Part shown: positions 1 to 49,277 of the stretch, one piece after another
How the letters are laid out: every line of letters begins with the position of its first letter
Numbering within the stretch: position 1 is the stretch's first letter
Source of the DNA: a virus
Taxonomy: Duplodnaviria; Heunggongvirae; Uroviricota; Caudoviricetes
Reading direction: 5' to 3' (one strand)
Virus record (IMG/VR): IMGVR_UViG_2534682330_000007
DNA: 49,277 nucleotides
Made by a program: the position numbers and the translations under genes
The notes under the pieces: model-generated
The model's input: the letters and a program-made list of their open reading frames with translations, nothing else
Databases searched by the model: none
Told to the model about the DNA's origin: nothing

Positions 1-1284
1 TTACTTCTTCGCCTCTGCAACCACTTTACTACCCACGCCGCGGTTATTGTATTCCCACATGCGGTTGTAGTTAGTGTCATTCAGATTGCGCTGTATTTCG
101 TCGTTATCATCTACGCTGCCGGTATTACCCGCAAACGGACGATTAGAGATCACCGCATCGGCCCACGGTTTAGCCATGTTAAAACCTTCGTTGATGGCGC
201 TATCACGGATCACCACCTGACCGTTGGTATTGGCATCAACATCCAGCGAGCGGCCCAGTTGCGCCACACCATCACCGAAAGCATTGAAACGGCTGTTTAC
301 GGCGAGGAAACCGTAGTAAATGTTGGACAGCGTAGCCGGTGCAAACACATACGCTTCTTGCTGAGTACGTGAGTTCACCACGCGGAATTCGGTGTTATCG
401 AACACCACTGCGCCGCGACCAGAAACGATATCCACATCCCCTTCAATGTAGCTGTTGGTCACCAGCGTACGCGGCTGACGATTCGTTTCCAGACGGTTCT
501 GCACACCGCTGTTGGTGACAAAGAAGGTGTTCTGACGACCGAGAATGTTAACGTTGTTAATCTGTACCTGGTCACCATCAGTACGCAGTGCCACCGCCGG
601 ATGGTTACCTGCATCTACGCTATCGCCCAGCGTGTTTTCGATGGTCAGATTTTGCAGTTGCAGGCCATTGTTTTGTGACCAGAAGACCGCAGAGCAGAGA
701 ACACCGATACTGTCGCTGCGTTTGCTCTGGCAGCTATCGTACATATACCACGCTGGTTTACCTGGCATATATTTGCCGCGCGGGTTGACGTCGTGACGCC
801 AGTCGGCAGGGCTCATGCCACCATCAAGGGAAAGCCCAATCTTCACATCAATCGGTTTTTCACCTGTACCGTACAGAGTAATTCCACCCGGAGCGGCAGG
901 GACATATCCCGTTCCCTGATACTCACCAGGCATCACGGCAATATACTGGCGCTTGTTGGTACGCTTGATAATTGCCGCATCTACCGCCGCCTGAATCGTG
1001 GTATGCGTTACACCTTGAGTGCCCGCCGGGCCGACAACAAAGTCAGGTTGCGCAGGCAGGGTAATCGGGGAAGGATTCCACGCTGCAGCACCTGGTGTCA
1101 GGGATGCAAAATAGTGTTGAGCATCGAAATTCTGCGCTTCTTTTGCCGACAGAATCGGGCGAGAAGAGGTACCAGGCGCGGTTTGATCAGAAGGACGTTG
1201 ATCGGGCGGGGTTGAGCTACAGGCGGTCAGCGTCACGCCAAAAGCCAATGCCAGCGCCAGACGGGAAACTGAAAATGTGTTCAC
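1..1284 (-). CDS. ybhC: Host outer-membrane lipoprotein YbhC (pectinesterase-family), complete 427 aa
   Basis: ORF track 427 aa with N-terminal lipoprotein signal (LTACSS); recalled match to E. coli YbhC, which flanks attB of lambda. Confidence 0.85.
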   Translation of the reverse strand: MNTFSVSRLALALAFGVTLTACSSTPPDQRPSDQTAPGTSSRPILSAKEAQNFDAQHYFASLTPGAAAWNPSPITLPAQPDFVVGPAGTQGVTHTTIQAAVDAAIIKRTNKRQYIAVMPGEYQGTGYVPAAPGGITLYGTGEKPIDVKIGLSLDGGMSPADWRHDVNPRGKYMPGKPAWYMYDSCQSKRSDSIGVLCSAVFWSQNNGLQLQNLTIENTLGDSVDAGNHPAVALRTDGDQVQINNVNILGRQNTFFVTNSGVQNRLETNRQPRTLVTNSYIEGDVDIVSGRGAVVFDNTEFRVVNSRTQQEAYVFAPATLSNIYYGFLAVNSRFNAFGDGVAQLGRSLDVDANTNGQVVIRDSAINEGFNMAKPWADAVISNRPFAGNTGSVDDNDEIQRNLNDTNYNRMWEYNNRGVGSKVVAEAKK

Positions 1285-1330
1285 AGGTTGCTCCGGGCTA
1301 TGAAATAGAAAAATGAATCCGTTGAAGCCT

Positions 1331-1430
1331 GCTTTTTTATACTAAGTTGGCATTATAAAAAAGCATTGCTTATCAATTTGTTGCAACGAACAGGTCACTA
1401 TCAGTCAAAATAAAATCATTATTTGATTTC
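1331..1430. other. attL: lambda att core GCTTTTTTATACTAA (1331-1345) followed by P' arm with Int arm-type sites
   Basis: Exact 15-bp lambda core, then GTTGGCATTATAAAAAAGCATTGCTTATCAATTTGTTGCAACGAACAGGTCACTATCAGTCAAAATAAAATCATTATTTG as recalled for lambda attP right arm; int lies immediately adjacent. Confidence 0.9.
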
Positions 1431-2489
1431 AATTTTGTCCCACTCCCTGCCTCTGTCATCACGATACTGTGATGCCATGGTGTCCGACTTATGCCCGAGA
1501 AGATGTTGAGCAAACTTATCGCTTATCTGCTTCTCATAGAGTCTTGCAGACAAACTGCGCAACTCGTGAAAGGTAGGCGGATCCCCTTCGAAGGAAAGAC
1601 CTGATGCTTTTCGTGCGCGCATAAAATACCTTGATACTGTGCCGGATGAAAGCGGTTCGCGACGAGTAGATGCAATTATGGTTTCTCCGCCAAGAATCTC
1701 TTTGCATTTATCAAGTGTTTCCTTCATTGATATTCCGAGAGCATCAACATGCAATACTGTTGGGATGGCAATTTTTACGCCTGTTTTGCTTTGCTCGACA
1801 TAAAGATATCCATCTACGATATCAGACCACTTCATTTCGCATAAATCACCAACTCGTTGCCCGGTAACAACAGCCAGTTCCATTGCAAGTCTGAGCCAAC
1901 ATGGTGATGATTCTGCTGCTTGATAAATTTTCAGGTATTCGTCAGCCGTAAGTCTTGATCTCCTTACCTCTGATTTTGCTGCGCGAGTGGCAGCGACAGG
2001 GTTTGTTGTTATATGGCCTTCAGCTATTGCCTCTCGGAATGCATCGCTCAGTGTTGATCTGATTAACTTGGCTGACGCCGCCTTGCCCTCGTCTATGTAT
2101 CCATTGAGCATTGCCGCAATTTCTTTTGTGGTGATGTCTTCAAGTGGAGCATCAGGCAGACCCCTCCTTATTGCTTTAATTTTGCTCATGTAATTTATGA
2201 GTGTCTTCTGCTTGATTCCTCTGCTGGCCAGGATTTTTTCGTAGCGATCAAGCCATGAATGTAACGTAACGGAATTATCACTGTTGATTCTCGCTGTCAG
2301 AGGCTTGTGTTTGTGTCCTGAAAATAACTCAATGTTGGCCTGTATAGCTTCAGTGATTGCGATTCGCCTGTCTCTGCCTAATCCAAACTCTTTACCCGTC
2401 CTTGGGTCCCTGTAGCAGTAATATCCATTGTTTCTTATATAAAGGTTAGGGGGTAAATCCCGGCGCTCATGACTTCGCCTTCTTCCCAT
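1419..2489 (-). CDS. int: Integrase (tyrosine recombinase), lambda Int
   Basis: 356 aa, begins MGRRRSHERRDLPPNLYIRNNGYYCYRDPRTGKEFGLGRD as in lambda Int; adjacent to att P' arm. Confidence 0.97.
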   Translation of the reverse strand: MGRRRSHERRDLPPNLYIRNNGYYCYRDPRTGKEFGLGRDRRIAITEAIQANIELFSGHKHKPLTARINSDNSVTLHSWLDRYEKILASRGIKQKTLINYMSKIKAIRRGLPDAPLEDITTKEIAAMLNGYIDEGKAASAKLIRSTLSDAFREAIAEGHITTNPVAATRAAKSEVRRSRLTADEYLKIYQAAESSPCWLRLAMELAVVTGQRVGDLCEMKWSDIVDGYLYVEQSKTGVKIAIPTVLHVDALGISMKETLDKCKEILGGETIIASTRREPLSSGTVSRYFMRARKASGLSFEGDPPTFHELRSLSARLYEKQISDKFAQHLLGHKSDTMASQYRDDRGREWDKIEIK

Positions 2490-2685
2490 TTCTGATCCTC
2501 TTCAAAAGGCTACCTGTTACTGGTCGATTTAAGTCAACCTTTACCGCTGATTCGTGGAACAGATACTCTCTTCCATCCTTAACCGGAGGAGGGAATATCC
2601 TGCACTCGCGTACCCATCGACGAACTGTTTCAAGGCTTCTTGGGCGTCGCTGGCGTGCGTTCCACTCCTGAAGTGTCAAGTACAT
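2467..2685 (-). CDS. xis: Excisionase, lambda Xis
   Basis: 72 aa MYLTLQEWNARQRRPRSLETVRRWVRECRIFPPPVKDGREYLFHESAVK; overlaps int 3' end as in lambda. Confidence 0.95.
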   Translation of the reverse strand: MYLTLQEWNARQRRPRSLETVRRWVRECRIFPPPVKDGREYLFHESAVKVDLNRPVTGSLLKRIRNGKKAKS

Positions 2686-2979
2686 CGCAAAGTCTCCGCA
2701 ATTACACGCAAGAAAAAACCGCCATCAGGCGGCTTGGTGTTCTTTCAGTTCTTCAATTCGAATATTGGTTACGTCTGCATGTGCTATCTGCGCCCATATC
2801 ATCCAGTGGTTATAACAGTCGTTGATGTTCTCTGCTTCGATAACCCTGTTGAATGGCTCTCCATTCCATTCACCTGTGACTCGGAAGTGCATTTATCATC
2901 TCCATAAAACAAAACTCGCCGTAGCGAGTTCAGATATAATTTCCACCAAAGGCAGTAGTTGCTTGATGCTAAGAATTAT

Positions 2980-3411
2980 TCAATATCTATTCCTGTAATA
3001 TCTTTTATCTTTTATCTTTTTCCTTGCAAAGCCTTTTGCTAGTGATTTTGAAACACTCATAAGTGTACTAATTCCCTCATCCTTAAAGTTTGTTTTTATA
3101 GCTTGCCAGACATCCTTTTGACGTAAGTCAGCAATAAAATCATGCCCTCTTGCTGTCAACCTCAGTGGTACTTCGATCCAACTATATCCAACCCCTTCCC
3201 CTAACGCTTTGGACAATATATGACCGAACCCAGGTTTTCCATCAACCCTGACTATTAATTCGTAGTCACATAATAATCGCATATGGAAAATAAAATCTTG
3301 GTCATATCTATTAAAGCCATTATCCTCTAGTTCACTAAGCATCGTGTCAGGGCCACGAGTTTTTTCGAATGCGATAAGTAGATCTTTTAGATATTGCTGG
3401 TCTAATTTCAT
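2980..3411 (-). CDS. Hypothetical protein, 143 aa (AT-rich accessory island)
   Basis: ORF track; AT-rich codon usage unlike flanking lambda genes; lysine-rich C-terminal tail; no confident family assignment. Confidence 0.6.
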   Translation of the reverse strand: MKLDQQYLKDLLIAFEKTRGPDTMLSELEDNGFNRYDQDFIFHMRLLCDYELIVRVDGKPGFGHILSKALGEGVGYSWIEVPLRLTARGHDFIADLRQKDVWQAIKTNFKDEGISTLMSVSKSLAKGFARKKIKDKRYYRNRY

Positions 3412-3439
3412 TGCCGCCTCCGTGACATGTCACAGAGAT

Positions 3440-3778
3440 TTATATCATTAATTTTGTTTCGTGCCAGCCTTTGGTCACCCAGCATTGTGAGTCACCATTA
3501 CACGGGCATGAATTAACAGGAACTCTCTCGCCGCACTTACCGCACCGTTTTCTGCTGATCGATTTTATACGCCAGCGCACACGTGCATCATCCTGGCGGC
3601 TCAGTAACGCGATGTACTCACCAAACTCGCAAGGCGCACGCCTGAAGCGACGCGTGGCACAGTTACGCTCCAGCATTTCAATTTCCTGAGCATCAAGTAC
3701 AAGCTCCAGCTTACGCATACCGGATGATGCTTGCTTGGCTCTCTGATCGGCTTTGTGCTCTGTTGCTGATTTAGCCAT
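3440..3778 (-). CDS. Hypothetical Cys-rich zinc-ribbon protein, 112 aa (possibly Ea8.5-like)
   Basis: C-terminal CGKCGERVPVNSCPCNGDSQC cysteine cluster; 28 bp upstream of the 143-aa ORF on the same strand; occupies the lambda ea8.5 slot. Confidence 0.55.
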   Translation of the reverse strand: MAKSATEHKADQRAKQASSGMRKLELVLDAQEIEMLERNCATRRFRRAPCEFGEYIALLSRQDDARVRWRIKSISRKRCGKCGERVPVNSCPCNGDSQCWVTKGWHETKLMI

Positions 3779-3973
3779 TCTGCTTTTCCTGCATCAGGAG
3801 AAAGACAATCATGGCGGCGCGGATACTTCCGGTATCTTTTTACGCGATATTCCCCTTCAATGGCACATACAAGAAGAGAGCCATCAACAGGAGTGATTGA
3901 GGAATCGACAACCAGCAACGCTTAATTATCTATAGTGTCGTATTTGCTTCATAAAATATGGCGAATAACACAA

Positions 3974-4007
3974 AGCCCGCAGCAGCTCATTGTGCGGGCT
4001 TTTCTTA
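3974..4007. terminator. Stem-loop (AGCCCGCA-N11-TGCGGGCT) followed by TTTCTT; possible bidirectional terminator
   Basis: Perfect 8-bp inverted repeat read from sequence, located just 3' of the 204-aa minus-strand gene. Confidence 0.45.
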
Positions 4008-4071
4008 TACCTACTTCCTAGAGATAATTCTATGGAGGCATTAAATCAATACTGTCATTGGTAATATCATA

Positions 4072-4686
4072 TTATCTAAAAGTCTTTCCACTTTTAACAT
4101 CTAGGTATATTCTGTTCGACAACGTCATTCCTCCGCAATATGTGAAATAGATGTTTTCACCCTTATTGCTTGATGCCATCCACCCTCCGATTTCCTTAAA
4201 ATCGCTTTCCGTGCAGACCCCTTCATTTATTAACTTCCTAGCTGCCGAAGAAAACTCTTTTTTGTATATACGGTAGTCATCAGATCCTTTGATTAAAGTA
4301 TCATCTCCGCTCGCATTTTCAGCAGGATCTGATGGCCTTTCACTGCTAAGATCACTAAGTTTAACCCATTCTGAAAACTTGCCATTAACGATTCCATTTT
4401 TTCTTGTGCAGGATTTATTACCTTCTTTAATATATTCGCTTTCCCCTCCAACACATGAGGCTGAATATGGCTCAGTTATACGAACCCATTCACCTTTTTT
4501 TTCTAGAAAATCTACGCCTTCCCTGAAAAATATTTTCCCAGCCACTCCACATTTACTTGAAGGGCAGGTATGTCTTTCCGTTCGATCAACAACAACCCAT
4601 AGTTTTGATTCATTTTTTGCCATTGCCGATGGTATTTGAGATGAGACAATTAACGTAAGCCCTAAAATTAGTATTGATTTTTTCAT
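4072..4686 (-). CDS. Secreted Cys-rich hypothetical protein, 204 aa (signal peptide)
   Basis: N-terminus MKKSILILGLTLIVSSQIPSAMA is a typical Sec signal with AxA cleavage site; 8 cysteines in mature part; AT-rich DNA. Confidence 0.65.
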   Translation of the reverse strand: MKKSILILGLTLIVSSQIPSAMAKNESKLWVVVDRTERHTCPSSKCGVAGKIFFREGVDFLEKKGEWVRITEPYSASCVGGESEYIKEGNKSCTRKNGIVNGKFSEWVKLSDLSSERPSDPAENASGDDTLIKGSDDYRIYKKEFSSAARKLINEGVCTESDFKEIGGWMASSNKGENIYFTYCGGMTLSNRIYLDVKSGKTFR

Positions 4687-4984
4687 TGTAATTTCCTTTT
4701 ACTTTTTACAAAGCGTTTAATCATGGCTGATTATCTCTAAGTGTAGTAACAGCCTTGTGCGAAACATGTTACCAAATCGCCATTTCAGTGTATCCGCAGT
4801 TAGGCTGCCACTTCAAGGATTCCTAATTACATGGTACGTAAGCGTAAAATCCCGTTGGTTGGCGGGTAATAACTCTGATCAAATCTCCCTTGTCTTTTGC
4901 TCTTACGTATGCAGCTCTTGTGTATTCAACCCAGGCCTCCAGTTCAGCAATACGCTTACTTCCATCCGAGATAACACCTTCTAC

Positions 4985-5236
4985 TCACGCTGCTCGTTGA
5001 GTTTTGATTTTTGCTGTCTCCAGCTCAACACGCAGTTTCCCCACCGTTAGCGCAATATCCTCGTTCTCCTGGTCGCGGCGTTTGATGTATTGCTGGTTTC
5101 TTTCCCGTTCATCCAGCAGTGTCAGCACAATCGATGGTGTTACCAGCTCATGGAAAAGGTCCGCGTCAAATCCCCAGTTGTCAGGCATTGCCTGCTCTGC
5201 CGCTTCACGCAGTGCCTGAGAGTGAATTACGCTCAC
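4985..5236 (-). CDS. Small early-left protein, 83 aa (possibly the C-terminal part of an Ea22-like protein)
   Basis: ORF track; GTG start overlapping the stop of the upstream gene (GTGA); coiled-coil-like sequence; Ea22 relation is a guess. Confidence 0.45.
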   Translation of the reverse strand: MSVIHSQALREAAEQAMPDNWGFDADLFHELVTPSIVLTLLDERERNQQYIKRRDQENEDIALTVGKLRVELETAKIKTQRAA

Positions 5237-5454
5237 TTCGAACCTCTCTGTTTACTGATAAGCTCCAGATCTTCCTGGCAACTTGCACAAGTCCGACAAC
5301 CCTGAACGGCCAGGCGTCTTAGCTCATCTATGGGATCGCCACACTCACAACAATGAGTGGCAGATACAGCCTGGTGGTTCAGGCGGCGCATTTTTATTGC
5401 TGTGTTGCGCTGTAATTCTTCAATTTCTGATGCTGAATCAATGATGTCTGCCAT
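5233..5454 (-). CDS. TraR/DksA-family C4 zinc-finger protein (lambda Orf73-like)
   Basis: 73 aa with CCECGDPIDELRRLAVQGCRTCASCQ, the four-cysteine pattern of the TraR/DksA C4 zinc finger. Confidence 0.75.
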   Translation of the reverse strand: MADIIDSASEIEELQRNTAIKMRRLNHQAVSATHCCECGDPIDELRRLAVQGCRTCASCQEDLELISKQRGSK

Positions 5455-5552
5455 CTTCCATTAATCCCTGAATTGTTGGTTAATACGCTTGGGGGTAAAT
5501 GCGAGCAATAAAAAAGGAGCCTGTAGCTCCCTGATAATTTTGCTTTTCATGT

Positions 5553-5768
5553 TCATCGTTCCTTAAAGACGCCGTTTAACATGCCGATTGCCAGGCTTAA
5601 ATGAGTCGGTGTGAATCCCATCAGCGTTACCGTTTCGCGGTGCTTCTTCAGTACGCTACGGCAAATGTCATCGACGTTTTTATCCGGAAACTGCTGTCTG
5701 GCTTTTTTGATTTCAGAATTAGCCTGACGGGCAATGCTGCGAAGGGCGTTTTCTTGCTGAGGTGTCAT
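5553..5768 (-). CDS. Small early-left hypothetical protein (about 71 aa from ATG at 5768)
   Basis: ORF track 5553-5834; internal ATG at 5768 (MTPQQENALRSIARQ) is the more plausible start. Confidence 0.5.
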   Translation of the reverse strand: MTPQQENALRSIARQANSEIKKARQQFPDKNVDDICRSVLKKHRETVTLMGFTPTHLSLAIGMLNGVFKER

Positions 5769-5844
5769 TGAACAAGCCCCATGTCGGCAAGCATAAGCAC
5801 ACAGAATATGAAGCCCGCTGCCAGAAAAATGCATTCAGTGGTTG

Positions 5845-6036
5845 TCATACCTGGTCTCTCTCATCTGCTTCTGCTTTCGCCACCATCATTTCCAGCTTTT
5901 GTGAAAGGGATGCGGCTAACGTATGAAATTCTTCGTCTGTTTCTACTGGTATTGGCACAAACCTGACTCCAATTTGAGCGAGGCTATGTGCCATCTCGAT
6001 ACACGTTCTTAACTCAACAGGAGATGCTTTGTGCAT
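5845..6036 (-). CDS. Small early-left hypothetical protein, 63 aa
   Basis: ORF track; sits between the TraR-like gene and exo where lambda carries small orfs. Confidence 0.5.
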   Translation of the reverse strand: MHKASPVELRTCIEMAHSLAQIGVRFVPIPVETDEEFHTLAASLSQKLEMMVAKAEADERDQV

Positions 6037-6187
6037 ACAGCCCCCCGTTTATTATTTATCTCCTCAGCCAGCCGCTGTGCTTTCAGGGGATTTCTGATAA
6101 CAGAAAGGCCGGGAAATACCCAGCCTCGCTTTGTAACGGAGTAGACGAAAGTGATCGCACCTACCCGGATATTATCGTGAGGATGCT

Positions 6188-6868
6188 TCATCGCCATTGC
6201 TCCCCAAATACAAAACCAATTTCAGCCAGTGCCTCGTCCATTTTTTCGATGAACTCCGGCACCATCTCGTCAAAACTCGCCATGTACTTTTCATCCCGCT
6301 CAACCACGACATAATGCAGGCCTTCACGCTTCATACGCGGGTCATAGTTGGCAAAGTACCAGGCATCTTTTCGCGTCACCCACATGCTGTACTGCACCTG
6401 GGCCATGTAAGCCGACTTTATGGCCTCGAAACCACCGAGCCGGAACTTCATGAAATCCCGGGAGGTAAACGGGCATTTCAGCTCAAGGCCATTGCCGTCA
6501 CTGCATAAACCATCGGGAGAGCAGGCGGTACGCATACTTTCGTCGCGATAGATGATCGGGGATTCAGTAACATTCACGCCGGAAGTGAATTCAAACAGAG
6601 TTCTGGCGTCGTTCTCGTACTGTTTTCCCCATGCCAGCGCCTTAGCATTAACTTCCGGAGCCACACCGGTGCAAACCTCAGCCAGCAGGGTGTGGAAGTA
6701 GGACATTTTCATGTCAGGCCACTTTTTTCCGGAGCGGGGTTTTGCTATCACATTGTGAACTTCTGAAGCGGTGATGACGCCGAGCCGTAATTTGTGCCAC
6801 GCATCATCCCCCTGTTCGACAGCTCTCACGTCGATTCCGGTACGCTGCAGGATAATGTCCGGTGTCAT
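6188..6868 (-). CDS. exo: Lambda exonuclease (Red alpha)
   Basis: 226 aa [69 protein letters not shown] matches lambda Exo. Confidence 0.97.
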
Positions 6869-7650
6869 GCAGCCACCTTCTGCTCAGTGGCTTTCTGTTT
6901 CAGGAATCCAAGAGCTTTCACTGCTTCGGCCTGTGTCAGTTCTGACGATGCGCGAATGTCGCGGCGAAATATCTGGGAACAGAGCGGCAATAAGTCGTCA
7001 TCCCATGTTTTATCCAGGGCAATCAGCAGAGTGTTAATCTCCTGCATGGTTTCATCGTTAACCGGAGTGATGTCGCGTTCCGGCTGACGTTCTGCAGTGT
7101 ATGCGGTATTTTCGACAATGCGCTCGGCTTCATCCTTGTCATAGATACCAGCAAATCCGAAGGCGAGACGGGCACACTGAATCATGGCTTTATGCCGTAA
7201 CATCCGTTTGGGATGCGACTGCCACGGCCCCGTGATTTCTCTGCCTTCGCGGGTTTTGAATGGTTCGCGGCGGCATTCATCCATCCACTCGGTAACGCAG
7301 ATCGGATGATTGCGGTCTTTGCGGTAAATCCGGCATGTGCAGGATTCATTGTCCTGCTCAAAGTCCATGCCATCAAACTGCTGGTTTTCATTGATGATAC
7401 GGGACCAGCCATCAACGCCCACCACCGGAACGATGCCGTTCTGCTTGTCAGGGAAGGCGTAAATTTCTTTCGTCCACGGATTAAGGCCGTACTGGTTGGC
7501 GACGATCAGCAATGCGATGAACTGCGCATCGCTGGCATCACCTTTAAATGCCGTCTGGCGAAGAGTGGTGATCAGTTCCTGTGGGTCGACAGAATCCATG
7601 CCGACGCGTTCAGCCAGCTTCCCAGCCAGCGTTGCGAGTGCTGTACTCAT
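6865..7650 (-). CDS. bet: Red beta single-strand annealing protein
   Basis: 261 aa [66 protein letters not shown] matches lambda Bet. Confidence 0.97.
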
Positions 7651-7655
7651 CCGTT

Positions 7656-8072
7656 TTATACCTCTGAATCAATATCAACCTGGTGGTGAGCAATGGTTTC
7701 AACCATGTACCGGATGTGTTCTGCCATGCGCTCCTGAAACTCAACATCGTCATCAAACGCACGGGTAATGGCTTTTTTGCTGGCCCCGTGGCGTTGTAAA
7801 TGATCGATGCAGAGTGATTCAAACAGGTGCTGGGGCAGACCTTTTTCCATGTCGTCTGCCAGTTCTGCCTCTTTCTCTTCACGGGCGATCTGCTGGTAGT
7901 GACGCGTCCAGCTCTGAGCCTCAAGACGATCCTGAATGTAATAAGCGTTCATGGCTGAACTCCTGAAATAGCTGTGAAAATATCGCCCGCGAAATGCCGG
8001 GCTGATTAGGAAAACAGGAAAGGAGGTTAGTGAATGCTTTTGCTTGATCTCAGTTTCAGTATTAATATCCAT
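7656..8072 (-). CDS. gam: Gam, RecBCD inhibitor
   Basis: 138 aa [55 protein letters not shown] matches lambda Gam. Confidence 0.97.
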
Positions 8073-8170
8073 TTTTTATAAGCGTCGACGGCCTCACGAA
8101 ACATCTTTTCATCGCCAATAAAAGTGGCGATAGTGAATTTAGTCTGGATAGCCATAAGTGTTTGATCCAT
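8027..8170 (-). CDS. kil: Kil (host killing/FtsZ inhibitor), 47 aa
   Basis: Internal ATG at 8170 gives [47 protein letters not shown] as in lambda Kil. Confidence 0.85.
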
Positions 8171-8303
8171 TTTTTGGGACTCCTGGCTGATTAAGTATGT
8201 CGATAAGGCGTTTCCATCCGTCACGTAATTTACGGGTGATTCGTTCAAGTAAAGATTCGGAAGGGCAGCCAGCAACAGGCCACCCTGCAATGGCATATTG
8301 CAT
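8139..8303 (-). CDS. cIII: cIII (FtsH inhibitor), 54 aa; below the ORF-track size cutoff
   Basis: Hand translation of the minus strand from ATG at 8303: MQYAIAGWPVAGCPSESLLERITRKLRD, as recalled for lambda cIII; overlaps kil as in lambda. Confidence 0.85.
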   Translation of the reverse strand: MQYAIAGWPVAGCPSESLLERITRKLRDGWKRLIDILNQPGVPKNGSNTYGYPD

Positions 8304-8375
8304 GGTGTGCTCCTTATTTATACATAACGAAAAACGCCTCGAGTGAAGCGTTATTGGTATGCGGTAACGCCGCGC

Positions 8376-8744
8376 TCAGGCGGCTTTGATAGTCATATCA
8401 TCTGAATCAAATATTCCTGATGTATCGATATCGGTAATTCTTATTCCTTCACTACCATCCATTGGAGGCCATCCTTCCTGACCATTTCCATCATCCCAGT
8501 CGAACTCACAAACAACACCATATGCATTTAAGTCTTTCGAAATTGCTATAAGCAGAGCATGTTGCGCCAGCATGATTAATACAGCATTTAATAAAGAACC
8601 GTGTTTATTTAGTCGGTATTCAGAGTCTGACCAGAAATTATTAATCTGGTGAAGTTTTTCCTCTGTCATTACGTCATGGTCGATTTCAATTTCTATTGAT
8701 GCTTTCCAGTCGTAATCAATGATGTATTTTTTGATGTTTGACAT
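8376..8744 (-). CDS. ea10: Ea10 (lambda early gene, ssb-like)
   Basis: 122 aa ORF at the lambda ea10 position with the lambda length. Confidence 0.85.
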   Translation of the reverse strand: MSNIKKYIIDYDWKASIEIEIDHDVMTEEKLHQINNFWSDSEYRLNKHGSLLNAVLIMLAQHALLIAISKDLNAYGVVCEFDWDDGNGQEGWPPMDGSEGIRITDIDTSGIFDSDDMTIKAA

Positions 8745-8939
8745 CTGTTCATATCCTCACAGATAAAAAATCGCCCTCACATTAGAGGGCAAAGAAGATT
8801 TCCAATAATCAGAACAAGTCGGCTCCTGTTTAGTTACGAGCGACATTGCTCCGTGTATTCACTCGTTGGAATGAATACACAGTGCTGTGTTTATTCTGTT
8901 GTTTATGCCAAAAATAAAGGCCGACTATGCGGCCTGAAA

Positions 8940-9389
8940 TTACTTAACCAATGATGCTGCATATTCGATAAGGTAAAGCTTTGGGGCCAGCCAAATTTTT
9001 AACCAAGTCATATTGGTTACTACACCAATAATAAAAATCCCCCACAGAGTCAAAACTCCAACCAATGGCATGATAAGAAGGTTAATATCTCCTTTGCTAT
9101 CCCAAACCATTGTCGGCCTGTATTTGGGATTTCCCCTCTCCCATGAGTATCCTTCATCACCGATTTTACCTGTCTCAACTCTTTGGCACTGCTTCTTCAT
9201 AAACCAGAAAACCAGTGGGATTGTTAGAATGGCTATTAATGTTTTAATCAGACTGTCAACCATATTCCATAGCAGCAACTGATGAACAACATCAGGAATC
9301 TGCGCTTGGCTGAATGAAACAGCCGCGTCTATTCCATTGCTGGCTTTTTGCAGTAGTTCTACGAGAATCTTGTTTGCTTGTTCTTCCAT
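8940..9389 (-). CDS. Hypothetical inner-membrane protein, 149 aa (insertion relative to lambda)
   Basis: Two long hydrophobic segments (LIKTLIAILTIPLVFWFM and INLLIMPLVGVLTLWGIFIIGVV); lies between ea10 and ral where lambda has only a short spacer. Confidence 0.6.
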   Translation of the reverse strand: MEEQANKILVELLQKASNGIDAAVSFSQAQIPDVVHQLLLWNMVDSLIKTLIAILTIPLVFWFMKKQCQRVETGKIGDEGYSWERGNPKYRPTMVWDSKGDINLLIMPLVGVLTLWGIFIIGVVTNMTWLKIWLAPKLYLIEYAASLVK

Positions 9390-9448
9390 ATATCCCCTTG
9401 ATTGTAATAAGCATGAAATTATTTACGGCCAAAAAATAAAGGCCACCA

Positions 9449-9649
9449 TCAGGCAGCCTTGTTATTCTGTTTACCAAGTTCTCTGGCAATCATTGCCGTC
9501 GTTCGTATTGCCCATTTATCGACATATTTCCCATCCTCCATTACAGGAAACATTTCTTCAGGCTTAACCATGCATTCCGATTGCAGCTTGCATCCATTGC
9601 ATCGCTCGAATTGTCCACACCATTGATTCTTATCAATAGTCGCAGTCAT
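9449..9649 (-). CDS. ral: Ral (restriction alleviation)
   Basis: 66 aa MTATIDKNQWCGQFERCNGCKLQSECMVKPEEMFPVMEDGKYVDKWAIRTTAMIARELGKQNNKAA matches lambda Ral. Confidence 0.9.
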   Translation of the reverse strand: MTATIDKNQWCGQFERCNGCKLQSECMVKPEEMFPVMEDGKYVDKWAIRTTAMIARELGKQNNKAA

Positions 9650-9777
9650 ACGGATAGTCCTGGTATTGTTCCATCACATCCTGAGGATGCTCTTCGAACT
9701 CTTCAAATTCTTCTTCCATATCTCACCTCAAATAAGTGGTTTGCTGCCTAATTTCATTTTCTGGCGACCAACACAAG

Positions 9778-10050
9778 TCATCTTGCTGTCAGCTGTTTGG
9801 ATTTCCTGTAGCCTGCCGCGTAAATGGCTACATTTGGAAGACAAGTTGAGCCTTCATATTTTCTGGTCAACGTTGTCAGTGTTATTACTTCTGCTCTCAT
9901 TACTGGTTTGCGTTTGCATTGTAAGACCACTCGTGAAGGGGTTGGCCTGTGTAGCTTGTCAGAGCTGATCGCCTCCTGACTTTGCAGGTTTGCACGACGA
10001 GCTCTACGGCGAGAAGCTGCGGTGCCTTTAAATTCTGTTTTTCTGGACAT
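9778..10050 (-). CDS. N-like transcription antiterminator (non-lambda type), about 91 aa
   Basis: ATG at 10050 preceded by GGAGG; N-terminal arginine-rich motif KGTAASRRRARRANLQ like the RNA-binding motif of N proteins; first gene downstream of pL and nutL. Confidence 0.7.
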   Translation of the reverse strand: MSRKTEFKGTAASRRRARRANLQSQEAISSDKLHRPTPSRVVLQCKRKPVMRAEVITLTTLTRKYEGSTCLPNVAIYAAGYRKSKQLTAR

Positions 10051-10148
10051 AGATTCCTCCCGAATAAACTTTGGCGATGCAATCTCGAAGCTCCTCCTGA
10101 GACGGTTGCTTCGGCATTGCATCCCACAGCTTATGTGGTTGGGTGGTC

Positions 10149-10195
10149 TGGCTTTTCAGCCACGTAGTCGAGTGTTCGACGTTGTTTAAAGAGCC
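10149..10195 (-). promoter_or_regulatory. nutL candidate: boxA (GGCTCTTTA) then 24 nt then boxB hairpin (TGGCT-GAAA-AGCCA)
   Basis: Read on the minus strand between pL and N; same boxA-24 nt-boxB architecture as the nutR candidate at 12106-12151. Confidence 0.55.
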
Positions 10196-10240
10196 TGCCA
10201 GTCTGTTCCATTTGGCTTCCAGCGTCCTGCTGATGACTAA

Positions 10241-10269
10241 ATAGTACGATATGTACTTTACTTGGTCAA
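10241..10269 (-). promoter_or_regulatory. pL candidate (-35 TTGACC, 17-bp spacer, -10 TACTAT) overlapped by palindromic operator AGTACGATATGTACT (10243-10257)
   Basis: Sigma-70-like hexamers with ideal spacing on the minus strand about 180 nt upstream of N; perfect 15-bp palindrome in the spacer. Confidence 0.55.
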
Positions 10270-10454
10270 TACGATTTGTTCTATTGAGGAGTGGTTTTTT
10301 ACAACGCTTTGTATTTTATAGTGTTGTTTTTTAGCGTGGGTGTATTGCCTCGGCGATGTAGGGAGAGATCAGAATTGCGTTGTTTAGTGAGTTGTATCTA
10401 TTAATTTTGAAATAAATACAATTGGTTATGCGTTTTTTGGGGGGCGTTAGGCAA

Positions 10455-10485
10455 AGAAAACCCGGCGCTGAGGCCGGGTTATGTA
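10455..10485 (-). terminator. Intrinsic terminator candidate ending the cI operon (CCCGGC-loop-GCCGGG then U-run)
   Basis: Minus-strand hairpin followed by TTTTCTTTG, located just 3' of the small ORF and before the pL/oL region. Confidence 0.5.
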
Positions 10486-10489
10486 GGCA

Positions 10490-10591
10490 TTATGCGGCTT
10501 TTTTGGTGTGTGCTGACGAGCGAGCCAGAATCTCGTTGATGAGAGATCTCAGGGTCATTGCATCTTTGTGCAGAGTGGACATGGTTTTCAT
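10490..10591 (-). CDS. Small ORF, 33 aa, with Shine-Dalgarno; below ORF-track cutoff
   Basis: Hand translation: MKTMSTLHKDAMTLRSLINEILARSSAHTKKAA; GAGG 7 nt upstream of ATG; followed directly by a terminator. Confidence 0.35.
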   Translation of the reverse strand: MKTMSTLHKDAMTLRSLINEILARSSAHTKKAA

Positions 10592-10660
10592 TGCGTTTCC
10601 TCGGTTTATTTTATGGTACTAGCCTAGTTCAAATAGACTATATGAAATCTTGATTTACTA

Positions 10661-11041
10661 TTAAGGCCATTGGGTTGGTGGAAGATCGTGGGTTTTTATC
10701 TGCGTATTTGCTTCCACACATTTATCATAGTCTAATTTCTCTACAGCAAGCAATAGTGATTCAGCATACATCAATCCTTGTTTGATGTTCATAACATTTA
10801 TGCTTGCACTTGCGGCATCCATATCCTTTGCTGTCTCTACCATGTGCTCAAAGCTTTGAGCAATAGAGTCAACACCGTTTTTCATCCTTGTAAACACTAA
10901 TTTTAGCTCATCAAGGCTTGGATTCGTTAGATCATACATCCCATGCATTCCATGGGCTTCGAATAACTCTGACAACGATCTAAGGGCGAAGTTCACAGAA
11001 TCAATAACTTGGTCGTACTTTTTCTTATCAAGATCATTCAT
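10661..11041 (-). CDS. Hypothetical protein, 126 aa, in the rexAB slot downstream of cI
   Basis: ORF track; same strand as cI, 66 bp downstream of the cI stop; no resemblance to RexA/RexB noticed. Confidence 0.65.
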   Translation of the reverse strand: MNDLDKKKYDQVIDSVNFALRSLSELFEAHGMHGMYDLTNPSLDELKLVFTRMKNGVDSIAQSFEHMVETAKDMDAASASINVMNIKQGLMYAESLLLAVEKLDYDKCVEANTQIKTHDLPPTQWP

Positions 11042-11107
11042 TAAAAATATAACCTTTTAACTAATTGATATTGCTGCATTTATATCAATATATGCATTTC
11101 ACATATA

Positions 11108-11767
11108 TCACCCAAACGTCTCTTCAGGCCACTGGCTAGCGATAACTTTCCCCACAACGGAACAACTCTCATTGCATGGGATCATTGGGTACTGTGGGTT
11201 TAGTGGTTGTAGAAACACCTGACCGCTATCCCTGATCAGTTTCTTGAAGGTAAACTCATCACCACCAAGTCTGGCTATGCAGAAATCGCCGGGCTCAACA
11301 GCTTGCTCTGGGTCAACCAGAATTAACATCCCGTCAGGAAAACTAGGTTTGGAACCTGTTGGTGCGGTCATTGAGTTACCTTCAACCTCAAGCCAGAATG
11401 CAGAGTCACTGGCTTTTTTGGTTGTGCTTACCAATCTCTCCGCATCGCCTTTGGTAAAGGTTCTGAGTTCTGGAGAGAACATCCCAGCCTGAACATGAGA
11501 AAAAACAGGGTACTCATATTGTTTTTTAACTGGGGCCGATGAGTATTCGCCAACAGGTGAAAATGTCCCGTCGTGGTTGAATGATATGTTATCAATACCA
11601 AGGTATTTAAACACCACACCAATATCACTAAGAGATGGATGACGAGATCCGCGCAACCAGTGTCCAATTCCACCCTGCGTCATACCTAGCTCTTCGGCTA
11701 ACTTCTCTTGAGTTATGCCGAGCTCTTTCATTCTGGATCTAGCCAGTTCATACCATTTCATTTTCAT
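11108..11767 (-). CDS. cI: CI repressor, hybrid: heterologous HTH N-terminal domain plus lambda-type C-terminal dimerisation/autocleavage domain
   Basis: C-terminal 130 aa ([28 protein letters not shown] ... SQWPEETFG) matches lambda CI; N-terminal HTH ([25 protein letters not shown]) does not; start taken at ATG 11767 (ATG 11761 also possible). Confidence 0.9.
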
Positions 11768-11879
11768 GTCCTTATTATTACGCTCTGTACTGGAACCATC
11801 CATGCACAATGTGTATTTTTTGCTTGTGTTTAAGAAGTACATATTGTATTTTTTTATTTGTGGTTACTATGGAGGGCAT
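11768..11879. promoter_or_regulatory. oR region with divergent pRM and pR and operator-like sites of form TAC-N-GTA (e.g. ATTACGCTCTGTACT 11778-11792, AGTACATATTGTATT 11836-11850)
   Basis: 112-bp cI-cro intergenic region; operator-like sequences resemble the oL palindrome; cI start has almost no leader, consistent with a pRM-type transcript. Confidence 0.55.
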
Positions 11880-12095
11880 ATGAGCAACCTACGAAAATAT
11901 CGAGAGTCACTGAATATCTCTCAAACAACACTTGCTAAGGCAGTTGGATGCACACAGGGAGCTATCGGACATTGGGAATCTGGTCGTCGCTTCCCAGACC
12001 TTAAAACATGCCGTGCTCTTGTTGCGTGTCTAAACAAGTTAGGCGCAAAAGTAAGTCTTGATGATGTGTTTCCGCCGGAGCACAAAGCTGCGTAA
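11880..12095 (+). CDS. cro: Cro-like repressor (HTH, non-lambda immunity), 71 aa
   Basis: ATG at 11880 after GGAGGG; HTH motif ISQTTLAKAVGCTQGAIGHWESG; first rightward gene of the immunity region. Confidence 0.85.
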   Translation: MSNLRKYRESLNISQTTLAKAVGCTQGAIGHWESGRRFPDLKTCRALVACLNKLGAKVSLDDVFPPEHKAA

Positions 12096-12105
12096 TAAGC
12101 GGAGC

Positions 12106-12151
12106 CGCTCTTTGTAACAACGGACATTCGTCCTACGTCGCTGAAAAGCGA
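12106..12151 (+). promoter_or_regulatory. nutR candidate: boxA CGCTCTTT then 24 nt then boxB hairpin TCGCT-GAAA-AGCGA
   Basis: Located between cro and cII; boxA matches the lambdoid consensus; GAAA-loop hairpin. Confidence 0.55.
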
Positions 12152-12236
12152 GTCCCAAGATATCTGACCAACTAAGGCCATATGCGTTTCCACGCATACC
12201 TTTCAACTAACTATTCACTATTGGAAATCTTAAGAA

Positions 12237-12533
12237 ATGGAACGAACAAGTTACAGCAAACTATCACAGCGTGACGTTGATCGCGCAGAAACAGATTTAC
12301 TCATCAACCTATCAACTCTTACCCAGCGCGGTCTGGCAAAGATGATTGGCTGTCATGAATCGAAGATAAGCAGAACGGACTGGAGATTTATTGCTTCGGT
12401 CTTGTGTGCTTTCGGAATGGCATCAGACATCAGTCCGATTAGCAGGGCTTTTAAGTATGCGCTTGCTGAAATCACAAAGAAAAAATCCCCGGCCGCCACC
12501 GAGGATTTTAAGCAAATTGATATGCAATTCTGA
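12237..12533 (+). CDS. cII: CII-like transcriptional activator
   Basis: 98 aa; C-terminus ITKKKSPAATEDFKQIDMQF resembles lambda CII C-terminus; position between cro and O. Confidence 0.85.
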   Translation: MERTSYSKLSQRDVDRAETDLLINLSTLTQRGLAKMIGCHESKISRTDWRFIASVLCAFGMASDISPISRAFKYALAEITKKKSPAATEDFKQIDMQF

Positions 12534-12565
12534 GGGAATTACTGGATCTATCAACAGGAGTCATT

Positions 12566-13465
12566 ATGACAAATACAGCAAAAATACTCAACTTCGGCAG
12601 AGGTAACTTTGCCGGACAGGAGCGTAATGTGGCAGATCTCGATGATGGTTACGCCAGACTATCAAATATGCTGCTTGAGGCTTATTCGGGCGCAGATCTG
12701 ACCAAGCGACAGTTTAAAGTGCTGCTTGCCATTCTGCGTAAAACCTATGGGTGGAATAAACCAATGGACAGAATCACCGATTCTCAACTTAGCGAGATTA
12801 CAAAGTTACCTGTCAAACGGTGCAATGAAGCCAAGTTAGAACTCGTCAGAATGAATATTATCAAGCAGCAAGGCGGCATGTTTGGACCAAATAAAAACAT
12901 CTCAGAATGGTGTATCCCTCAAAACGAGGGAAAATCCCCTAAAACGAGGGATAAAACATCCCTCAAATTGGGGGATTGCTATCCCTCAAAACAGGGGGAC
13001 ACAAAAGACACTATTACAAAAGAAAAAAGAAAAGATTATTCGTCCGAGAATTCTGGCGAATCCTCTGACCAGCCAGAAAACGATCTTTCTGTGGTTAAAC
13101 CGGATGCTGCAATTCAGAGCGGCAGTAAGTGGGGAACAGCAGAAGACCTGACCGCCGCAGAGTGGATGTTTGACATGGTGAAGACCATCGCGCCATCAGC
13201 CAGAAAACCGAATTTTGCTGGGTGGGCTAACGATATCCGCCTGATGCGTGAACGTGACGGACGTAACCACCGCGATATGTGTGTGCTTTTCCGCTGGGCC
13301 TGCCAGGACAACTTCTGGTCCGGTAACGTGCTGAGTCCGGCCAAACTCCGCGACAAGTGGACCCAGCTCGAAATCAACCGTAACAAGCAACAGGCTGGCG
13401 TGACAGCCGGAAAACCAAAACTCGACCTGACAAACACTGACTGGATTTACGGGGTGGATCTATGA
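12566..13465 (+). CDS. O: Replication initiator O (lambda type)
   Basis: 299 aa MTNTAKILNFGRGNFAGQERNVADLDDGYARLSNMLLEAYSGADLTKRQFKVLLAILRKTYGW matches lambda O. Confidence 0.97.
   Translation: MTNTAKILNFGRGNFAGQERNVADLDDGYARLSNMLLEAYSGADLTKRQFKVLLAILRKTYGWNKPMDRITDSQLSEITKLPVKRCNEAKLELVRMNIIKQQGGMFGPNKNISEWCIPQNEGKSPKTRDKTSLKLGDCYPSKQGDTKDTITKEKRKDYSSENSGESSDQPENDLSVVKPDAAIQSGSKWGTAEDLTAAEWMFDMVKTIAPSARKPNFAGWANDIRLMRERDGRNHRDMCVLFRWACQDNFWSGNVLSPAKLRDKWTQLEINRNKQQAGVTAGKPKLDLTNTDWIYGVDL
12913..13045. other. Replication origin: four iterons (TCCCTCAAAACGAGGGA-like) plus AT-rich region inside O
   Basis: Four direct repeats at about 12915, 12935, 12957 and 12982 followed by an A/T-rich stretch, as in ori lambda. 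Confidence 0.9.
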
Positions 13466-14163
13466 AAAACATCGCCGCACAGATGGTTAACTTTGACCGT
13501 GAGCAGATGCGTCGGATCGCCAACAACATGCCGGAACAGTACGACGAAAAGCCACAGGTACAGCAGGTAGCGCAGATCATCAACGGTGTGTTCAGCCAGT
13601 TACTGGCAACTTTCCCGGCGAGTCTGGCTAACCGTGACCAGAACGAACTGAACGAAATCCGCCGCCAGTGGGTTCTGGCTTTCCGGGAAAACGGGATCAC
13701 CACAATGGAACAGGTTAACGCAGGAATGCGCGTAGCCCGTCGGCAGAATCGACCATTTCTGCCATCACCCGGGCAGTTTGTTGCATGGTGCCGGGAAGAA
13801 GCATCCGTTATCGCCGGACTGCCAAACGTCAGCGAGCTGGTTGATATGGTTTACGAGTATTGCCGGAAGCGAGGCCTGTATCCGGATGCGGAGTCTTATC
13901 CGTGGAAATCAAACGCGCACTACTGGCTGGTTACCAACCTGTATCAGAACATGCGGGCCAATGCGCTTACTGATGCGGAATTACGCCGTAAGGCCGCAGA
14001 TGAGCTTGTCCATATGACTGCGAGAATTAACCGTGGTGAGGCGATCCCTGAACCAGTAAAACAACTTCCTGTTATGGGCGGTAGACCTCTAAATCGTGCA
14101 CAGGCTCTGGCGAAGATCGCAGAAATTAAAGCTAAGTTCGGACTGAAAGGAGCAAGTGTATGA
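13462..14163 (+). CDS. P: Replication protein P (DnaB loader)
   Basis: 233 aa MKNIAAQMVNFDREQMRRIANNMPEQYDEKPQVQQVAQIINGVFSQLLATFPASLANRDQNELNEIRRQW matches lambda P. Confidence 0.97.
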   Translation: MKNIAAQMVNFDREQMRRIANNMPEQYDEKPQVQQVAQIINGVFSQLLATFPASLANRDQNELNEIRRQWVLAFRENGITTMEQVNAGMRVARRQNRPFLPSPGQFVAWCREEASVIAGLPNVSELVDMVYEYCRKRGLYPDAESYPWKSNAHYWLVTNLYQNMRANALTDAELRRKAADELVHMTARINRGEAIPEPVKQLPVMGGRPLNRAQALAKIAEIKAKFGLKGASV

Positions 14164-14450
14164 CGGGCAAAGAGGCAATTATTCATTACCTGGGGACGCA
14201 TAAGAGCTTCTGTGCGCAGGACGTTGCTGCGGTAACAGGCGCAACAGTAACCAGTATAAATCAGGCTGCGGTTAAAATGGCACGGGCAGGTCTTCTGGTT
14301 ATCGAAGGTAAGGTCTGGCGAACGGTGTATTACCGGTTTGCTACCAGGGAAGAACGGGAAGGAAAGATGAGCACGAACCTGATTTTTAAGGAGTGTCGCC
14401 AGAGTGCCGCGATGAAACGGGTATTGGCAGTATATGGAGTTAAAAGATGA
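14160..14450 (+). CDS. ren: Ren (Rex exclusion resistance)
   Basis: 96 aa MTGKEAIIHYLGTHKSFCAQDVAAVTGATVTSINQAAVKMARAGLLVIEGKVWRTVYYRFATREEREGK matches lambda Ren. Confidence 0.95.
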   Translation: MTGKEAIIHYLGTHKSFCAQDVAAVTGATVTSINQAAVKMARAGLLVIEGKVWRTVYYRFATREEREGKMSTNLIFKECRQSAAMKRVLAVYGVKR

Positions 14451-14475
14451 CCATCTACATCACTGAGCTAATAAC

Positions 14476-14507
14476 AGGCCTGCTGGTAATCGCAGGCCTT
14501 TTTATTT
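14476..14507 (+). terminator. Rho-independent terminator (tR2-like) between ren and ninB
   Basis: AGGCCTGC-N8-GCAGGCCT stem-loop followed by TTTTATTT. Confidence 0.7.
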
Positions 14508-14523
14508 GGGGGAGAGGGAAGTC

Positions 14524-14964
14524 ATGAAAAAACTAACCTTTGAAATTCGATCTCCAGCACATCAGCAAAACGCTATTCACGCGGTACAGCAAATTCTTCC
14601 AGACCCAACCAAACCAATCGTAGTAACCATTCAGGAACGCAACCGCAGCTTAGACCAGAACCGAAAGCTATGGGCCTGCTTAGGTGACGTCTCTCGTCAG
14701 GTTGAATGGCATGGTCGCTGGCTGGATGCAGAAAGCTGGAAGTGTGTGTTTACCGCAGCATTAAAGCAGCAGGATGTTGTTCCTAACCTTGCCGGGAATG
14801 GCTTTGTGGTAATAGGCCAGTCAACCAGCAGGATGCGTGTAGGCGAATTTGCGGAGCTATTAGAGCTTATACAGGCATTCGGTACAGAGCGTGGCGTTAA
14901 GTGGTCAGACGAAGCGAGACTGGCTCTGGAGTGGAAAGCGAGATGGGGAGATCGGGCTGCATGA
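14524..14964 (+). CDS. ninB: NinB (recombination mediator), 146 aa
   Basis: ATG at 14524 gives MKKLTFEIRSPAHQQNAIHAVQQILPDPTKPIVVTIQERNRSLDQNRKLWACLGDVSRQVEWHG, matching lambda NinB. Confidence 0.95.
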   Translation: MKKLTFEIRSPAHQQNAIHAVQQILPDPTKPIVVTIQERNRSLDQNRKLWACLGDVSRQVEWHGRWLDAESWKCVFTAALKQQDVVPNLAGNGFVVIGQSTSRMRVGEFAELLELIQAFGTERGVKWSDEARLALEWKARWGDRAA

Positions 14965-15492
14965 CTATCAAATCAAATACGCCAGCACACGACAAGGACT
15001 GCTGGCAAACGAACGCCGCTTTGGCTTTTTGATGCACTGGATATTGAGTTTGGATTCTGGCTGGATTCGGCAGCGAGCGACAAAAATGCTCTGTGTGCTC
15101 ACTGGCTAACTGAGGCCGACGACGCGCTCAATTCTGAGTGGGTAAGCCACGGTGCAATCTGGAATAACCCACCGTACAGCAATATCAGGCCGTGGGTGGA
15201 AAAAGCTGCTGAGCAGTGCATACAACAGCAACAGACGGTAGTTATGCTTGTGCCAGAGGATATGTCAGTCGGATGGTTCAGCAAGGCTCTGGAGAGTGTC
15301 GACGAAGTTCGCATTATCACTGATGGACGGATTAATTTTATCGAACCATCGACAGGGCTGGAGAAGAAGGGAAACAGCAAAGGCTCCATGCTGCTGATTT
15401 GGCGACCGTTCATCAGTCCTCGACGGATGTTTACTACCGTATCCAAAGCGGCATTGATGGCGATCGGGCAGGGCGTCAGGAGGGCGGCATGA
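14961..15492 (+). pseudogene. Phage Dam-type DNA N6-adenine methyltransferase, disrupted by a +1 frameshift in a T5 run (15026-15030)
   Basis: ATG 14961 overlaps ninB stop (ATGA); frame 0 reads MTIKSNTPAHDKDCWQTNAALAF then stops at 15030-15032; the next frame continues DALDIEFGFWLDSAAS...IWNNPPYS (NPPY catalytic motif) to 15492; removing one T restores a single 177-codon ORF. Confidence 0.6.
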
Positions 15493-15665
15493 GGCGACAG
15501 CGACGAAGTTTCACCGACATCATCTGCGAAAACTGCAAATACCTTCCAACGAAACGCTCCAGAAATAAACGCAAGCCAATCCCAAAAGAATCTGACGTAA
15601 AAACCTTCAATTACACAGCTCACCTGTGGGATATCCGGTGGCTAAGATATCGTGCGAGGAAATGA
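15489..15665 (+). CDS. ninE: NinE-like small basic protein, 58 aa
   Basis: ATG 15489 overlapping the upstream stop; [58 protein letters not shown] resembles lambda NinE. Confidence 0.75.
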
Positions 15666-16009
15666 CAATGGATTATTCACAGTTAAGTGATTTTGAAATT
15701 AACAGAATGGTAGGAGACATAATTTTTAAAGGCCTTTGGGCAAGTAAACCGGAAACATCAGGGAATAACACCAACAAATGGTATTACGGAAATGCTGATA
15801 CAACTTTTGAGCCATTAAATCATTTGCCTGACTACTGCAATGATCCGAGCGCTTCATGGCCGATTATTGAGAAATACAGGATTTCTATCTTAGACCAGTT
15901 AACTGAATGGTGTGTGGATGCAAAAGGCGTAAGCCCAATATTTGATACCAGACCTCTCCGCGCCGCCATGATTGTCTTTCTCCTGATGCAGGAGGCCAAT
16001 AATGCTTAG
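15662..16009 (+). CDS. Nin-region protein, 115 aa (NinX/DUF2591-like; family call tentative)
   Basis: ATG 15662 overlapping ninE stop; [22 protein letters not shown] ... [12 protein letters not shown]. Confidence 0.55.
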
Positions 16010-16196
16010 CCCATCTCAATCCCTTCAATACCTGAAAGGAAGCATAGAGCGGGCTTCAATGTGCACAGAGTGGATTCTATCTAGGTTTAGCGCATACAGA
16101 AGATTGCCGGTAAAGGGCATGCCAAGCAAGTCGATGCTGCATATGCAAAAGAATGCGCGCTGGAAGGTATGGCGAGAACACAGGTTATCTGGCTGA
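16002..16196 (+). CDS. Small nin-region ORF, 64 aa (doubtful; an alternative frame is open for 42 codons up to the rusA start)
   Basis: ORF track; start overlaps the upstream stop; the region may be a mosaic junction, so the true reading frame is uncertain. Confidence 0.3.
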
Positions 16197-16215
16197 AAGA
16201 GGGGGTTATTAAGGC

Positions 16216-16578
16216 GTGAATACCTACAGCATCACATTACCCTGGCCTCCGAGCAATAATCGCTATTACCGCCATAATCGCGGGCGCACGCACGTCAGCG
16301 CAGAGGGGCAGGCATACCGCGATAACGTCGCCCGAATCATTAAAAACGCAATGCTGGATATCGGCCTGGCTATGCCTGTGAAAATCCGCATTGAGTGCCA
16401 CATGCCGGATCGCCGTCGCCGTGACCTGGATAATCTGCAAAAAGCCGCTTTTGACGCACTCACCAAAGCAGGTTTCTGGCTGGATGATGTTCAGGTCGTT
16501 GATTACCGTGTTGTGAAGATGCCCGTTACCAAAGGTGGGAAGCTGGAGCTGACCATCACCGAACTGGGGAATGAATGA
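16216..16578 (+). CDS. rusA: RusA Holliday-junction resolvase
   Basis: 120 aa [74 protein letters not shown] matches E. coli DLP12 RusA; GTG start. Confidence 0.92.
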
Positions 16579-16593
16579 TGTTTGAGTCTTAAT

Positions 16594-16716
16594 ATGGCAG
16601 AACGTATTCGCCACCGCTGGATACGCCTGCGCTTATATCGTTTCCCCGGTTCTGTTTTGACCGATTACCGGATACTGAAGAATTACGCCAAAACACTGAC
16701 AGGAGCAGGAGTATGA
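16594..16716 (+). CDS. ylcG: Small protein, 40 aa, YlcG-like (DLP12); below ORF-track cutoff
   Basis: Hand translation MAERIRHRWIRLRLYRFPGSVLTDYRILKNYAKTLTGAGV between rusA and Q, the position of ylcG in DLP12. Confidence 0.5.
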   Translation: MAERIRHRWIRLRLYRFPGSVLTDYRILKNYAKTLTGAGV

Positions 16717-16801
16717 AGTCAGAGATAACAATCAACTAATACTGTTTTGTTGATTTTTGCTTGTAATTGGCGTTCTGGTCTGAGTTTTGTGGAGTAAGTT
16801 G

Positions 16802-17185
16802 ATGCGTGATATTCAGATGGTTCTTGAGCGTTGGGGAGCGTGGGCGGCTAATAATCATGAAGATGTGACCTGGTCGTCCATTGCCGCCGGTTTTAAGGGA
16901 TTAATTCCTTCAAAAGTAAAATCTCGCCCACAATGTTGTGACGATGACGCGATGATCATTTGCGGGTGCATGGCCCGTCTGAAAAAGAACAACAGCGATT
17001 TGCACGATTTATTAGTAGATTATTATGTAGTCGGTATGACATTCATGTCACTGGCAGGTAAGCATTGCTGCTCTGATGGTTATATCGGGAAAAGGTTACA
17101 GAAGGCTGAGGGCATAATTGAAGGGATGTTAATGGCATTAGATATCCGGTTAGAGATGGATATCGTTGTTAATAACTCTAATTAA
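16802..17185 (+). CDS. Q: Late-gene antiterminator Q (phage 82 / DLP12 QuuD type), 127 aa
   Basis: ATG 16802; [75 protein letters not shown] as recalled for QuuD/Q82, unlike lambda Q. Confidence 0.9.
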
Positions 17186-17325
17186 TATGCCAATTGTTTA
17201 CTAAAAATTATTAAAAATGGGGCGTTGAGACGCCCCCAAAAATAAAGGGTAATATATAACAGAAGGTTTATATAGTTAGAAGCAAGGTTGTGCTTCTAAA
17301 GGAAGTGGCTTGAGGGAGCCACTTA

Positions 17326-17365
17326 TATGTTGGGGAGGCAATGCCTCCCGCAACATATCTTTTTC
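17326..17365. terminator. Long inverted repeat (ATATGTTGGGGAGGC-AAT-GCCTCCCGCAACATAT) then CTTTTTC; terminator between Q and the convergent porin gene
   Basis: Read from sequence immediately 3' of the porin stop codon and downstream of Q. Confidence 0.5.
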
Positions 17366-17374
17366 GTAATCAGA

Positions 17375-18472
17375 TTAGAACTGGTAAACCAGACCTACAG
17401 CAACGATGTCATCAGTGCTTACACCGAGTGCTTTAGTGAAGTCATTTTTGTCAAGCAGGTTGATTTTGTAATCAACGAAAGTAGACATATTTTTGTTGAA
17501 GTAATAGGTTGCACCTACATCAACATATTTGACTAAGTCCTGATCGCCCCATACTCCAAGATCCTTACCTTTAGATTGCAGGTAAGCAACGGACGGACGC
17601 AGACCGAAATCGAACTGATATTGTGCAACAGCTTCGAAGTTTTGGGCTTTATTAGCAACGAAGTGATCAGCAAATACAGTCATATTCTGGGTTTCAGAAT
17701 AGGTAGTGGCCAGGTAAATGTTGTTAGCGTCATATTTCAGACCTGCGGCCCAAACTTCTGCATTTTTACCGGAAGCAAATACTTCAGGAAGAACTTTCCC
17801 TGCATTAACTTGAGTGTCGGTACGATCAGATTTTGCATAAGTTGCACCGATACCGAATCCTTCGTATTCATAGGTAGCAGAGAAACCGAAGCCATCACCG
17901 TTACCTTCGGTGTAGTTATCGAAATCGCTACGATCGTTTTTGCCTTGGTACTGAGCAGCAAAGTTCAGACCATCAACCAGGCCAAAGAAGTCGTTGTTAC
18001 GATAGGTTGCAACACCAGTGGTGCGACCAGTCATGAACACATCTGTTTGGGTCCAGGTATCGCCACCGAATTCTGGCAGAACGTCAGTCCACGCACCGAT
18101 GTCGTATGCTCCACCGTAGTTACGGCCGTAATCGATTGAGCCGTAGTCACCGAATTTCAGGCCTGCAAATGCAAGACGGGTTTTGTCTTTGGAGGAACCT
18201 TGAGATTCAGCGCGGTTGCCTTTGAATTCATATTCCCACTGACCGAAACCAGTCAGTTGATCGTTGATTTGGGTTTCACCTTTGAAGCCAAGACGGGCAT
18301 AAGTAGTATCACCATCATCTGCATCATTAGAGGAGAAGTAGTGCTTAGCATTAACTTTCCCGTACAGATCCAGCTTGTTACTGTCTTTATTATAAATTTC
18401 AGCTGCCTGAGCAGACATCGCCATCAGTACTGATGCAGCTACAGCAGAAATTGCCACTGTTAATTTTTTCAT
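17375..18472 (-). CDS. nmpC: Outer-membrane porin of the OmpC/OmpF family (phage Lc / NmpC type), intact 365 aa
   Basis: Signal peptide [23 protein letters not shown], porin beta-barrel signature with C-terminal ...VAVGLVYQF; same position and orientation as nmpC in DLP12 and lc in phage PA-2. Confidence 0.92.
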
Positions 18473-18900
18473 CGTGAGCCCTTTTTTTTGAACTATTATT
18501 AAAAAATGATGTCACTGCGCGATAAATATTCATCTAATCAATGTGATTATTTCAAGATGTAAGTTTTGGTTTCTCGTTTGATTTGTGAAGTAGATCTCTA
18601 TTTTTATCTGAACTTTTTTCTATCGAATCCTATTCATGGCTCTTGGCTGAATAAAAATAAATCTATTAGCCAATTTATATTAACGGCTATTATTTATAAG
18701 TGCTCTATAATTTGAAGGTTCAATTTAAACCAGCTAAAAATAACACTGGAAATTATTTGTTGGTTATTTGTTGAGATTTGCTTATGTATTTGTAGTGGTG
18801 TTTTCAATACTCGGTAGCATTCTCGCAAATATCATTTAGTGGTTTACGTACGTAAAAAATTGGTTATGCTGTTAAGAGTGGTTACTTCGTCACACAGCTT

Positions 18901-18934
18901 AAACCCGCCGTCGAGCGGGTTTTTCCATTTTTTG
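18901..18934 (+). terminator. Intrinsic terminator, candidate tR' of the late operon, about 130 bp upstream of the holin
   Basis: AAACCCGC-CGTCGA-GCGGGTTT stem-loop followed by TTCCATTTTTT; the late promoter pR' and the Q utilisation site were not located. Confidence 0.5.
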
Positions 18935-19061
18935 AGTCTCGATATTAGCTGATAACCCAATACCTGAGTTATTCACTGACTCCGAGTCTGTTACGTTTCT
19001 GCTTTTTTGCGATACGTTGTATTCCCTCAATTTACACCCGCTTTGTCTGCGAGGTGGGGTT

Positions 19062-19277
19062 ATGAAATCCATGGATAAGTTAACAACGGGTGTCGCCTAT
19101 GGCACCTCAGCAGGTAGTGCCGGGTACTGGTTTTTACAGCTGCTAGATAAAGTCACGCCCTCACAGTGGGCGGCAATTGGAGTGCTGGGTAGCCTGGTAT
19201 TTGGCCTGCTGACGTACCTGACAAACCTTTATTTCAAGATTAAAGAAGACAAGCGTAAGGCTGCACGGGGAGAGTAA
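19062..19277 (+). CDS. S: Pinholin, phage 21 S21 type, with dual-start motif (MKSM)
   Basis: 71 aa [71 protein letters not shown], matching S21 as recalled. Confidence 0.92.
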
Positions 19278-19281
19278 TTCA

Positions 19282-19626
19282 ATGACTCAAAACTATGAAC
19301 TGATTGTGAAAGGGATCCGCAATTTTGAGAATAAAGTTACGGTAACTTTAGCGTTACGGGACAAAAAACGCTTTGACGGTGAAATTTTTGACCTGGACAT
19401 CTCGCTGGACCGTGTTGAAGGTGCCGCGCTGGAGTTTTATGAGGCAGCAGCCAGAAGGAGCATCAGACAGGTCTTCCTGGATGTTGCTGCCGGGTTATGT
19501 GAAGGGGATGAGCTGTCGCCGGAAAAGCGCCCCATAATTTTAGAGGCGCAGAATGTGTGGATAACCTACAAAGGAAAGCTACCGGGAAGAATTACTGGTT
19601 CTCTGAAGACTCCGCCGAAATGGTAA
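19282..19626 (+). CDS. Hypothetical protein, 114 aa, inserted between holin and endolysin
   Basis: ATG 5 nt after the holin stop with GGGGAGAG upstream; no family recognised; absent from the phage 21 and lambda lysis cassettes. Confidence 0.55.
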   Translation: MTQNYELIVKGIRNFENKVTVTLALRDKKRFDGEIFDLDISLDRVEGAALEFYEAAARRSIRQVFLDVAAGLCEGDELSPEKRPIILEAQNVWITYKGKLPGRITGSLKTPPKW

Positions 19627-19864
19627 TTTCACCAGCATATTTTTCTTCCAGTAATACCGCCAGCCACTTGAAAGAATTTTGTTGTTGCTGGGACCATTTG
19701 GGGTTGAGTGATTCAAGCTGGAGCGATGCCAGTGTTGGTTGCATTTGTTCCTTGGGAATTGAGAATGCCAGATATGAAAATGCGACAGTAAGGGCATTTA
19801 CATCATCCCGAAGCCTGGAAATGCAGTCGAGCAACTCCTGTAGAGAAATGGTGCTATTGTCCAT
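19592..19864 (-). CDS. Hypothetical protein, about 90 aa, convergent with and overlapping the 114-aa gene
   Basis: ATG at 19864 preceded by AGAGAGGA; 3' ends of the two genes overlap by 35 nt; an alternative plus-strand ORF (19557-19889) covers the same DNA. Confidence 0.45.
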   Translation of the reverse strand: MDNSTISLQELLDCISRLRDDVNALTVAFSYLAFSIPKEQMQPTLASLQLESLNPKWSQQQQNSFKWLAVLLEEKYAGEITISAESSENQ

Positions 19865-19969
19865 AAACAATCCTCTCTATTGTATTTAACTATTCCTTGC
19901 CTGATTCAACAGGCCGGGACAGATAAACATATCCAGGGTTCAGAAACCGATAAATCCTGATAAATATCC

Positions 19970-20503
19970 ATGAACGCAAAAATCAGATACGGCCTGTCGG
20001 CTGCCGTTCTGGCACTGATTGCCGTCGGTGCGCCTGCGCCTGATATTCTCGACCAGTTTCTGGATGAAAAAGAAGGTAACCACACAACGGCATACCGCGA
20101 TGGTTCCGGCATCTGGACCATCTGTCGGGGTGCCACGGTGGTGGATGGAAAACCCGTTTTTCCCGGTATGAAACTGTCGAAGGAAAAATGCGACCAGGTT
20201 AACGCCATTGAACGGGATAAGGCGCTGGCATGGGTGGAGCGCAATATTAAAGTGCCACTGACCGAACCACAGAAAGCGGGTATCGCGTCATTTTGTCCCT
20301 ATAACATTGGCCCCGGTAAGTGTTTCCCGTCGACGTTTTATAAGCGGCTGAATGCCGGTGATCGTAAAGGTGCATGCGAGGCGATTCGCTGGTGGATAAA
20401 AGATGGTGGGCGCGATTGCCGCATACGTTCAAATAACTGCTATGGACAGGTTATTCGTCGTGACCAGGAAAGCGCATTAGCCTGTTGGGGGATAGATCAG
20501 TGA
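19970..20503 (+). CDS. R: SAR endolysin (T4-lysozyme family with N-terminal signal-anchor-release domain), phage 21 R21 type
   Basis: 177 aa; N-terminal hydrophobic segment [16 protein letters not shown] then catalytic E...D...T motif region ([20 protein letters not shown]). Confidence 0.92.
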
Positions 20504-20958
20504 GCAGAGTCGCCGCGATTATTTATGCTCTGGTTATCTGCATCATCGTCTGCCTGTCATGGGCTGTTAATCATTACCGTGATAACGCAATCGCCTACAA
20601 AGAGCAGCGCGATAACAAGGCCAGTGAACTGGAGAAGGCGAACGCCACCATCGCTGACATGCGGAAGCGTCAACGTGATGTAGCAGAACTCGACGCAAGA
20701 TACACAAAGGAGCTTGCTGATGCTAACGCGACTATCGAAAGTCTCCGTGTTGATGTTTCTGCTGGGCGTAAGCGCCTGCAAGTCGCCGCCACCTGTGCAA
20801 AGTCAACGACCGGAGCCAGCGGCATGGGCGATGGAGAAAGCCCAAGACTTACAGCAGATGCTGAACTCAATTATTACCGTCTCCGAAGTGGAATCGACAA
20901 GATAACCGCGCAGGTTAACTACCTGCAGGAATACATCAGGACGCAATGCCTGAAATAA
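20500..20958 (+). CDS. Rz: Rz i-spanin (GTG start overlapping the endolysin stop)
   Basis: [65 protein letters not shown] resembles lambda Rz; single N-terminal transmembrane helix. Confidence 0.85.
20720..20905 (+). CDS. Rz1: Rz1 o-spanin lipoprotein, embedded in the +1 frame of Rz
   Basis: ATG 20720 with AAGGAG 7 nt upstream; [33 protein letters not shown] has a lipobox-like LGVSAC and a proline-rich stretch. Confidence 0.7.
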
Positions 20959-20989
20959 TTTTTTTGCAAATCACAAAGTCCATTTAATG

Positions 20990-21047
20990 AGCCTCGCGAT
21001 GCGGGGCTTTTTTGCAATAAATGCGTACCGCAACGCATGTTTTTTTT
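20990..21047 (+). terminator. Two tandem intrinsic terminators after the lysis genes
   Basis: GCCTCGCG-AT-GCGGGGC plus T6 (20990-21013) and ATGCGT-ACCGCA-ACGCAT plus T8 (21021-21047). Confidence 0.55.
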
Positions 21048-21162
21048 ACACCGAACCTGCCCCTTTGGAATGGGCCTTTGAGGATACCAGTTAGTGCTGG
21101 CGAGCCTCGGTGGGCTGGTTTCCTGTGCGGCAAAGGTTCATTTCAAATGGTAGGTAAACGTT

Positions 21163-21684
21163 ATGAATATCGTGCCACTTAATTACAAAGGTGAAATTGT
21201 CAGTTTCAACACTGATGGTTGGATCAACGTCACAGGTGTTGCTGAGAGATTTGGGAAACGCATTGATAACTGGATGCGTTTGGCAGAAACGCTTGAATAC
21301 GTTCGTGCTTTAGACGAAGCGTTGACCGGGAAAGAATCTCAAATTTTACATCCCTCACAATCGAGGTATGTAAAAACCAGCAAGGCACGAAAGGACAGGG
21401 GTGGTGGTACGTGGCTACATCCAAAACTTTCAGTTGCATTTGCCCGTTGGTGTGATGCTCGTTTTGCTGTGTGGTGCGACCTGCACATTGATAGTCTGCT
21501 TCGCGGTGAACTGACTGAGCAGCAGAAATATGAGCAAGCATGTCGCATTCGCGATGACCGGAAATCAAAAGCCAGCAATGGGGCAAGAGAGATGGCTCGC
21601 TGGCGATGGGATAAGCCGGTTATTGAAGCAAATGTTGAGTACTGGCGCGAGCAACTGCAGTTGACTCTCGATATCGCGTGCTGA
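21163..21684 (+). CDS. KilA-N domain protein, 173 aa
   Basis: N-terminus MNIVPLNYKGEIVSFNTDGWINVTGVAERFGKRIDNWMRLAETLEYVRAL typical of the KilA-N DNA-binding domain. Confidence 0.7.
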   Translation: MNIVPLNYKGEIVSFNTDGWINVTGVAERFGKRIDNWMRLAETLEYVRALDEALTGKESQILHPSQSRYVKTSKARKDRGGGTWLHPKLSVAFARWCDARFAVWCDLHIDSLLRGELTEQQKYEQACRIRDDRKSKASNGAREMARWRWDKPVIEANVEYWREQLQLTLDIAC

Positions 21685-22393
21685 TGGCAAACGCAAAACT
21701 GCGTTATCGAAAAAATCAAAGCATTACTAGAACTGAGCAACGGCTATCCATTACAAAGCCCATCTACGGGTGGGCTTGATAATGAAACCGTGATTTACAT
21801 CCCCACAATCCGGGTATGTAAAAGATAGTTCAGGCGAGAACGGATTTAACTAAATCTGTGCGCCACCAGTTAACGGCAGTACCACGAAACAACCCAAGCC
21901 AGTAAGTGGGGAAATAACACCGGCAGCCACTGAAAGATGAACCTCCTGCCTTATGGCAAAAAGGATTCTTTGTGGTGGCGGACTGATGGAAAGACATCCT
22001 AATTTCAGCCAAACATTGAAGGAGTTGTTATGTCAGCAGAAGGTTTCAATAACCCATCAAAATTCCGGGATGAGTGGGATAGCAGCGTAAAGAGTAAGTG
22101 ATGCCATCACAAAAGCCATTCCCTACAGAGTGGCTTTGATAATGGCTTATACCCTACACGGGATAACTTAACTGATATCCCTTTTAAAGGATAAAGGTAT
22201 TCAAGCCTGACACATCATGCGCTGTATCGTCGCCGTATTCCCGTATTAACAGAGACCGTAGCCCGACGGGGAACTCCTTCTGCGCGAGTGTGCGGGAATA
22301 ATCAAAAACGATGCACACCGGGGTTACCGGGTACACATATTTCATCATGCCAGCGAGTCCGGTTCTGGCACGGAAGAAACCGGACGTTATGAT

Positions 22394-22804
22394 TTAGTGC
22401 GGAAATATTTGTGTAGTGTTCTGAATGTTCTCAGTAAAGAGTAATGAATTATCAAAGGTATAGTAATACCTTTTGTTTTCGTGGATATTTGTAATCCATC
22501 TGAAAACCCCTGCTGTAGCAAGATTTTTCCTGTATTCGTAAAATGATAACTCTCCTGATTTGAATCCTTTTAATGTGGCTTCTATAAGGCATTTATTTTT
22601 TGAAAATCTTACATTTACAACCTTACCCTGTCCTTTTATTAAAACCGTATTATCGTTTTCAAGAACAAGATGAATATTCTCTGTGGCTAAATAGTAAATG
22701 TAATGTGAGACATTGTGACGTTTTAGTTCAGAATAAAACCAGTGATAGTTTAAATTATTTCGCACTTTATCGAATATTTGTTTAAAAATGGCAACCTGAG
22801 CCAT
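22394..22804 (-). CDS. ybcV: YbcV-like protein (DUF1398), 136 aa
   Basis: ATG at 22804 gives [58 protein letters not shown], as recalled for DLP12 YbcV. Confidence 0.65.
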
Positions 22805-22861
22805 TGTAGTACCTTCCATGTGATATGAAGGTACCTAGTCTGCACGATTATCTAAATTGCT

Positions 22862-23095
22862 TCAATCTGGTCTGACCTGCTTTCTGAGCAATTCAGTAAT
22901 GTCACTCTTTTCTTTGTTTGCTTCAGGCGAAACTCTTTTTTCTGAGCACAGTCTTCGGCGGCAGGCTTCAATGACCCAGGCTGAGAAATTCCCAGACCCT
23001 TTTTGATCAAGAGCGATGTTAATTTGTTCAATCATTTGGTTAGGAAAGCGGATGTTGCGGGTTGTTGTTCTGCGGGTTCTGTTCTTCGTTGACAT
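22862..23095 (-). CDS. Small DNA-binding protein, 77 aa, probable ribbon-helix-helix (Arc/MetJ-like)
   Basis: Basic N-terminus then RFPNQMIEQINIALDQKGSGNFSAWVIEACRRRL, a pattern typical of RHH regulators. Confidence 0.5.
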   Translation of the reverse strand: MSTKNRTRRTTTRNIRFPNQMIEQINIALDQKGSGNFSAWVIEACRRRLCSEKRVSPEANKEKSDITELLRKQVRPD

Positions 23096-23293
23096 GAGGT
23101 TGCCCTGTATTCAGTGTCGCTGATTTGTATTGTCTGAAGTTGTTTTTACGTTAAGTTGATGCAGATCAATTAATATGATACCTGCGTCATAATTGATTAT
23201 TTGACGTGGTTTGATGGCGTAGATGCACGTTGTGACATGCAGATGATAATTATTATCATTTTGCGGGTCATTTCCGGCGATCCGACAGGTTAC

Positions 23294-23305
23294 GGGGCGG
23301 CGACC
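23294..23305. other. cosN cohesive-end site (GGGCGGCGACCT); cosB/terminase binding region extends to about 23480
   Basis: The 12-nt lambda cohesive end, preceded by ...CGACAGGTTACG (lambda right end) and followed by the lambda left-end sequence up to nu1. Confidence 0.92.
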
Positions 23306-23483
23306 TCGCGGGTTTTCGCTATTTATGAAAATTTTCCGGTTTAAGGCGTTTCCGTTCTTCTTCGTCATAACTTAATGTTTTTATTTAAAATACCCTCTGA
23401 AAAGAAAGGAAGCGACAGGTGCTGAAAGCGAGCTTTTTGGCCTCTGTCGTTTCCTTTCTCTGTTTTTGTCCGTGGAATGAACA

Positions 23484-24003
23484 ATGGAAGTCAACAAAAA
23501 GCAGCTGGCTGACATTTTCGGTGCGAGTATCCGTACCATTCAGAACTGGCAGGAACAGGGAATGCCCGTTCTGCGAGGCGGTGGCAAGGGTAATGAGGTG
23601 CTTTATGACTCTGCCGCCGTCATAAAATGGTATGCCGAAAGGGATGCTGAAATTGAGAACGAAAAGCTGCGCCGGGAGGTTGAAGAACTGCGGCAGGCCA
23701 GCGAGGCAGATCTCCAGCCAGGGACTATTGAGTACGAACGCCATCGACTTACGCGTGCGCAGGCCGACGCACAGGAACTGAAGAATGCCAGAGACTCCGC
23801 TGAAGTGGTGGAAACCGCATTCTGTACTTTCGTGTTGTCGCGGATCGCAGGTGAAATTGCCAGTATTCTCGACGGGCTCCCCCTGTCGGTGCAGCGGCGT
23901 TTTCCGGAACTGGAAAACCGACATGTTGATTTCCTGAAACGGGATATTATCAAAGCCATGAACAAAGCAGCCGCGCTGGATGAACTGATACCGGGGTTGC
24001 TGA

Positions 24004-24029
<26 letters not shown>
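23484..24029 (+). CDS. nu1: Terminase small subunit Nu1
   Basis: 181 aa MEVNKKQLADIFGASIRTIQNWQEQGMPVLRGGGKGNEVLYDSAAVIKWYAERD matches lambda Nu1. Confidence 0.97.
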
Positions 24030-27710
<3,681 letters not shown>

Positions 27711-27730
<20 letters not shown>

Positions 27731-29030
27731 TCTCCCGCATATTGCCAGCATGGCTTTTAATGAGCCGCTGATGCTTGAACCCGCCTATGCGCGGGTTTTC
27801 TTTTGTGCGCTTGCAGGCCAGCTTGGGATCAGTCGCCTGACGGATGCAGTATCCGGCGACAGCCTGACTGCCGGAGAGGCACCCGCGGCGCTGGCGTTAT
27901 CCGGTGATGATGACGGACCACGACAGGCCCGCAGTTATCAGGTCATGAACGGCATCGCCGTGCTGCCGGTGTCCGGTACGCTGGTCAGCCGGACGCGGGC
28001 GCTGCAGCCGTATTCGGGAATGACCGGTTACAACGGCATTATCGCTCGTCTGCAACAGGCTGCCAGCGATCCGATGGTGGACGGCATTCTGCTCGATATG
28101 GACACACCGGGCGGGATGGTGGCGGGAGCATTTGACTGTGCTGACATCATCGCCCGTGTGCGTGACATAAAGCCGGTATGGGCGCTGGCCAACGACATGA
28201 ACTGCAGTGCAGGTCAGCTGCTTGCCAGCGCCGCCTCCCGGCGTCTGGTCACGCAGACCGCCCGGACAGGCTCCATCGGCGTCATGATGGCTCACAGTAA
28301 TTACGGCGCTGCGCTGGAGAAACAGGGCGTGGAAATCACGCTGATTTACAGCGGCAGCCATAAGGTGGATGGCAACCCCTACAGCCATCTACCGGGTGAT
28401 GTCCGGGAGACACTGCAGTCCCGGATGGATGCAACCCGCCGGATGTTTGCGCAGAAGGTGTCGGCATATACCGGCCTGTCCGTGCAGGCTGTGCTGGATA
28501 CCGAGGCTGCAGTGTACAGCGGTCAGGAGGCCATTGATGCCGGACTGGCTGATGAACTTGTCAACAGCACCGATGCGATCACCGTTATGCGTGATGCACT
28601 GGATGCACGTAAATCCCGTCTCTCAGGAGGGCGAATGACCAAAGAGACTCAATCAACAACTGTTTCAGCCACTGCTTCGCAGGCTGACGTTACTGACGTG
28701 GTGCAAGCGACGGAGGGCGAAAACGCCAGCGCGGCGCAGCCGGACGTGAACGCGCAGATCACCGCTGCGGTTGCGGCAGAAAACAGCCGCATTATGGGGA
28801 TCCTCAACTGTGAGGAAGCTCACGGACGCGAAGAACAGGCCCGCGTGCTGGCAGAAACCCCCGGTATGACCGTGGAAACGGCCCGCCGCATTCTGGCAGC
28901 TGCACCACAGAGTGCACAGGCGCGCAGTGACACTGCTCTGGATCGTCTGATGCAGGGGGCACCGGCACCACTGGCTGCAGGTAACCCGGCATCTGATGCC
29001 GTTAACGATTTGCTGAACACACCAGTGTAA
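27711..29030 (+). CDS. C: Head maturation protease C (GTG start)
   Basis: GTG 27711 after GGAGGAGAAGA; VTAELRNLPHIASMAFNEPLMLEPAYARVFF matches lambda gpC; 439 codons. Confidence 0.93.
28425..29030 (+). CDS. nu3: Scaffold protein Nu3, in-frame internal start within C
   Basis: ATG 28425 in the C reading frame, 201 codons to the shared stop, as in lambda. Confidence 0.65.
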   Translation: MDATRRMFAQKVSAYTGLSVQAVLDTEAAVYSGQEAIDAGLADELVNSTDAITVMRDALDARKSRLSGGRMTKETQSTTVSATASQADVTDVVQATEGENASAAQPDVNAQITAAVAAENSRIMGILNCEEAHGREEQARVLAETPGMTVETARRILAAAPQSAQARSDTALDRLMQGAPAPLAAGNPASDAVNDLLNTPV

Positions 29031-29039
29031 GGGATGTTT

Positions 29040-29372
29040 ATGACGAGCAAAGAAACCTTTACCCATTACCAGCCGCTGGGCAACAGTGACCCGGCACATA
29101 CGGCAACCGCGCCCGGCGGATTGAGTGCGAAAGCGCCTGCAATGACCCCGCTGATGCTGGACACCTCCACCCGTAAGCTGGTTGCGTGGGATGGCACCAC
29201 CGACGGTACTGCCGTTGGCATTCTGGCGGTTGATGCTGACCAGACCAGCACCACGCTGACGTTCTACAAGTCCGGCACGTTCCGTTATGAGGATGTGCTC
29301 TGGCCGGAGGCTGCCAGCGACGAGACGAAAAAACGGACCGCGTTTGCCGGAACGGCAATCAGCATCGTTTAA
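29040..29372 (+). CDS. D: Head decoration protein D
   Basis: 110 aa [43 protein letters not shown] matches lambda gpD. Confidence 0.95.
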
Positions 29373-29427
29373 CCTTACCCTTCATCACTAAAGGCCGCCT
29401 GTGCGGCTTTTTTTACGGGATTTTTTT

Positions 29428-30453
29428 ATGTCGATGTACACAACCGCCCAGCTGCTGGCGGCAAATGAGCAGAAATTTAAGTTTGATCCGCTGTTTCTGC
29501 GTCTCTTTTTCCGTGAGAGCTATCCCTTCACCACGGAGAAAGTCTATCTCTCACAAATTCCGGGACTGGTAAACATGGCGCTGTACGTTTCGCCGATTGT
29601 TTCCGGTGAGGTTATCCGTTCCCGTGGCGGCTCCACCTCTGAATTTACGCCGGGATATGTCAAACCCAAGCATGAGGTGAATCCGCAGATGACCCTGCGT
29701 CGCCTGCCGGATGAAGATCCGCAGAATCTGGCGGACCCGGCTTACCGCCGCCGTCGCATCATCATGCAGAACATGCGAGACGAAGAGCTGGCCATTGCTC
29801 AGGTCGAAGAGATGCAGGCAGTTTCTGCTGTGCTTAAGGGCAAATACACCATGACCGGTGAAGCCTTCGATCCGGTTGAGGTGGATATGGGCCGCAGTGC
29901 GGCGAACAACATCACACAGTCCGGTGGTACGGAGTGGAGCAAGCGTGACAAGTCCACGTATGACCCGACCGACGATATCGAAGCCTATGCGCTGAACGCC
30001 AGCGGCGTGGTGAATATCATCGTGTTTGATCCGAAAGGCTGGGCGCTGTTCCGTTCCTTCAAAGCCGTCAGGGAGAAGCTGGATACCCGTCGCGGCTCTC
30101 ATTCCGAACTGGAGACAGCGGTAAAAGACCTGGGCAAAGCGGTGTCTTATAAGGGAATGTATGGCGATGTGGCCATCGTCGTGTATTCCGGACAGTACGT
30201 GGAAAACGGCGTCAAAAAGAACTTCCTGCCGGACAACACGATGGTGCTGGGTAACACTCATGCACGCGGTCTGCGCACCTATGGCTGTATTCAGGATGCG
30301 GATGCATTGAGTGAGGGTATTAATGCGTCTCCCCGTTATCCGAAAAACTGGAAGACATCCGGCGATCCGGCGCGAGAGTTCACCATGATTCAGTCAGCAC
30401 CGCTGATGCTGCTGGCTGATCCTGATGAGTTCGTGTCCGTTCAACTGGCGTAA
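29428..30453 (+). CDS. E: Major capsid protein E
   Basis: 341 aa from MSMYTTAQLLAANEQKFKFDPLFLRLFFRESYPF, lambda gpE. Confidence 0.97.
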   Translation: MSMYTTAQLLAANEQKFKFDPLFLRLFFRESYPFTTEKVYLSQIPGLVNMALYVSPIVSGEVIRSRGGSTSEFTPGYVKPKHEVNPQMTLRRLPDEDPQNLADPAYRRRRIIMQNMRDEELAIAQVEEMQAVSAVLKGKYTMTGEAFDPVEVDMGRSAANNITQSGGTEWSKRDKSTYDPTDDIEAYALNASGVVNIIVFDPKGWALFRSFKAVREKLDTRRGSHSELETAVKDLGKAVSYKGMYGDVAIVVYSGQYVENGVKKNFLPDNTMVLGNTHARGLRTYGCIQDADALSEGINASPRYPKNWKTSGDPAREFTMIQSAPLMLLADPDEFVSVQLA

Positions 30454-30494
30454 TCATGGCCCTTCGGGGCCATTTTCTCTCTGTGGAGGAGTCC

Positions 30495-30890
30495 ATGACG
30501 AAAGATGAACTGATTGCCCGTCTCCGTTCGCTGGGTGAGCAACTGAACCGTGATGTCAGCCTGACGGGGACGAAAGAAGAACTGGCGCTCCGTGTGGCAG
30601 AGCTGGAAGAGGAGCTTGATGACACGGATGACGCAGCCGGTCAGGACACGTCTGTCAGCCCGGAAAATGTGCTGACCGTGCATGAAAATGAGGTTGTATC
30701 AGCGCAGCCGGATACCGTGACTGATACGGCTGATCTGGTCACGGTTGTGGCACTGGTGACGCTGCATACTGATGCACTTCACGCCACGCGGGATGAGGCT
30801 GTGGCATTTGTGCTGCCGGGAACGGCGTTTCGTGTCTCTGCCGGTGTGGCAGCTGAAATGACAGAGCGCGGCCTGGCCAGAATGCAATAA
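30495..30890 (+). CDS. FI: DNA packaging protein FI
   Basis: 131 aa from MTKDELIARLRSLGEQLNRDVSLTGTKEELALRVAELEEELDD, lambda FI. Confidence 0.9.
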   Translation: MTKDELIARLRSLGEQLNRDVSLTGTKEELALRVAELEEELDDTDDAAGQDTSVSPENVLTVHENEVVSAQPDTVTDTADLVTVVALVTLHTDALHATRDEAVAFVLPGTAFRVSAGVAAEMTERGLARMQ

Positions 30891-30901
30891 CGGGAGGCGC
30901 T

Positions 30902-31255
30902 GTGGCTGATTTCGATAACCTGTTCGATGCTGCCATTGCCTGCGCCGATGAAACGATACGCGGGTACATGGGAACGTCAGCCACCATGACATCCGGTGAG
31001 CAGTCCGGTGCTGTGATACGTGGTGTTTTTGATGACCCTGAAAATATCAGCTATGCCGGACAGGGCGTGCGCGTTGAAGGCTCCAGCCCGTCCCTGTTTG
31101 TCCGGACTGATGATGTGCGGCAGCTGCGGCGCGGCGACACGCTGACCATCGGTGAGGAAAACTTCTGGATAGACCGGATTTCGCCGGATGATGGCGGAAG
31201 CTGTCATCTCTGGCTTGGGCGTGGCGTGCCGCCTGCCGTTAACCGTCGCCGCTGA
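30902..31255 (+). CDS. FII: Head completion protein FII (GTG start)
   Basis: 117 aa MADFDNLFDAAIACADETIRGYMGTSATMTSGEQSGAVIRGVFDDPENISYAGQG, lambda FII. Confidence 0.93.
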   Translation: MADFDNLFDAAIACADETIRGYMGTSATMTSGEQSGAVIRGVFDDPENISYAGQGVRVEGSSPSLFVRTDDVRQLRRGDTLTIGEENFWIDRISPDDGGSCHLWLGRGVPPAVNRRR

Positions 31256-31266
31256 AAGGGGGATGT

Positions 31267-31845
31267 ATGGCCATAAAAGGTCTTGAGCAGGCCGTTGAAA
31301 ACCTCAGCCGTATCAGCAGAACGGCGGTGCCTGGTGCCGCCGCAATGGCCATTAACCGCGTTGCGTCATCCGCGATATCGCAGTCGGTGGCACAGGTTGC
31401 CCGTGAGACAAAGGTACGCCGGAAACTGGTAAAGGAAAGGGCCAGGCTGAAAAGGGCCACGGTCAAAAATCCGCAGGCCAGAATCAGGGTTAACCGGGGG
31501 GATTTGCCCGTAATCAAGCTGGGTAACGCGCGGGTTGTCCTTTCCCGCCGCAGACGTCGTAAAAAGGGGCAGCGTTCATCCCTGAAAGGTGGCGGCAGCG
31601 TGCTTGTGGTGGGAAACCGTCGTATTCCCGGCGCGTTTATTCAGCAACTGAAAAATGGCCGGTGGCATGTCATGCAGCGTGTGGCCGGGAAAAACCGTTA
31701 CCCCATTGATGTGGTGAAAATCCCGATGGCGGTGCCGCTTACCACGGCGTTTAAACAGAATATTGAACGGATACGGCGTGAACGTCTTCCGAAAGAGCTG
31801 GGCTATGCGCTGCAGCATCAACTGAGAATGGTAATAAAGCGATGA
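31267..31845 (+). CDS. Z: Tail completion protein Z
   Basis: 192 aa MAIKGLEQAVENLSRISRTAVPGAAAMAINRVASSAISQSVAQVARETKVRRKLVKERARLKRATV, lambda gpZ. Confidence 0.95.
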   Translation: MAIKGLEQAVENLSRISRTAVPGAAAMAINRVASSAISQSVAQVARETKVRRKLVKERARLKRATVKNPQARIRVNRGDLPVIKLGNARVVLSRRRRRKKGQRSSLKGGGSVLVVGNRRIPGAFIQQLKNGRWHVMQRVAGKNRYPIDVVKIPMAVPLTTAFKQNIERIRRERLPKELGYALQHQLRMVIKR

Positions 31846-32237
31846 AACATACTGAACTCCGTGCAGCCGTACTGGATGCACTGGAGAAGCATGACACCGG
31901 GGCGACGCTTTTTGATGGTCGCCCCGCTGTTTTTGATGAGGCGGATTTTCCGGCAGTTGCCGTTTATCTCACCGGCGCTGAATACACGGGCGAAGAGCTG
32001 GACAGCGATACCTGGCAGGCGGAGCTGCATATCGAAGTTTTCCTGCCTGCTCAGGTGCCGGATTCAGAGCTGGATGCGTGGATGGAGTCCCGGATTTATC
32101 CGGTGATGAGCGATATCCCGGCACTGTCAGATTTGATCACCAGTATGGTGGCCAGCGGCTATGACTACCGGCGCGACGATGATGCGGGCCTGTGGAGTTC
32201 AGCCGATCTGACTTATGTCATTACCTATGAAATGTGA
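31842..32237 (+). CDS. U: Tail terminator U
   Basis: 131 aa [70 protein letters not shown], lambda gpU. Confidence 0.95.
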
Positions 32238-32244
32238 GGACGAT

Positions 32245-32985
32245 ATGCCAACACCAAATCCTCTGGCACCGGTGAAAGGGGCCGGGACCACCCTGTGGGT
32301 TTATAACGGGAGCGGCGACCCTTATGCAAACCCGCTTTCAGACAATGACTGGTCGCGTCTGGCAAAGGTTAAAGACCTGACGCCCGGCGAACTGACCGCT
32401 GAGTCCTATGACGACAGTTATCTCGATGATGAAGATGCAGACTGGACCGCGACCGGACAGGGGCAGAAATCCGCCGGAGATACCAGCTTCACGCTGGCGT
32501 GGATGCCCGGAGAGCAGGGGCAGCAGGCGCTGCTGGCGTGGTTTAATGAAGGTGATACCCGTGCCTATAAAATCCGCTTCCCGAACGGCACGGTCGATGT
32601 GTTCCGCGGCTGGGTCAGCAGTATCGGTAAGGCGGTGACGGCGAAGGAAGGGATCACCCGCACGGTGAAAGTCACCAATGTGGGACGTCCGTCGATGGCA
32701 GAAGATCGCAGCACGGTAACAGCGGTAACCGGTATGACCGTGACGCCAGCCAGCGCTTCCGTAGTGAAAGGGAAGAGCACCACGCTGACCGTGGCATTCC
32801 AGCCGGAAGGCGCAACCGACAAGAGCTTCCGTGCGGTGTCAGCGGATAAAACAAAAGCCACCGTGTCGGTCAGTGGTATGACCATCACCGTGAATGGCGT
32901 TGCTGCAGGCAAGGTCAACATTCCGATTGTATCCGGTAATGGTGAGTTTGCTGCGGTTGCAGAAATCACCGTCACCGCCAGTTAA
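32245..32985 (+). CDS. V: Major tail tube protein V
   Basis: 246 aa from [57 protein letters not shown], lambda gpV. Confidence 0.95.
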
Positions 32986-33000
32986 TCCGGAGAGTCAGAG

Positions 33001-33423
33001 ATGTTCCTGAAAACCGAATCATTTGAACATAACGGTGTGACCGTCACGCTTTCTGAACTGTCAGCCCTGCAGCGTATTGAGCATCTCGCCCTGATGAAAC
33101 GGCAGGCAGAACAGGCGGAGTCAGACAGCAACCGGAAGTTTACTGTGGAAGACGCCATCAGAACCGGCGCGTTTCTGGTGGCGATGTCCCTGTGGCATAA
33201 CCATCCGCAGAAGACAAAGCAGCCTTCCATGAATGAAGCCGTTAAACAGATTGAGCAGGAAGTGCTTACCACCTGGCCCACAGAGGCAATTTCTCATGCT
33301 GAAAACGTGGTGTACCGGCTGTCTGGTATGTATGAGTTTGTGGTGAATAATGCCCCTGAACAGGCAGAGGACGCCGGGCCCGCAGAGCCTGTTTCTGCGG
33401 GAAAGTGTTCGACGGTGAGCTGA
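33001..33423 (+). CDS. G: Tail assembly chaperone G
   Basis: 140 aa MFLKTESFEHNGVTVTLSELSALQRIEHLALMKRQAEQAESDSNRKFTVEDAIRTGAFLVAMSLWHNHPQK, lambda gpG. Confidence 0.95.
   Translation: MFLKTESFEHNGVTVTLSELSALQRIEHLALMKRQAEQAESDSNRKFTVEDAIRTGAFLVAMSLWHNHPQKTKQPSMNEAVKQIEQEVLTTWPTEAISHAENVVYRLSGMYEFVVNNAPEQAEDAGPAEPVSAGKCSTVS
33399..33405 (+). promoter_or_regulatory. Programmed -1 ribosomal frameshift slippery heptamer G GGA AAG (G to G-T fusion)
   Basis: Heptamer sits in the G frame 6 codons before the G stop; the -1 frame opens into T. Confidence 0.85.
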
Positions 33424-33839
33424 GTTTTGCCCTGAAACTGGCGCGTGAGATGGGGCGACCCGACTGGCGTGCCATGCTTGCCGGGATGTCATCCACGGAG
33501 TATGCCGACTGGCACCGCTTTTACAGTACCCATTATTTTCATGATGTTCTGCTGGATATGCACTTTTCCGGGCTGACGTACACCGTGCTCAGCCTGTTTT
33601 TCAGCGATCCGGATATGCATCCGCTGGATTTCAGTCTGCTGAACCGGCGCGAGGCTGACGAAGAGCCTGAAGATGATGTGCTGATGCAGAAAGCGGCAGG
33701 GCTTGCCGGAGGTGTCCGCTTTGGCCCGGACGGGAATGAAGTTATCCCCGCTTCCCCGGATGTGGCGGACATGACGGAGGATGACGTAATGCTGATGACA
33801 GTATCAGAAGGGATCGCAGGAGGAGTCCGGTATGGCTGA
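33405..33839 (+). CDS. T: T portion of the G-T tail assembly chaperone (expressed by -1 frameshift from G)
   Basis: -1 frame ORF of 144 codons with no independent ATG start; FDGELSFALKLAREMGRPDWRAMLAGMSSTEYADWHRFYSTHYFHD, lambda gpT. Confidence 0.85.
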   Translation: MFDGELSFALKLAREMGRPDWRAMLAGMSSTEYADWHRFYSTHYFHDVLLDMHFSGLTYTVLSLFFSDPDMHPLDFSLLNRREADEEPEDDVLMQKAAGLAGGVRFGPDGNEVIPASPDVADMTEDDVMLMTVSEGIAGGVRYG

Positions 33840-36393
33840 ACCGGTAGGCGATCTGGTCGTTGATTTGAGTCTGGATGCGGCCAGATTTGACGAGCAGATG
33901 GCCAGAGTCAGGCGTCATTTTTCCGGTACGGAAAGTGATGCGAAAAGAACAGCGGCAGTCGTTGAACAGTCGCTGAGCCGACAGGCGCTGGCTGCACAGA
34001 AAGCGGGGATTTCCGTCGGGCAGTATAAAGCCGCCATGCGTATGCTGCCTGCACAGTTCACCGACGTGGCCACGCAGCTTGCAGGCGGGCAAAGTCCGTG
34101 GCTGATCCTGCTGCAACAGGGGGGGCAGGTGAAGGACTCCTTCGGCGGGATGATCCCCATGTTCAGGGGGCTTGCCGGTGCGATCACCCTGCCGATGGTG
34201 GGGGCCACCTCGCTGGCGGTGGCGACCGGTGCGCTGGCGTATGCCTGGTATCAGGGCAACTCAACCCTGTCCGATTTCAACAAAACGCTGGTCCTTTCCG
34301 GCAATCAGGCCGGGCTGACGGCAGATCGTATGCTGGTCCTGTCCAGAGCCGGGCAGGCGGCAGGGCTGACGTTTAACCAGACCAGCGAGTCACTCAGCGC
34401 ACTGGTTAAGGCGGGGGTAAGCGGTGAGGCTCAGATTGCGTCCATCAGCCAGAGTGTGGCGCGTTTCTCCTCTGCATCCGGCGTGGAGGTGGACAAGGTC
34501 GCTGAAGCCTTCGGGAAGCTGACCACTGACCCGACGTCGGGGCTGACGGCGATGGCACGCCAGTTCCATAACGTGACGGCGGAGCAGATTGCGTATGTTG
34601 CTCAGTTGCAGCGTTCCGGCGATGAAGCCGGGGCATTGCAGGCGGCGAACGAGGCCGCAACGAAAGGGTTTGATGACCAGACCCGCCGCCTGAAAGAGAA
34701 CATGGGCACGCTGGAGACCTGGGCAGACAGGACTGCGCGGGCATTCAAATCCATGTGGGATGCGGTGCTGGATATTGATCGTCCTGATACCGCGCAGGAG
34801 ATGCTGATTAAGGCAGAGGCTGCGTTTAAGAAAGCAGACGACATCTGGAATCTGCGCAAGGATGATTATTTTGTTAACGATGAAGCGCGGGCGCGTTACT
34901 GGGATGATCGTGAAAAGGCCCGTCTTGCGCTTGAAGCCGCCCGAAAGAAGGCTGAGCAGCAGACTCAACAGGACAAAAATGCGCAGCAGCAGAGCGATAC
35001 CGAAGCGTCACGGCTGAAATATACCGAAGAGGCGCAGAAGGTTTACGAACGGCTGCAGACACCGCTGGAGAAATATACCGCCCGTCAGGAAGAACTGAAC
35101 AAGGCACTGAAAGACGGGAAAATCCTGCAGGCAGATTACAACACGCTGATGGCGGCGGCGAAAAAGGATTATGAAGCGACGCTGAAAAAGCCGAAACAGT
35201 CCGGCGTGAAGGTGTCTGCGGGCGATCGTCAGGAAGACAGTGCTCATGCTGCCCTGCTGACGCTTCAGGCTGAACTCCGGACGCTGGAGAAGCATGCCGG
35301 AGCAAATGAGAAAATCAGCCAGCAGCGCCGGGATTTGTGGAAGGCGGAGAGTCAGTTCGCGGTACTGGAGGAGGCGGCGCAACGTCGCCAGCTGTCTGCA
35401 CAGGAGAAATCCCTGCTGGCGCATAAAGATGAGACGCTGGAGTACAAACGCCAGCTGGCTGCACTTGGCGACAAGGTTACGTATCAGGAGCGCCTGAACG
35501 CGCTGGCGCAGCAGGCGGATAAATTCGCACAGCAGCAACGGGCAAAACGGGCCGCCATTGATGCGAAAAGCCGGGGGCTGACTGACCGGCAGGCAGAACG
35601 GGAAGCCACGGAACAGCGCCTGAAGGAACAGTATGGCGATAATCCGCTGGCGCTGAATAACGTCATGTCAGAGCAGAAAAAGACCTGGGCGGCTGAAGAC
35701 CAGCTTCGCGGGAGCTGGATGGCAGGCCTGAAGTCCGGCTGGAGTGAGTGGGAAGAGAGCGCCACGGACAGTATGTCGCAGGTTAAAAGTGCAGCCACGC
35801 AGACCTTTGATGGTATTGCACAGAATATGGCGGCGATGCTGACCGGCAGTGAGCAGAACTGGCGCAGCTTTACCCGTTCCGTGCTGTCCATGATGACAGA
35901 AATTCTGCTTAAGCAGGCAATGGTGGGGATTGTCGGGAGTATCGGCAGCGCCATTGGCGGGGCTGTTGGTGGCGGCGCATCCGCGTCAGGCGGTACAGCC
36001 ATTCAGGCAGCTGCGGCGAAATTCCATTTTGCGACCGGGGGATTTACGGGAACCGGCGGCAAATATGAGCCAGCGGGGATTGTTCACCGTGGTGAATTTG
36101 TCTTCACGAAGGAGGCAACCAGCCGGATTGGCGTGGGGAATCTCTACCGGCTGATGCGCGGCTATGCCACCGGTGGTTATGTCGGTGGCACCGGAAGTCC
36201 GGCGCAAATGCGGCGTTCAGAGGGTATCAGGTTTGAGCAGAACAACAACATGGTGATTCAGAACGACGGTACGAATGGTCTGCCAGGTCCACAGATGATG
36301 AAAGCAGTGTATGACATGGCCCGCAAGGGTGCCCGTGATGAAATTCAGACACAGATGCGTGATGGTGGCCTGTTCTCCGGAGGTGGACGATGA
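33832..36393 (+). CDS. H: Tail tape measure protein H
   Basis: 853 aa, lambda gpH match. Confidence 0.97.
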   Translation: MAEPVGDLVVDLSLDAARFDEQMARVRRHFSGTESDAKRTAAVVEQSLSRQALAAQKAGISVGQYKAAMRMLPAQFTDVATQLAGGQSPWLILLQQGGQVKDSFGGMIPMFRGLAGAITLPMVGATSLAVATGALAYAWYQGNSTLSDFNKTLVLSGNQAGLTADRMLVLSRAGQAAGLTFNQTSESLSALVKAGVSGEAQIASISQSVARFSSASGVEVDKVAEAFGKLTTDPTSGLTAMARQFHNVTAEQIAYVAQLQRSGDEAGALQAANEAATKGFDDQTRRLKENMGTLETWADRTARAFKSMWDAVLDIDRPDTAQEMLIKAEAAFKKADDIWNLRKDDYFVNDEARARYWDDREKARLALEAARKKAEQQTQQDKNAQQQSDTEASRLKYTEEAQKVYERLQTPLEKYTARQEELNKALKDGKILQADYNTLMAAAKKDYEATLKKPKQSGVKVSAGDRQEDSAHAALLTLQAELRTLEKHAGANEKISQQRRDLWKAESQFAVLEEAAQRRQLSAQEKSLLAHKDETLEYKRQLAALGDKVTYQERLNALAQQADKFAQQQRAKRAAIDAKSRGLTDRQAEREATEQRLKEQYGDNPLALNNVMSEQKKTWAAEDQLRGSWMAGLKSGWSEWEESATDSMSQVKSAATQTFDGIAQNMAAMLTGSEQNWRSFTRSVLSMMTEILLKQAMVGIVGSIGSAIGGAVGGGASASGGTAIQAAAAKFHFATGGFTGTGGKYEPAGIVHRGEFVFTKEATSRIGVGNLYRLMRGYATGGYVGGTGSPAQMRRSEGIRFEQNNNMVIQNDGTNGLPGPQMMKAVYDMARKGARDEIQTQMRDGGLFSGGGR

Positions 36394-36719
36394 AAACCTT
36401 CCGCTGGAAAGTGAAACCCGGTATGGATGTGGCTTCGGCCCCTTCTGTAAGAAAGGTGCGCTTTGGTGATGGCTATTCCCAGCGAGCGCCTGCCGGGCTG
36501 AATGCCAACCTGAAAACGTACAGCGTGACGCTTTCTGTCCCCCGTGAGGAGGCCACGGTACTGGAGTCGTTTCTGGAAGAGCACGGGGGCTGGAAATCCT
36601 TTCTGTGGACGCCGCCTTATGAGTGGCGGCAGATAAAGGTGACCTGCGCAAAATGGTCGTCGCGGGTCAGTATGCTGCGTGTTGAGTTCAGCGCAGAGTT
36701 TGAACAGGTGGTGAACTGA
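36390..36719 (+). CDS. M: Minor tail protein M
   Basis: 109 aa MKTFRWKVKPGMDVASAPSVRKVRFGDGYSQRAPAGLNANLKTYSVTLSVPREEATVLESFLEEHGGWKSFLWTPP, lambda gpM. Confidence 0.95.
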   Translation: MKTFRWKVKPGMDVASAPSVRKVRFGDGYSQRAPAGLNANLKTYSVTLSVPREEATVLESFLEEHGGWKSFLWTPPYEWRQIKVTCAKWSSRVSMLRVEFSAEFEQVVN

Positions 36720-37417
36720 TGCAGGATATCCGGCAGGAAACACTGAATGAATGCACCCGTGCGGAGCAGTCGGCCAGCGTGGTGCTATGGGAAATCGACC
36801 TGACAGAGGTCGGTGGAGAACGTTATTTTTTCTGTAATGAGCAGAACGAAAAAGGTGAGCCGGTCACCTGGCAGGGGCGACAGTATCAGGCGTATCCCAT
36901 TCAGGGGAGTGGTTTCGAACTGAATGGCAAAGGCACCAGTACGCGCCCCACGCTGACGGTTTCTAACCTGTACGGTATGGTCACCGGGATGGCGGAAGAT
37001 ATGCAGAGTCTGGTCGGCGGAACGGTGGTCCGGCGTAAGGTTTACGCCCGTTTTCTGGATGCGGTGAACTTCGTCAACGGAAACAGTTACGCCGATCCGG
37101 AGCAGGAGGTGATCAGCCGCTGGCGCATTGAGCAGTGCAGCGAACTGAGCGCGGTGAGTGCCTCCTTTGTACTGTCCACGCCGACGGAAACGGATGGCGC
37201 TGTTTTTCCGGGACGTATCATGCTGGCCAACACCTGCACCTGGACCTATCGCGGTGACGAGTGCGGTTATAGCGGTCCGGCTGTCGCGGATGAATATGAC
37301 CAGCCAACGTCCGATATCACGAAGGATAAATGCAGCAAATGCCTGAGCGGTTGTAAGTTCCGCAATAACGTCGGCAACTTTGGCGGCTTCCTTTCCATTA
37401 ACAAACTTTCGCAGTAA
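36719..37417 (+). CDS. L: Minor tail protein L
   Basis: 232 aa, lambda gpL match. Confidence 0.95.
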   Translation: MQDIRQETLNECTRAEQSASVVLWEIDLTEVGGERYFFCNEQNEKGEPVTWQGRQYQAYPIQGSGFELNGKGTSTRPTLTVSNLYGMVTGMAEDMQSLVGGTVVRRKVYARFLDAVNFVNGNSYADPEQEVISRWRIEQCSELSAVSASFVLSTPTETDGAVFPGRIMLANTCTWTYRGDECGYSGPAVADEYDQPTSDITKDKCSKCLSGCKFRNNVGNFGGFLSINKLSQ

Positions 37418-37422
37418 ATCCC

Positions 37423-38166
37423 ATGACACAGACAGAATCAGCGATTCTGGCGCACGCCCGGCGATGTGCGCCAGCGGAGTCGTGCGGCTTCGTGGTAAGC
37501 ACGCCGGAGGGGGAAAGATATTTTCCCTGCGTGAATATCTCCGGTGAGCCGGAGGCGTATTTCCGTATGTCGCCGGAAGACTGGCTGCAGGCAGAAATGC
37601 AGGGTGAGATTGTGGCGCTGGTCCACAGCCACCCCGGTGGTCTGCCCTGGCTGAGTGAGGCCGACCGGCGGCTGCAGGTGCAGAGTGATTTGCCGTGGTG
37701 GCTGGTCTGCCGGGGGACGATTCATAAGTTCCGCTGTGTGCCGCATCTCACCGGGCGGCGCTTTGAGCACGGTGTGACGGACTGTTACACACTGTTCCGG
37801 GATGCTTATCATCTGGCGGGGATTGAGATGCCGGACTTTTATCGTGAGGATGACTGGTGGCGTAACGGCCAGAATCTCTATCTGGATAATCTGGAGGCGA
37901 CGGGGCTGTATCAGGTGCCGTTGTCAGCGGCACAGCCGGGCGATGTGCTGCTGTGCTGTTTTGGTTCATCAGTGCCGAATCACGCCGCAATTTACTGCGG
38001 CGACGGCGAGCTGCTGCACCATATTCCTGAACAACTGAGCAAACGAGAGAGGTACACCGACAAATGGCAGCGACGCACACACTCCCTCTGGCGTCACCGG
38101 GCATGGCGCGCATCTGCCTTTACGGGGATTTACAACGATTTGGTCGCCGCATCGACCTTCGTGTGA
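37423..38166 (+). CDS. K: Tail tip assembly protein K (MPN/JAB and NlpC/P60-like)
   Basis: MTQTESAILAHARRCAPAESCGFVVSTPEGERYF and HSHPGG metal-binding motif; ORF-track length 247 aa overlaps I by about 100 nt. Confidence 0.9.
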   Translation: MTQTESAILAHARRCAPAESCGFVVSTPEGERYFPCVNISGEPEAYFRMSPEDWLQAEMQGEIVALVHSHPGGLPWLSEADRRLQVQSDLPWWLVCRGTIHKFRCVPHLTGRRFEHGVTDCYTLFRDAYHLAGIEMPDFYREDDWWRNGQNLYLDNLEATGLYQVPLSAAQPGDVLLCCFGSSVPNHAAIYCGDGELLHHIPEQLSKRERYTDKWQRRTHSLWRHRAWRASAFTGIYNDLVAASTFV

Positions 38167-38735
38167 AAACGGGGGCTGAAGCCATCCGGGCACTGGCCAC
38201 ACAGCTCCCGGCGTTTCGTCAGAAACTGAGCGACGGCTGGTATCAGGTACGGATTGCCGGGCGGGACGTCAGCACGTCCGGGTTAACGGCGCAGTTACAT
38301 GAGACTCTGCCTGATGGCGCTGTGATTCATATTGTTCCCAGAGTCGCCGGGGCCAAGTCAGGTGGCGTATTCCAGATTGTCCTGGGGGCTGCCGCCATTG
38401 CCGGATCATTCTTTACCGCCGGAGCCACCCTTGCAGCATGGGGGGCAGCCATTGGGACCGGTGGTATGACCGGCATCCTGTTTTCTCTCGGTGCCAGTAT
38501 GGTGCTCGGTGGTGTGGCGCAGATGCTGGCACCGAAAGCCAGAACTCCCCGTACACAGACAACGGATAACGGTAAGCAGAACACCTATTTCTCCTCACTG
38601 GATAACATGGTTGCCCAGGGCAATGTTCTGCCTGTTCTGTACGGGGAAATGCGCGTGGGGTCTCGCGTGGTTTCTCAGGAGATCAGCACGGCAGACGAAG
38701 GGGACGGTGGTCAGGTTGTGGTGATTGGTCGCTGA
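38064..38735 (+). CDS. I: Tail tip assembly protein I
   Basis: 223 aa MAATHTLPLASPGMARICLYGDLQRFGRRIDLRVKTGAEAIRALATQLPAFRQKLSDGWYQVRIAGRDV, lambda gpI. Confidence 0.93.
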   Translation: MAATHTLPLASPGMARICLYGDLQRFGRRIDLRVKTGAEAIRALATQLPAFRQKLSDGWYQVRIAGRDVSTSGLTAQLHETLPDGAVIHIVPRVAGAKSGGVFQIVLGAAAIAGSFFTAGATLAAWGAAIGTGGMTGILFSLGASMVLGGVAQMLAPKARTPRTQTTDNGKQNTYFSSLDNMVAQGNVLPVLYGEMRVGSRVVSQEISTADEGDGGQVVVIGR

Positions 38736-38753
38736 TGCAAAATGTTTTATGTG

Positions 38754-38775
38754 AAACCGCCTGCGGGCGGTTTTG
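38754..38775 (+). terminator. Stem-loop (AAACCGCC-TGCG-GGCGGTTT) between I and J; weak terminator/attenuator candidate
   Basis: Perfect 8-bp stem read from sequence, followed by TGTCATTT. Confidence 0.4.
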
Positions 38776-38795
38776 TCATTTATGGAGCGTGAGGA

Positions 38796-41700
38796 ATGGG
38801 TAAAGGCAGCAGTAAGGGGCATACCCCGCGCGAAGCGAAGGACAACCTGAAGTCCACGCAGCTGCTGAGTGTGATCGATGCCATCAGCGAAGGGCCGGTT
38901 GAAGGTCCGGTGGATGGATTAAAAAGCGTGCTGCTGAACAGTACGCCAGTGCTGGACACTGAGGGGAATACCAACATCTCCGGTGTCACGGTGGTGTTCC
39001 GTGCCGGTGAGCAGGAGCAGACACCGCCGGAGGGGTTTGAATCCTCCGGCTCCGAGACGGTGCTGGGTACGGAAGTGAAATATGACACGCCGATCACCCG
39101 CACCATTACGTCTGCAAACATCGACCGACTGCGCTTTACCTTCGGTGTGCAGGCACTGGTGGAAACCACCTCAAAGGGGGACCGGAATCCGTCGGAAGTT
39201 CGCCTGCTGGTTCAGATACAGCGTAATGGTGGCTGGGTGACGGAAAAAGACATCACCATTAAGGGCAAAACCACCTCGCAGTATCTGGCCTCGGTGGTGG
39301 TGGATAATCTGCCGCCGCGCCCGTTCAACATCCGGATGCGCAGGATGACGCCGGACAGCACCACAGACCAGCTGCAGAACAAAACGCTCTGGTCGTCATA
39401 CACCGAAATCATCGATGTGAAACAGTGCTACCCGAACACGGCACTGGTCGGCGTACAGGTGGATTCGGAGCAGTTCGGCAGCCAGCAGGTGAGCCGTAAT
39501 TATCATCTTCGCGGGCGTATTCTGCAGGTGCCGTCGAACTATAACCCGCAGACGCGGCAATACAGCGGTATCTGGGACGGAACGTTTAAGCCAGCATACA
39601 GCAACAACATGGCCTGGTGTCTGTGGGATATGCTGACCCACCCGCGCTACGGCATGGGTAAACGTCTTGGTGCGGCAGATGTGGATAAATGGGCGCTGTA
39701 TGTCATCGGCCAGTGTTGCGACCAGTCGGTGCCGGACGGTTTTGGCGGCACGGAGCCGCGCATCACCTGTAATGCGTACCTGACCACACAGCGTAAGGCG
39801 TGGGATGTTCTCAGTGATTTCTGCTCGGCGATGCGCTGTATGCCGGTATGGAACGGGCAGACGCTGACGTTCGTGCAGGACCGACCATCAGATAAGGTGT
39901 GGACCTATAACCGCAGTAATGTGGTGATGCCGGATGATGGCGCGCCGTTCCGCTACAGCTTCAGCGCCCTGAAGGACCGCCATAATGCCGTTGAGGTGAG
40001 CTGGATTGACCCGAACAACGGCTGGGAGACGGCGACAGAGCTTGTTGAAGATACGCAGGCCATTGCCCGTTACGGTCGTAATGTCACGAAGATGGATGCC
40101 TTTGGCTGTACCAGCCGGGGGCAGGCACACCGCGCCGGGCTGTGGCTGATTAAAACGGAACTGCTGGAGACGCAGACCGTGGATTTCAGCGTGGGTGCTG
40201 AAGGGCTTCGCCATGTACCGGGCGATGTCATTGAAATCTGCGATGATGACTATGCCGGTATCAGCACCGGTGGTCGCGTGCTGGCGGTAAACAGCCAGAC
40301 CCGGACGTTGACGCTCGACCGTGAAATCACGCTGCCATCCTCCGGTACCACGCTGATAAGCCTGGTTGACGGAAGTGGTAATCCGGTCAGCGTGGAGGTT
40401 CAGTCCGTCACCGACGGCGTGAAGGTGAAAGTGAACCGGGTTCCTGACGGCGTTGCAGAATACAGCGTGTGGGGGCTGAAGTTGCCGACGTTGCGTCAGC
40501 GCCTGTTCCGCTGTGTGAGTATCCGTGAGAACGATGACGGCACGTATGCCATCACTGCCGTGCAGCATGTACCGGAAAAAGAAGCCATCGTGGATAACGG
40601 GGCGCACTTTGACGGCGACCAGAGCGGCACGGTGAATGGTGTCACGCCGCCAGCGGTGCAGCACCTGACCGCCGAAGTCACCGCAGACAGTGGGGAATAT
40701 CAGGTGCTGGCCCGCTGGGACACGCCGAAGGTGGTGAAGGGCGTGAGCTTCCTGCTTCGCCTGACCGTGGCAGCGGATGACGGCAGTGAGCGGCTGGTCA
40801 GCACGGCCCGGACGACGGAAACCACATACCGCTTCACGCAACTGGCGCTGGGGCGTTACATGCTGACGGTCCGGGCGGTAAATGCGTGGGAGCTGCAGGG
40901 CGATCCGGCATCGGTATCGTTCCGGATTGCCGCACCGGCAGCGCCGTCTCGGATTGAGCTGACACCGGGCTATTTTCAGATAACCGCCACGCCACATCTT
41001 GCGGTTTATGACCCGACGGTACAGTTTGAGTTCTGGTTCTCGGAAAAACGGATTGCGGATATCAGGCAGGTTGAAACCACAGCCCGCTATCTTGGTACGG
41101 CGCTGTACTGGATAGCCGCCAGTATCAATATCAAACCGGGCCATGATTATTACTTTTATATCCGCAGTGTGAACACCGTTGGCAAATCGGCATTCGTGGA
41201 GGCCGTCGGTCGGGCGAGCGATGATGCGGAAGGTTACCTGGATTTTTTCAAAGGCAAGATAACCGAATCCCATCTTGGTAAAGAGCTGCTGGAAAAAGTC
41301 GACCTGACGGAGGATAACGCCAGCAAACTGGAGCAGTTTTCGAAAGAGTGGAAGGATGCTAACGATAAGTGGAATGCCATGTGGGGCGTCAAAATTGAGC
41401 AGACCAAAGACGGTAAACATTATGTCGCGGGTATTGGCCTCAGCATGGAGGACACGGAGGAAGGCAAACTGAGCCAGTTTCTGGTTGCCGCCAATCGTAT
41501 CGCGTTTATTGACCCGGCAAACGGGAATGAAACGCCGATGTTTGTGGCGCAGGGCAACCAGATATTCATGAACGACGTGTTCCTGAAGCGCCTGACGGCC
41601 CCCACCATTACCAGCGGTGGAAATCCACCGGCATTTTCCCTGACACCGGACGGAAAGCTGACCGCTAAAAATGCGGATATCAGTGGCAGTGTGAATGCGA

Positions 41701-42209
41701 ACGCCGGGACGCTCAACAATGTCACGGTAAATGAAAACTGTACGATTAAGGGCATGCTGGAGGCGACTCAGGTCAGAGGTGACTTCGTTAAAGCTGTATC
41801 CAAATCATTCCCGAAACAGGCTGGTACGTGGGGTAATACGGAAACACCAAACGGGACGGTTACAGTCACCATCAGCGATGATCATAACTTTGACCGTCAA
41901 ATCATTATTCCGCCCATTATCTTTAACGGAATAGCGTATAGCGATCCGGGAAGTGGTAATAACCCGGGAGGTACAAGATACACGGGTTATGGTTTTGAAG
42001 TTCGCAAAAACGGTGTATTAATCGCATCCAGAGAAACTAAAGGGGCCATTCCCGGTAGCTACAGTGCGGTTATTGATATGCCGAGTGGCAGGGGAAGCGT
42101 CACTCTGGAGTTTAAGGTTTTCCATAAAGGCAATCAGCGGGCAGGTAATATCACCGACTGTACGGTGATTGTGACCAAAAAAGCGGCTTCAGGCATCAGT
42201 ATTCGTTGA
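38796..42209 (+). CDS. J: Tail tip/central fibre protein J with a non-lambda C-terminal receptor-binding region
   Basis: 1137 aa; lambda gpJ-like through about residue 970, C-terminal about 150 aa (...[32 protein letters not shown]...) differ from the lambda LamB-binding end as recalled. Confidence 0.93.
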
Positions 42210-42231
42210 AATATTTATAACCCCAATAAAT

Positions 42232-42258
42232 GGCGTCAGGAATGACGCCTTTTTTATT
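42232..42258 (+). terminator. Intrinsic terminator after J
   Basis: GGCGTCAGG-AAT-GACGCC stem-loop followed by TTTTTTATT. Confidence 0.65.
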
Positions 42259-42279
42259 GCAGAAAAGCGAGAGGTAATT

Positions 42280-42879
42280 ATGCGTAAAGTTTGTGCAGCC
42301 ATTTTGTCCGCAGCCATTTGTCTGGCCGTATCCGGTGCGCCTGCATGGGCGTCTGAACATCAGTCCACGCTGAGCGCGGGGTATCTTCATGCCCGGACCA
42401 ACGTTCCCGGCAGTGATGATCTGAACGGGATTAACGTGAAATACCGTTATGAGTTTACGGATACGCTGGGGCTGGTGACGTCATTCAGCTATGCAGGAGA
42501 CAAGAATCGCCAGCTGACCCATTACAGCGATACCCGCTGGCATGAAGATTCCGTTCGTAACCGCTGGTTCAGCGTAATGGCGGGGCCGTCTGTGCGCGTG
42601 AATGAATGGTTCAGCGCGTATGCGATGGCGGGTGTGGCTTACAGCCGTGTGTCGACTTTCTCCGGGGATTATCTCCGCGTAACTGACAACAAGGGGAAAA
42701 CGCACGACGTGCTGACCGGAAGTGATGACGGTCGCCACAGCAACACGTCTCTGGCGTGGGGAGCTGGCGTGCAGTTTAACCCGACCGAATCCGTGGCCAT
42801 TGATATTGCTTATGAAGGCTCCGGCAGTGGCGACTGGCGCACTGACGGTTTCATCGTGGGTGTCGGTTATAAGTTCTGA
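42280..42879 (+). CDS. lom: Lom outer-membrane protein (Ail/OmpX family)
   Basis: 199 aa with signal peptide MRKVCAAILSAAICLAVSGAPAWA and C-terminal ...GFIVGVGYKF; lambda lom position. Confidence 0.9.
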   Translation: MRKVCAAILSAAICLAVSGAPAWASEHQSTLSAGYLHARTNVPGSDDLNGINVKYRYEFTDTLGLVTSFSYAGDKNRQLTHYSDTRWHEDSVRNRWFSVMAGPSVRVNEWFSAYAMAGVAYSRVSTFSGDYLRVTDNKGKTHDVLTGSDDGRHSNTSLAWGAGVQFNPTESVAIDIAYEGSGSGDWRTDGFIVGVGYKF

Positions 42880-42905
42880 TTAGCCAGGTAACACAGTGTT
42901 ATGAC

Positions 42906-42933
42906 AGCCCGCCGGTTCAGGCGGGCTTTTTTG
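42906..42933 (+). terminator. Intrinsic terminator after lom
   Basis: AGCCCGCC-GGTTCA-GGCGGGCT stem-loop followed by TTTTTTG. Confidence 0.65.
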
Positions 42934-42943
42934 TGGGGTGAAT

Positions 42944-45900
42944 ATGGCAGTAAAGATTTCAGGTGTACTGAAAGACGGCACAGGAAAACCGGTACAGAAC
43001 TGCACAATCCAGCTGAAAGCAAAACGTAACAGCACCACGGTGGTGGTGAACACGCTGGCCTCAGAAAATCCGGATGAAGCCGGGCGTTACAGCATGGACG
43101 TTGAGTACGGTCAGTACAGCGTTATTCTGTTGGTGGAAGGATTCCCGCCGTCACATGCCGGGACCATCACCGTGTATGAAGATTCCCGACCCGGTACGCT
43201 GAATGATTTTCTCGGTGCCATGACGGAGGATGATGCCCGTCCTGAGGCACTGCGCCGTTTTGAACTGATGGTGGAAGAGGTGGCGCGTAACGCGTCCGCG
43301 GTGGCACAGAACACGGCAGCCGCGAAGAAGTCAGCCAGCGATGCCGGCACATCAGCCCGTGAGGCGGCAACCCATGCGACTGATGCTGCAGGCTCAGCAC
43401 GCGCAGCCAGCACGTCAGCCGGACAGGCTGCTTCGTCGGCTCAGTCAGCGTCTTCCAGCGCAGGAACGGCATCAACAAAGGCCACTGAAGCATTAAAAAG
43501 TGCTGCCGCTGCAGAGTCCTCAAAAAGCGCGGCGGCTACCAGTGCCGGTGCGGCGAAAACGTCAGAAACGAATGCGGCAGCGTCACAACAATCAGCAGCC
43601 ACTTCTGCATCCACCGCGACTACGAAAGCGTCAGAAGCAGCCACTTCAGCACGGGATGCGTCGGCTTCAAAAGAGGCGGCAAAATCATCAGAAACGAACG
43701 CAGCCTCGAGCGCCAGCAGCGCAGCTTCCTCGGCAACGGCGGCAGCAAATTCTGCGAAGGCGGCAAAAACGTCTGAGACAAACGCCAGGTCTTCTGAAAC
43801 GGCAGCGGAACAGAGTGCCTCAGCTGCGGCAGGCTCAAAAACAGCGGCTGCGTCGTCTGCCAGTGCAGCGTCAACAAGTGCCGGGCAGGCCTCAGCCAGT
43901 GCCACCGCCGCCGGAAAATCGGCAGAAAGCGCCGCATCGTCTGCTTCAACAGCCACAACGAAGGCTGGCGAAGCCACTGAACAGGCCAGCGCAGCAGCGA
44001 GGTCTGCTTCCGCAGCGAAGACATCCGAAACGAACGCGAAAGCGTCGGAAACCAGCGCAGAATCCTCAAAAACGGCTGCCGCATCGTCCGCCAGTTCGGC
44101 GGCGTCATCGGCATCATCTGCGTCTGCTTCAAAAGATGAGGCGACCAGACAAGCGTCAGCAGCGAAGAGCAGCGCCACGACGGCATCCACGAAGGCAACA
44201 GAGGCGGCAGGCAGTGCGACGGCAGCATCTCAGAGCAAAACTACTGCTGAATCCGCTGCGACCCGTGCGGAAGCTGCTGCTGATCGTGCTGAAGAGATTG
44301 CCGGTGCAGTTGCGATGGAAGACGCAAGCCTTACAACTAAAGGTGTTGTGAAACTTAGCAGTGCTGTTGATAGCACCAGTGAATCGCTGGCCGCAACGCC
44401 AAAAGCAGTTAAAGCAGCCAATGACAATGCGAATAGCAGGGTGCCATCTAACCGAAAAGTTAACGGAAAAGCACTGACTGCGGATATAACATTAACGCCG
44501 AAAGATATTGGTACTTTAAATTCAGTAACGATGTCTTTCTCTGGCGGGGCTGGGGGGTTCAAACTGGCTACGGTTACCATGCCACAAGCGAGTTCCATCG
44601 TTTACATCGCATTGATTGGTGGCGCTGGTTACAACGTCGGTTCCCCACATCAGGCAGGCATTTCAGAACTGGTTCTACGAGCAGGCAATGGAAACCCCAA
44701 AGGAATTACCGGGGCTTTGTGGAAGCGTACAGCCGTCGGATTAACGAATTTCGCCTGGATCAACACATCCGGCGATACATATGATATTTACGTTGAGATT
44801 GGCAATTATGCGACGAGTGTAAATATCCATTGGGATTGTACTGCAAATGCGTCAGTTTCTGTTTATACCTCGCCAACATATTCAGCGAGTAAGCCTTCCA
44901 GCGTTACCTATGGTGTTGTTTATACGATGTATAGCTCACATCAGAAACCTACACCATCAGATATTGGAGCACTGCCAACAACCGGAGGAACAGTTTCAGG
45001 TCCGTTGTCTGTTACAGGTGGATTAACTGGTTCATTGAATGGTAATGCAAGTACAGCCACGAAATTGCAGACGGCAAGATCTATCGGTGGAGTTGTTTTC
45101 GACGGTTCTGCAAATATTAACCTTCCAGGTGTAAACACTACGGGTAATCAGAACACCACTGGTAATGCTGCAACTGCTACAAAACTTCAGACTGCAAGAA
45201 AAATATCCGGTGTTCCATTTGATGGTTCTACTGATATCACTTTAACCGCCGCGCATGTGGCTGCTTTTGCCAGAAGGGCAACGGATACATATGCCGATGC
45301 GGATGGTGGCGTTCCCTGGAATGCCGAATCAGGCGCTTACAATGTCACCCGCTCTGGCTACACCTATATTCTGGTTAACTTCTATACCGGAGTCGGAAGT
45401 TGCCGGACCCTGCAGATGAAGGCGCATTACAGAAATGGAGGTCTGTTCTACCGTTCCTCAAGAGATGGCTATGGTTTTGAGGAAGGCTGGGCAGAAGTTT
45501 ATACCTCGAAAAATCTTCCACCAGAAAGCTACCCAGTTGGCGCACCAATCCCGTGGCCATCAGATACCGTTCCGTCTGGTTATGCCCTGATGCAGGGGCA
45601 GACTTTTGACAAATCTGCTTACCCGAAACTTGCAGCGGCTTATCCGTCAGGCGTGATCCCTGATATGCGTGGCTGGACGATTAAGGGCAAGCCCGCCAGT
45701 GGTCGTGCCGTATTGTCTCAGGAACAGGATGGCATTAAATCGCATACCCACAGCGCCAGCGCATCCAGTACGGATTTGGGGACGAAAACCACATCGTCGT
45801 TTGATTACGGCACTAAATCCACGAATAACACCGGGGCGCATACCCATAGTATTAGCGGGACCGCAAATAGTGCCGGTGCGCACCAACACAAGAGTTCCGG

Positions 45901-46222
45901 TGCATTTGGTGGCACGAACACGAGCATTTTCCCTAATGGTTATACCGCGATTTCAAATCCAAGCGCGGGGATTATGAGCACAACAAGCGGTAGTGGCCAG
46001 ACTCGTAATGCAGGGAAGACATCATCAGATGGTGCTCATACCCACTCGCTGTCCGGCACAGCAGCATCTGCAGGTGCACATGCACATACTGTCGGTATTG
46101 GTGCGCATACGCACTCGGTTGCGATTGGTTCACATGGACACACCATCACCGTTAACGCTGCTGGTAACGCGGAAAACACCGTCAAAAACATCGCATTTAA
46201 CTATATTGTGAGGCTTGCATAA
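42944..46222 (+). CDS. stf: Side tail fibre protein Stf (long form with expanded Ala/Ser-rich repeat region)
   Basis: ATG 42944 gives [69 protein letters not shown] (lambda Stf N-terminus); C-terminal His-x-His repeats (GAHTHS, GAHAHT) typical of Stf/gp37-type fibres. Confidence 0.9.
43290..44270 (+). repeat. Low-complexity coding repeats in stf (reiterated motif around AKTSETNA in an Ala/Ser-rich tract)
   Basis: Motif KTSETNA or SSETNA occurs at least four times in the protein; the DNA is GC-rich and repetitive, which generates many spurious overlapping ORFs in other frames. Confidence 0.8.
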
Positions 46223-46803
46223 TGGCATTCAGAATGAGTGAACAACCACGGACCATAAAAATTTATAATCTGCTGTCCGGAACTAATGAATTTATTGGTG
46301 AAGGTGATGCATATATTCCGCCTCATACAGGTCTGCCAGCAAACAGTACCGACATTGCACCGCCAGATATTCCAGCTGGCTTCGTGGCTGTTTTCAACAG
46401 TGATGAGTCATCGTGGCATCTCGTTGAAGATCATCGGGGTAAAACGGTTTATGACGTGGCTTCCGGCGACGCGTTATTTATTTCTGAACTCGGCTCATTA
46501 CCGGAAAATGTCACCTGGTTATCCCCGGAAGGGGAGTTTCAGAAGTGGAACGGCACAGCCTGGGTGAAAGATGCAGAAGCAGAAAAACTATTCCGGATCC
46601 GGGAGGCGGAAGAAACAAAAAACAGCCTGATGCAGGCAGCGAATGAGCATATTGCGCCACTTCAGGATGCTGTAGATCTGGAGATCGCAACGGAGGAAGA
46701 AACTTCGTTGCTGGAAGTCTGGAAAAAGTATCGGGTGTTGCTGAACCGTGTTAATACAACAACTGCTCCGGATATTGAATGGCCAGTAGCACCTATAGGG
46801 TAA
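46222..46803 (+). CDS. tfa: Tail fibre assembly protein Tfa
   Basis: 193 aa [78 protein letters not shown]; start overlaps the stf stop. Confidence 0.9.
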
Positions 46804-46886
46804 ATTCGTAATGATTACCTAAATACGTTATTCTTTTGTTCAAAAAGTGATTTTGCTATAGGTAGGGAGTATGTTCTTGGATTAAG

Positions 46887-46920
46887 AATAAAAAATCGCC
46901 ATGAAAGAGCTTCATGGCGA
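46887..46920 (-). terminator. Minus-strand intrinsic terminator (TCGCCATGAA-AGAGC-TTCATGGCGA then U-run) with no annotated gene upstream
   Basis: Perfect 10-bp stem; the T-run (plus-strand AATAAAAAA) lies on the minus-strand 3' side, so it terminates leftward transcription from the AT-rich right arm. Confidence 0.5.
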
Positions 46921-47662
46921 GTACATAAACGTACAAAATGTGATGAAAGTAGAGTGGCGTAAGCCACTATATTAAGATGTGACAATAGCGAACAAAAGTA
47001 AATAATATTTTATGGACGTTTAATTGTTAATTATAAAAACTAGAGTGCCCGATATTGTTTATCTTGCTTTAAAATAATGTACTCAAACCAAATTTTTGAG
47101 CTAAAAGCTCAAATAATATAAATGCAATGATAATGTTTAATAAGACAATTAGCTTGCTTTGTATTTTCATTTCGGAATACTGTTAAGTAACTTTGATGAC
47201 CCTAACAATAGATCGGAATTTTCTTAGAGTCAATGGTCACTGTTTTTGTTTGCAAAGCAAATGTTTTGGTGGTTATAAGTTGTCTTAATATAGTCACGCA
47301 TGCAACTTGCTCCATGCGGAGATTAAAGATTGGAATATAACGCGAAGATGGAATTAAATTACATTTGCAATAATCAATTTATTATTACTCAATAATTACC
47401 GATATTATTATTGTAAATTAATCATTAGAGTGCAAAAAGAAATGTAACGGCAAAATAAGAGGACGATAGCTGAGAAAAAAGCGTGCTTTCCCAATCTGGG
47501 GCAAATCACGTCTGAATGACACCTGAAAACAGGTAGTAGCCTCAAGAAGGCTTGGAATATTCTTCTTTAATGTTATGTAATTCATTGATTTTTCGTGTAC
47601 GATTTTAAGACATTTATTCCAAGAAAAATTTTTAACTCTTTGATTTTTCGACTCTGTATCAT

Positions 47663-47724
47663 CGGTCTCGAAAACCGGAGTAGGGGCAACTCTACCGGGG
47701 GTTCAAATCCCCCTCTCTCCGCCA
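47663..47724 (+). tRNA. Partial tRNA: 3' two-thirds of a class II tRNA-Ser(CGA)-like gene (anticodon arm, long variable arm, T arm, acceptor 3' strand, CCA); 5' part absent
   Basis: GGTCTCGAAAACC anticodon stem-loop with CGA anticodon, long variable arm, GGGGGTTCAAATCCCCC T arm, TCTCTCCGCCA 3' end; no matching 5' acceptor strand or D arm upstream. Confidence 0.7.
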
Positions 47725-48306
47725 CTTTATCAATGACTTATCTCCCGACTTCCCGCCTTGCTTTTCCTAAACAGAACAATCGTAGAATATTCTTGAAGGG
47801 TTAGATCGTCACTGTTTTCTGTTCGATACTGTGACATTCAGCACTTGATTCGCTATGGATCTGACAGGAAGGTTTTGAGCGAAAATTTGCAGTTATTCAG
47901 TCGTTTTCTTATCGGTCACCATTATTCTTTTAGACATTGATCCTACAAAGCTGCCGCAAAGTTGGTGGTAGGAACTGAAGTTGCGTAGAGAAGGGGTCAA
48001 TACCCGGAGGCAAACATGGGCTGGCAAAAGTGTAGCGGTATTAGGCGCAGCTATTTAGCCTAGTTATGTTTTATGAAAACTTGATATCATATAAGTGTCT
48101 TACTTATTGGCTGTAAATAAGTTTTTCCTAAGGAATTGTTTCTTGAGTATCATTTGTAACTGTAACGGAATTTATAATCCTTTGCTTTATTGTTACGGTA
48201 TTTTTTATCACACCCTATTTTTAGTGGTTTTTTATACTGAAGTTTGGCAAAGTGAACTTTATATACATATACTTCATCCTGGTTTCAGTTAAATTGGGTG
48301 GATGAT

Positions 48307-49050
48307 ATGGCAACTACATGTTCAGTTATATTGATTTTGGAGTCCTTTGATGTTTATTTCGGAAAAGAGAGTGTGTTTCTGGAGAGAGGTTCATCTGTAC
48401 TTGTCGACTCTAGCTCTAGAGATTTTTTCCTGACATATCCTGAAAGAGTGATAGTGGCGGATTTTGGCGCTGAGTTTATTAGTCGCTATTTGAAAGCTAA
48501 TAACTTAAGGGATATTTCTGATTGTAGGGAATATCCATCTTATTTAAAAATAAACTTTGCTGACTTCAGTTTAATTAAAGGATTAATTAGTTGGGCTAAT
48601 CACTGTGCTGAATACATAGAAATTTTTGATGAGTCTATTGCTTTTACATGTCTCTCTGCATTTTCTTCTGAAAAACAATTTGGAGTATTTCTGTTTGAAT
48701 GTTTGAAAAGCACAGGGGCTAAAGTTAAAACGATTATTCATACGGATTTATCTGCACCATGGCGTCTTAAGGATATATCATCAAGATTATATCTCAGCGA
48801 AAGTTTACTAAAGAGGAAATTGAAAGAAGAGGGGGTATCATTCAGTAAGATCATACTTGATGAGAGGATGCAAATGGCTGAATATTTACTCTGCACTCGT
48901 TGTTATCCTATTAGTAAAGTAGCTAAGGTCTGTGGTTATGCCAGTGTCTCATACTTTACTTATGTATTTAGACGTTATTTTGGTGTTTCTCCAAGTCAAT
49001 ACTCTCAGAGGAGTTCAGAAAGTAAAATTCTTACTCACCAGGGAATCTGA
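48307..49050 (+). CDS. AraC/XylS-family transcriptional regulator (prophage cargo; AppY/PatE-like position)
   Basis: ATG 48307; C-terminal tandem HTH region (ISKVAKVCGYASVSYFTYVFRRYFGVSPSQY) typical of AraC family; AT-rich gene downstream of the tail fibre genes. Confidence 0.8.
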   Translation: MATTCSVILILESFDVYFGKESVFLERGSSVLVDSSSRDFFLTYPERVIVADFGAEFISRYLKANNLRDISDCREYPSYLKINFADFSLIKGLISWANHCAEYIEIFDESIAFTCLSAFSSEKQFGVFLFECLKSTGAKVKTIIHTDLSAPWRLKDISSRLYLSESLLKRKLKEEGVSFSKIILDERMQMAEYLLCTRCYPISKVAKVCGYASVSYFTYVFRRYFGVSPSQYSQRSSESKILTHQGI

Positions 49051-49054
49051 TCAT

Positions 49055-49277
49055 TGTTCTTGCCCCCTTATTTCCAGACAGGGGGTGTATCTTAAGTTAA
49101 CGTTACCCGCTGACGTCGATATTCTCGCGGAGAGCGATAACCCAACGCACTGTGCGGATGGTTTTCATTGTAATGTTCGATCGCCACTGCAAGATTATGC
49201 AATGCCGTTCTTACATTCGGTTTCGGCATGAACGCGATGTAGTCTTCCTTCATCGTTTTCACGAACCTTTCTGCCAT
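49055..49277 (-). mobile_element. IS2-like (IS3 family) insertion sequence, end only; continues beyond the window
   Basis: Terminus reads (reverse complement) TGTCTGGAAATAAGGGGGCAAGAACA, resembling the IS2 right end as recalled; begins 5 bp after the AraC-family stop codon. Confidence 0.6.
49092..49277 (-). CDS. IS2-type transposase OrfB, C-terminal 61 codons only (truncated by window edge)
   Basis: [55 protein letters not shown], the C-terminal motif of IS3-family DDE transposases, closest in memory to IS2 InsD; the leading M in the track is an edge artefact. Confidence 0.7.

What the first reader, a model, noticed from the sequence alone, without database searches (positions are those of the whole stretch)
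2980..3778. AT-rich two-gene unit immediately right of xis (zinc-ribbon protein plus 143-aa protein)
The 112-aa Cys-rich protein and the 143-aa protein are on the same strand 28 bp apart, in DNA clearly more AT-rich than the flanking lambda genes, in the variable region between xis and the Red genes. This slot is a known site for accessory and anti-defence or defence cargo in lambdoid phages. The zinc-ribbon protein may be an Ea8.5-type protein but the partner is unassigned.
Basis: partly seen in the sequence, partly recalled or inferred. Interest (0 to 1): 0.6.

Follow-up and report, generated by a model that had tools for sequence, protein, structure and literature searches.

The report
Phage regulator, palindrome and cargo gene
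The two small genes are real but ordinary prophage cargo: a zinc-ribbon protein related to phage epsilon15 gp49 and a winged-helix DUF2513 protein, not Ea8.5-type and not a recognisable defence system; the only notable feature is a 12-base palindrome between them that accompanies the gp49-like gene in many unrelated phages and is probably its DNA target.

Summary
Both ORFs exist as described: 2980-3411 and 3440-3778, minus strand, 28 bp apart. Only the 143-aa gene is AT-rich (36.6% GC). The 112-aa gene is 50.4% GC, the window average. A 55-aa gene lies between the pair and xis.

The 143-aa protein is Pfam DUF2513, with a confident winged-helix (MarR/PadR-like) model. In this window a 7-bp duplication frameshifts its last 8 codons.

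The 112-aa protein is a full-length homologue of epsilon15 gp49 (PHROG 536). It has a basic, RHH-like N-terminus and a conserved Cys zinc ribbon. It shows no similarity to lambda Ea8.5 or Ea22, and PADLOC finds nothing.

Each gene mostly occurs without the other. In several E. coli genomes the 112-aa gene carries a nonsense codon while DUF2513 stays intact, so this is not an obligate two-component system.

New here: the spacer is a perfect palindrome, GTGACATGTCAC, plus the DUF2513 ribosome-binding site. The same palindrome sits on or beside the stop codon of gp49-like genes in very different phages. It recurs at 9 perfect copies in 212 kb, against 0.013 expected. Downstream of it lie interchangeable small cargo genes.

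Best reading: a gp49-like DNA-binding regulator, its operator, and a cargo slot filled here by DUF2513. Binding is inferred, not shown.

The parts
3440..3778 (-). 112-aa gene, a homologue of epsilon15 gp49 / TL-2011b gp20 (PHROG 536). It has a basic N-terminal arm plus an RHH-like segment, a helix, and a C-terminal Cys zinc ribbon (C79, C82, C91/C93, C99).
   Evidence: ORF. phrog_536 E 7e-48 over the full length. 70.5% identity to epsilon15 gp49 and 85.7% to TL-2011b gp20. Cys conservation. Weak RHH hints: NCBIfam YbfE E 0.007; RHH_5, RepB-RCR_reg and RHH_1 in a few members. The window copy departs from >=90%-conserved residues at 9 positions, against a median of 2.
3422..3433 (.). Perfect 12-bp palindrome GTGACATGTCAC in the spacer; family-specific cis element and the inferred binding site of the gp49-like protein.
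   Evidence: It is the only perfect copy in the 49-kb window. The same sequence lies on or next to the stop codon of gp49-like genes in E. coli, Cronobacter, Salmonella, Citrobacter, epsilon15, TL-2011b, SPN1S, ZF40, AH07 and metagenomic relatives. Counts: 29 motifs in 224 kb with a family gene versus 1 in 240 kb without.
3417..3421 (-). GGAGG Shine-Dalgarno sequence of the DUF2513 gene, abutting the palindrome.
   Evidence: Sequence. In the RNA, CUCUGUGAC/GUCACGGAG can form a 9-bp hairpin that hides it (-10.8 kcal/mol, z -2.6). The flank pairing is not conserved in other loci.
2980..3411 (-). 143-aa DUF2513 gene: a winged-helix (MarR/PadR-like) domain with an extended beta wing and a long C-terminal helix. 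It is AT-rich.
2999..3019 (-). AAAGATA x3 (other genomes have x2): a 7-bp tandem duplication that frameshifts the last 8 codons of the DUF2513 gene (…KDKRYYRNRY instead of …KDITGIDIE).
   Evidence: DNA alignment with phage Chlobot and CP030939; protein alignment; coordinates. Only 2 of 183 E. coli records match the window allele at >=99%.
2906..2931 (-). Terminator-like hairpin plus T-run just downstream of the DUF2513 gene.
   Evidence: 8-bp stem, -13.1 kcal/mol for the region, z -3.0.
3439..3467 (-). Candidate sigma-70 promoter for the DUF2513 gene, embedded in the last codons of the 112-aa gene: -35 CTGGCA at 3462-3467, a 17-bp spacer with TG, and -10 TATAAA at 3439-3444. Tentative.
   Evidence: Read from the sequence. 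The same geometry is kept in 5 DUF2513-linked loci. These include two where the 112-aa gene is gone but its last ~25 nt remain as non-coding DNA (L016, L003). The -10 is absent in epsilon15-type loci, and the promoter scan did not report the site.
3811..3918 (-). Remnant of an S24/UmuD-like peptidase gene upstream of the 112-aa gene; it marks a mosaic joint.
   Evidence: Weak Pfam Peptidase_S24 hit to profile positions 54-87. RefSeq annotates the equivalent stretch as an incomplete 'DNA repair protein' or 'S24 family peptidase' pseudogene.

Best explanation
The interval is an imported three-part cassette lying in the leftward (pL-direction) early region of a lambda-like prophage. Part 1 (3440-3778) encodes an epsilon15-gp49-family protein. 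It is a small basic-arm/RHH-like plus zinc-ribbon protein that most likely binds DNA as a dimer. Part 2 (3422-3433) is the 12-bp palindrome GTGACATGTCAC, which travels with this gene family across unrelated phages and is most likely the protein's recognition site. Part 3 is a cargo slot that starts 5-8 nt after the palindrome-GGAG junction. In this window the slot holds a DUF2513 winged-helix gene ending at its own terminator. Proposed mechanism: the palindrome sits between a possible promoter and the ribosome-binding site of the cargo gene, so gp49-like protein bound there would gate transcription, and possibly translation, into whichever gene occupies the slot. DUF2513 would itself be a MarR/PadR-type dimeric DNA-binding protein with an unknown target. 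Shown: the ORFs, the family memberships, the winged-helix fold, the Cys conservation, the statistical association of palindrome and gene family, the interchangeable downstream genes, and the independent occurrence and independent decay of the two genes. Inferred: that the protein binds the palindrome, that this regulates the cargo gene, and what either protein does for the phage. In this particular E. coli lineage the cassette looks to be under relaxed constraint and may be only partly functional.
For: Family and fold: for DUF2513; for the gp49 family.

Palindrome at the 3' end of family genes down to about 31% protein identity, regardless of reading frame. In epsilon15-type genes the stop TGA lies inside it; in the window, Cronobacter and L040 it is fully non-coding.

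Enrichment: 29 motifs in 224 kb of family-positive DNA, 25 of them within -3 to +18 nt of the stop. In 240 kb of family-negative DNA there is 1, and it sits beside a remnant of the gene.

Whole genomes: 9 perfect copies in 212 kb of five family-positive phage genomes, against 0.013 expected.

Site shape: the arms GTGAC/GTCAC are conserved in sequence while the central 2 nt vary (AT, AG, GC, TT). That pattern fits a dimeric protein site better than an RNA stem, which would show covariation.

Variable cargo after the junction: DUF2513, a DNA pol III theta homologue, four unknown ORFs of 70-85 aa, or a mini-ORF plus terminator plus small terminase.

Pair adjacency with the same spacing in E. coli, Cronobacter (60%/61% identity) and Yersinia (47%/64%).

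No minus-strand promoter found by the scan, and terminators flank the unit, so expression is expected mainly with the early leftward transcript.
Against: No binding data exist, and the AF2 model of the 112-aa protein is poor (pLDDT 54), so the DNA-binding fold is not established.

RHH similarity is only weak (E 0.007-0.07).

In epsilon15 two of the three palindromes lie far from gp49, after terL and on the gp18 stop. In ZF40 and AH07 some lie inside coding regions. In the most distant relatives the motif is at the gene's start, inside it, about 140 bp downstream, or absent. The element could therefore have a role unrelated to the protein.

Many loci in the association test are close relatives, so the count of independent lineages is about 10-12, not 29.

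The candidate promoter depends on the ORF ending ATA-TAA or TAT-AG and is absent from epsilon15-type loci.

The window's copies carry lesions. The 112-aa protein has 9 departures from conserved residues, including P45F, Y50C and I60S. DUF2513 has a frameshifted tail. dN/dS within the E. coli block is 0.3-1.0 for both genes, though on few sites.
Confidence: 0.5

Rival explanations
1. The two genes are functionally unrelated hitch-hikers, and the palindrome is not a site for the gp49-like protein. It would instead be a module-boundary or recombination sequence, a host-factor site, or an RNA hairpin (mRNA 3'-end stabiliser or SD-sequestering stem) at which phage cassettes are exchanged.
For: The palindrome marks junctions between conserved and variable genes. 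In epsilon15 these are after terL, after gp18 and after gp49, each next to a reverse-strand or variable gene or a terminator. A second copy follows the large terminase in Cronobacter L010. Unpaired DUF2513 loci keep the junction. In the window the RNA can fold into a 9-bp hairpin covering the SD.
Against: The motif is virtually absent from 240 kb of DNA without the gene family. It co-occurs with the gene in podo-, myo-, P2-like and lambda-like backgrounds that share little else. The arm sequence is conserved rather than covarying. The extended hairpin is specific to the window. The bare palindrome gives only a 4-bp stem.
Confidence: 0.25
2. The pair is a dedicated two-gene system: an anti-defence operon of the acr-aca type, or a defence module. 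In the acr-aca version, a small effector is followed by an HTH autoregulator, with DUF2513 acting as the Aca-like repressor.
For: It is a small gene followed 28 bp later by an HTH-type gene in a classic accessory slot. The adjacency is kept in three genera while both proteins diverge in parallel. A palindrome sits just upstream of the HTH gene. In Yersinia P2-like phages and L137, family genes sit after gpA, where Smc-like, CTD9 and MC5 genes follow.
Against: Neither protein has a PADLOC hit. 54 of 55 phage records with the 112-aa gene lack this DUF2513. Most DUF2513 loci lack the 112-aa gene, and several are not in phages. The palindrome follows the 112-aa gene rather than DUF2513. Nonsense alleles of the 112-aa gene persist beside an intact DUF2513. 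The 112-aa protein is a conserved, syntenic gene of epsilon15-like phages under purifying selection (dN/dS 0.1-0.3), which is unlike typical fast-turnover anti-defence genes.
Confidence: 0.1
3. The 112-aa protein is a TraR/DksA-like factor that binds the RNA polymerase secondary channel rather than DNA, and so reprograms host transcription early in infection.
For: The family profile's three best PDB sequence hits are YbiI and two TraR chains, at E 0.05-0.07. hhalign against a TraR/Orf73/YbiI/DksA alignment gives probability 73% and E 3e-5 over residues 48-108 versus TraR 7-67. The Ea8.5 control gives 0.4%. Some relatives have shorter or different N-termini: clusters of about 80 aa matching only profile positions 35-112 (several may be fragments), and SPN1S's 102-aa protein with a replaced N-terminus.
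Against: None of 59 members hits Pfam zf-dskA_traR at E<=0.1. The second CxxC of the TraR/DksA finger is missing; the family has C…C-x-C…C-W instead. A 47-residue basic N-terminal extension replaces the acidic tip that TraR and DksA insert into the channel. The phage already encodes a bona fide TraR homologue (Orf73, 5233-5454). This model does not explain the palindrome association.
Confidence: 0.1
4. The pair is a type II toxin-antitoxin system: an RHH antitoxin upstream and a toxin downstream.
For: The gene order, sizes and short spacer resemble TA operons, and the N-terminus gives weak RHH hits.
Against: The putative antitoxin carries a nonsense codon at position 40 in four sampled E. coli genomes while the downstream gene is intact. 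Each gene is commonly found alone. The downstream protein has a winged-helix DNA-binding fold, not a toxin fold. There is no PADLOC or TA-family hit.
Confidence: 0.02

Closest known systems
Salmonella phage epsilon15 gp49 / E. coli phage TL-2011b gp20 / phiV10 last gene (PHROG 536, labelled 'transcriptional regulator' without experimental basis)
   Same: Full-length homology (70-87% identity). Same length of 112 aa, same conserved Cys pattern, and the same GTGACATGTCAC palindrome at the 3' end.
   Different: In those phages it is the last gene of the rightward early operon, followed by a terminator and the terminase genes. Here it has been moved into the leftward xis-proximal region of a lambda-like prophage and is followed by DUF2513. 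The window copy also has non-conservative changes at conserved residues.
Pfam DUF2513 (PF10711) / PHROG 585; structurally MarR/PadR-type winged-helix regulators
   Same: It passes the Pfam threshold. The predicted fold has the canonical H-H-H-wing-'LT..G' layout plus a long C-terminal helix, as in PadR/MarR dimers.
F-plasmid TraR / lambda Orf73 / DksA zinc-finger RNAP-binding factors
   Same: A helix followed by a CxxC-G-x-x-(I/L)-P zinc knuckle, a similar size for the C-terminal module, and borderline profile similarity.
   Different: It fails the Pfam model, lacks the second CxxC, and has a basic N-terminal extension rather than an acidic tip.
Lambda Ea8.5
   Same: Both are small Cys-containing proteins encoded in the xis-to-exo variable region.
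   Different: No detectable sequence or profile similarity. The Cys spacing and predicted secondary structure differ.
Phage 'morons' (autonomous promoter-gene-terminator insertions of deviant base composition, as defined for HK97/HK022; from general knowledge)
   Same: The DUF2513 gene is strongly AT-rich relative to its neighbours. It ends in a terminator and may have its own promoter.
   Different: The promoter is only a sequence-level candidate. The gene also sits in a conserved slot behind the gp49-like gene rather than at a random insertion point.

Membership tests
Pfam DUF2513 (PF10711) | Score above the curated gathering threshold over the whole domain | tested here: met
   42.5 bits against a cutoff of 29.6, E 8.8e-11, residues 2-115 on profile 1-100/100. 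All 90 relatives carry PF10711 except one short fragment.
Winged-helix (MarR/PadR-like) DNA-binding fold | Three-helix bundle plus beta-hairpin wing, similar to solved wHTH regulators | tested here: met
epsilon15 gp49 family (PHROG 536) | Full-length homology to gp49 / PHROG 536 profile | tested here: met
   phrog_536 E 7.3e-48, residues 1-111 on profile 2-114/115. tblastn 70.5% identity over 100% of epsilon15 gp49.
epsilon15 gp49 family (PHROG 536) | Conserved Cys set (C79-x2-C82 … C91/C93 … C99) | tested here: met
   All are present in the window protein. C79 and C82 are invariant and C99 is >=90% conserved in 59 relatives.
Lambda Ea8.5 family | Sequence or profile similarity to lambda Ea8.5 | tested here: not met
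   BLASTP finds no alignment at E<=100. hhalign of the family profile against Ea8.5 gives probability 0.4%.
Lambda Ea22 / Ead family | Sequence similarity to lambda Ea22 | tested here: not met
   BLASTP of the 143-aa protein against Ea22 finds only 8-residue chance matches, E 0.29. No Ead_Ea22 Pfam hit.
TraR/DksA C4 zinc-finger family (Pfam zf-dskA_traR) | Match to the family model | tested here: not met
   None of 59 family members hits it at E<=0.1. Only borderline PDB-sequence hits (E about 0.05) and hhalign probability 73%.
TraR/DksA C4 zinc-finger family (Pfam zf-dskA_traR) | CxxC-x17-CxxC finger | tested here: not met
   The first CxxC is present. The second pair is replaced by single Cys residues at C91/C93 and C99, the latter followed by W.
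Ribbon-helix-helix (CopG/Arc/MetJ) DNA-binding proteins | Significant match to an RHH family model, or a confident strand-helix-helix dimer structure | tested here: inconclusive
   NCBIfam YbfE (PRK11675) E 0.0068, 16.8 bits against a cutoff of 62. RHH_5, RepB-RCR_reg and RHH_1 at E 0.013-0.07 in 1-2 of 59 members. The monomer AF2 model has pLDDT 54.
Known anti-phage defence systems (PADLOC-DB 2.0) | Any component model hit | tested here: not met
   No hit at E<=1 for either protein or for the two neighbours.
Type II toxin-antitoxin operon | Obligate co-occurrence, with the antitoxin indispensable when the toxin is intact | tested here: not met
   Each gene is commonly alone. TGT>TGA at codon 40 of the upstream gene, with the downstream gene intact, in L047-L050.
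Anti-CRISPR/Aca-type anti-defence operon | Homology of either protein to a known Acr or Aca family | not testable with these tools
   No Acr/Aca library is available. Only the architecture (small gene followed by an HTH gene) resembles it.
Moron (autonomous transcription unit) | Deviant base composition plus own terminator | tested here: met
   DUF2513 gene is 36.6% GC against the 50.2% window mean. Hairpin plus T-run at 2906-2931.
Moron (autonomous transcription unit) | Own promoter | tested here: inconclusive
   Candidate CTGGCA-17-TATAAA with TG at 3439-3467 is conserved in 5 DUF2513-linked loci. It was not found by the consensus scan, and no transcript data exist.

The most novel reading that the evidence does not exclude
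gp49-like proteins are an uncharacterised family of phage sequence-specific DNA-binding regulators (basic arm/RHH-like plus zinc ribbon) that recognise TGTGAC-N2-GTCACA. Together with that site they would form a portable 'gated cargo slot'. The site also punctuates operon ends in epsilon15-like phages (after terL, gp18 and gp49). There it could act as a new kind of transcription roadblock or termination switch, or as an early-to-late switch, and it would control expression of interchangeable accessory genes, some of which may be anti-defence or host-takeover factors.
Probability: 0.15. Interest if true: 0.6.

Novelty: new member of a known kind. Interest (0 to 1): 0.33.

Why it matters
As stated, the finding is ordinary. 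Both genes belong to catalogued families of unknown function (DUF2513; PHROG 536). The block occurs nearly unchanged in a sequenced phage (Chlobot) and in 139 of 5,426 complete E. coli genomes. It shows no defence signature and has signs of decay. The conserved palindrome is what would matter if followed up. It gives a concrete, cheap-to-test hypothesis for a protein family that is a syntenic, conserved gene of epsilon15/phiV10-type phages and also occurs in P2-like, ZF40-like and lambda-like phages. The hypothesis is that the family is a DNA-binding regulator with a defined 12-14-bp site. The palindrome also marks a slot where small accessory genes are swapped, which is useful for finding cargo genes. 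No paper in the searchable library mentions DUF2513, PF10711 or the palindrome.

Tried and rejected
Ea8.5/Ea22 homology: rejected.

Defence-system membership: no PADLOC hit.

Known RNA element in 2600-4800: no Rfam match at E<=1.

Solved-structure relatives by sequence: none for the 112-aa protein, and only a chance bacteriocin hit for DUF2513.

Structure of the 112-aa protein: the AF2 model from a 30-sequence shallow alignment was poor (pLDDT 54), so it was not used for fold searches.

BFVD fold search for DUF2513: only uncharacterised, PadR or HTH proteins.

Toxin-antitoxin idea: rejected on the nonsense alleles and on independent occurrence.

My first idea was that the palindrome is the DUF2513 autoregulatory operator. 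I abandoned it when the same palindrome turned up behind gp49-like genes that have no DUF2513 downstream.

The own-promoter idea for DUF2513 is kept only as tentative, because the -10 is missing in epsilon15-type loci.

LexA box near the unit: none in the window.

The search for related loci with the diverse family alignment failed because it has no conserved 7-10-column stretch.

Literature searches for DUF2513, PF10711, the palindrome, and epsilon15 gp49 or late transcription found nothing relevant.
Full report
**Setting.** The window starts in ybhC (1-1284, minus strand). A lambda-type int (1419-2489), xis (2467-2685) and the lambda 55-aa ORF (2725-2892) follow. Further right are an Ea22-like remnant, a TraR-like Orf73, orf63/orf60a, then exo, bet and gam (annotation of identical DNA). 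It is therefore a lambda-like prophage at attB-lambda. The finding lies in the xis-to-exo variable region, on the strand transcribed leftward from pL.

**Check of the observation.**
- The two ORFs are exactly as described: 143 aa at 2980-3411 and 112 aa at 3440-3778, both minus strand, with a 28-nt spacer.
- The claim of AT-richness holds only for the 143-aa gene, at 36.6% GC and GC3 30.6%.
- The 112-aa gene is 50.4% GC, equal to the window mean of 50.2%.
- The pair is separated from xis by the 55-aa ORF and a terminator-like hairpin.

**The 143-aa protein.**
- It passes Pfam DUF2513 (42.5 bits, cutoff 29.6) and PHROG 585.
- An AF2 model built on 35 relatives is confident (pLDDT 91.5, pTM 0.81). 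It shows a winged helix with an extended four-stranded wing and a long C-terminal helix.
- The protein is therefore a fold-level member of the wHTH DNA-binding class. No function is known, and no paper in the library mentions the family.
- The window's allele has a 7-bp tandem duplication (AAAGATA x3 at 2999-3019; other genomes have x2). It replaces the conserved tail …KDITGIDIE with …KDKRYYRNRY.

**The 112-aa protein.**
- It has no Pfam hit, but it matches PHROG 536 end to end (E 7e-48).
- It is 70.5% identical to epsilon15 gp49 and 85.7% identical to TL-2011b gp20.
- In those podoviruses it is the last gene of the rightward early operon, followed by a terminator and the terminase genes.
- The family is small: 180 clusters at 50% identity.
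- Across 59 relatives down to about 25% identity, C79 and C82 are invariant and C99 is nearly so. A further Cys lies in a 'GC.G' stretch. A zinc ribbon is a fair reading.
- The N-terminal 50 residues form a basic helix followed by a strand-helix pattern. They give only weak RHH-type hits: YbfE E 0.007, and RHH_5, RepB-RCR_reg and RHH_1 in a few members.
- The C-terminal 60 residues give borderline similarity to TraR and YbiI. PDB sequence hits are E about 0.05, and hhalign gives 73%. No member passes the Pfam TraR/DksA model, and the second CxxC is missing.
- The AF2 monomer model was poor (pLDDT 54).
- There is no similarity to lambda Ea8.5 or Ea22. Neither protein, nor either neighbour, hits a PADLOC model.

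**Are the two genes a unit?**
- The 1.4-kb block is 99.4% identical in phage Chlobot and in 139 complete E. coli genomes.
- In the E. coli collection, 168 genomes carry the DUF2513 gene and 513 carry the 112-aa gene.
- The same order and spacing (27-31 bp) recur in Cronobacter (60%/61% protein identity) and Yersinia frederiksenii (47%/64%).
- Against that, 54 of 55 phage records with the 112-aa gene lack this DUF2513.
- Most DUF2513 loci across Proteobacteria lack the 112-aa gene, and some are not in prophages.
- In all four sampled E. coli genomes of the 95-99% identity band, the 112-aa gene carries TGT>TGA at codon 40. One of these also has G80R and C99Y. DUF2513 stays intact in all four.
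- That rules out an obligate pair, and in practice rules out a toxin-antitoxin system.
- Within the E. coli block, dN/dS is 0.3-1.0 for both genes, on few sites. Among epsilon15-like gp49 genes it is 0.1-0.3.
- The window's 112-aa protein departs from >=90%-conserved residues at 9 positions, against a median of 2.

**The spacer palindrome.** This was the unexpected part.
- The spacer reads ATCTCT-GTGACATGTCAC-GGAGG-CGGCA: a perfect 12-bp palindrome (3422-3433) abutting the DUF2513 Shine-Dalgarno sequence.
- I first took it for a DUF2513 operator, because it is kept upstream of DUF2513 in five enterobacterial lineages. Two of these, Enterobacter mori L016 and Serratia L003, have lost the 112-aa gene except for a ~25-nt non-coding remnant of its 3' end.
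- A scan of IMG/VR for GTGACATGTCACGGAG changed that view. Of 80 loci examined, 41 have both genes and 24 have the 112-aa gene followed by something else. Two have DUF2513 with only the remnant, and 13 have neither in the DNA held.
- The 'something else' starts 5-8 nt after the motif in most of these loci (63 nt in the 85-aa group; 102 nt for the small terminase, which follows a mini-ORF and a terminator). It is a DNA pol III theta homologue, one of four unknown ORFs of 70-85 aa, or a mini-ORF plus terminator plus small terminase.
- In epsilon15, TL-2011b, SPN1S, Salmonella and Citrobacter prophages, the gene's TGA stop lies inside the palindrome (…GTG TGA CATGTCAC). In the window, Cronobacter and a metagenomic relative at 50% identity, the palindrome is wholly non-coding. 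The conservation is therefore not a by-product of coding.
- In loci not chosen by the motif, there are 29 matches to GT[GA]AC-N2-GT[CT]AC in 224 kb carrying a family gene. Of these, 25 lie within -3 to +18 nt of its stop. There is 1 match in 240 kb without a family gene, and it sits beside the L016 remnant.
- Whole genomes with a family gene carry extra perfect copies:
  - epsilon15 has three: 27 nt after terL, on the gp18 stop, and on the gp49 stop.
  - The myovirus ZF40 has three.
  - A P2-like Yersinia phage has one perfect copy and one with a single mismatch, 33 bp apart.
  - Pantoea AH07 has one perfect copy, plus GTGACAGGTCAC on the stop of its family gene.
  - The window has one.
- That is 9 perfect copies in 212 kb, against 0.013 expected.
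- Variants change the central two bases (AT, AG, GC, TT) but keep the arms.

**Interpretation.**
- The most economical reading has three elements. The gp49-like protein is a dimeric, sequence-specific DNA-binding protein. The palindrome is its site. The position just behind the gene is a slot for interchangeable cargo, and DUF2513 fills it here.
- In the window the site lies between a possible promoter and the cargo gene's ribosome-binding site. The promoter would be CTGGCA, a 17-bp spacer with TG, then TATAAA (3439-3467).
- The local RNA could also fold into a 9-bp hairpin hiding that ribosome-binding site (-10.8 kcal/mol, z -2.6). Bound protein could therefore gate expression of DUF2513.
- Everything from 'binds' onward is inference.

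**Main rival.** The palindrome could be a boundary or recombination element, or an RNA element unrelated to the protein. Its positions in epsilon15, at three operon ends each next to variable or reverse-strand genes, fit that too. Its near-absence from family-negative DNA argues against a general element.

**What argues for ordinariness.**
- Both families are catalogued.
- The block is common in E. coli prophages.
- No defence or anti-defence signature was found.
- No minus-strand promoter was picked up by the consensus scan, so expression is expected mainly with the early lytic transcript.
- Both genes show lesions or relaxed constraint in this lineage.
- No Rfam family matches the region.

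**Verdict.**
- The Ea8.5 suggestion is refuted, and the defence/anti-defence suggestion is not supported.
- The unit is best described as a transplanted 'gp49-like regulator - palindrome - cargo (DUF2513)' cassette.
- It is a new member of known kinds, of modest interest.
- Its one feature worth following up is the testable link between the protein family and the palindrome.

Noticed in passing
window 4072-4686 (-), terminator-like hairpin 3967-4000: An AT-rich (37.9% GC, GC3 29.8%) 204-aa gene. It has a signal-peptide or lipoprotein-like N-terminus and a weak SH3_3 hit (PHROG 8310, unknown function), and is followed by its own hairpin plus T-run. It looks like a classic moron and is present in the same E. 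coli prophages and in phage Chlobot.
   Followed up: partly
window 3811-3918 (-): A remnant of an S24/UmuD-like peptidase gene (middle part only) upstream of the 112-aa gene. A longer remnant (246 bp) is annotated in E. coli O68:H12 97.3, so a full gene once preceded the cassette.
   Followed up: partly
L047-L050 (E. coli ATCC 8739, O68:H12 97.3, FORC_081, PSS-13): The same TGT>TGA change at codon 40 (a conserved Cys) of the 112-aa gene occurs in otherwise diverged alleles. It is found in two different prophage contexts: attB-lambda, and next to sbcB with an IS3-disrupted integrase. The nonsense allele therefore appears old and has spread by recombination. The rest of the ORF stays open in three of the four.
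   Followed up: partly
epsilon15 genome (L138/L139/L044): 2142, 19517, 39612: Three perfect copies of GTGACATGTCAC, each at the end of a transcription unit (after terL, on the gp18 stop, on the gp49 stop). Two sit just before annotated rho-independent terminators, and each lies next to a reverse-strand or variable gene. Cronobacter L010 also has a second copy right after its large terminase.
   Followed up: partly
L052, L068, L069, L085, L120 (IMG/VR contigs): In these loci the slot behind the gp49-like gene holds an 85-aa ORF of unknown function, preceded by a LexA-box-like palindrome (TACTGT-N8-ACAGTA, perfect in arms; centre varies among the five loci). The cargo gene there is therefore probably SOS-regulated. 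No such box lies near the unit in the window.
   Followed up: no
L141 (Yersinia phage vB_YenM_42.18) 7980-8318 and L137: In P2-like elements the family gene sits directly after the replication gene gpA. It is followed by a 2.6-kb Smc-like gene (L141) or by genes with CTD9 and MC5 Pfam hits (L137). This is the region known, from general knowledge, as a P2 accessory or defence hotspot.
   Followed up: no
L021, L024, L025, L027, L028 (second DUF2513 clade, 45-49% identity): These DUF2513 genes sit between the lysis genes and the terminase. They share an upstream inverted repeat (CAGGCA-N9-TGCCTG) followed by TGTGATAAT, possibly a promoter/operator of their own.
   Followed up: no
window 5233-5454 (-) and 4985-5236 (-): A lambda Orf73-type TraR/DksA homologue and a frameshifted Ea22-like remnant lie just right of the unit. 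The phage therefore already carries a bona fide TraR-like factor.
   Followed up: no
window 3440-3778, N-terminus; palindrome 3422-3433: The half-site of the palindrome (TGAC/GTCA) is the same as the CRE/ATF bZIP half-site, with two extra central bases. The protein's N-terminal basic helix (ERKAAQRARQ) loosely resembles a bZIP basic region. This may be coincidence; it was recalled from memory and not tested.
   Followed up: no

Follow-up and report, generated by a model that had tools for sequence, protein, structure and literature searches.

The window analyzed here, a stretch of 49,277 nt, is a segment of an E. coli chromosome that carries a lambda-like prophage at the lambda attachment site. 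The host gene ybhC occupies positions 1-1284 on the minus strand, and the lambda att core, GCTTTTTTATACTAA, lies at position 1331. Since both are present, the sequence represents a prophage integrated at attB-lambda together with its host flank, as opposed to a free phage genome. The int (1419-2489) and xis (2467-2685) genes come next, and the prophage arm shares 99.9% identity with Escherichia phage Chlobot (PP925838.1). In the order in which they are met along pL, the minus strand encodes N, ral, kil, gam, bet, exo, several small ORFs, a TraR/DksA-like protein (5233-5454), a truncated ea22-like ORF (4985-5236; an incomplete Ead/Ea22-like pseudogene in RefSeq annotation of the same module), and a 204-aa protein (4072-4686), which is the subject of this work. 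Beyond the latter gene lie a G+C-rich hairpin (3974-4007), a UmuD/HumD-like fragment (3841-3918), a 112-aa ORF (3440-3778), a DUF2513 gene (2980-3411), a 55-aa ORF, xis, and int. Elsewhere in the window there is a step in base composition: G+C content is 54-59% from ~24 to 44 kb, a stretch that presumably holds the structural genes, and 37-40% in the last 3 kb.

Several of the neighboring ORFs call for comment. The UmuD/HumD-like fragment, on the minus strand, is a remnant that lies outside the functional unit, and RefSeq calls its copies an incomplete 'DNA repair protein'. Over 37 aa, it shares 76% identity with HumD of a P1-like element of E. fergusonii, in which humD is intact and sits directly upstream of a homologue of the 204-aa gene; in the window, the fragment is downstream. 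This arrangement hints at an exchange between P1-like and lambdoid phages. The 112-aa ORF is Cys-rich, and is overlapped in another frame by the HumD-like fragment; in other E. coli copies, an internal stop makes it a pseudogene. A plus-strand ORF of 97 aa (4757-5050) is annotated in Chlobot and absent from the RefSeq annotation. Since it has no family match, overlaps the ea22 remnant, which is encoded on the complementary strand, and goes without RefSeq annotation, it is probably not a gene.

The gene and its candidate transcription signals

The 204-aa ORF, to which an earlier note on this DNA had drawn attention, is present as described: the ORF list and translation place the coding sequence of the precursor at 4072-4686 (stop codon included) on the minus strand, with an ATG start. 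A Shine-Dalgarno-like AAGGAA, read from the sequence at 4693-4698 on the same strand, lies 6 nt before the ATG and is unchanged in the alignment of the E. coli and E. fergusonii copies. The start codon itself varies among relatives, i.e., ATG in E. coli, GTG in E. fergusonii, and apparently TTG in the Pseudomonas, Aeromonas, and Citrobacter homologues. The protein matches phrog_8310 (PHROGs v4) over its full length (E 3.5e-136; residues 1-204 against profile positions 1-204) and belongs to the same family, although the PHROG itself carries no functional information. A homologue search returned 82 proteins, many of them exactly 204 residues long, and the 204-aa homologues of Pseudomonas and Aeromonas are 60-69% identical to the window protein. 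Pairwise comparison of E. coli alleles that differ at synonymous sites gave dN/dS values of 0.10-0.20, and comparison with the E. fergusonii copy, where dS is ~0.74, gave values of 0.07-0.09. Since a dN/dS of 0.07-0.20 and 82 homologues are not what a chance ORF would produce, these comparisons identify the ORF as a real gene under purifying selection. It is intact in decayed prophages whose neighboring genes have internal stops or truncations, as well as in the pieces of prophage that IncA and IncF plasmids of Citrobacter and E. coli have captured.

Every named relative is annotated as a 'hypothetical' or 'exported hypothetical protein'. No papers came up in literature searches on the protein accessions, the PHROG, or phage Chlobot, and a topical literature search found nothing on the 204-aa protein. 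Scans of the protein against Pfam, NCBIfam, and PADLOC gave nothing except a sub-threshold match to SH3_3 (see below), and an Rfam scan of 3700-5300 returned no RNA family.

Upstream of the gene, our own scan located a candidate sigma-70 promoter on the minus strand at 4787-4816 (TTGAAG, an 18-nt spacer, and TACACT), which is weak (8/12 matches). Both hexamers are invariant between E. coli and E. fergusonii and the spacer differs. A stricter scan called no promoter on the gene's strand, and the more distant homologues have no upstream sequence in common. Downstream, 65 nt after the stop codon, RNA folding gave the hairpin at 3974-4007, whose ~12-bp stem (-17.5 kcal/mol) is followed by TTTTCTTAT on the plus strand and TTTGTGTTATT on the minus strand. 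A pattern scan flagged only a shorter, plus-strand version at this position because its loop limit excludes the long stem. The E. fergusonii copy has an analogous hairpin (AAAAGCCCGCA...) with a similar stem and A- and T-run flanks ~80 nt after its stop codon. The earlier note had suggested a possible bidirectional terminator here, and the prediction agrees, in that a strong hairpin is bordered by T-rich tracts on both strands; we therefore treat it as a candidate bidirectional intrinsic terminator. An independent transcription unit is plausible.

The gene is co-oriented with pL, so that N-antiterminated transcription heading toward xis and int would read it in any case. In lambda, xis and int depend on N-antiterminated pL transcripts. 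Since both genes lie downstream of the hairpin on the same strand and share this dependence, the hairpin must be read through after induction; in the lysogen, it would insulate xis and int from a transcript begun at the cargo gene's own promoter. Another terminator-like hairpin, with a long T-run (5514-5532, minus strand), is located between a 93-aa ORF (5553-5834) and the TraR/DksA-like gene. It, too, is on the strand transcribed from pL and is another signal for N-antiterminated read-through.

Predicted export and domain architecture of the 204-aa protein

Codons 1-23 (4618-4686, minus strand) specify a predicted Sec/SPase I signal peptide, MKKSILILGLTLIVSSQIPSAMA, with KNES as the sequence that follows it. 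The leader is made up of a basic n-region (MKK), a 13-residue h-region (SILILGLTLIVSS), and a c-region (QIPSAMA) that ends in A-x-A, with cleavage predicted after AMA and before the Lys. This is the layout of a Sec/SPase I signal peptide, which calls for a basic n-region, 7-15 hydrophobic residues in the h-region, and small residues at positions -3 and -1. The h-region reaches 3.18 in a 10-residue Kyte-Doolittle window, and the scan found no second hydrophobic segment elsewhere in the protein. In the structural model described below, residues 1-23 have a pLDDT of <50. An export-type N-terminal leader was also found in all 40 aligned homologues. Sorted by pattern rules of our own making, as distinct from a trained predictor, these leaders are SPase I-like (A-x-A) in 26/40, show a lipobox pattern in 13/40 (~11 of them convincing), and consist of a zinc ribbon plus a membrane span in the remaining protein, whose zinc ribbon is cytoplasmic. 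Lipobox homologues have no Asp at +2 and carry a long, Pro/Ser/Glu/Ala-rich linker ahead of the first domain. The Sec signal peptide claimed in the earlier note is supported by both the layout and the homologues, and the 204-aa protein is almost certainly exported, with the periplasm as its likely destination.

Structure prediction with AlphaFold2, run on the homologue alignment, gave a mean pLDDT of 89.9, with values >90 for residues 30-204. The linker is included in the latter range, and the model shows two domains that are rigidly connected. That the gene encodes an exported protein of two domains is, in our judgment, very likely.

The first domain (residues ~28-112; 4351-4605, minus strand) is a bacterial SH3 (SH3b) domain, as judged by its modeled fold, an SH3-like beta-barrel that resembles solved SH3b domains. 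The match of this protein to the Pfam model SH3_3 (15.7 bits, E 0.018) is below the 27-bit gathering cut-off, and many of its relatives pass. A search of the PDB with the single 204-aa sequence returned nothing. Within the domain, a family-specific insert (residues ~72-106) holds Cys78 and Cys93, and the first loop holds Cys41 and Cys46. SH3b domains anchor endolysins, lysostaphin, and NlpC/P60 enzymes to peptidoglycan, although SH3b folds also bind other ligands. In the present family, the lipoprotein versions resemble outer-membrane-anchored proteins whose flexible linker is long enough to reach the wall; we infer from this that the SH3b domain may bind peptidoglycan. The protein departs in several ways from the SH3b (SH3_3, PF08239) domains of endolysins, lysostaphin, and NlpC/P60 enzymes: its score is below the cut-off, it has an insert that probably bears a disulfide, the SH3b domain is fused to an undescribed small domain instead of a hydrolase, and the whole is a predicted Sec-exported, periplasmic protein of a Gram-negative host.

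The second domain (residues ~125-204; 4075-4314, minus strand) is modeled as an alpha/beta fold with a long helix (138-154), a short helix (160-166), and a three-stranded sheet, and matches no described family. It contains the motifs SDD[YF], GGW, YFTYCGG, and NRIYL as well as Cys158 and Cys184, and the two cysteines are the only invariant columns across 123 diverse proteins that possess the domain. The earlier note had counted eight cysteines in the 204-aa protein; there are in fact six (41, 46, 78, 93, 158, and 184). In the two most distant full-length homologues, Cys41/Cys46 and the insert with Cys78/Cys93 are missing together. Since the C-terminal pair is invariant and the other two pairs are lost jointly, the protein probably forms three disulfides (41-46, 78-93, and 158-184), and oxidative folding of the exported protein is likely.

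A profile of the C-terminal domain matched 531 clusters (E<=1e-3) among 1.84 billion representatives, i.e., ~530 when counted as clusters at 50% identity, and in nearly all of the 150 matches listed out of these 531 the alignment extends to the C-terminal end. Among the 123 diverse members, the domain follows an SH3b domain in 45 and a zinc ribbon plus membrane span in others, at least 11 of which match a zinc-ribbon model. Proteins of 100-130 residues have it directly behind a signal peptide or lipobox, and standalone versions of ~100 aa are common. In each of these contexts, the domain is predicted to be extracytoplasmic. One such standalone protein, of 106 aa, is found in Marinobacter litoralis, where a DUF2513 gene (6401-6763 of locus L026) lies 80 nt behind its gene. 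No Pfam or NCBIfam model covers the domain in any of the 123 members, a BFVD fold search gave no match, and a fold search revealed no similarity to any hydrolase. Profile matches in the PDB were limited to de novo designed TIM barrels, which we discarded as helical-repeat artefacts in which no single stretch passes. On these comparisons, the C-terminal domain and its whole family are undescribed and are spread across diderm bacteria. The domain is short (~80 residues) and lacks a conserved His or Glu as well as any cysteine outside the putative disulfide pair, features that hint at a binding or blocking module.

Distribution and mobility of the gene

The ORF has a G+C content of 37.9%, vs. 50.2% for the window. 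When the region was searched against phage genomes, 394 records matched, only one of which (Chlobot) covers the segment with the gene; it is absent from the other 393, and these other records begin to match only at ~4938. A protein search of 50,697 phage records likewise found a single record. The gene is present in 132 of 5,426 complete E. coli genomes, and 130 of the 132 copies cover >=80% of the ORF. One E. coli copy is interrupted by IS1; all other copies listed are annotated as genes and not as pseudogenes, including those in decayed prophages. In the E. coli chromosomes examined, the gene always lies in the prophage arm at ybhC.

In all, the gene occurs in five kinds of mobile element, and relatives are also found outside of this setting. 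In an E. fergusonii P1/P7-like phage-plasmid, the gene is directly after humD; in an Aeromonas prophage, it is between a Q-type antiterminator and the lysis genes; in Pseudomonas integrase islets of ~5 kb, it follows the integrase immediately, at or close to the head of the cargo; and further relatives are found on a 5.3-kb ColE1-type plasmid of Citrobacter and in IS-rich DNA. Other relatives reside in ordinary chromosomal neighborhoods, including a syntenic position between sbcCD and secDF in Vibrio. Since the family has chromosomal, syntenic members in Vibrio, it is not intrinsically phage-related. Besides the integrase and the 204-aa homologue, the Pseudomonas islets carry a KilA-N-like regulator and three conserved ORFs (105, 130, and 337 aa) without known family, and they adjoin sdhE/cptA in two cases. 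They may represent an uncharacterised small mobile element or satellite.

Copies of the gene are also found on plasmids. Citrobacter and E. coli plasmids of the IncA and IncF types have captured the prophage arm in a deleted version that runs from int-xis through the 204-aa gene and the TraR-like gene to a lysis remnant, trkG, and tail fibre assembly, with ars genes and IS elements as neighbors. Proteins that are 99-99.5% identical to the window protein are encoded on large plasmids of Enterobacter and Klebsiella, and these probably represent a captured prophage arm as well. Independent acquisition of the plasmid copies was considered and rejected, as the copies examined are captured pieces of the same prophage arm.

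The segment that moves with the gene can be delimited by comparison with E. fergusonii. DNA homology to its P1-like element (84.8%) is confined to positions 4070-4828 of the window, i.e., the ORF plus the 142 nt upstream of it. The upstream block (4687-4828, minus strand), which comprises the 5' leader and candidate promoter region, therefore travels with the gene. Homology to ordinary lambdoid phages restarts near 4938, inside ea22, and this point marks the upstream mosaic junction.

To look for genes that accompany the family, 48 further loci were fetched, and the ORFs of 60 loci were clustered all-against-all. There was no recurrent partner gene in the 60 loci apart from the genes of the Pseudomonas islets, which reflect shared ancestry, and an antisense shadow ORF. 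A toxin/immunity pair or other two-gene system was rejected on these grounds and, since no neighbor recurs in the clustered loci, the gene appears to work alone. The DUF2513 gene of the window is on the same strand ~660 nt downstream of the 204-aa gene and, together with the Marinobacter locus described above, raised the possibility of a conserved pairing. We rejected this as a rule since it holds in only two independent loci of ~60 and is probably a coincidence.

The earlier note had called the gene a moron of the early-left region, and its position in the pL-distal accessory arm, its low G+C content, and its absence from 393 of 394 matching phage records bear out that description. Three of the usual marks of a moron are present, i.e., an insertion that most relatives lack, a deviant base composition, and a candidate terminator of its own; as for a promoter of its own, there is only the weak, conserved site described above. 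We regard it as likely that this is an autonomous cargo gene.

Possible roles at the envelope

The explanation that best accounts for these results overall is that the locus is a self-contained moron in the pL-distal arm whose exported product, an SH3b domain joined to the C-terminal domain, has a role at the envelope. We put the probability of this reading at roughly 50%. According to the mechanism that we envisage, the precursor would be exported by Sec and cleaved after Ala23 to yield a soluble periplasmic protein of ~20 kDa. The SH3b domain would dock the protein on the sacculus, where the C-terminal domain would act as a binding or blocking module and not as an enzyme, and the altered envelope property would benefit the cell that carries the element. 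Upon induction, transcription from pL under N antitermination would cover the gene. Its own weak promoter may also drive it in the lysogen, in which case the downstream hairpin would keep the transcript from entering xis and int. The narrower proposition, that the envelope role is peptidoglycan-associated and non-enzymatic, is one that we advance tentatively and consider somewhat doubtful.

Neither exported accessory proteins from prophage cargo genes nor the SH3b domain are new. Exported moron or lysogenic-conversion proteins of lambdoid phages include Bor and Lom of lambda, Cor of HK022 and phi80, and gp15 of HK97. Like these, the gene described here is an extra gene found in some relatives only, with a foreign G+C content, a predicted envelope location for its product, and candidate transcription signals of its own. 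Unlike them, it lies in the pL-distal ea/xis region instead of near tail or lysis genes, its product is a predicted soluble periplasmic protein as opposed to an outer-membrane protein or lipoprotein, and neither its sequence nor its fold relates it to any of them. T4 Spackle and the periplasmic lysozyme inhibitors Ivy, MliC/PliC, PliG, and PliI are small, Sec-exported, disulfide-containing periplasmic proteins encoded by solo genes. A functional analogy to these proteins is plausible for the 204-aa protein; sequence and fold comparisons revealed no likeness to Ivy, MliC/PliC, PliG, PliI, or Spackle.

The earlier note had likened the protein to lysogenic-conversion factors that modify the surface, exclude other phages, or inhibit targets in the periplasm, a role that these results neither support nor refute. 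If the product acts at the wall, it could conceivably serve as a protective factor, with the sacculus-tethered C-terminal domain blocking incoming peptidoglycan hydrolases (phage tail lysins, amidase or muramidase effectors of T6SS, or lysozyme) or the periplasmic step of DNA injection, in the manner of superinfection exclusion or immunity. A predicted periplasmic protein with a domain of the cell-wall-binding type would suit this function, as would its encoding by a solo gene on prophages, a phage-plasmid, small integrase islets, and a ColE1-type plasmid and the preservation of that gene in decaying prophages. However, many family members are ordinary chromosomal genes and, when the protein and five neighboring ORFs were searched against PADLOC-DB 2.0, no defence model was matched at E<=1. 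We therefore consider a protective factor unlikely. Rather more speculative is the extension of this idea to the family as a whole, according to which the C-terminal domain would represent a new family of modules for binding or inhibition outside the cytoplasm, and its SH3b-fused, mobile version would be tethered to the sacculus to neutralise phage tail lysins, T6SS effectors, or lysozyme, forming a new class of prophage-borne envelope defence.

A second explanation is that the gene serves the lytic cycle only, as a delayed-early gene of pL that is silent in the lysogen and acts, e.g., in conditioning the wall before lysis or in excluding competitors during the latent period. The gene is oriented like the pL operon and is situated between the recombination/ea genes and xis-int, the latter being genes that N-antiterminated transcripts must reach, and no strong promoter was found. 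Nevertheless, the 142-nt upstream block has stayed with the gene even in an element of a quite different kind, and the gene is followed by a candidate hairpin terminator. Furthermore, the gene is intact in remnants from which the genes for replication, lysis, and structure are gone, as well as in captured plasmid fragments, for which selection in the non-induced state is the easier explanation, and the 5-kb islets of Pseudomonas, in which the gene is beside an integrase, carry no lytic genes. An exclusively lytic function thus seems improbable.

The pairing of an SH3b domain with a second domain mirrors the architecture of cell wall hydrolases, and the C-terminal domain has invariant polar residues (Ser135, Asp136, Asp137, Ser172, and Asn191). 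The domain might therefore be a new small cell wall enzyme that SH3b directs to its substrate, as in endolysins and NlpC/P60 hydrolases. Yet it is only ~80 residues long, has no conserved His, Glu, or free Cys, and resembles no hydrolase in fold, while its two invariant cysteines are best explained as a disulfide and its standalone versions of ~100 aa are common. We consider enzymatic activity very unlikely. Least probable of all is that the gene is a functionless passenger in E. coli, recently acquired and unexpressed or neutral, since its rarity (132/5,426 genomes), its foreign G+C content, and the one IS1-interrupted copy are outweighed by a dN/dS well below 1, within E. coli as well, and by the 130/132 copies that cover >=80% of the ORF, with every listed copy bar the IS1-interrupted one annotated as a gene.

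As it stands, the envelope-directed moron proposed here joins the many uncharacterised cargo genes of prophages, and it would become notable only if its reading as a wall-tethered inhibitor is right. Should its function prove mundane, the locus would still provide a clean example of a promoter-gene-terminator cassette that moves among lambdoid phages, P1-like phage-plasmids, integrase islets, and plasmids. If, on the other hand, the protein does bind the sacculus and protect the lysogen, it would add a periplasmic, wall-level mechanism to the few envelope defences that prophages are known to encode, and would supply a first function for a domain family without annotation that occurs in hundreds of bacterial lineages and on mobile elements of several kinds.

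What the first reader, a model, noticed from the sequence alone, without database searches (positions are those of the whole stretch)
8745..9448. Membrane-protein gene inserted between ea10 and ral
Lambda has only a short spacer between ea10 and ral; here about 700 bp encode a 149-aa protein with two long hydrophobic segments. Small membrane proteins in the pL operon include superinfection-exclusion proteins (SieB type), so this is a candidate exclusion or abortive-infection factor, possibly a relocated SieB analogue. The ral-N spacer here is only 128 bp, with no sieB.
Basis: partly seen in the sequence, partly recalled or inferred. Interest (0 to 1): 0.5.

Follow-up and report, generated by a model that had tools for sequence, protein, structure and literature searches.

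The report
Mobile phage membrane-protein gene, not SieB
A 522-bp cassette inserted between the ea10 and ral genes of this lambda-like prophage encodes a two-pass membrane protein that is unrelated to SieB and belongs to a very large phage protein family, found in both virulent and temperate phages, whose function nobody has yet determined.

Summary
Window 8940..9389 (- strand) is a real 149-aa gene with two hydrophobic helices. It lies in a 704-bp ea10-ral interval that is 182 bp in lambda. The extra 522 bp is a clean cassette bracketed by a duplicated 16-bp terminator half-site, and the ral-N spacer is 128 bp with no sieB anywhere in the window.

The SieB interpretation is not supported. There is no sequence or profile similarity to lambda SieB or T4 Imm, and no Pfam, NCBIfam or PADLOC hit. 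The protein belongs to PHROG 3054 (unknown function), with about 2,570 clusters at 50% identity. Members include Sf6 gene 34 and phi92 gp220, and occur in virulent N4-like, phAPEC8-like and jumbo phages as well as temperate ones.

All members share nearly invariant N- and C-terminal tails around a variable TM1-loop-TM2 core. Charge bias predicts both tails in the periplasm. No promoter above background precedes the gene, so it is probably made from the N-antiterminated pL transcript during lytic growth, not in the lysogen.

My best guess, at low confidence, is an early-acting envelope protein, either Imm-like exclusion of incoming genomes or counter-defence. One family member in a published 200-gene screen had no reported phenotype. 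The locus is ordinary; the family is uncharacterized and moderately interesting.

The parts
8940..9389 (-). Gene for a 149-aa two-pass inner-membrane protein of PHROG 3054. It has a conserved N-tail (residues 1-45), TM1 (about 46-65), a loop (66-103), TM2 (about 104-126) and a conserved C-tail (127-149).
   Evidence: ORF and translation; hydropathy; PHROG 3054 at E 2.8e-64; homologues; alignments A3 to A5
8923..9444 (-). The 522-bp insertion relative to lambda. Its exact ends are ambiguous within the 16-bp repeat. It carries the leader and ribosome-binding site, the ORF and the 5' arm of a new terminator hairpin.
   Evidence: DNA alignment with lambda, Sf6, HF4s and Gally; repeat coordinates and spacer arithmetic, 704 - 182 = 522
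9428..9444 (.). Upstream (ral-proximal) copy of the direct repeat GCCAAAAA(A)TAAAGGCC. It is the 3' arm plus T-tract of the hairpin that overlaps the ral stop codon.
8907..8922 (.). Downstream copy of the direct repeat. Lambda has a single copy at 34067-34082.
9439..9460 (-). Terminator-like hairpin directly after ral (9 pairs followed by TATTTTTT). It is also present in lambda.
   Evidence: fold at -17.2 kcal/mol, z -2.9; alignment
8918..8935 (-). Terminator-like hairpin 4 nt after the ORF stop codon (GGCCGCATAGTCGGCC followed by TTTATTTTT)
   Evidence: fold at -9.7 kcal/mol, z -1.35, so weak
8771..8792 (-). Homologue of lambda tL2a. It lies in the 173-bp stretch (8745-8917) that is the lambda-type ea10-ral spacer, not part of the insertion.
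   Evidence: Sf6 record annotates the aligned hairpin as 'homology to phage lambda; tL2A' and the adjacent stretch as boundary sequence bsq4; alignment
9449..9649 (-). ral (restriction alleviation), the upstream neighbour in the same operon
   Evidence: Pfam Ral at E 2.3e-47
8376..8744 (-). ea10 (DUF2528), the downstream neighbour
   Evidence: Pfam DUF2528 at E 3.8e-46
9778..10122 (-). N-type antiterminator gene, of a non-lambda N type. Its product is expected to let pL transcription read through the hairpins that flank the ORF.
   Evidence: Pfam N_peptide at E 1.5e-32
10241..10269 (-). pL-like promoter candidate (TTGACC-17-TACTAT) upstream of N
   Evidence: consensus match only

Best explanation
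SHOWN: the region is a 522-bp accessory-gene cassette. Relative to lambda it sits exactly at the terminator hairpin that follows ral, and it duplicates that hairpin's 16-bp 3' half. It encodes a 149-aa helical-hairpin membrane protein of PHROG 3054, a very large phage-specific family with no assigned function and no relation to SieB or Imm. The family has nearly invariant N-terminal (about 45 aa) and C-terminal (about 22 aa, WLKIWLAPKLYLIEYAASLVK) tails. Between them lie two variable transmembrane helices and a loop that varies from about 10 to 75 aa. INFERRED, moderate confidence: the gene has no promoter of its own and is co-directional with N and ral, so it is transcribed from pL by N-modified polymerase that reads through the flanking hairpins. 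It would then be a delayed-early lytic or induction product, not a lysogen product. Charge distribution predicts an N-out / loop-in / C-out topology, which places both invariant tails at the periplasmic face of the inner membrane with the TM hairpin acting mainly as an anchor. SPECULATIVE, the mechanism I commit to at low confidence: the tails bind a component of the cell envelope that is conserved across Proteobacteria, or they self-assemble there. This alters the inner-membrane entry step soon after infection so that genomes of later-arriving phages are excluded. That would be a T4 Imm-like role performed by an unrelated protein. Counter-defence against a membrane-associated host system is nearly as likely.
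For: Anatomy: alignment with lambda, Sf6, HF4s and Gally and the repeat and length arithmetic. Family: PHROG 3054 for all 49 diverse members tested, 2,573 clusters in the profile search, and 177 phage records. Not SieB or Imm. Lytic-cycle role: members occur in virulent Schitoviridae, Stephanstirmvirinae (including phi92 gp220) and a jumbo phage, lying among RNA polymerase, dUTPase, thymidylate synthase and nuclease genes. In HF4s the gene abuts N. No promoter stands above background: 23% of same-size tiles in the window score at least as high, and the stricter scan finds none. Only about 25 nt upstream travels with the gene in PhiR46_1. Conserved tails and variable core: alignments. Topology, on 120 non-redundant members: the first 6 loop residues carry 1.4-1.8 K/R against about 0.1 D/E in every loop-length class, while the last 25 N-tail residues carry about 0.8 K/R against 2.2-2.7 D/E. 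AlphaFold models the TM hairpin at pLDDT 76-88 but the invariant tails only at 43-63, which fits segments that fold on a partner or in an oligomer. Small inner-membrane proteins at accessory positions are the classic form of injection-blocking exclusion proteins (T4 Imm, P22 SieA in PMC10883804, HK97 gp15; established knowledge).
Against: No experiment bears on function. A family member, SPN9CC AEW47744.1 (local ID 1047, 'UDP0047'), was one of 200 accessory genes screened in wild E. coli by Silas et al. (bioRxiv 10.1101/2023.04.06.535777, Suppl. File 3). It is not among the genes listed there with a conditional-lethal, counter-defence or protective phenotype, although the authors say exclusion phenotypes were hard to detect. 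The same protein variant (97-99% identical) occurs in lambda-like, P22-like and Stx phages, so there is no match between variant and virion type of the kind expected for a specific exclusion protein. The topology rests on charge bias alone, and the C-tail carries 3 Lys and is fairly hydrophobic. A weak promoter cannot be excluded: an AATAAT hexamer lies 28 nt upstream of the ATG. In other phages the gene sits in late operons, so timing is not uniform across the family.
Confidence: 0.3

Rival explanations
1. Counter-defence or host-takeover protein. The conserved tails would bind and neutralise a conserved membrane-associated host factor, such as a membrane-anchored abortive-infection effector or sensor, or a protease, division or transport component. 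This would help the phage that carries the gene rather than exclude others.
For: The gene sits in the pL accessory region next to ral (anti-restriction) and near gam. It lies in early regions of virulent phages. Tails are conserved across phages of Vibrio, Pseudomonas, Ralstonia and enterobacteria, which suggests a conserved host target. The same variant is used by phages of different morphotypes. Silas et al. chose a member as a candidate accessory gene.
Against: That screen lists no counter-defence phenotype for the member tested. In my knowledge nearly all known anti-defence proteins are soluble. No target can be proposed from sequence or fold.
Confidence: 0.25
2. A true moron expressed from the prophage, as the first reader proposed in spirit. 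A weak constitutive promoter in the 50 nt between the ral terminator and the ATG would drive expression in lysogens, giving lysogenic conversion or exclusion of heteroimmune phages.
For: The gene is a discrete cassette bounded by terminator-like hairpins and lies between genes that are adjacent in lambda. It moves between unrelated slots, including late operons and structural clusters, as morons do. There is a 5/6 -10-like hexamer AATAAT ending at 9418 downstream of a T-rich tract.
Against: Promoter scores are no better than background and the stricter scan finds none. The putative -10 is absent in HF4s and PhiR46_1. The family is abundant in virulent phages, which have no lysogenic state. The ORF's GC content (40.7%) lies between those of its neighbours (37% and 43%).
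Confidence: 0.15
3. A pore-forming or lysis-timing protein (holin, antiholin or viroporin-like). The protein would oligomerise through its conserved tails and change membrane permeability or potential.
For: It is a small two-TM phage protein. The conserved tails are poorly modelled as a monomer, which is compatible with oligomerisation. In PhiR46_1 it lies about 1.6 kb downstream of the lysis cassette.
Against: In this window, and in Sf6, HF4s, Gally and the virulent phages examined, it lies in early regions and never next to an endolysin. PhiR46_1 already has an annotated holin. There is no hit to any Pfam holin family among 49 members. It lacks the highly charged C-terminus typical of holins.
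Confidence: 0.1
4. A relocated SieB, or a SieB analogue that causes abortive infection.
For: Only the genomic neighbourhood and the absence of sieB from the ral-N spacer.
Against: No similarity at sequence or profile level. The size and architecture differ: SieB is 184-192 aa. Lambda sieB is on the opposite strand. The family is widespread in virulent phages.
Confidence: 0.03

Closest known systems
Shigella phage Sf6 gene 34 protein (AAQ12224.1) and other PHROG 3054 members (HF4s 'TM helix-containing protein' QOI58141.1, Gally GALLYPH_30, phi92 gp220, SPN9CC AEW47744.1)
   Same: Homologous. HF4s, Gally and Stx2_EH2086 encode 98.7-99.3% identical proteins. In Sf6 the gene occupies the same slot between ral and the tL2a/bsq4 boundary sequence. 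All share the invariant N- and C-tails.
   Different: The Sf6, SPN9CC, HK633 and CUS-3 versions carry a different TM1-loop-TM2 middle, giving 51% overall identity although the ends match at the DNA level. Here the downstream neighbour is ea10, an arrangement found in 84 of 5,426 complete E. coli genomes. None of these proteins has a known function.
T4 Imm (Pfam PF14373, superinfection immunity protein)
   Same: A small early-expressed two-TM inner-membrane phage protein. It is the functional model I favour, and it also occurs in virulent phages.
   Different: No detectable homology (hhalign probability 0.1%). Imm is 83 aa and lacks the long conserved N-tail and the C-tail motif. An exclusion function has not been demonstrated for this family.
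Lambda/P22 SieB (superinfection exclusion protein B)
   Same: A membrane-associated protein encoded in the N-ral neighbourhood of lambdoid phages.
   Different: No homology. SieB is encoded on the opposite strand between ral and N. It is expressed in the lysogen and acts by abortive infection (established knowledge, Ranade and Poteete 1993). It has a narrow distribution, 20 phage records against 177 for this family.
Morons of lambdoid phages (for example HK97 gene 15, lambda bor and lom)
   Same: A discrete gene inserted between genes that are adjacent in a relative, ending in its own terminator hairpin, and found in different slots in different phages.
   Different: No recognisable promoter of its own. 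It is transcribed in the same direction as the operon and is abundant in virulent phages.

Membership tests
PHROG 3054 (uncharacterized phage membrane protein family) | Significant full-length match to the family profile | tested here: met
   E 2.8e-64, residues 1-149 against profile positions 1-137 of 137. All 49 diverse relatives also match.
PHROG 3054 (uncharacterized phage membrane protein family) | Shared architecture: conserved N-tail (F26, P32, L39, W41), two TM helices, and the C-tail motif W-L-K-I-W-x-A-P-K-L-Y-L-x-E-Y-A-A | tested here: met
   Alignments A2 to A5; hydropathy
SieB (Pfam SieB; lambda and P22 superinfection exclusion protein B) | Sequence or profile similarity to SieB | tested here: not met
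   BLASTP E 0.22 over 19 residues; hhalign probability 0.1%; no Pfam hit at E up to 1
SieB (Pfam SieB; lambda and P22 superinfection exclusion protein B) | Location between ral and N on the strand opposite to pL | tested here: not met
   The ORF lies between ea10 and ral on the pL strand. Lambda sieB is on the + strand at 34482-35033.
SieB (Pfam SieB; lambda and P22 superinfection exclusion protein B) | Expression in the lysogen and an abortive-infection phenotype | not testable with these tools
   Requires transcript mapping and phage challenge. Promoter scans are negative.
T4 Imm (PF14373) | Sequence or profile similarity | tested here: not met
   hhalign probability 0.1%; no Pfam hit
T4 Imm (PF14373) | Blocks DNA injection by superinfecting phage | not testable with these tools
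   Needs experiment
Moron (independent transcription unit inserted between conserved genes) | Inserted between two genes that are adjacent in a related phage | tested here: met
   Lambda has ea10 and ral 182 bp apart. The window carries the same flanks plus 522 bp.
Moron (independent transcription unit inserted between conserved genes) | Own terminator downstream | tested here: met
   Hairpin at 8935..8918 followed by a T-run, although its folding energy is weak (z -1.35)
Moron (independent transcription unit inserted between conserved genes) | Own promoter upstream | tested here: not met
   No site in the consensus scan. The best lenient score is matched or exceeded by 23% of window tiles. 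The upstream sequence is not conserved with the gene in HF4s or PhiR46_1. This rests on sequence only, so a weak promoter is not excluded.
Moron (independent transcription unit inserted between conserved genes) | Base composition distinct from neighbours | tested here: inconclusive
   Insert 40.3% GC, ea10 37.1%, ral 43.3%, whole window 50.2%
Holins | Adjacent to endolysin or spanin genes in the late lysis cassette, with a charged C-terminal tail | tested here: not met
   Early-operon location here and in Sf6, HF4s, Gally and the virulent phages examined. No holin Pfam hit. The C-tail is hydrophobic.
Known anti-phage defence proteins (PADLOC-DB) | Match to any defence-system model | tested here: not met
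   0 families at E up to 10

The most novel reading that the evidence does not exclude
PHROG 3054 may be a previously unrecognised and very widespread class of phage envelope effector. A disposable TM hairpin would present two invariant short segments at the periplasmic face of the inner membrane, where they act on a host component conserved across Proteobacteria. The effect would be either a near-universal early block to secondary genome entry or neutralisation of a membrane-based defence. Virulent and temperate phages alike would use it, and it would spread as a small cassette by recombination at terminators and within its own conserved ends.
Probability: 0.3. Interest if true: 0.65.

Novelty: new member of a known kind. 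Interest (0 to 1): 0.4.

Why it matters
As a locus this is ordinary: one more accessory cassette in the mosaic pL region of a lambdoid prophage. It is already present in Sf6 (gene 34, sequenced in 2004) and in about 1.5% of complete E. coli genomes. What deserves attention is the family. It has about 2,570 sequence clusters, no Pfam entry and no annotation. It occurs in model and therapeutic-type phages (Sf6, phi92, N4-like, phAPEC8-like, Stx phages). Its conservation pattern is unusual, with invariant extramembrane tails and an exchangeable membrane core, which points to one conserved molecular target. Identifying that target would annotate thousands of phage genes at once and could reveal a general envelope-level step in phage-phage or phage-host conflict.

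Tried and rejected
SieB homology was rejected, as was T4 Imm homology. Pfam, NCBIfam and PADLOC gave nothing for the protein. Pfam scans of 49 diverse members gave only scattered single-member noise hits. A PDB sequence-profile search gave nothing meaningful (best E 1.3).

Two AlphaFold runs, with 28 and 54 sequences, reached a mean pLDDT of only 68-69 with low-confidence tails. Foldseek against the PDB and BFVD gave no match at E <= 0.001, so fold-based inference was abandoned. The third fold search (AFDB) was not run for that reason.

Literature searches for the PHROG id, for sequence motifs and for Sf6 gp34 found nothing about function. I asked whether orf184 of Silas et al., which triggers gop-beta-cII and shares an accessory region with ral, might be this gene. 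I could not establish that. The family member found in their library is local ID 1047 (UDP0047).

A plasmid search found only phage-plasmid-sized or phage-derived records, and no leading-region or entry-exclusion context was apparent. I looked for a conserved partner gene in neighbourhoods and found none. The idea that the C-tail is a clean amphipathic interfacial helix was weakened by a low hydrophobic moment (0.20).

Full report
OBSERVATION. The interval 8745..9448 lies between ea10 (8376..8744, - strand; Pfam DUF2528, E 3.8e-46) and ral (9449..9649, - strand; Pfam Ral, E 2.3e-47). It contains one long ORF, 8940..9389 on the - strand. The ORF is 149 aa, starts with ATG and is preceded by AAGGGG. 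Kyte-Doolittle windows show two transmembrane-length hydrophobic segments, at residues about 46-65 (peak 2.0) and about 104-126 (peak 2.45), separated by a hydrophilic stretch of 38 residues. The ral-N spacer is 128 bp (9650..9777). N here is a non-lambda member of the N_peptide family (E 1.5e-32). tblastn with lambda SieB finds nothing in the window (best E 0.98).

ANATOMY OF THE INSERTION.
- I aligned the - strand with lambda, Sf6, HF4s and Gally. The window is collinear with lambda through the end of ral and again from 'GGCCTTTATTTTTGGCATAAA...' down to ea10.
- Lambda has one copy of GCCAAAAATAAAGGCC (34067-34082). The window has two, at 8907-8922 and 9428-9444. The ea10-ral spacer is 704 bp here against 182 bp in lambda, a difference of exactly 522 bp.
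- The repeat is the 3' arm plus T-tract of the hairpin that overlaps the ral stop codon (9460..9439; 9 pairs; -17.2 kcal/mol, z -2.9). The cassette ends with its own, weaker hairpin that uses the second copy (8935..8918).
- The remaining 173 bp (8745-8917) is the ordinary lambda-type spacer. It includes the hairpin that the Sf6 record annotates as the tL2a homologue and the 'bsq4 boundary sequence'.
- The same cassette lies downstream of ral in Sf6 (gene 34), downstream of an unnamed hypothetical gene in Gally, directly after N with no ral and no hairpin in HF4s, and in Stx2a phages.
- The exact ea10-cassette-ral arrangement occurs at 98-100% identity in 84 of 5,426 complete E. coli genomes, including ETEC H10407, and is always annotated 'hypothetical protein'.

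WHAT THE PROTEIN IS.
- Pfam, NCBIfam and PADLOC give no hit. PHROGs gives a full-length match to phrog_3054, 'unknown function' (E 2.8e-64).
- The word-indexed search found 516 clusters at 90% identity, nearly all 149 aa, from Escherichia, Salmonella, Citrobacter, Cronobacter, Pantoea and others, and all unnamed.
- A profile search of 1.84 billion representatives found 2,573 clusters at E <= 1e-3 and 1,175 at E <= 1e-10.
- tblastn against 50,697 phage genomes found 177 records. These include temperate lambda-like and P22-like phages. They also include virulent phages: Schitoviridae (FSL SP-058, Shigella B2, Vibrio 1.245.O), Stephanstirmvirinae (arall, muut, phi92 gp220), many Vibrio phages, Pseudomonas phages, and the Ralstonia jumbo phage RsoM2USA with three copies.
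- In the virulent phages examined, the gene lies among early or DNA-metabolism genes (RNA polymerase subunits, dUTPase, thymidylate synthase, DUF2800 nuclease) and never beside an endolysin.
- Elsewhere it occupies other accessory slots. In PhiR46_1 it lies between the lysis genes and Nu1. In metagenomic P22-like contigs it lies between the gene 4 and gene 10 homologues. In another contig it lies just before small terminase.
- Plasmid hits are phage-plasmid-sized or phage-derived records. No conserved neighbour emerged.

FAMILY ARCHITECTURE.
- Alignments of 29, 49 and 54 members show a striking pattern. The first 45 or so residues (consensus MNEQAxxxLxxLLxKAxxGxDAAVxFSQAQIPDVIxQLLxW; F26, P32, L39 and W41 invariant across 49 sequences as low as 31% identical) and the last 22 or so (WLKIWLAPKLYLIEYAASLVK; P136 invariant) are nearly constant. 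TM1, the loop (about 10-75 aa) and TM2 vary freely.
- Sf6, SPN9CC, HK633 and CUS-3 share the 5' 130 nt or so and the 3' 80 nt or so with the window gene at the DNA level but carry a different middle. The core is therefore exchanged by recombination within the conserved ends.
- Within the enterobacterial subfamily the loop has its own conserved residues (G74, W83, G86, P88, T93, W96, G100).
- AlphaFold, run with 28 and with 54 sequences, models the TM hairpin and loop at pLDDT 70-88 but the invariant tails at only 43-63. Foldseek finds nothing in the PDB or BFVD. Segments that are highly conserved yet poorly modelled in a monomer are what one expects for partner-binding or oligomerising elements. 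This is an inference.

TOPOLOGY (inferred).
- In 120 representatives at 50% identity or less, the six residues after TM1 carry 1.4-1.8 K/R and about 0.1 D/E in every loop-length class. The 25 residues before TM1 carry about 0.8 K/R and 2.2-2.7 D/E. The N-tail has a net charge of about -3.
- By the positive-inside rule this favours N-out / loop-in / C-out, with both invariant tails at the periplasmic face.
- The caveats are that the C-tail carries three Lys and is moderately hydrophobic with a low hydrophobic moment, and that no dedicated topology predictor or experiment was available.

EXPRESSION (inferred).
- The gene is co-directional with N and ral, downstream of a pL-like site at 10269..10241.
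- The consensus scan finds no promoter between ral and the ATG. In a lenient scan, the best score in the 211 nt upstream is matched or exceeded by 23% of same-size tiles across the window.
- Only about 25 nt upstream (the ribosome-binding region) travels with the gene in PhiR46_1. In HF4s the gene abuts N.
- Together with the family's abundance in virulent phages, this indicates a delayed-early product made from the N-antiterminated pL transcript.
- A weak promoter cannot be excluded: an AATAAT hexamer ends at 9418.

COMPARISON WITH KNOWN SYSTEMS.
- Lambda SieB, the + strand ORF at 34482-35033 that current lambda records annotate as SieB, shows no similarity. BLASTP gives E 0.22 over 19 residues and hhalign of the family profile gives probability 0.1%.
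- T4 Imm likewise shows no similarity.
- SieB is rare among phage records (20). This family is not (177).
- The cassette meets two moron criteria: insertion between genes adjacent in a relative, and a terminator of its own. It does not meet the promoter criterion.
- One family member, SPN9CC AEW47744.1 (local ID 1047, 'UDP0047', a 121-aa short-loop variant), was among the 200 accessory genes that Silas et al. expressed in wild E. coli strains with and without phage challenge (bioRxiv 10.1101/2023.04.06.535777, Supplementary File 3).
- It is not among the genes listed there with a phenotype. The authors note that exclusion phenotypes were variable in their set-up (also PMC12373910).
- No other literature on the family was found.

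MECHANISM.
- Shown: the cassette, its membrane-protein product, family membership, and non-membership of SieB, Imm and the PADLOC families.
- Inferred: early pL-driven expression, and periplasm-facing invariant tails anchored by an exchangeable hairpin.
- Speculative: the tails act on a conserved envelope component or self-assemble.
- I favour an Imm-like early block to entry of secondary genomes (about 0.3). Counter-defence or host takeover at the membrane is close behind (about 0.25). Prophage-expressed moron function (about 0.15) and pore or lysis-timing function (about 0.1) follow. A SieB analogue is very unlikely (about 0.03).
- One observation argues against a narrowly specific exclusion determinant and for a host-side target: the identical variant occurs in lambda-like, P22-like and Stx phages.

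VERDICT. The family behind it is large, unannotated and has an unusual conservation pattern, which gives the finding moderate interest (0.4).

Noticed in passing
window 10661..11041 (- strand): A 126-aa ORF lies directly downstream of the CI-like repressor gene (11108..11842, HTH_3 + Peptidase_S24), in the position where lambda has rexAB. It matches phrog_16322 (unknown function) and no Pfam family. Its position makes it a better candidate for a lysogen-expressed exclusion gene than the ORF of this finding.
   Followed up: partly
window 8940..9389 compared with L002 (Sf6) 2676..3098: The gene is itself mosaic. Sf6, SPN9CC, HK633, CUS-3 and N7 share the first 130 nt or so and the last 80 nt or so at about 94% DNA identity but have an unrelated TM1-loop-TM2 middle. 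The conserved ends therefore act as recombination sites for swapping the core.
   Followed up: partly
L013 5001-5543; L015 5001-5498; L014 5001-5441; L009 3001-3450: Family members occupy very different slots. They lie between P22 gene 4 and gene 10 homologues, next to an HNH gene in L015, immediately before small terminase, and between Rz and Nu1 in lambdoid PhiR46_1.
   Followed up: partly
Ralstonia jumbo phage RsoM2USA (MG752970.1), L011 around 3001-3342: tblastn reports three separate places for the family in this one genome, which suggests paralogous expansion. Only one place was inspected.
   Followed up: no
window 9778..10122 and 9650..9777: N is a non-lambda N_peptide family member. 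The Pfam match starts at residue 23 of the 114-aa ORF, so the true start may be an internal Met. The 128-bp N-ral spacer replaces the roughly 750 bp that in lambda carries sieB on the opposite strand.
   Followed up: partly
window 8745..8917: This stretch is almost identical in lambda, Sf6, HF4s and Gally, although those phages have different genes downstream of it. It corresponds to the 'bsq4 boundary sequence' plus the tL2a homologue annotated in Sf6. It is a conserved junction where lambdoid modules are joined.
   Followed up: partly
window 10167..10180 (+ strand coordinates): A short inverted repeat, GTCGAGTGTTCGAC, lies between the pL-like site and N. It might be the boxB of nutL for this N type. 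I did not examine it further.
   Followed up: no

Follow-up and report, generated by a model that had tools for sequence, protein, structure and literature searches.

A VT2-Sakai-type immunity region joined to lambda replication genes in a mosaic lambdoid prophage

Genes and regulatory sites of the early region

Within the window (the whole stretch of DNA analysed, 49,277 nucleotides), the early region carries the following genes, promoters and terminators.

9778-10050, minus strand: N antiterminator gene (90 aa; Pfam N_peptide, E=5e-32; arginine-rich motif GTAASRRRARRANLQ)
10241-10269, minus strand: predicted promoter pL, TTGACC-17-TACTAT, from a consensus scan; 1 mismatch to the pL of AP000422
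10459-10480, minus strand: t_imm, predicted intrinsic terminator of the cI/immunity transcript, from a terminator scan; 4 mismatches to the AP000422 terminator
10661-11041, minus strand: orf126 (moron), 126 aa, in the slot equivalent to rexAB; phrog_16322, of unknown function
11108-11767, minus strand: cI repressor gene (Pfam HTH_3, E=2e-10; Peptidase_S24, E=1e-28)
11774-11802, minus strand: predicted promoter pRM, TGGATG-17-AATAAT; identical to the AP000422 pRM
11824-11852, plus strand: predicted promoter pR, TTGTGT-17-TATTTT; 2 mismatches to the AP000422 pR
11880-12095, plus strand: cro, 71 aa (Pfam HTH_3)
12181-12206, plus strand: tR1 region, identical to the AP000422 feature
12237-12533, plus strand: cII (Pfam Phage_CII, E=1e-31)
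12246-12259, minus strand: predicted pRE/CII-binding site TTGC-N6-TTGT, inside cII
12566-14450, plus strand: lambda replication module, comprising O (12566-13465), P (13462-14163) and ren (14160-14450)

AP000422, the record of phage VT2-Sakai, annotates oL1-3, oR1-3, pL, pR, pRM, nutL and nutR, all labelled 'putative'. Both pL and t_imm were recovered independently by consensus scans, and pR and pRM fell below the threshold of a generic sigma-70 consensus scan. The terminator sits in a lambda-like remnant (10358-10482), which is 89% identical to lambda 35702-35828. The hexamer TACTAT at 11865-11870 was considered as an alternative -10 of pR and was rejected for its position, 9 nt from the cro ATG and beside the Shine-Dalgarno sequence. 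The start of cI is placed at ATG 11761 in AP000422; the ATG at 11767 is probably the one used, on a leaderless pRM transcript. Orf126 is cargo and lies outside the switch itself. Its segment is absent from VT2-Sakai and E212, and Pfam and PADLOC scans of orf126 and a 33-aa ORF gave no match.

The sequence-only reading had described a hybrid lambdoid immunity region, and protein identities and the joints with lambda bear this out. The C-terminal S24 autocleavage/oligomerisation domain of CI is that of lambda (135/136 residues identical) and is fused, as had been proposed, to a different HTH domain, with an identity of only about 30% to that of lambda; at the DNA level, cI resembles lambda only over 11107-11518 (94% identity). 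Cro, cII and N had been called non-lambda, which is borne out: Cro has no significant match to lambda Cro, and N and cII are diverged homologues of their lambda counterparts (local identities of 22/51 and 32/81, respectively). The CII protein shares 94/98 residues with VT2-Sakai and 92-93% with HK97/HK022, and the segment from nutR to cII (12105-12540) is 97.7% identical to mEp234. Assignment of O, P and ren to lambda was likewise correct (298/299, 231/233 and 91/96 residues identical), the DNA from 12472 on matching lambda at 97.5% identity. The joints with lambda fall at 11518/11519, within cI, and at approximately 12472, at the end of cII. The region adds a further case of mosaic exchange at known module boundaries, which here lie between the cI domains, where cII ends and where the pL transcript starts.

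Operators and the CI/Cro switch

The six 17-bp operators annotated in AP000422 were mapped on the window, where five are identical and one has a single base changed. Ranks are those of a leave-one-out position weight matrix (PWM) over 49,261 positions, and no strand is assigned to these sites.

10242-10258: oL1, TAGTACGATATGTACTT; identical to VT2-Sakai; rank 2
10267-10283: oL2, CAATACGATTTGTTCTA; one substitution relative to VT2-Sakai; rank 4
10300-10316: oL3, TACAACGCTTTGTATTT; identical to VT2-Sakai; rank 6
11776-11792: oR3, TATTACGCTCTGTACTG; identical to VT2-Sakai; rank 10
11802-11818: oR2, ATGCACAATGTGTATTT; identical to VT2-Sakai; rank 8; adjoins the pRM -35 hexamer
11835-11851: oR1, AAGTACATATTGTATTT; identical to VT2-Sakai; rank 2

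At least five operator-like sites of the form TAC-N-GTA had been noticed in oL and oR from the sequence; six were found, forming a coherent family with a consensus of roughly AAGTAC-N5-GTACTT. Three of the 17-mers have an exact TAC-N5-GTA and three are one base off, namely oR2 (CAC for TAC), oL3 (AAC for TAC) and oL2, whose variant is found in further natural loci. Site oL1 overlaps pL at its -10 hexamer and spacer, and oR1, with the top full-PWM score of the six, covers part of the pR spacer and its -10 hexamer. The overlap with the pL spacer had been noted for AGTACGATATGTACT, which was however described as a perfect palindrome; its 5-bp arms AGTAC/GTACT are complementary (5/7 symmetric pairs), and its centre GATAT is asymmetric.

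The bare motif TAC-N5-GTA is only weakly enriched across the window (9 occurrences against 4.8 expected; 2/100 shuffles reach 9). This count is unconvincing alone and was replaced by the leave-one-out PWM and a conservation analysis. The six sites have the six best PWM scores in the window, and the proposed motif search placed all of them in the top 10 positions (leave-one-out ranks 2 to 10). Among natural variants of the region, none of 18 TAC/GTA core columns varied in oR (22 variants) and one of 18 varied in oL (24 variants); about 40% of the flanking columns varied in the same variants (23/61 and 37/89, respectively). The operator signal resides in the clustering of the sites and the extended motif, not in the bare pattern. 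A seventh site at 10414-10430 (AAATACAATTGGTTATG, score 12.3) was dropped, as it has just one good half-site.

It is unlikely, though not negligibly so, that only some of the six 17-mers are true sites, with oR2, oL3 or oL2 mis-assigned and with fewer sites or another form of cooperativity, as in 933W. Such a reading would draw on the deviating cores of these three sites, on the low leave-one-out scores of oR3, oR2 and oL3, and on the 33-bp spacing of oR1-oR2 and oL2-oL3, which is unlike lambda; for 933W, five operators (two in oL) and a lack of adjacent-site cooperativity have been reported. All six sites, deviant cores included, are nevertheless kept across the 22 to 24 natural variants while their flanks vary, and phage ST64T/L likewise has six sites in a closely similar layout. 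The centre spacings of the operators (oL 25/33 bp, oR 33/26 bp) are not those of lambda (24/20 and 24/23), so that pairwise cooperativity of the lambda kind at oR1-oR2 is an assumption made by analogy. No direct biochemical proof of VT2-Sakai CI or Cro binding at the six sites was found in the literature, and the sole EMSA paper found used lambda CI on these operators and obtained micromolar binding only.

What the analysis shows is the identities of sequences, where the sites lie, how they are conserved and how the RNA folds; from the sequence, and by analogy with lambda, a scheme of the switch can be proposed. CI dimers bound at the 17-bp operators oR1-3 and oL1-3 would repress pR and pL, and CI at oR2, beside the pRM -35 hexamer, probably activates transcription of cI. 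The recognition helices of the two proteins are close (TQGAIGHW in Cro, TQGGIGHW in CI), and Cro would occupy the same sites and shut off pRM. Because the C-terminal domain of CI is lambda's own, autocleavage and cooperativity are expected: the domain, in which the Ala-Gly cleavage site motif VQAGMF is present, would undergo RecA-stimulated autocleavage at Ala-Gly, and it should supply both pairwise and long-range cooperativity.

N and the nut sites

The two candidate nut sites lie exactly where they are expected, one downstream of pL, the other of cro.

10149-10195, minus strand: nutL, with boxA GGCTCTTT (10195 to 10188), a 25-nt spacer and boxB TGGCT-GAAA-AGCCA (10162 to 10149)
12106-12151, plus strand: nutR, with boxA CGCTCTTT (12106-12113), a 24-nt spacer and boxB TCGCT-GAAA-AGCGA (12138-12151)

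Both sites share one architecture of boxA, a spacer hairpin, TACG and a boxB with a 5-bp stem. The spacer hairpin is GTCGA-ACAC-TCGAC in nutL (10167-10180) and GGAC-ATTC-GTCC in nutR (12122-12133), each followed by TACG. The 40 bases that AP000422 marks as nutR correspond to 12106-12145 of the window and are identical in the two, and the VT2-Sakai nutL differs from the one described here in its spacer-hairpin loop (CTC against ACAC) and spacing (24 against 25 nt). BoxB has the 4-nt loop GAAA in nutL, nutR and 80/80 related loci, and the loop GCAA in nutL of POCJ13. The nut candidates had been read as a consistent pair with GAAA-loop boxB elements, which stands; the identical 24-nt spacing also claimed does not, as the same definitions give 24 nt for nutR and 25 nt for nutL. 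Nor is this spacing unusual, since it is that of the known two-hairpin NUT design of the H-19B type.

H-19B nutR has been described experimentally as two hairpins, one in the spacer and one in boxB, and N-NUT antitermination of the H-19B/933W type is attributed to Neely and Friedman 2000, as cited in PMC3526286. The H-19B-type sequences compared here were mEp234 (EF120460) and Min27. The nutR of mEp234 is homologous to that of the window, with an identical spacer hairpin GGACATTCGTCC and TACG and a shared boxB stem (TCGCT/AGCGA). In contrast, the H-19B-type boxB loop is GACAA (5 nt, as also in P22) instead of GAAA (4 nt), and the H-19B-type nutL spacer measures 43 nt against 25 nt here. The N proteins differ as well: N is about 41-42% identical to the 127-aa H-19B/933W/Min27/HK97 type, whose central segment of about 37 aa it lacks, and has the arginine-rich motif AASRRRARRANLQ where the H-19B type has SRSRRRERLKAKAL, with the C-terminus CLPNVA(I/L)YAAGYRKSKQLTAR conserved between them. 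N is 97.8% identical to N of VT2-Sakai. Because the boxB loop is GAAA and not GACAA, the nut sites are, by their sequence, a sister variant (VT2-Sakai type) of the H-19B-like two-hairpin design and not H-19B itself.

In structure prediction, whose failure had been named as a ground for refuting the nut candidates, nutL and nutR fold in two hairpins (nutL at -12.2 kcal/mol, z = -3.1), but the full 46-nt nutR prefers an alternative fold with boxA-boxB pairing, and its z is only -1.67. That fold, and the function of lambda nut sites, whose spacer measures about 8 to 9 nt and lacks a hairpin, might suggest that neither the long spacer nor its hairpin matters, N requiring boxB alone, or that the nut candidates are not functional. 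We consider this very improbable. Against it, three unrelated spacer stems (GGAC/GTCC, GTCGA/TCGAC and GATTC(A)/(T)GAATC) occupy a common position in both nut sites of Sakai-type and H-19B-type phages, with TACG always next, and three compensatory boxB stems (TCGCT, TGGCT, GCGCT) occur within the same architecture. Moreover, changes in nutL across 80 IMG/VR loci are confined to the spacer-hairpin loop (5 loop variants, stem intact), and the H-19B spacer is a footprinted binding region of NusA and Rho. An Rfam scan of 9000-14500 (E<=1) found no RNA family at the nut sites and only a chance snoRNA match.

With functional two-hairpin nut sites, and by analogy with the H-19B work, derepression would allow N to bind the boxB hairpins, with their GAAA tetraloop, at both nut sites, and the N-modified RNA polymerase would then transcribe past tR1 and the leftward terminators. 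No biochemical study of the recognition of a 4-nt GNRA tetraloop boxB by such an N was found in the literature.

Immunity type and comparison with known phages

Taken together, the region almost certainly houses the lysis-lysogeny switch of a mosaic lambdoid prophage together with its early antitermination module, VT2-Sakai (Sp5) immunity being joined here to lambda O-P-ren. The first 83 residues of the repressor (83/83) and the whole of Cro (71/71) are identical to VT2-Sakai, and the complete CI differs at a single position (216/217). The same immunity type occurs in Stx2 phage II, the Morioka Stx1 phage, 1717, Nil2, the PA-series (Stx2a) phages, 2B8 and E212. A 2.9-kb query from N to the start of O, which spans the immunity region plus lambda-like and widely shared segments, matched at least partially in 2,182 of 5,426 complete E. 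coli genomes. The primary paper on the VT2-Sakai operators is reportedly that of Fattah et al. 2000.

The sequence-only reading had concluded that the specificity could not be matched to lambda, 434 or P22, and it is indeed unlike these, as well as unlike HK97, HK022 and phi80. Alignment to HK97, HK022 and phi80, three of the classical phages suggested for comparison, matched only cII (HK97/HK022) and N (HK97); the cI N-domain and Cro found no match in these phages or in lambda, and the P22 C2 and 434 repressor structures gave distant matches only. Taken alone, this would leave the region encoding an undescribed immunity specificity, of which there is now hardly any chance, given that the cI N-domain and Cro are exactly identical in VT2-Sakai, Stx2 phage II, 1717, Nil2, 2B8 and others. 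The repressor and operators thus match a characterised type, and the specificity is not new. The operators are already present as AP000422 annotation and are discussed in PMC4587872, and CI of this type is treated as CI 'clade I' in PMC8951638. The immunity type is already known, with VT2-Sakai annotation dating from about 1999-2000, and is real but ordinary. No new mechanism is implied; the main value of the result is the correct annotation of the prophage and its assignment to a known immunity group. Judged from sequence, homoimmunity with Sp5/VT2-Sakai-type Stx phages would be expected, which bears on superinfection by and recombination with Stx phages.

Gene order in VT2-Sakai is the same as in the window. 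The differences are in the replication genes, VT2-Sakai having an HK022-like O and a DnaB-type P where the window has lambda O, P and ren, and in the cargo between cI and t_imm, which is H0092/H0093 in VT2-Sakai and orf126 here.

Beyond the Stx-type phages, the operator family and a recognition helix of the form TQG[GA]I[GA]H[WY] are shared with Salmonella phage ST64T/L, an epsilon34-like Salmonella phage (103203_sal5) and Pseudomonas phiPSA1, the helices being very similar across these phages and closest in ST64T/L. For epsilon34, the operator WTACRAWWTGTAT has been proposed and the nearest repressors named as L, VT2-Sa and Nil2 (PMC2629481). In its immC region (c2-cro), ST64T/L has six sites of the TAC-N5-GTA family, with centre spacings of 25/30 bp in oL and 34/26 bp in oR compared with 25/33 and 33/26 here, and its helices (TQGAIGHW in C2, TQGAIGHY in Cro) are near-identical to those of the window, whose Cro is 69% identical to that of ST64T/L. 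Its repressor is 55% identical in the N-domain and 46% in the C-terminal domain, the latter not being the lambda domain, and its antiterminator (gene 24), nut sites and host genus differ. Since the helices are near-identical, the consensus the same and the layout similar, a cross-genus immunity group could exist; it is possible, though doubtful, that E. coli Stx-type prophages and Salmonella P22-like phages form one such group with full or partial cross-immunity and, as a separate point, that N uses a true GNRA boxB.

The architecture of the region is that of lambda, i.e. N-nutL-pL/oL ... cI-oR-cro-nutR-tR1-cII-O-P-ren, with O, P and ren 95 to 99.7% identical and the t_imm remnant conserved as given above. 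Lambda Cro and the HTH_3 Cro found here are of different fold families, and the lambda operators (TATCACCGC...) are unrelated to those of the window. Lambda N has about 107 aa (the lambda RefSeq record annotates a longer ORF of 133 aa) compared with 90 aa here. The lambda boxB loop has 5 nt against 4 nt, its short boxA-boxB spacer corresponds to 24-25 nt with a hairpin in the window, and lambda rexAB is replaced here by other cargo.

Gene layout, immunity type and mosaic structure

A canonical lambdoid early region occupies positions 9778-14450 of the window, and the span singled out by the sequence-only reading (10149-12151) extends exactly from the end of the nutL boxB to the end of the nutR boxB. 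The region is arranged as follows:

9778-10050, minus strand: N (Pfam N_peptide)
Between N and cI, in this order: nutL, pL/oL, terminator, cargo gene
10459-10480: intrinsic (immunity) terminator
10490-10591, minus strand: 33-aa ORF MKTMSTLHKDAMTLRSLINEILARSSAHTKKAA, with a GAGGAA Shine-Dalgarno sequence
10661-11041, minus strand: cargo gene, 126 aa (phrog_16322, unknown function)
11108-11767, minus strand: cI (Pfam HTH_3 and Peptidase_S24)
Between cI and cro: oR
11880-12095: cro (Pfam HTH_3)
Between cro and cII: nutR and tR1 (12181-12206)
12237-12533: cII (Pfam Phage_CII)
3' of cII: O (Pfam Phage_rep_O), P (Pfam Phage_lambda_P) and ren

The immunity type is already known. CI (216/217 residues), Cro (71/71), N (87/89 aligned residues, 97.8%, tblastn) and cII (94/98) are identical or nearly so to those of the Shiga-toxin phage VT2-Sakai (AP000422), and the CI and Cro matches overturn the proposal that the specificity was unmatched. 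Megablast with 9700-12600 gave 95-97% identity to VT2-Sakai, Stx2 phage II, the Morioka Stx1 phage, PA-series Stx2a phages, E212 and 2B8, the cargo segment being the sole unmatched part. At 99% identity or above, tblastn found the cI N-domain in at least 56 phage records and Cro in at least 59. The 2.9-kb query was matched, at least partly, by 2,182 of 5,426 complete E. coli genomes, a count that does not measure the immunity genes alone, since the query includes lambda-like and widely shared segments. This CI type has been placed in 'clade I' of the repressors of Stx phages, with 61% overall identity to lambda CI (PMC8951638), and listed as cI2c/cro4 (PMC3430580). Cro also matched PDB 28tn, a 'lambda repressor-like protein' of 82 aa (E=4.5e-17, residues 1-69), so that this Cro family seems to have a close structural template.

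Pairwise alignments with lambda upheld the description of the region as a hybrid. O (298/299), P (231/233), ren (91/96) and the cI C-terminal domain (135/136) are nearly identical to lambda, whereas the cI N-domain (~30% over 47 residues), N (22/51, local alignment) and cII (32/81) are not, and Cro gave no significant pairwise match. At the DNA level lambda matches are confined to three segments: 10358-10482 at 89%, with the immunity terminator inside it; 11107-11518 at 94%, spanning two-thirds of cI from its 3' end; and the sequence from 12472 on at 97.5%. One junction thus lies inside cI and separates its two domains.

In position the cargo gene corresponds to lambda rexAB: it lies between cI and the immunity terminator, a slot filled by unrelated genes in VT2-Sakai (H0092/H0093), E212 (an 858-nt ORF) and mEp234 (hicAB). 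It had no Pfam or PADLOC match, and occurs together with this immunity in only 12 of the 5,426 complete E. coli genomes. The 33-aa ORF, directly upstream of the terminator, had no family match in the searches run. The region is a routine mosaic of VT2-Sakai immunity, lambda replication genes and a variable cargo slot, and it is of low interest; the earlier observation was sound apart from two small errors.

Operators and promoters

The AP000422 annotation of three oL and three oR 17-mers, pL, pR and pRM was mapped onto the window. The putative operators are identical to those of VT2-Sakai except where stated:

10242-10258: oL1, TAGTACGATATGTACTT
10267-10283: oL2, CAATACGATTTGTTCTA (1 substitution)
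10300-10316: oL3, TACAACGCTTTGTATTT
11776-11792: oR3, TATTACGCTCTGTACTG
11802-11818: oR2, ATGCACAATGTGTATTT
11835-11851: oR1, AAGTACATATTGTATTT

At least five TAC/GTA sites had been counted in oL and oR; there are six, three with an exact TAC-N5-GTA core and three one base away from it. In the 'perfect palindrome' AGTACGATATGTACT the 5-bp arms are perfect but the 5-bp centre is asymmetric. The bare TAC-N5-GTA motif is weakly enriched across the window (9 observed, 4.8 expected). With a symmetrised matrix (PWM) built from the six 17-mers, the six best scores in the window are these sites, and in leave-one-out scans each ranked between 2 and 10 of 49,261. The eighth-best match, AAATACAATTGGTTATG at 10414-10430, holds one perfect operator half-site and lies ~100 bp to the right of oL3 within the lambda-like remnant; it is probably due to chance.

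Operator variation was assessed in 80 IMG/VR loci retrieved with the N protein, using those that carry the window's immunity (22 different sequences for oR and 24 for oL). Core TAC/GTA columns varied in 0/18 (oR) and 1/18 (oL) cases, against 23/61 and 37/89 of the flanking columns. The recognition helices of cI (13 residues) and Cro (GCTQGAIGHWESG), taken from the protein sequences, are nearly alike, as expected for two proteins that share operators. The literature search turned up no biochemical assay in which VT2-Sakai CI was tried on these putative operators; in the sole EMSA work found on these sites the protein was lambda CI, with binding at 3.7-7.7 uM, some ten-fold weaker than to the best cognate sites of lambda CI in that assay.

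The overlap of an operator-like site with the pL spacer was borne out, since oL1 overlies both the -10 hexamer and the spacer of pL (TTGACC-17-TACTAT). oR2 adjoins the -35 hexamer of pRM, whose -10 hexamer AATAAT (11779 to 11774) leaves 6 nt between its end and the ATG at 11767. This ATG precedes the cI start annotated in VT2-Sakai (11761) by two codons, and the cI mRNA may thus lack a leader, like that of lambda. The cI start is placed at three or more different positions in public records. Identities, positions, conservation and folds were observed directly; for the remaining mechanism, modelled on lambda and H-19B, CI would repress pL and pR from operators ~1.6 kb apart (oL to oR), its lambda C-terminal domain should confer RecA-dependent cleavage and oligomerisation, and N acting on the nut sites would carry transcription past tR1.

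Nut sites and N

12106-12151: nutR, CGCTCTTT + 24 nt + TCGCT-GAAA-AGCGA
10195 to 10149: nutL, GGCTCTTT + 25 nt + TGGCT-GAAA-AGCCA

Both sites have the GAAA-loop boxB that had been noted; the equal 24-nt spacing claimed for them holds for nutR only. Each spacer contains a hairpin, GGAC-ATTC-GTCC in nutR and GTCGA-ACAC-TCGAC in nutL, followed by TACG, and the hairpin and boxB segments fold as two hairpins (-11.1 and -12.2 kcal/mol; z = -2.5 and about -3.2). Taken at its full 46 nt, nutR folds preferentially into an alternative structure, with boxA paired to boxB.

Among the 80 loci nutR is nearly invariant, and the only differences in nutL are in the loop of its spacer hairpin (CTC, ACAC, ACTC, ATC, GCAC), so that its spacing is 24 or 25 nt; the 25-nt form of the window occurs in 31 loci. 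The boxB stems TCGCT, TGGCT and GCGCT differ by compensatory changes. In POCJ13, whose N is a variant (83% identical) and whose repressor is different, the nut architecture is kept, with GCAA and GAAA loops.

In H-19B, nutR forms two hairpins, and NusA and Rho bind the spacer (PMC3526286, where Neely and Friedman 2000 is cited on alternative NUT structures). The window's nutR and the H-19B-type nutR of mEp234 are homologues that share the spacer hairpin and boxB stem but differ in the boxB loop, which is GAAA in the window and GACAA in mEp234. The window's 90-aa N is ~41% identical to the 127-aa H-19B N, with the same C-terminus and a different arginine-rich motif. The natural GNRA-tetraloop boxB is one of two residual points of note, the other being a possible cross-immunity with Salmonella phage L.

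In L013-L092 (the 80 loci), one N-nutL module, with N at least 97% identical, is found next to five or more unrelated operator sets, lambda's included. The switch in sequence comes directly after a conserved CAGCGTCCTGCTGA where the pL transcript starts (window about 10196-10235), and marks a sharp recombination boundary between antitermination and immunity modules.

The operator family outside E. coli

Among classical phages the closest relative is Salmonella phage L/ST64T, whose Cro is 69% and whose C2 N-domain is 55% identical to the window's. Scanning ST64T with the window's PWM recovered six sites, at oL CAATACAAAATGTACTT (two copies) and AAATACTATGTGTATGA, and at oR TAGTACGAAATGTATTA, ACACACATATTGTATTA and TATTACGAGATGTATTG. 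Centre spacings are 25/30 and 34/26 bp in ST64T, compared with 25/33 and 33/26 bp in the window. Operator-family regions in the two comparison loci are:

1584-1655 and 2391-2467: ST64T (L008)
1412-1428 and 2310-2351: phiPSA1 (L010)

The same pattern was found in an epsilon34-like Salmonella phage and in Pseudomonas phage phiPSA1, whose operators are of the TAC-N5-GTA family and whose host is Pseudomonas syringae. The recognition helices of phiPSA1 are very similar to those of the window, and those of ST64T near-identical. The operator family is therefore real, yet it is not new: the epsilon34 genome paper (PMC2629481) proposed the operator WTACRAWWTGTAT and named the repressors of L, VT2-Sa and Nil2 as nearest in the N-domain. 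Judged from these sequences, immunity specificity could be shared or overlapping across genera, and cross-immunity between the window's prophage and Salmonella phage L is possible.

Follow-up and report, generated by a model that had tools for sequence, protein, structure and literature searches.

A conserved two-gene accessory module in the rexAB slot of an Escherichia coli prophage, a candidate exclusion pair

Between the cI and N genes of a lambda-like prophage of E. coli lie two small genes that very probably form a real, conserved two-gene accessory operon situated in the lysogen slot, which in lambda holds rexAB. The window examined, i.e. the whole stretch of 49,277 nucleotides of the IMG/VR record IMGVR_UViG_2534682330_000007, carries there a gene for an acidic 126-aa protein followed by a gene for a basic 33-aa mini-protein and a terminator. 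Accessory cassettes in the cI-N hotspot are familiar elements, and the protein pair itself is unrelated to any described system. By analogy with other genes of this position we tentatively propose that the two proteins are an exclusion or abortive-infection pair expressed in the lysogen; whether the module has an anti-phage role is close to an even question, leaning slightly towards the negative.

The first 25 kb of the window are 96-99% identical to phages PhiR11_1, Chlobot, mEp332 and ev099 over 60-69% of length. On the minus strand cI is followed by the module, the terminator, oL/pL and N, and the plus strand carries cro, cII, O and P. The cI repressor (11108-11767, minus strand) has an HTH_3 and a Peptidase_S24 domain (Pfam, 2e-10 and 1e-28, respectively) and is 100% identical to the cI proteins of phages Nil2, 2851, YYZ-2008, 2B8, 2G7b and PhiR11_1; the Proteus homolog has the N-terminus MKMKWYEL. 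The N gene (9778-10122, minus strand; Pfam N_peptide, 1.5e-32) is located downstream of a pL-like promoter, TTGACC-17-TACTAT (10241-10269, minus strand), which overlaps an operator-like repeat and marks the far boundary of the slot.

The borders of the cassette are sharp. Phages 2G7b, 2851 and 2B8, which have the same cI, carry other genes after it, and their homology to the window ends exactly at the cI stop codon, so the 66-nt spacer between this codon and the gene of the 126-aa protein (11042-11107, minus strand), with its inverted repeat and weak ribosome-binding site, is specific for the cargo. On the other side, homology to lambda restarts 8 nt past the stop codon of the small ORF, at the 3' end of rexB and t-imm. 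This right-hand flank (10400-10482, minus strand), which runs from the very end of rexB through t-imm into the beginning of oL, is 88% identical to lambda 35745-35828 and 97.5% identical to the region designated 'Timm' in phage CL707. With homology broken at the cI stop codon and at the 3' side of the small ORF, the cassette of about 625 bp (about 560 bp for the module with its terminator) thus replaces rexAB precisely, and the rexAB slot to which the first-pass annotation had assigned the two genes is confirmed by its borders. Like morons, the module is an insertion among conserved phage genes that only some relatives have, with its own terminator and a deviant base composition (GC content of 36-39% vs 46-48% in cI).

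The intrinsic terminator just before pL/oL, also noted in the first-pass annotation, is well supported. It is of the lambda t-imm type (10449-10480, minus strand), with the stem AACCCGGC-CTCAGC-GCCGGGTT at 10459-10480 and a T-rich tail, TTCTTTGCCT, which extends to 10449. Hairpin and tail match those of lambda t-imm exactly and those of the Pectobacterium copy almost exactly, and the predicted role of this terminator is to end the cI-module transcript. Operator-like repeats that also occur in the cI/cro intergenic region are found at about 10258, at 10300-10317 and at 10410-10425, and therefore the terminator is situated directly before oL/pL. A terminator scan revealed none between the cI stop codon and the module, so co-transcription from pRM/pRE is the default expectation. 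In line with the lambda cI-rexA-rexB operon, these cI promoters should drive the module, and transcription of the module from pRM/pRE would be expected in the lysogen. The cI-N slot of lambdoid prophages is among the most strongly transcribed places in the lysogen.

The 8-bp inverted repeat between cI and the gene of the 126-aa protein, ATTGATAT-N10-ATATCAAT (11064-11071 and 11082-11089), is present and perfect in the window. The suggestion that it could be an internal promoter or operator does not hold. Seven repeats of at least 8 nt are found within 1.8 kb around it, i.e. about one per 260 nt; 19 of 27 E. coli copies have an imperfect repeat, with ATATCAAA as the right arm; the module has no such repeat before it in Pectobacterium, Klebsiella or Aeromonas phage AsXd-1; and a promoter scan of the 66-nt spacer gave no promoter-like site. 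The repeat is no better than chance, is not conserved and carries no weight.

Both ORFs were found where they had been placed from the sequence alone, the large one at 10661-11041 (minus strand) and the small one, with its own Shine-Dalgarno sequence, at 10490-10591 (minus strand). We inspected loci from relatives with 100% to about 25% identity in the large protein: E. coli, an enterobacterial prophage with 85% identity, Pectobacterium, Klebsiella, Aeromonas phage AsXd-1 with related contigs, Proteus-type prophages, two Xenorhabdus species and two lineages from metagenomes. In all, 11 diverged lineages have the pair (Escherichia, Klebsiella, Pectobacterium, Proteus, Xenorhabdus, Aeromonas phage and metagenomes), and at every locus inspected the short ORF is situated 25-85 nt 3' of the large gene. 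Nearly all copies have a terminator after the short ORF, with the exception of two Xenorhabdus copies without an evident one within about 55 nt. Between four enterobacterial lineages pN is 0.25-0.35 vs a pS of 0.53-0.88 for the small ORF and 0.09-0.17 vs 0.78-0.96 for the large one, i.e. synonymous sites are near saturation and non-synonymous change is restrained; stops abound in the alternative frames of the small ORF. Judging from this recurrence and the substitution patterns both ORFs are real genes, far above chance expectation and under purifying selection. The two proteins diverge in step (r = 0.84 for 45 lineage pairs), therefore they travel together. The module consists of two adjacent, co-oriented and co-inherited genes, and no terminator scores between them in the window.

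The 126-aa protein (RefSeq WP_021539111.1) belongs to phrog_16322 (PHROGs search, 8e-89), a family of unknown function, and searches of Pfam, NCBIfam, PADLOC, PDB and BFVD gave no informative match; the sequence-profile search of PDB gave nothing under an E value of 0.02. Its family is tiny, with 23-36 clusters at 90% identity among 5.8 billion proteins, and a profile search of 1.84 billion representatives returned family members alone, 18 representatives at 50% identity. AlphaFold2 with a 32-sequence alignment predicts with confidence an up-down four-helix bundle (pLDDT 89.8, pTM 0.82) with helices at residues 3-37, 43-71, 74-101 and 105-117, for which no informative fold match was obtained; an earlier AlphaFold model was poor (pLDDT 68) and the Foldseek search with that model uninformative. 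The protein is acidic (pI 4.8 and charge -8; pI 4.5-4.8 and net charge -8 to -11 in the family) and soluble, with a maximum Kyte-Doolittle window of 0.81, well under the transmembrane threshold. Residues P41, N85, L96 and C108 are conserved family-wide in the alignment, and G31, G34, K87-Q88-G89, A93 and E94 are near-invariant; no catalytic motif is recognisable in the bundle. Neither homology nor a specific fold match links it with a toxin, a nuclease, a channel or a defence family. Its resemblance to YmoB/TomB was rejected as non-specific, and HEPN and Doc identities were rejected because their conserved motifs are absent from the alignment. A pseudogenised large gene beside an intact small one, a pattern often left by toxicity, was not found among the loci. 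Homologs of 67-75 aa that appear 'truncated' were rejected as a sign of toxicity, as they are gene calls from an internal Met on intact loci, and the one remaining apparent truncation is an in-frame 21-nt deletion, which is not evidence of toxicity.

The mini-protein (MKTMSTLHKDAMTLRSLINEILARSSAHTKKAA; fragment MKTMSTLHKDAMTLR...) is basic (pI 10.5) and predicted to be helical. In its family pI ranges from 9.3 to 10.5 and charge from +1.6 to +5.5. The 33-aa protein is not hydrophobic, its maximum Kyte-Doolittle window being 0.51, and the pattern of hydrophobic residues fits a moderately amphipathic helix. For this protein, too, searches of Pfam, NCBIfam and PADLOC were negative. Its C-terminus is [KR][KRE][AV]A in all 11 lineages (KKAA, RKAA, KRAA, KKVA or KEVA). 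This tail is kept despite synonymous codon changes and three different stop codons, therefore the constraint acts on the protein. The Shine-Dalgarno sequence of the small gene, GAGGAA (10597-10602, minus strand), is situated five nt before the ATG, in the intergenic region of the two genes (10592-10660, minus strand). Mean pairing energy to the anti-Shine-Dalgarno sequence is -6.8 kcal/mol for the small gene vs -2.7 kcal/mol for the large one; the Shine-Dalgarno sequence of the small gene is strong in all lineages and the ribosome-binding site of the large gene weak, with the small gene having the stronger site in 9 of 10 lineages (Wilcoxon p = 0.004, the lineages being not fully independent). 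A weak promoter-like match between the genes, TTAATA-16-TATAGT (10637-10664), is not conserved. Nor do the genes have a conserved RNA structure between them (fold z-score of -0.2), and no Rfam family was found in 9500-12800.

The module was found in 32 of 5426 complete E. coli genomes and in none of 72,556 plasmids; among the sequenced isolates of a phage collection it is present in none except AsXd-1. A scan of species-representative genomes with a narrow pattern detected Proteus terrae and two Xenorhabdus species only, therefore this distribution is a lower bound and the module is present in at least these species. The identical 126-aa protein follows at least three repressor/Cro pairs. One of them combines a 231-aa cI with an HTH_3 Cro, another a 237-aa cI with a Cro of the lambda type (Pfam Cro), and the third a cI of 234 aa with a Cro of 77 aa; in one genome each of two prophages has a copy. 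Where the 234-aa cI precedes the module, about 35 nt of the '...WPEETFG*' cI 3' end are still left in front of it, which shows transfer by recombination. Relatives with 85% and with 36-37% identity are also situated between cI and N. In a P22-like prophage of Pectobacterium the module lies downstream of mnt in the same orientation, at the position of orf59a and sieA in P22 immI, to which it has no sequence similarity, and the copy retains the lambda-type t-imm hairpin even there. In Klebsiella it comes first in a small non-phage chromosomal islet adjoining tRNA-Pro, beside umuDC and a resolvase, and in Aeromonas phage AsXd-1 it has a DinI-family gene on one side and tail genes on the other. 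The Klebsiella, AsXd-1 and L058 copies are located behind long AT-rich regions, where a promoter is needed. The hosts differ widely in lifestyle, from human and avian E. coli to plant-pathogenic Pectobacterium, insect-associated Xenorhabdus and fish-pathogenic Aeromonas.

According to Owen et al., mosaic diversity is concentrated in the cI-N region, a hotspot where the abortive-infection genes rexAB and bstA are found (PMC8585504). Other occupants support the earlier claim that this is a position of exclusion and defence genes: CL707 has a BstA homolog (PADLOC, 1e-105), 2B8, whose cI is identical, a protein with an NYN domain, and at another locus with the module, L046, the PADLOC candidate PDC-S43 (DUF3024) is situated between cI and the module. 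Phages 2G7b and 2851, also with identical cI, have unknown proteins of 283 and 173 aa there. The slot is a defence hotspot, and for the role of the module this is circumstantial evidence. Direct searches gave 0 defence matches: at E values up to 1, PADLOC-DB v2.0 (models to 2023) matched neither the large protein, nor the small one, nor the small protein of AsXd-1, and the unknown-function PHROG was the only family assigned.

A close counterpart in anatomy is rexA-rexB of lambda, with the same slot from the cI stop codon to t-imm, the same terminator, a two-gene layout and presumed co-transcription from pRM/pRE. RexA has 279 aa and RexB, a reported ion channel (PMC8585504), 144 aa, and there is no sequence similarity between them and the module proteins; the earlier statement that neither protein resembles RexA or RexB is borne out, as no Rex match appeared in Pfam at E values up to 1 or in PADLOC. 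Unlike RexB, the module proteins are small and soluble, and since neither has a hydrophobic segment, a membrane-level mechanism of exclusion is unlikely. BstA of prophage BTP1, also found as cargo of CL707, is likewise expressed in the lysogen from directly after cI (PMC8585504); it is, however, a single protein of about 300 aa, and the PADLOC model of BstA matches neither of our proteins. TomB-Hha and YmoB-YmoA share with the module a four-helix protein, of about 124 aa, encoded upstream of a small helical protein. The module is a third occupant of the cI-N slot unrelated to the two before it, RexAB and BstA, and it is without annotation anywhere; our literature search found no paper mentioning the accession, the PHROG or the peptide fragments.

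Another likeness is to type II toxin-antitoxin abortive-infection pairs with a labile antitoxin, of the RnlA-RnlB or LsoA-LsoB type. Shared, in the working principle that we propose, would be adjacent genes, one partner in excess and probably short-lived, and a trigger when synthesis stops; toxicity and lability are predictions in the case of the module. The module differs in that neither partner has homology to a known toxin or antitoxin superfamily, the gene of the large protein comes first, and the putative neutraliser has 33 residues and no DNA-binding domain.

Since homology gives no function, the mechanism that we propose rests on the anatomy of the module, and it is from position that the pair is a candidate for defence or exclusion activity. 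A mobile two-gene accessory operon (moron) with its terminator would have replaced rexAB between the cI stop codon and t-imm, and because it is situated exactly there, the lysogen should transcribe it together with cI. The acidic bundle and the basic mini-protein may form a complex, as their opposite charges (-8 to -11 vs +1.6 to +5.5) would suggest. The mini-protein, made from the stronger ribosome-binding site, would be an over-produced, short-lived neutraliser, and its tail (basic, basic, small, Ala) could act as a ClpXP-like C-terminal degron, a reading based on resemblance: ClpXP recognises a C-terminal Ala-Ala, as in ssrA (...LAA), and the MuA tail RRKKAI (PMC5143411; PMC8138137). An infecting phage that shuts off host expression, or perturbs the pair in another way, would free the bundle protein, which might then block growth of the cell or of the phage, i.e. 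abortive-infection exclusion in a toxin-antitoxin-like manner of the RnlAB type. In this specific form, with a labile peptide as the trigger, we regard the mechanism as unlikely, and it is quite unlikely that the module represents a new family of minimal prophage-borne abortive-infection systems in which the KKAA tail is a ClpXP degron and serves as the timer.

Of the other explanations, one is that the pair acts on the prophage itself and not on other phages, tuning its decision between lysogeny and induction or the RecA-dependent cleavage. Neighbors linked to the SOS response do recur, as self-cleaving S24 repressors in E. coli and Proteus, umuDC in Klebsiella and, in AsXd-1, a gene of the DinI family that has a LexA box and directly precedes the module. 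DinI damps the co-protease activity of RecA. A role in biasing the switch has also been documented for RexA of lambda (PMC11077077). Against this, the identical protein serves three unrelated immunity types and the module is found with Mnt, which is not an S24 protein, therefore a repressor-specific partner is unlikely; in Klebsiella the module is convergent with umuDC and not co-transcribed with it; and no LexA box (CTGT-N8-ACAG) upstream of the module was seen by eye in the window, in Klebsiella or in AsXd-1. We consider such a modulator improbable.

The over-translated small partner, its degron-like tail, the opposite charges and the co-inheritance would equally fit a plain addiction module, a toxin-antitoxin-like pair that stabilises the prophage or islet without any anti-phage effect, and the copy in the non-phage islet of Klebsiella next to tRNA-Pro points in the same direction. 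Addiction modules are most common on plasmids, however, and the absence of this one from all the plasmids searched, together with its recurrent placement in slots that carry exclusion genes, leaves this explanation with a low probability.

Many morons have roles in host fitness, and a soluble, acidic helical bundle without an enzymatic motif could also belong to a non-toxic pair which aids the host independently of phages, as a lysogenic-conversion factor acting in stress response, transcription or DNA mimicry. Hosts as different as E. coli, Pectobacterium, Xenorhabdus and Aeromonas are compatible with a general benefit of this kind, although the same breadth of lifestyles argues against a niche-specific virulence role. 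The position favours defence, and a role in host fitness gives no account of the strictly conserved tail of the mini-protein, and we hold this possibility, too, to be improbable. That the 126-aa gene alone is functional, with the 33-aa ORF a chance frame and the repeat an operator or promoter for its own control, is very improbable and largely refuted, since, for all that RefSeq (PGAP) annotates only the large gene and misses the small ORF and that the repeat is perfect in the window, the ORF is kept in 11 of 11 lineages with pN<pS, a strong Shine-Dalgarno sequence, a tail conserved at the amino-acid level and stops in the other frames, and the repeat does not exceed chance, is imperfect in most alleles, is not conserved and has no promoter-like site.

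Should the quite unlikely reading of a new family of minimal abortive-infection systems be true, the 33-residue mini-protein would be the smallest known proteinaceous 'antitoxin', holding a non-enzymatic four-helix-bundle effector in check. A defence or toxin-antitoxin-like function would make the pair a new protein family and an unusually small model of a labile peptide controlling an effector; if the function is not defence, the module still offers a clear example of a small protein conserved with an invariant C-terminal tail that needs explanation. Wherever the two products are named, both are called 'hypothetical'.

Behind lambda-type or even identical cI genes, the place between cI and N is filled by different cargo genes in different phages and loci. 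A BstA homolog (PADLOC, 1e-105) occupies it in CL707 (L020:2643-3548), a 285-aa NYN-domain protein in 2B8 (L009:3285-4142), unknown proteins of 283 and 173 aa, both without matches, in 2G7b (L007:3257-4108) and 2851 (L008:3659-4180), and in L046 (3357-3698) a DUF3024/PDC-S43 protein, which there adjoins the module of the 126-aa and 33-aa genes. The unknown cargos of this slot are candidates for additional defence genes. Where cargo genes meet in the slot, extra copies of the final ~20 nt of cI are found. This sequence, GGCCTGA[A/C]GA[G/C]ACGTT..., codes for WPEETF or WPDDTF. A ~35-nt remnant of the cI 3' end is also present behind an unrelated 234-aa cI. The stretches concerned lie at window 11110-11132, L014:2890-2935, L037:3759-3774 and 3846-3861, and L046:3177-3192 and 3329-3344. 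The repeat looks like a short "boundary" at which recombination swaps cargo cassettes.

The module itself occurs in diverse surroundings. One E. coli genome (assembly GCA_050196535.1) carries it twice in identical form, in two distinct lambdoid prophages (L010 and L011) whose immunity regions and replication genes differ. In the Klebsiella loci (L003-L005 and L060-L062) a small islet, with the module as its first gene, has inserted downstream of a yejM-like gene and beside a tRNA gene (L004:1960-2050), apparently tRNA-Pro as read from its sequence. Further genes of the islet are umuDC, a resolvase/invertase and an unknown gene of 140 aa. In the Aeromonas phage AsXd-1 the module is preceded by a DinI-family gene, immediately upstream of which lies a consensus LexA box, TACTGTATATTCAAACAGTG (L002:3340-3385), and from this box we infer that the DinI-family neighbour is probably SOS-regulated.

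Otherwise near-identical E. coli copies differ in the length and sequence of a C-run/A-run directly 3' of the terminator (window about 10435-10452; minus strand ...cgccccccaaaaaacg...), and this variation explains why the 97.9%-identity matches differ in length by 5 nt. The large gene of one E. coli allele (L063:2501-2704) has an in-frame deletion of 21 nt, or seven codons, corresponding to window about 10824-10844. Its start immediately adjoins a perfect 18-bp palindrome in the large gene, TGCTCAAAGCTTTGAGCA (window 10845-10862).

Older GenBank annotations often start the 126-aa gene at an internal Met, which gives a product of 73-75 aa. Such calls resemble truncations, but the loci are intact. 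The conserved 33-aa gene (window 10490-10591) is not annotated by RefSeq/PGAP, nor are its equivalents in NZ_CP019250, NZ_CP013025 and NZ_CP134370. Between the two genes, on the minus strand, lies a promoter-like site (TTAATA-16-TATAGT, 9/12 match, window 10637-10664), placed similarly to lambda pLit, a promoter from which only rexB is transcribed. Other lineages do not conserve the region, and the number of such sites is below chance expectation.

A 149-aa ORF of the pL operon (window 8940-9389, minus strand), which adjoins the Ral antirestriction gene (9449-9649) and has no match in Pfam, is a further uncharacterised early-left accessory gene of the window. Hydrophobic stretches in its product suggest a membrane protein.

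Follow-up and report, generated by a model that had tools for sequence, protein, structure and literature searches.

What interrupts the methyltransferase gene between ninB and ninE of this lambda-like prophage, and is the interruption the decay of a gene or a switch that turns it on and off? The locus belongs to the nin region, and the whole stretch of DNA that was read, 49,277 nt in length, is referred to here as the window. The window begins with ybhC and continues with int, the red genes, a cI-type S24 repressor, O, P, ren, ninB and the methyltransferase pseudogene, followed by ninE, ninX, rusA, Q, a porin gene, the lysis genes and the full lambda-type head and tail set. It is apparently a complete prophage at att-lambda. 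The porin gene (17375–18472, − strand), located between Q (16787–17185) and the lysis genes, codes for a Gram-negative porin of 365 aa (PF00267, 519 bits) and looks like a moron of the Lc/NmpC type. An AraC-family HTH regulator (PF00165/PF12833) is encoded at 48298–49050, past the tail-fibre genes and near the right end of the window. Just upstream of rusA, at 16130–16219, PGAP annotation of close relatives places an N-terminally truncated DUF1364-domain remnant, which is a further small decayed gene of the nin region.

The locus comprises the following features:

14524–14964, + strand: ninB, intact, encoding an Orf-family recombination mediator; identical copies in loci L001, L004 and L005 carry the annotation "recombination protein NinB."

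14961–15492, + strand: pseudogene of a phage N6-adenine methyltransferase, 532 nt, defined by alignment with intact copies, by PGAP annotation of the identical sequence and by profile scores.

14961–15032, + strand: translatable 5' fragment of 23 aa, MTIKSNTPAHDKDCWQT followed by out-of-frame NAALAF and a stop (from translation).

15008–15015, + strand: the lesion, a tandem duplication AACG/AACG (from alignment with the closest intact alleles).

15013–15492, + strand: 3' part of the gene in the shifted frame, corresponding to Thr17/Pro18 to Ala175 of the intact protein.

15026–15030, + strand: run of five T (T5), wild type, CTT TTT GAT being Leu21-Phe22-Asp23 of intact proteins (from alignment and IMG/VR scans).

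15030–15032, + strand: premature TGA, the same bases straddling two codons (TTT GAT) in intact genes.

15166–15177, + strand: NPPY catalytic motif (motif IV of N6-adenine methyltransferases), out of reach of the start codon of the gene.

15478–15483, + strand: AGGAGG, a putative Shine-Dalgarno sequence read from the sequence, 5 nt before the ninE ATG.

15489–15665, + strand: ninE, intact.

The initial annotation had recognized a phage Dam-family N6-adenine methyltransferase with an NPPY motif, frameshifted into two fragments, tightly packed between its neighbors and carrying a T5 run at 15026–15030, and these points are borne out. The ninB TGA overlaps the methyltransferase ATG (14961–14963) in an ATGA at 14961–14964, and the methyltransferase stop overlaps the ninE start in another at 15489–15492; dense packing of nin genes by ATGA overlaps is a known feature (PMC8022706). 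The zero frame from ATG 14961 reads MTIKSNTPAHDKDCWQTNAALAF and ends after 23 codons at TGA 15030–15032. The second frame is open from 14965 to TGA 15490–15492, reads ...RTPLWLFDALDIEFGF...IWNNPPYS...RRAA and encodes the remainder of the PF05869/TIGR01712 methyltransferase. An antisense ORF of 174 aa with a GTG start (15099–15623, − strand) starts within ninE and extends across the greater part of the methyltransferase gene; there is no indication that it is a real gene.

The family assignment rests on the protein reconstructed by removing the duplication. This protein matches PF05869 (Dam) with 218.9 bits against a cut-off of 28.1 (E = 4.5e-65; model positions 1–167 of 169) and the equivalog TIGR01712 with 266.1 bits against a cut-off of 97.05 (E = 8.3e-80; positions 1–165 of 165), values far beyond chance, and it also matches PHROG 111 "DNA methyltransferase" over the full length. 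The 98-aa ORF beginning at GTG 15196 alone scores 104.3 bits with PF05869 (model positions 77–167). A large protein collection contains 265 homologues at E <= 1e-5; those with an organism name come from Enterobacterales, and most among the matches listed are 175–185 aa long. The search of PDB by sequence gave zero significant matches. An AlphaFold model of an intact homologue (P0001; pLDDT 76, pTM 0.76) has its best PDB fold matches in PCIF1/CAPAM, METTL4, CamA, CcrM and Dam, all of them adenine-N6 methyltransferases, yet these matches (E >= 5.7e-3, TM about 0.5) are too weak for a closer structural assignment.

A small "phage N-6-adenine-methyltransferase" between ninB and ninE is carried by many lambdoid phages. 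In WP8-S18-CRE-02 (WP_001752315.1) and in phage Lambda_2E9 (VUD36522.1) it is the same gene, in the same ninB-ninE position and with the same ATGA junctions, and the WP8-S18-CRE-02 copy is nucleotide-identical to the window over 14900–15560 save 4 bases. In contrast to both, the window copy has an AACG duplication and cannot encode the 175-aa protein. The median pairwise dN/dS is about 0.07 among the 102 intact coding sequences (82 distinct) from the loci fetched, indicating strong purifying selection on intact alleles and thus a gene that is normally maintained. The T1 and HP1 Dam enzymes of the TIGR01712/PF05869 family methylate GATC. The lambdoid enzyme is probably Dam-like as well, and its activity would then plausibly be redundant in Dam+ E. 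coli; such redundancy would make loss of the gene tolerable in a prophage. A literature search for the target site of the lambdoid subfamily, or for experiments on it, returned only mentions in genome annotations. In T1-like phages, a longer TIGR01712/PF05869 protein is annotated as Dam (PMC6714547).

The nature of the lesion is revealed by comparison with the closest intact copies. Positions 14900–15560 were compared by megablast with 5426 complete E. coli genomes, of which 2148 contain the gene and 1535 a near-full-length copy. Identity of 100% over the 661 bases occurs in two records only. The next-best records, six complete genomes (H3–H8), match at 657 of 661 positions (99.4%), having four bases fewer and zero substitutions, and the phage records searched with the same segment give the same pattern. 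The 528-nt coding sequence is intact in these next-best records and annotated "phage N-6-adenine-methyltransferase." Aligned over 146 columns with phage Lambda_2E9 and an intact copy from an E. coli prophage, the window differs by one 4-bp gap and by nothing else: intact genes read GGCAAACGCCGC, the window reads GGCAAACGAACGCCGC. AACG has become AACGAACG at 15008–15015, within codons 16–18, which shifts the frame and gives a gene of 532 nt in place of the 528 nt (175 aa) of intact homologues. The duplication sits 11–18 bp upstream of the T5 run.

The reading frames of the window itself point to the same place. Its second frame reads ...R-T-P-L-W-L-F-D-A-L-D upstream of and across the T run, and since T-P-L-W-L-F is already encoded there ahead of the T run, the switch of frame must lie 5' of 15016. 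W15, Q16 and T17 are found in the frame of the start codon and P18 onward in the shifted frame, the W-Q-T-P...F motif thus not being present in one frame. The uninterrupted ORF of about 175–185 aa that characterizes the family is reduced to 23 codons in the window copy; an intact 175-aa ORF is present in 102 of about 117 sampled loci. Taken together, the window gene is, with a probability of about 0.93, a frameshifted copy of a lambdoid N6-adenine methyltransferase gene, recently inactivated and belonging to the dispensable accessory genes.

The single-base frameshift that the initial annotation had placed exactly at the T5 run gives way to this +4 duplication at 15008–15015: the identity and the broken state of the gene had been recognized correctly, but the lesion was misplaced and the T5 run over-read. 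The duplication most likely arose by replication slippage or misalignment. An origin as the footprint of an excised IS element is supported by nothing, as no IS remnant is present; AACG is not known to be a preferred IS target. The mutation is young, as PSJ-14, one of the two genomes with the identical sequence, and WP8-S18-CRE-02, with the intact allele, are separated by no more than four differences over 3.66 kb, of which the duplication is one.

According to the alternative first proposed for this locus, an extra T (T4 to T5 at 15026–15030) breaks the gene, the run acting as a slippage-prone on/off switch of an anti-restriction methylase. The zero frame does stop at the T run, and removal of one T yields a single ORF that still matches PF05869 with 207.3 bits. 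The same T5 run, however, is unchanged in intact genes and encodes there, in frame (CTT TTT GAT), L-F-D of the conserved WQTPLWLFDALD, in the protein context ...C-W-Q-T-P-L-W-L-F-D-A-L-D; the closest intact alleles differ from the window by AACG only. Exact-pattern scans found the T5 context in at least 120 IMG/VR viral contigs and the T4 and T6 contexts in none. The gene is also longer than intact copies by 4 nt, not by 1 nt. The T4 reconstruction is a protein of 176 aa in which TNAALAF replaces TPLWLF, so that a residue is gained and the invariant Pro18 is lost. In an alignment of 41 homologues (60–98% identity), W15, T17, P18, F22 and N68-P-P-Y71 are invariant or nearly so, the NPPY motif (N68-P-P-Y71) being invariant, and P18 is absent from the T4 reconstruction only. 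The scores of this reconstruction are lower than those of the duplication-removed protein by 11.6 bits in Pfam (207.3 vs. 218.9) and by 13.4 bits in NCBIfam (252.7 vs. 266.1), which speaks against T4 as the repaired state.

Five T's are also short for a contingency tract. Phase-variable simple-sequence methyltransferase loci are similar in that a short repeat in the 5' part of the ORF alters the frame, but all that the window gene offers is a 4-nt unit present twice, or a homopolymer of 5 nt. An allele with three AACG copies was absent from the exact-pattern scan, and no polymorphism of tract length was found in relatives beyond the single rare allele with two AACG copies. With T5 invariant and T4 and T6 unseen, the on/off switch at the homopolymer is rejected, and its chance of being correct is close to nil. 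In a broken ORF, the site of the stop must be distinguished from the site of the damage; a homopolymer beside a premature stop invites the false reading of a slippage switch, which one alignment with an intact homologue corrects.

The distribution of the duplication allele was determined with a 50-nt probe centered on the duplication, with which intact alleles are unable to seed a 28-mer. The probe matches at 100% in two of the 5426 complete E. coli genomes (i.e., in two of the 1535 with a near-full-length copy): PSJ-14, from human faeces in Ecuador, and EC529, from chicken meat in Viet Nam. None of the 50,697 phage records has the allele at 100%, the single match there being an intact-length variant. 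By an exact 25-mer scan, it was found in five IMG/VR isolate contigs and in no GTDB species representative. A minority of intact-length alleles in E. coli (H83–H92) seed a 28-mer match from window position 15010 (CGAACGCCGC...), which suggests a TGG CGA ACG (Q16R) variant adjoining the duplication site. The genes of PSJ-14 (AABJ92_RS15140) and EC529 (ACZ5CO_RS15635) are 100% identical to the window over 14900–15560, including the duplication, and PGAP labels this identical sequence "phage N-6-adenine-methyltransferase, frameshifted," a pseudogene of 532 nt. The frameshifted state is therefore already known from the RefSeq annotation of two genomes.

These carriers also bear on the possibility of a sequencing or assembly artefact, in which case the gene of the strain would really be intact. 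In draft assemblies a frameshift is frequently an error, and a sequencing error in the homopolymer was one of the three options left by the initial annotation. The change lies outside the homopolymer, however, and a 4-bp duplication in non-repetitive sequence is atypical of homopolymer errors. Seven other independent assemblies, two complete genomes sampled on different continents and five IMG isolate contigs, have the identical allele; the genome of the window is not among them, and the flank haplotypes around the allele differ. An artefact is accordingly most improbable. Of the three options, recent decay is the one that stands, while sequencing error and slippage switch both fall.

The flanks of the allele are variable. 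The match between the window and PSJ-14/EC529 is perfect only over 14665–15855, and the two differ at the ninB-proximal flank, in the immunity region (8895–12541) and in everything beyond about 17161, where the late region lies, while the att-lambda site and the block around the pseudogene are common to them; the case clearly illustrates lambdoid mosaicism, with an identical segment of 1.2–1.8 kb at its center. Three of the five IMG contigs are 99.6–99.8% identical to the window. The eight carriers represent at least four flank haplotypes, one of which has six substitutions in the 3' part of the gene, two of the six being shared with the intact Lambda_2E9 copy. The seven other assemblies and the several flank haplotypes show that the allele is genuine and inherited. 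The duplication is heritable, and recombination has probably carried it from one mosaic att-lambda prophage to another within a limited number of E. coli strains; repeated mutation of a slippage-prone site is the less likely route.

The prophages of PSJ-14 and EC529 differ from that of the window in their state of preservation: they contain IS1, IS3, IS66 and ISKox3 insertions and a rusA nonsense mutation, whereas the window has an apparently complete prophage with an intact rusA. In the window, rusA (16216–16578) has TGG for W88, with G at 16478. The equivalent position in PSJ-14, EC529 and two IMG contigs (L009 and L010) is A, giving TAG, which PGAP annotates as an "internal stop" (21229–21591 in L004/L005). 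The presence of the duplication together with an intact rusA in the window indicates that the methyltransferase and rusA pseudogene alleles are not always linked. In WP8-S18-CRE-02, whose methyltransferase gene is intact, the run of six A just after the ninB ATG is A5 (about position 1128 of L002, equivalent to window 14527). Here, in the neighboring ninB, a homopolymer has truly changed in length, and PGAP starts NinB farther downstream, giving a shorter protein.

As judged from the sequence, translation from the normal start would yield only the 23-residue peptide, and active methyltransferase would not be made. Read from the normal ATG, the gene runs, beyond the duplication, into the TGA ending the wild-type T5 run, and everything conserved from Pro18 on, NPPY among it, is in the shifted frame. 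An internal restart giving a truncated active enzyme was considered and rejected: the downstream frame contains no ATG, GTG or TTG until GTG 15196, beyond NPPY, and without a start codon ahead of this motif a truncated enzyme would not be expected to be active. Downstream of the duplication, the gene is free of further damage, which fits a very recent event and would equally fit some residual use.

Lambdoid early transcripts are N-antiterminated. Termination about 457 nt before ninE means that the ATGA coupling to this gene is lost; once it is lost, AGGAGG at 15478–15483 would allow independent initiation of ninE. With a strong Shine-Dalgarno sequence ahead of ninE and N antitermination, little polarity is expected, and the downstream nin genes are probably little affected.

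Some methyltransferase could still be restored if the allele were leaky or regulated, either by a +1 shift at GCU UUU UGA U or by loss of one AACG copy through slippage; some cells of the lysogen, or a phage burst, would then differ in methylation state. The duplication by chance puts UUU-UGA in frame, and the frame required downstream is +1, as in the prfB (RF2) site, with which the window shares a pyrimidine slippery run, an in-frame TGA directly after it and an ORF continuing in +1 (GCT TTT TGA, 15024–15032). TTTTTGA is, moreover, a natural variant of the prfB slippery sequence, present in 21 genomes, but efficient prfB shifting needs a Shine-Dalgarno-like tract and a C after the stop (PMC12421855). 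The window lacks both: GCCGCTTTGGC precedes the slippery codon, with no SD-like purine tract at a distance of 3 nt, and the stop is followed by T (TGAT). The product of a +1 shift would contain TNAALAF in place of TPLWLF and lack the invariant Pro18. The site is also not conserved, the TGA being in frame only in the duplication allele and out of frame in all intact homologues, and a motif found solely in a rare duplication allele cannot have been selected. Programmed recoding is thus discarded, as stimulators are absent and the site is limited to the rare allele; the resemblance to the prfB site is a by-product of the upstream duplication. A two-copy tandem repeat could contract in principle, but no 3-copy AACG allele is known from the scan, and two copies are far below typical tetranucleotide contingency loci. 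Leaky or reverting expression is accordingly very unlikely.

The inactivation of a dispensable accessory gene, the reading preferred here, is accompanied by other knock-outs of the same methyltransferase. Among the sampled loci, two (L104 and L107) are inactivated by A5 becoming A6 in the run GACAAAAATG (equivalent to window 15082–15086), one (L035) by a nonsense mutation at codon 35 (TCG to TAG) and one (L037) by a nonsense mutation at codon 147 (CGA to TGA), while the gene of L040 has other sequence in place of its 3' part. These independent knock-outs fit a dispensable accessory gene that decays sporadically.

Alternatively, inactivation may have been selected, e.g., because methylation is costly or confers sensitivity to methylation-dependent restriction. 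The occurrence of at least four different independent lesions among about 117 sampled loci and the persistence of the duplication allele on several haplotypes would agree with adaptive loss. On the other hand, the allele is carried by a mere 2 of 1535 complete genomes with a near-full-length copy, intact alleles evolve at a dN/dS of 0.07 under strong purifying selection, and the PSJ-14 and EC529 prophages are full of IS elements and pseudogenes, so that general decay explains the loss without selection. Adaptive loss is unlikely, and is not needed to explain the data.

The finding has little biological weight, being one more case of an accessory prophage gene lost to a small duplication. For the organism, it means that the phage DNA of this strain should lack the adenine methylation added by the enzyme, which could slightly change its sensitivity to restriction in new hosts.

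Follow-up and report, generated by a model that had tools for sequence, protein, structure and literature searches.

Why does a complete outer-membrane porin gene lie antisense between the Q antiterminator gene and the lysis genes of a lambdoid prophage, and what does this position mean for late transcription and for the lysogen? The locus occupies positions 16,802–19,061 of the window, by which we mean the whole 49,277-nucleotide stretch of Caudoviricetes DNA that was analyzed (IMG/VR record IMGVR_UViG_2534682330_000007). The region is very probably the nmpC/lc-ipeX moron cassette of lambdoid prophages (DLP12/PA-2 type), placed antisense between the Q gene and the late promoter pR'. The porin part of the locus contains the following features:

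17375–18472, minus strand: porin gene of the NmpC/Lc type, 365 aa (open reading frame, Pfam, NCBIfam, PDB and K-12 comparison)
18404–18472, minus strand: porin signal peptide, residues 1–23 (alignment of mature PDB chains)
17208–17374, minus strand: porin 3'UTR of ~167 nt, homologue of the ipeX sRNA locus (fold, terminator scan and K-12 comparison)
18473–18841, minus strand: porin upstream region, AT-rich, about 27–36% GC (composition)
18479–18483, minus strand: porin ribosome-binding site AAGGG, within the upstream region
18584–18599: candidate CRP-like site, TGTGA-N6-TCTCT (read from the sequence)

On careful re-translation, the porin gene is one continuous 365-aa frame with no premature stops and no frameshifts. 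Pfam Porin_1 (PF00267) covers the protein over the full domain (1–337/337, E=6.9e-156). The porin passes the NCBIfam cutoff of the OmpC subfamily (522.5 bits; cutoff, 484) and falls below both the PhoE and the OmpF equivalog cutoffs, which places it at the OmpC-subfamily level only. The mature OmpC, OmpF and PhoE chains in the PDB all start to align at residue 24, which is consistent with a signal peptide cut after residue 23. The L3 motif PEFGGD corresponds to residues 133–138, and the C-terminus ends in VYQF with a terminal phenylalanine. OmpC and OmpK36 are the best solved relatives, and these matches (E about 1e-134) suggest that the protein probably folds into a trimeric, 16-stranded outer-membrane β-barrel. 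The original prediction placed a complete 365-aa porin gene, signal peptide included, between Q and a tR'-like terminator and in opposite orientation to the late operon; the reading frame, Pfam, the PDB and the terminator scan confirm it.

The proposed Lc/NmpC-type identity also holds. The porin shares 362 of 365 residues with NmpC of the K-12 prophage DLP12 when IS5 is removed, and the gene order rusA-ylcG-quuD-nmpC-essD is common to both. The accompanying statement that K-12 nmpC is inactivated by IS5 is correct, with IS5B found inside nmpC in NC_000913, after codon 346, whereas the copy here is uninterrupted. DLP12 is decayed, in contrast to the element here, which is a full-length prophage adjoining ybhC. 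A 434B recombinant with a DLP12 segment is 98% identical across 2.4 kb. For lc (protein 2) of phage PA-2, the cluster member named 'outer membrane porin protein LC / NmpC' is 99% identical (362/365). Salmonella OmpD and OmpC, OmpF and PhoE belong to the same fold family, and phage records frequently label the prophage gene OmpD; these general porins are core genes, whereas the porin here is prophage-borne. Compared with K-12 NmpC, the porin carries G121, G149 and T151, which are substitutions in the L3 region. The idea that all three are peculiar to this allele was rejected: V121G is seen only in the allele of this window, but G149 and T151 are common among wild alleles, and K-12 is the outlier at these two positions.

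The intact copy had been regarded as noteworthy, which overstates the case. Of 5426 complete E. coli genomes, 2394 (about 44%) contain the 2.4-kb module at ≥80% coverage, as do 36 phage records. The porin frame is open, with 360 or 365 aa, in 75/75 related IMG/VR loci, so that an intact porin is the norm. The IMG/VR loci with the same Q are collinear in all cases (80/80), and the truncated locus L005 agrees over its available DNA. An intact nmpC is typical, and the IS5 allele of K-12 is the exception; because the intact state is usual in wild strains, the finding is real yet ordinary. The NmpC/Lc porin with its IpeX tail is already known and is carried by many lambda-like E. coli prophages. 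Published descriptions of the porin moron and of ipeX go back to the 1970s–2000s, and the presence of both gives this window little significance of its own.

The original prediction overlooked the 3'UTR of the porin, which is evidently the ipeX locus and offers a published route to the down-regulation of OmpC and OmpF. It lies directly 3' of the porin stop codon, is ~167 nt long and has an intrinsic terminator at its end. Four hairpins are followed by a terminator hairpin (17219–17236) and a T-run, as located by the terminator scan of the minus strand, and the fold reaches an MFE of -63.4 kcal/mol (z=-9.4 versus shuffles). The K-12 nmpC-quuD intergenic region (ipeX) differs from this 3'UTR at a single base, which is located in a loop. 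According to two papers, IpeX is a 167-nt DLP12 sRNA that resides within the porin transcript and represses OmpC/OmpF (PMC12197685; PMC5069750), and a review also attributes it to phage PA-2 (PMC8065619). A search of the whole window with Rfam at gathering thresholds placed no family over the porin 3'UTR. The only Rfam matches lay elsewhere in the window and were to IS009 and to the lambda cIII thermoregulator.

These properties raise the alternative that the IpeX RNA is the main selected product, with the porin mRNA chiefly as its carrier and the porin itself as a substitute pore that makes up for the loss of OmpC and OmpF. The 3'UTR structure is far beyond chance, and ompC and ompF are the targets given in published work (PMC12197685; PMC5069750). 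Variation points in the same direction, with 14.8% variable columns in the 3'UTR versus 20.7% in the porin coding sequence; among 25 distinct variants of the 3'UTR, few stem positions vary, and the changes mostly fall in loops or yield G-U wobbles. However, the porin frame is invariably intact in the related loci, the roles of the porin and IpeX are compatible with each other, and IpeX was reportedly characterized in multicopy in the original study. We consider it unlikely that the RNA is the main product under selection, and we retain the reading of a porin-ipeX cassette.

The late-control part of the locus contains the following features:

16802–17185, plus strand: Q antiterminator gene of the QuuD type, 127 aa, Q21/Q933W family (PF06530)
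18843–18877, plus strand: late promoter pR' (ungapped homology to the post-Q region of phi24B and Sakai Sp5)
18901–18933, plus strand: tR'-like intrinsic terminator (terminator scan and fold)
19062–19277, plus strand: phage-21-type holin/antiholin, 71/68 aa, first gene of the lysis cassette (PF04971, E=2e-35)

The Q gene had been described as 82-type, which does not agree with its family assignment. Q matches PF06530 over its full length (1–118/118, E=8.5e-54) and gives no other Pfam match at E≤10; PF06323 in particular is not matched even at this threshold. PF06530 is the Q21 family and PF06323 is the Q82 family (PMC9388147), and Q is therefore a member of the Q21/Q933W family. Q21 of phage 21 is the sole solved relative in the PDB and only a distant one (E=7.6e-8, residues 8–87). 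Q shares 79% identity with Q of the Stx2 phage phi24B (residues 1–126) and 78–83% identity with Stx-phage Q genes generally. An identical protein, named QuuD, is present on at least 1000 contigs.

The position of pR' had been called unresolved, with a suggested location near 18800–18900; the location is right, and the promoter can be placed through its homology to the mapped PR' of Stx phages. Alignment with phi24B by blastn yields two blocks only, Q (16800–17134) and pR'-tR' (18842–18924), which are spaced by 88 bp in phi24B and by 1707 bp here. By homology, pR' consists of a -35 element TTTACG (18843–18848), a 16-bp spacer and a -10 element TATGCT (18865–18870), with a predicted start at A18877. 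From the -35 element through the -10 and the start region to the first hairpin, identity to the Stx phages (933W, Sakai Sp5 and phi24B) is 77%, in the same register. In PMC7547250, the 3' end of tR' and an RNase E site are mapped at +258 and +173 of the Stx-phage PR' transcript, and a start 7 nt past the -10 element reproduces both distances in phi24B and Sakai Sp5. The Sakai coordinates of that paper disagree with NC_002695.2 and imply a constant 142-nt offset when the terminator position is taken from the near-identical phi24B locus; the published distances were therefore used instead. The segment from pR' to tR' (18842–18933) is variable at only 7 of 92 columns in 68 variants, compared with 19–33% in its immediate flanks. 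Among variants with an identical Q, this segment is 99.4% conserved, whereas the flanks vary.

A promoter located directly after Q (17186–17374), as in lambda, would instead drive late transcription antisense through the porin gene and shut it off at induction. This is the canonical site in lambda, phage 21 and the Stx phages. However, the promoter scan of 17186–17374 reveals no plus-strand promoter-like site, the interval is occupied by the ipeX hairpin array, and the homologue of the mapped Stx-phage PR' sits at 18842–18924, which together make a promoter at that site highly improbable.

With pR' at 18843–18877, a 14-bp palindrome, TTTACGTACGTAAA (18843–18856), overlaps the -35 element. This palindrome, which is conserved, and the hexamer TACTTC at +7 to +12 (TACATT in the Stx phages) are candidate Q-binding and sigma-dependent pause elements. 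The QBE of phage 21 (ATTGAGCA/AATGAGCA) was sought in the sequence here and is absent. The tR'-like terminator comprises a hairpin (18901–18922; 8-bp stem and 6-nt loop) followed by a T-run; counted from the pR' start, it spans approximately +25 to +57, and no other such site lies between pR' and the holin gene. The same layout is found in phage 21, in which a leader of about 50 nt likewise stops at a promoter-proximal terminator (annotated tR', +3 to +50). Phage 21 also shares the Pfam family of Q and the S21-type dual-start holin; in contrast to the element here, it has no porin, and tRNA genes follow tR'. The mapped tR' of the Stx phages is a second terminator, at +258. The dual starts of the holin are located at 19062 and 19071 (MKSMDK, read from the sequence), and the records of 434B and phage 21 carry the same holin/antiholin annotation.

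The DNA between Q and pR' thus evidently constitutes an antisense cassette of about 1.7 kb (17135–18841), in which the porin gene is equipped with a ribosome-binding site, an upstream region and a terminator of its own. In the Stx phages, by contrast, pR' overlaps the end of Q without an intervening cassette, Q is 17 residues longer than Q here, and the cargo (tRNAs and stx) is sense-oriented and located downstream of tR'. pR', tR' and the holin gene all follow the cassette, and Q must therefore work in trans at a distance of 1.7 kb from where it is encoded. The position of the cassette between Q and pR' also means that the porin gene is never crossed by Q-modified late transcription. The corrected annotation is a Q gene of the Q21/Q933W family, ipeX at 17208–17374, pR' at 18843–18877 and tR' at 18901–18933.

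Expression of the porin depends on a different region. The proximal ~180 bp upstream of the gene are conserved, and the distal part varies most in the whole module. The consensus promoter scan gives one weak minus-strand candidate for the porin, far upstream at 18716–18689. pR' itself matches the consensus at just 8/12 positions and is absent from the scan list; the promoter assignments therefore rest on homology. Since the upstream region is very AT-rich, H-NS-type silencing is possible. The porin gene might then be intact yet ordinarily silent in the lysogen, as neutral or conditional cargo that confers no practical lysogenic conversion. A GC content of about 27–33% and the lack of a strong sigma-70 promoter in the consensus scan agree with such silence, as does the nmpC of E. 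coli BE, which is called 'quiescent' in the title of a paper cited by PMC3333887. In opposition to this reading, the amino-acid variation of the porin is grouped in discrete segments, a pattern expected of surface loops; this, together with the open frame in every related locus, indicates selection acting on the protein. Moreover, PMC9928086 reports lysogen transcription of NmpC of the LF82 prophage Perceval at 10-fold over the prophage background. A silent porin is accordingly doubtful.

We favor the view that the porin is probably expressed in the lysogen and may exclude porin-dependent phages. The cassette would be transcribed in the lysogen from its own promoter, without dependence on the repressed late operon, and the outer membrane would gain an extra general-diffusion porin. 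Processing of the 3'UTR would release IpeX, which would lower OmpC and OmpF. The net porin swap would alter permeability and reduce or remove the OmpC receptor for OmpC-dependent phages. Phage PA-2, for which OmpC was identified as the receptor in the literature of the 1970s–80s, embodies the same concept, in which the lysogen acquires a porin and loses OmpC; the likeness to lc is drawn from the named cluster member. A literature search on PA-2 and Lc lysogenic conversion returned nothing. Loss of OmpC might also lead the phage to exclude itself. The C-terminus of J, compared in search of a link to the phage's own receptor, is 96% identical to that of mEp460 and 59% identical to that of lambda, and the comparison yielded no tie to a known receptor.

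We tentatively suggest that Q21-family lambdoid phages may have a dedicated cargo slot between Q and pR', with the porin-ipeX cassette as one of its interchangeable contents. If this is true, the cassette would represent a receptor-swap anti-phage module within a defence hotspot, the unannotated occupants of the slot would be candidate new defence genes, and the variable slot could aid the mining of lambdoid prophages for new anti-phage genes. The slot was sampled in 99 IMG/VR loci, all with the pR' core TAAGAGTGGTTAC in common and with a Q gene of the PF06530 type upstream of it. It is empty in 24 loci, contains the porin in 33 and contains other cargo in 42. Like the porin, the other cargo is antisense in most loci (36/42), and it includes a complete Kiwa system (KwaA+KwaB) and the candidate defence systems PDC-S20, PDC-M53A, PDC-S42 and PDC-M68A.

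The window carries a full-length lambdoid prophage whose genes stand in their integrated order, with ybhC and the integrase followed by the early, nin, Q, lysis, head and tail regions. The left flank (window 1-1330) encodes YbhC (NCBIfam equivalog, E=7e-219). Because ybhC adjoins the lambda attachment site, the integration site is apparently attB-lambda or close to it, and not that of DLP12, the cryptic prophage of E. coli K-12. The features concerned are as follows.

1-1284: host gene ybhC
1419-2489: integrase
16216-16578, plus strand: rusA
16582-16716, plus strand: ylcG (NCBIfam YlcG)
16802-17185, plus strand: Q, the late-gene antiterminator, 127 aa
17219-17236, minus strand: terminator hairpin, then a T-run
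17375-18472, minus strand: porin, 365 aa
19062-19277, plus strand: holin of the phage-21 type, dual starts MKSM

The porin is intact, as originally predicted. Its frame contains no stops or frameshifts, the Porin_1 match runs end to end (E=6.9e-156), the NCBIfam OmpC-subfamily cutoff is passed, and the C-terminus reads ...VYQF. The mature chains of OmpC, OmpF and PhoE align from residue 24, which indicates a signal peptide of 23 residues. DLP12 of K-12 has the identical order rusA-ylcG-quuD-nmpC-essD-rrrD, and its nmpC is split by IS5B, in agreement with the inactivation by IS5 that had been stated. Once IS5 is taken out, NmpC of K-12 and the window porin differ at three residues (121, 149 and 151). 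G149 and T151, on either side of the arginine in the constriction zone, are common among wild alleles; it is K-12 that deviates. The third difference, V121G (codon 18110-18112), affects RNYGV, a conserved motif at the base of loop L3; among 13 distinct porin proteins (the window's and 12 IMG/VR variants), only the window's has it. In NCBI, the exact protein is WP_001468347.1, present on only 3 contigs of the protein collection; a 99%-identical protein in its 90% cluster is on at least 1000 contigs, under the name 'outer membrane porin protein LC / NmpC'.

Of 5426 complete E. coli genomes, 2394 carry the 2.4-kb module (window 16700-19100, counted at ≥80% coverage), as do 36 phage records, among them the inducible phages PhiR26_1, mEp332, Kati and Turner and the 434B recombinant that acquired the DLP12 segment. 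In IMG/VR, 80 loci have a Q identical to the window's at 99-100%; all 80 are collinear, and 75 span the module. Since the porin frame is open in 75/75 of these (365 aa in 33, 360 aa in 42), the intact copy is the rule and the K-12 IS5 allele the exception. The cassette itself is already known as nmpC/ipeX of DLP12 and lc of the lambdoid phage PA-2; our contribution is its annotation, namely the Q family, the coordinates of the late promoter pR' and its terminator tR', and ipeX.

Q had been described as 82-type. Instead, it matches PF06530 over positions 1-118 of 118 (E=8.5e-54), which is the Q21 family, and not PF06323, the Q82 family (PMC9388147); no other Pfam match was found even at E≤10. 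The sole solved relative is Q21 (E=7.6e-8), and the closest distinct group in tblastn is the Q of Stx phages (78-83% identity). By sequence, we assign Q to the Q21 family, within which it is of the QuuD/Q933W type.

The late promoter was placed by comparison with Stx phages. Blastn of the window against the Stx2 phage phi24B gives only two aligned blocks: Q (window 16800-17134), and window 18842-18924, whose counterpart is the annotated pR'/qut/terminator directly after phi24B Q. Because only 88 bp separate the blocks in phi24B, against 1707 bp in the window, the alignment delimits the cassette as 17135-18841, in which a replaced Q C-terminus is included. The aligned promoters are TTTACG-16 bp-TATGCT (window) and TTTACG-16 bp-TATCAT (phi24B), and phi24B is identical to Sakai Sp5, another Stx prophage, at 289/290 positions over the promoter-terminator stretch. 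For Sakai, the tR' 3´ end is reported 258 nt from the primary PR' start, and cleavage by RNase E, between GU and AUU, at +173 (PMC7547250). A start at the A 7 nt past TATCAT reproduces both values exactly; the homologous window base is A18877, within the 18800-18900 interval where pR' had been expected. With a cut at +173 and a 74-nt product, 11 of the published 258 nt are left over. Conservation supports this predicted placement.

Variable columns over 68 distinct module variants
16802-17185, Q: 3.6%
17186-17374, Q-porin intergenic region (ipeX): 14.8%
17375-18472, porin coding sequence: 20.7%
18473-18650, porin upstream, proximal: 21.9%
18651-18841, porin upstream, distal: 32.8%
18842-18933, pR'-tR': 7.6% (7/92)
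18934-19061, leader: 18.8%
19062-19264, holin, 5´ part: 8.4%

Q and its target are thus co-conserved on either side of a variable cassette, and the most conserved feature is the block TAAGAGTGGTTAC around the start. Since 17186-17374 contains no plus-strand promoter-like site, late transcription is predicted to begin downstream of the porin gene and never to cross it.

The expected tR'-like terminator before the lysis genes is the hairpin 18901-18922 with its T-run, the sole terminator-like element ahead of the holin, at about +25 to +57. This layout resembles that of phage 21, whose annotated tR' spans +3 to +50. The phage 21 QBE (ATTGAGCA/AATGAGCA) is absent from the window, and neither a Q-binding element nor a sigma-dependent pause element could be assigned at pR'. 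A perfect 14-bp palindrome, TTTACGTACGTAAA (18843-18856), overlaps the -35; its phi24B and Sakai counterpart TTTACGATCGTAAA has a central TA-to-AT change and is still perfect, and that of PhiR55_1 is imperfect (TTTACAATCGTAAA). The palindrome is possibly a protein-binding site, for Q or another protein. At window 18917, in the 3´ arm of tR', GCTGG stands in place of GCGGG in 37/75 related loci; the resulting C-U mismatch should make for a weaker terminator before the lysis genes. The homologous Stx-phage hairpin (L002 2983-3005 and L003) lies at +27 to +49; it is GC-rich and has a run of 7 T. Although it looks like a good terminator, transcription evidently continues past it, as the PR' transcript has been mapped at 258 nt (PMC7547250). 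In the window, the hairpin is the only candidate tR'.

The 167 nt from the porin stop to the minus-strand terminator, overlooked in the original prediction, form four hairpins besides that of the terminator (MFE -63.4 kcal/mol; z=-9.4 versus shuffles). They differ by one loop base from the K-12 nmpC-quuD intergenic region, and changes among 25 variants fall mainly in loops or yield G-U pairs. This 3´UTR is the ipeX locus; Rfam holds no IpeX model. IpeX has been described as a 167-nt sRNA of DLP12, produced within the porin mRNA (PMC12197685), and as a repressor of ompC and ompF that acts with the involvement of Hfq (PMC5069750, PMC3333887); it is attributed to PA-2 too (PMC8065619).

At least 120 IMG/VR contigs contain the pR' core TAAGAGTGGTTACNTNGNCAC. 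Among the matches listed, we compared 99 loci (within L088-L206) with a PF06530-type Q upstream (40-100% identical to the window Q), taking the interval between this Q and the conserved core (TAAGAGTGGTTAC...), equivalent to window 17135-18841.

Contents of the Q-pR' interval among the 99 loci listed
Empty: 24/99, Q-to-core 41-75 bp
Porin, antisense: 33/99, Q-to-core 1671-1690 bp
Other cargo, antisense: 36/99, 632-2479 bp (range joint with sense cargo)
Other cargo, sense: 6/99, within the same joint range

Among these matches, the porin accompanies only QuuD-type Q of 95-100% identity. PADLOC identified a complete Kiwa system (KwaA 1.9e-83, KwaB 2.3e-150) and the candidate systems PDC-S20, PDC-M53A, PDC-S42 and PDC-M68A. 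Lipoproteins (L130, L147) and unknowns account for the rest, which includes several two-gene cassettes with membrane proteins matching no family; PhiR55_1, inspected separately, has a lipoprotein-like gene here. Given such varied contents, the junction looks like a variable moron/defence slot; a shallow literature search found no paper naming it.

The cassette lies outside the late transcription unit and is self-contained, with an upstream region, ribosome-binding site, signal peptide, barrel, structured 3´UTR and terminator. In the lysogen, it would be transcribed from its own predicted promoter, adding NmpC/Lc to the outer membrane and releasing IpeX, which would lower OmpC/OmpF; the outcome would be a porin swap. 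Purifying selection that keeps the frame open supports expression, as does the clustering of amino-acid variation in residues ~186-191, 219-232, 272-276, 305-320 and 344-354, as expected for exposed loops. Support by analogy comes from the homologous NmpC of LF82 prophage Perceval, transcribed 10-fold above prophage background (PMC9928086). The caveats are the 27-33% GC of the porin upstream region and a title cited in PMC3333887 that calls nmpC of E. coli BE quiescent. Exclusion of porin-dependent phages is plausible; no receptor for this phage itself could be deduced from J. The porin mRNA contains CAGUGGC (window 18453-18459, minus strand, codons 5-7), complementary to GCCACUG, the 5´ seed of RybB. 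The E. coli nmpC mRNA is a RybB target (PMC3333887).

Elsewhere in the prophage, Rfam matches the lambda cIII thermoregulator element (8258-8316, 88.5 bits) and, in the tail-fibre assembly region, IS009 (46565-46763, 212.9 bits). A DUF1327/YdfR-like gene (19282-19626) lies between the holin and the endolysin, and ~340 bp of this interval (19282-19969) hold only unassignable ORFs on either strand. The endolysin (19970-20503) has a hydrophobic N-terminus, like a signal-anchor-release endolysin. A KilA-N domain protein (21163-21684) directly past the spanin genes and a YdeO/GadX-like AraC-family regulator, below equivalog cutoffs, near the right end (48298-49050) are possible further morons.
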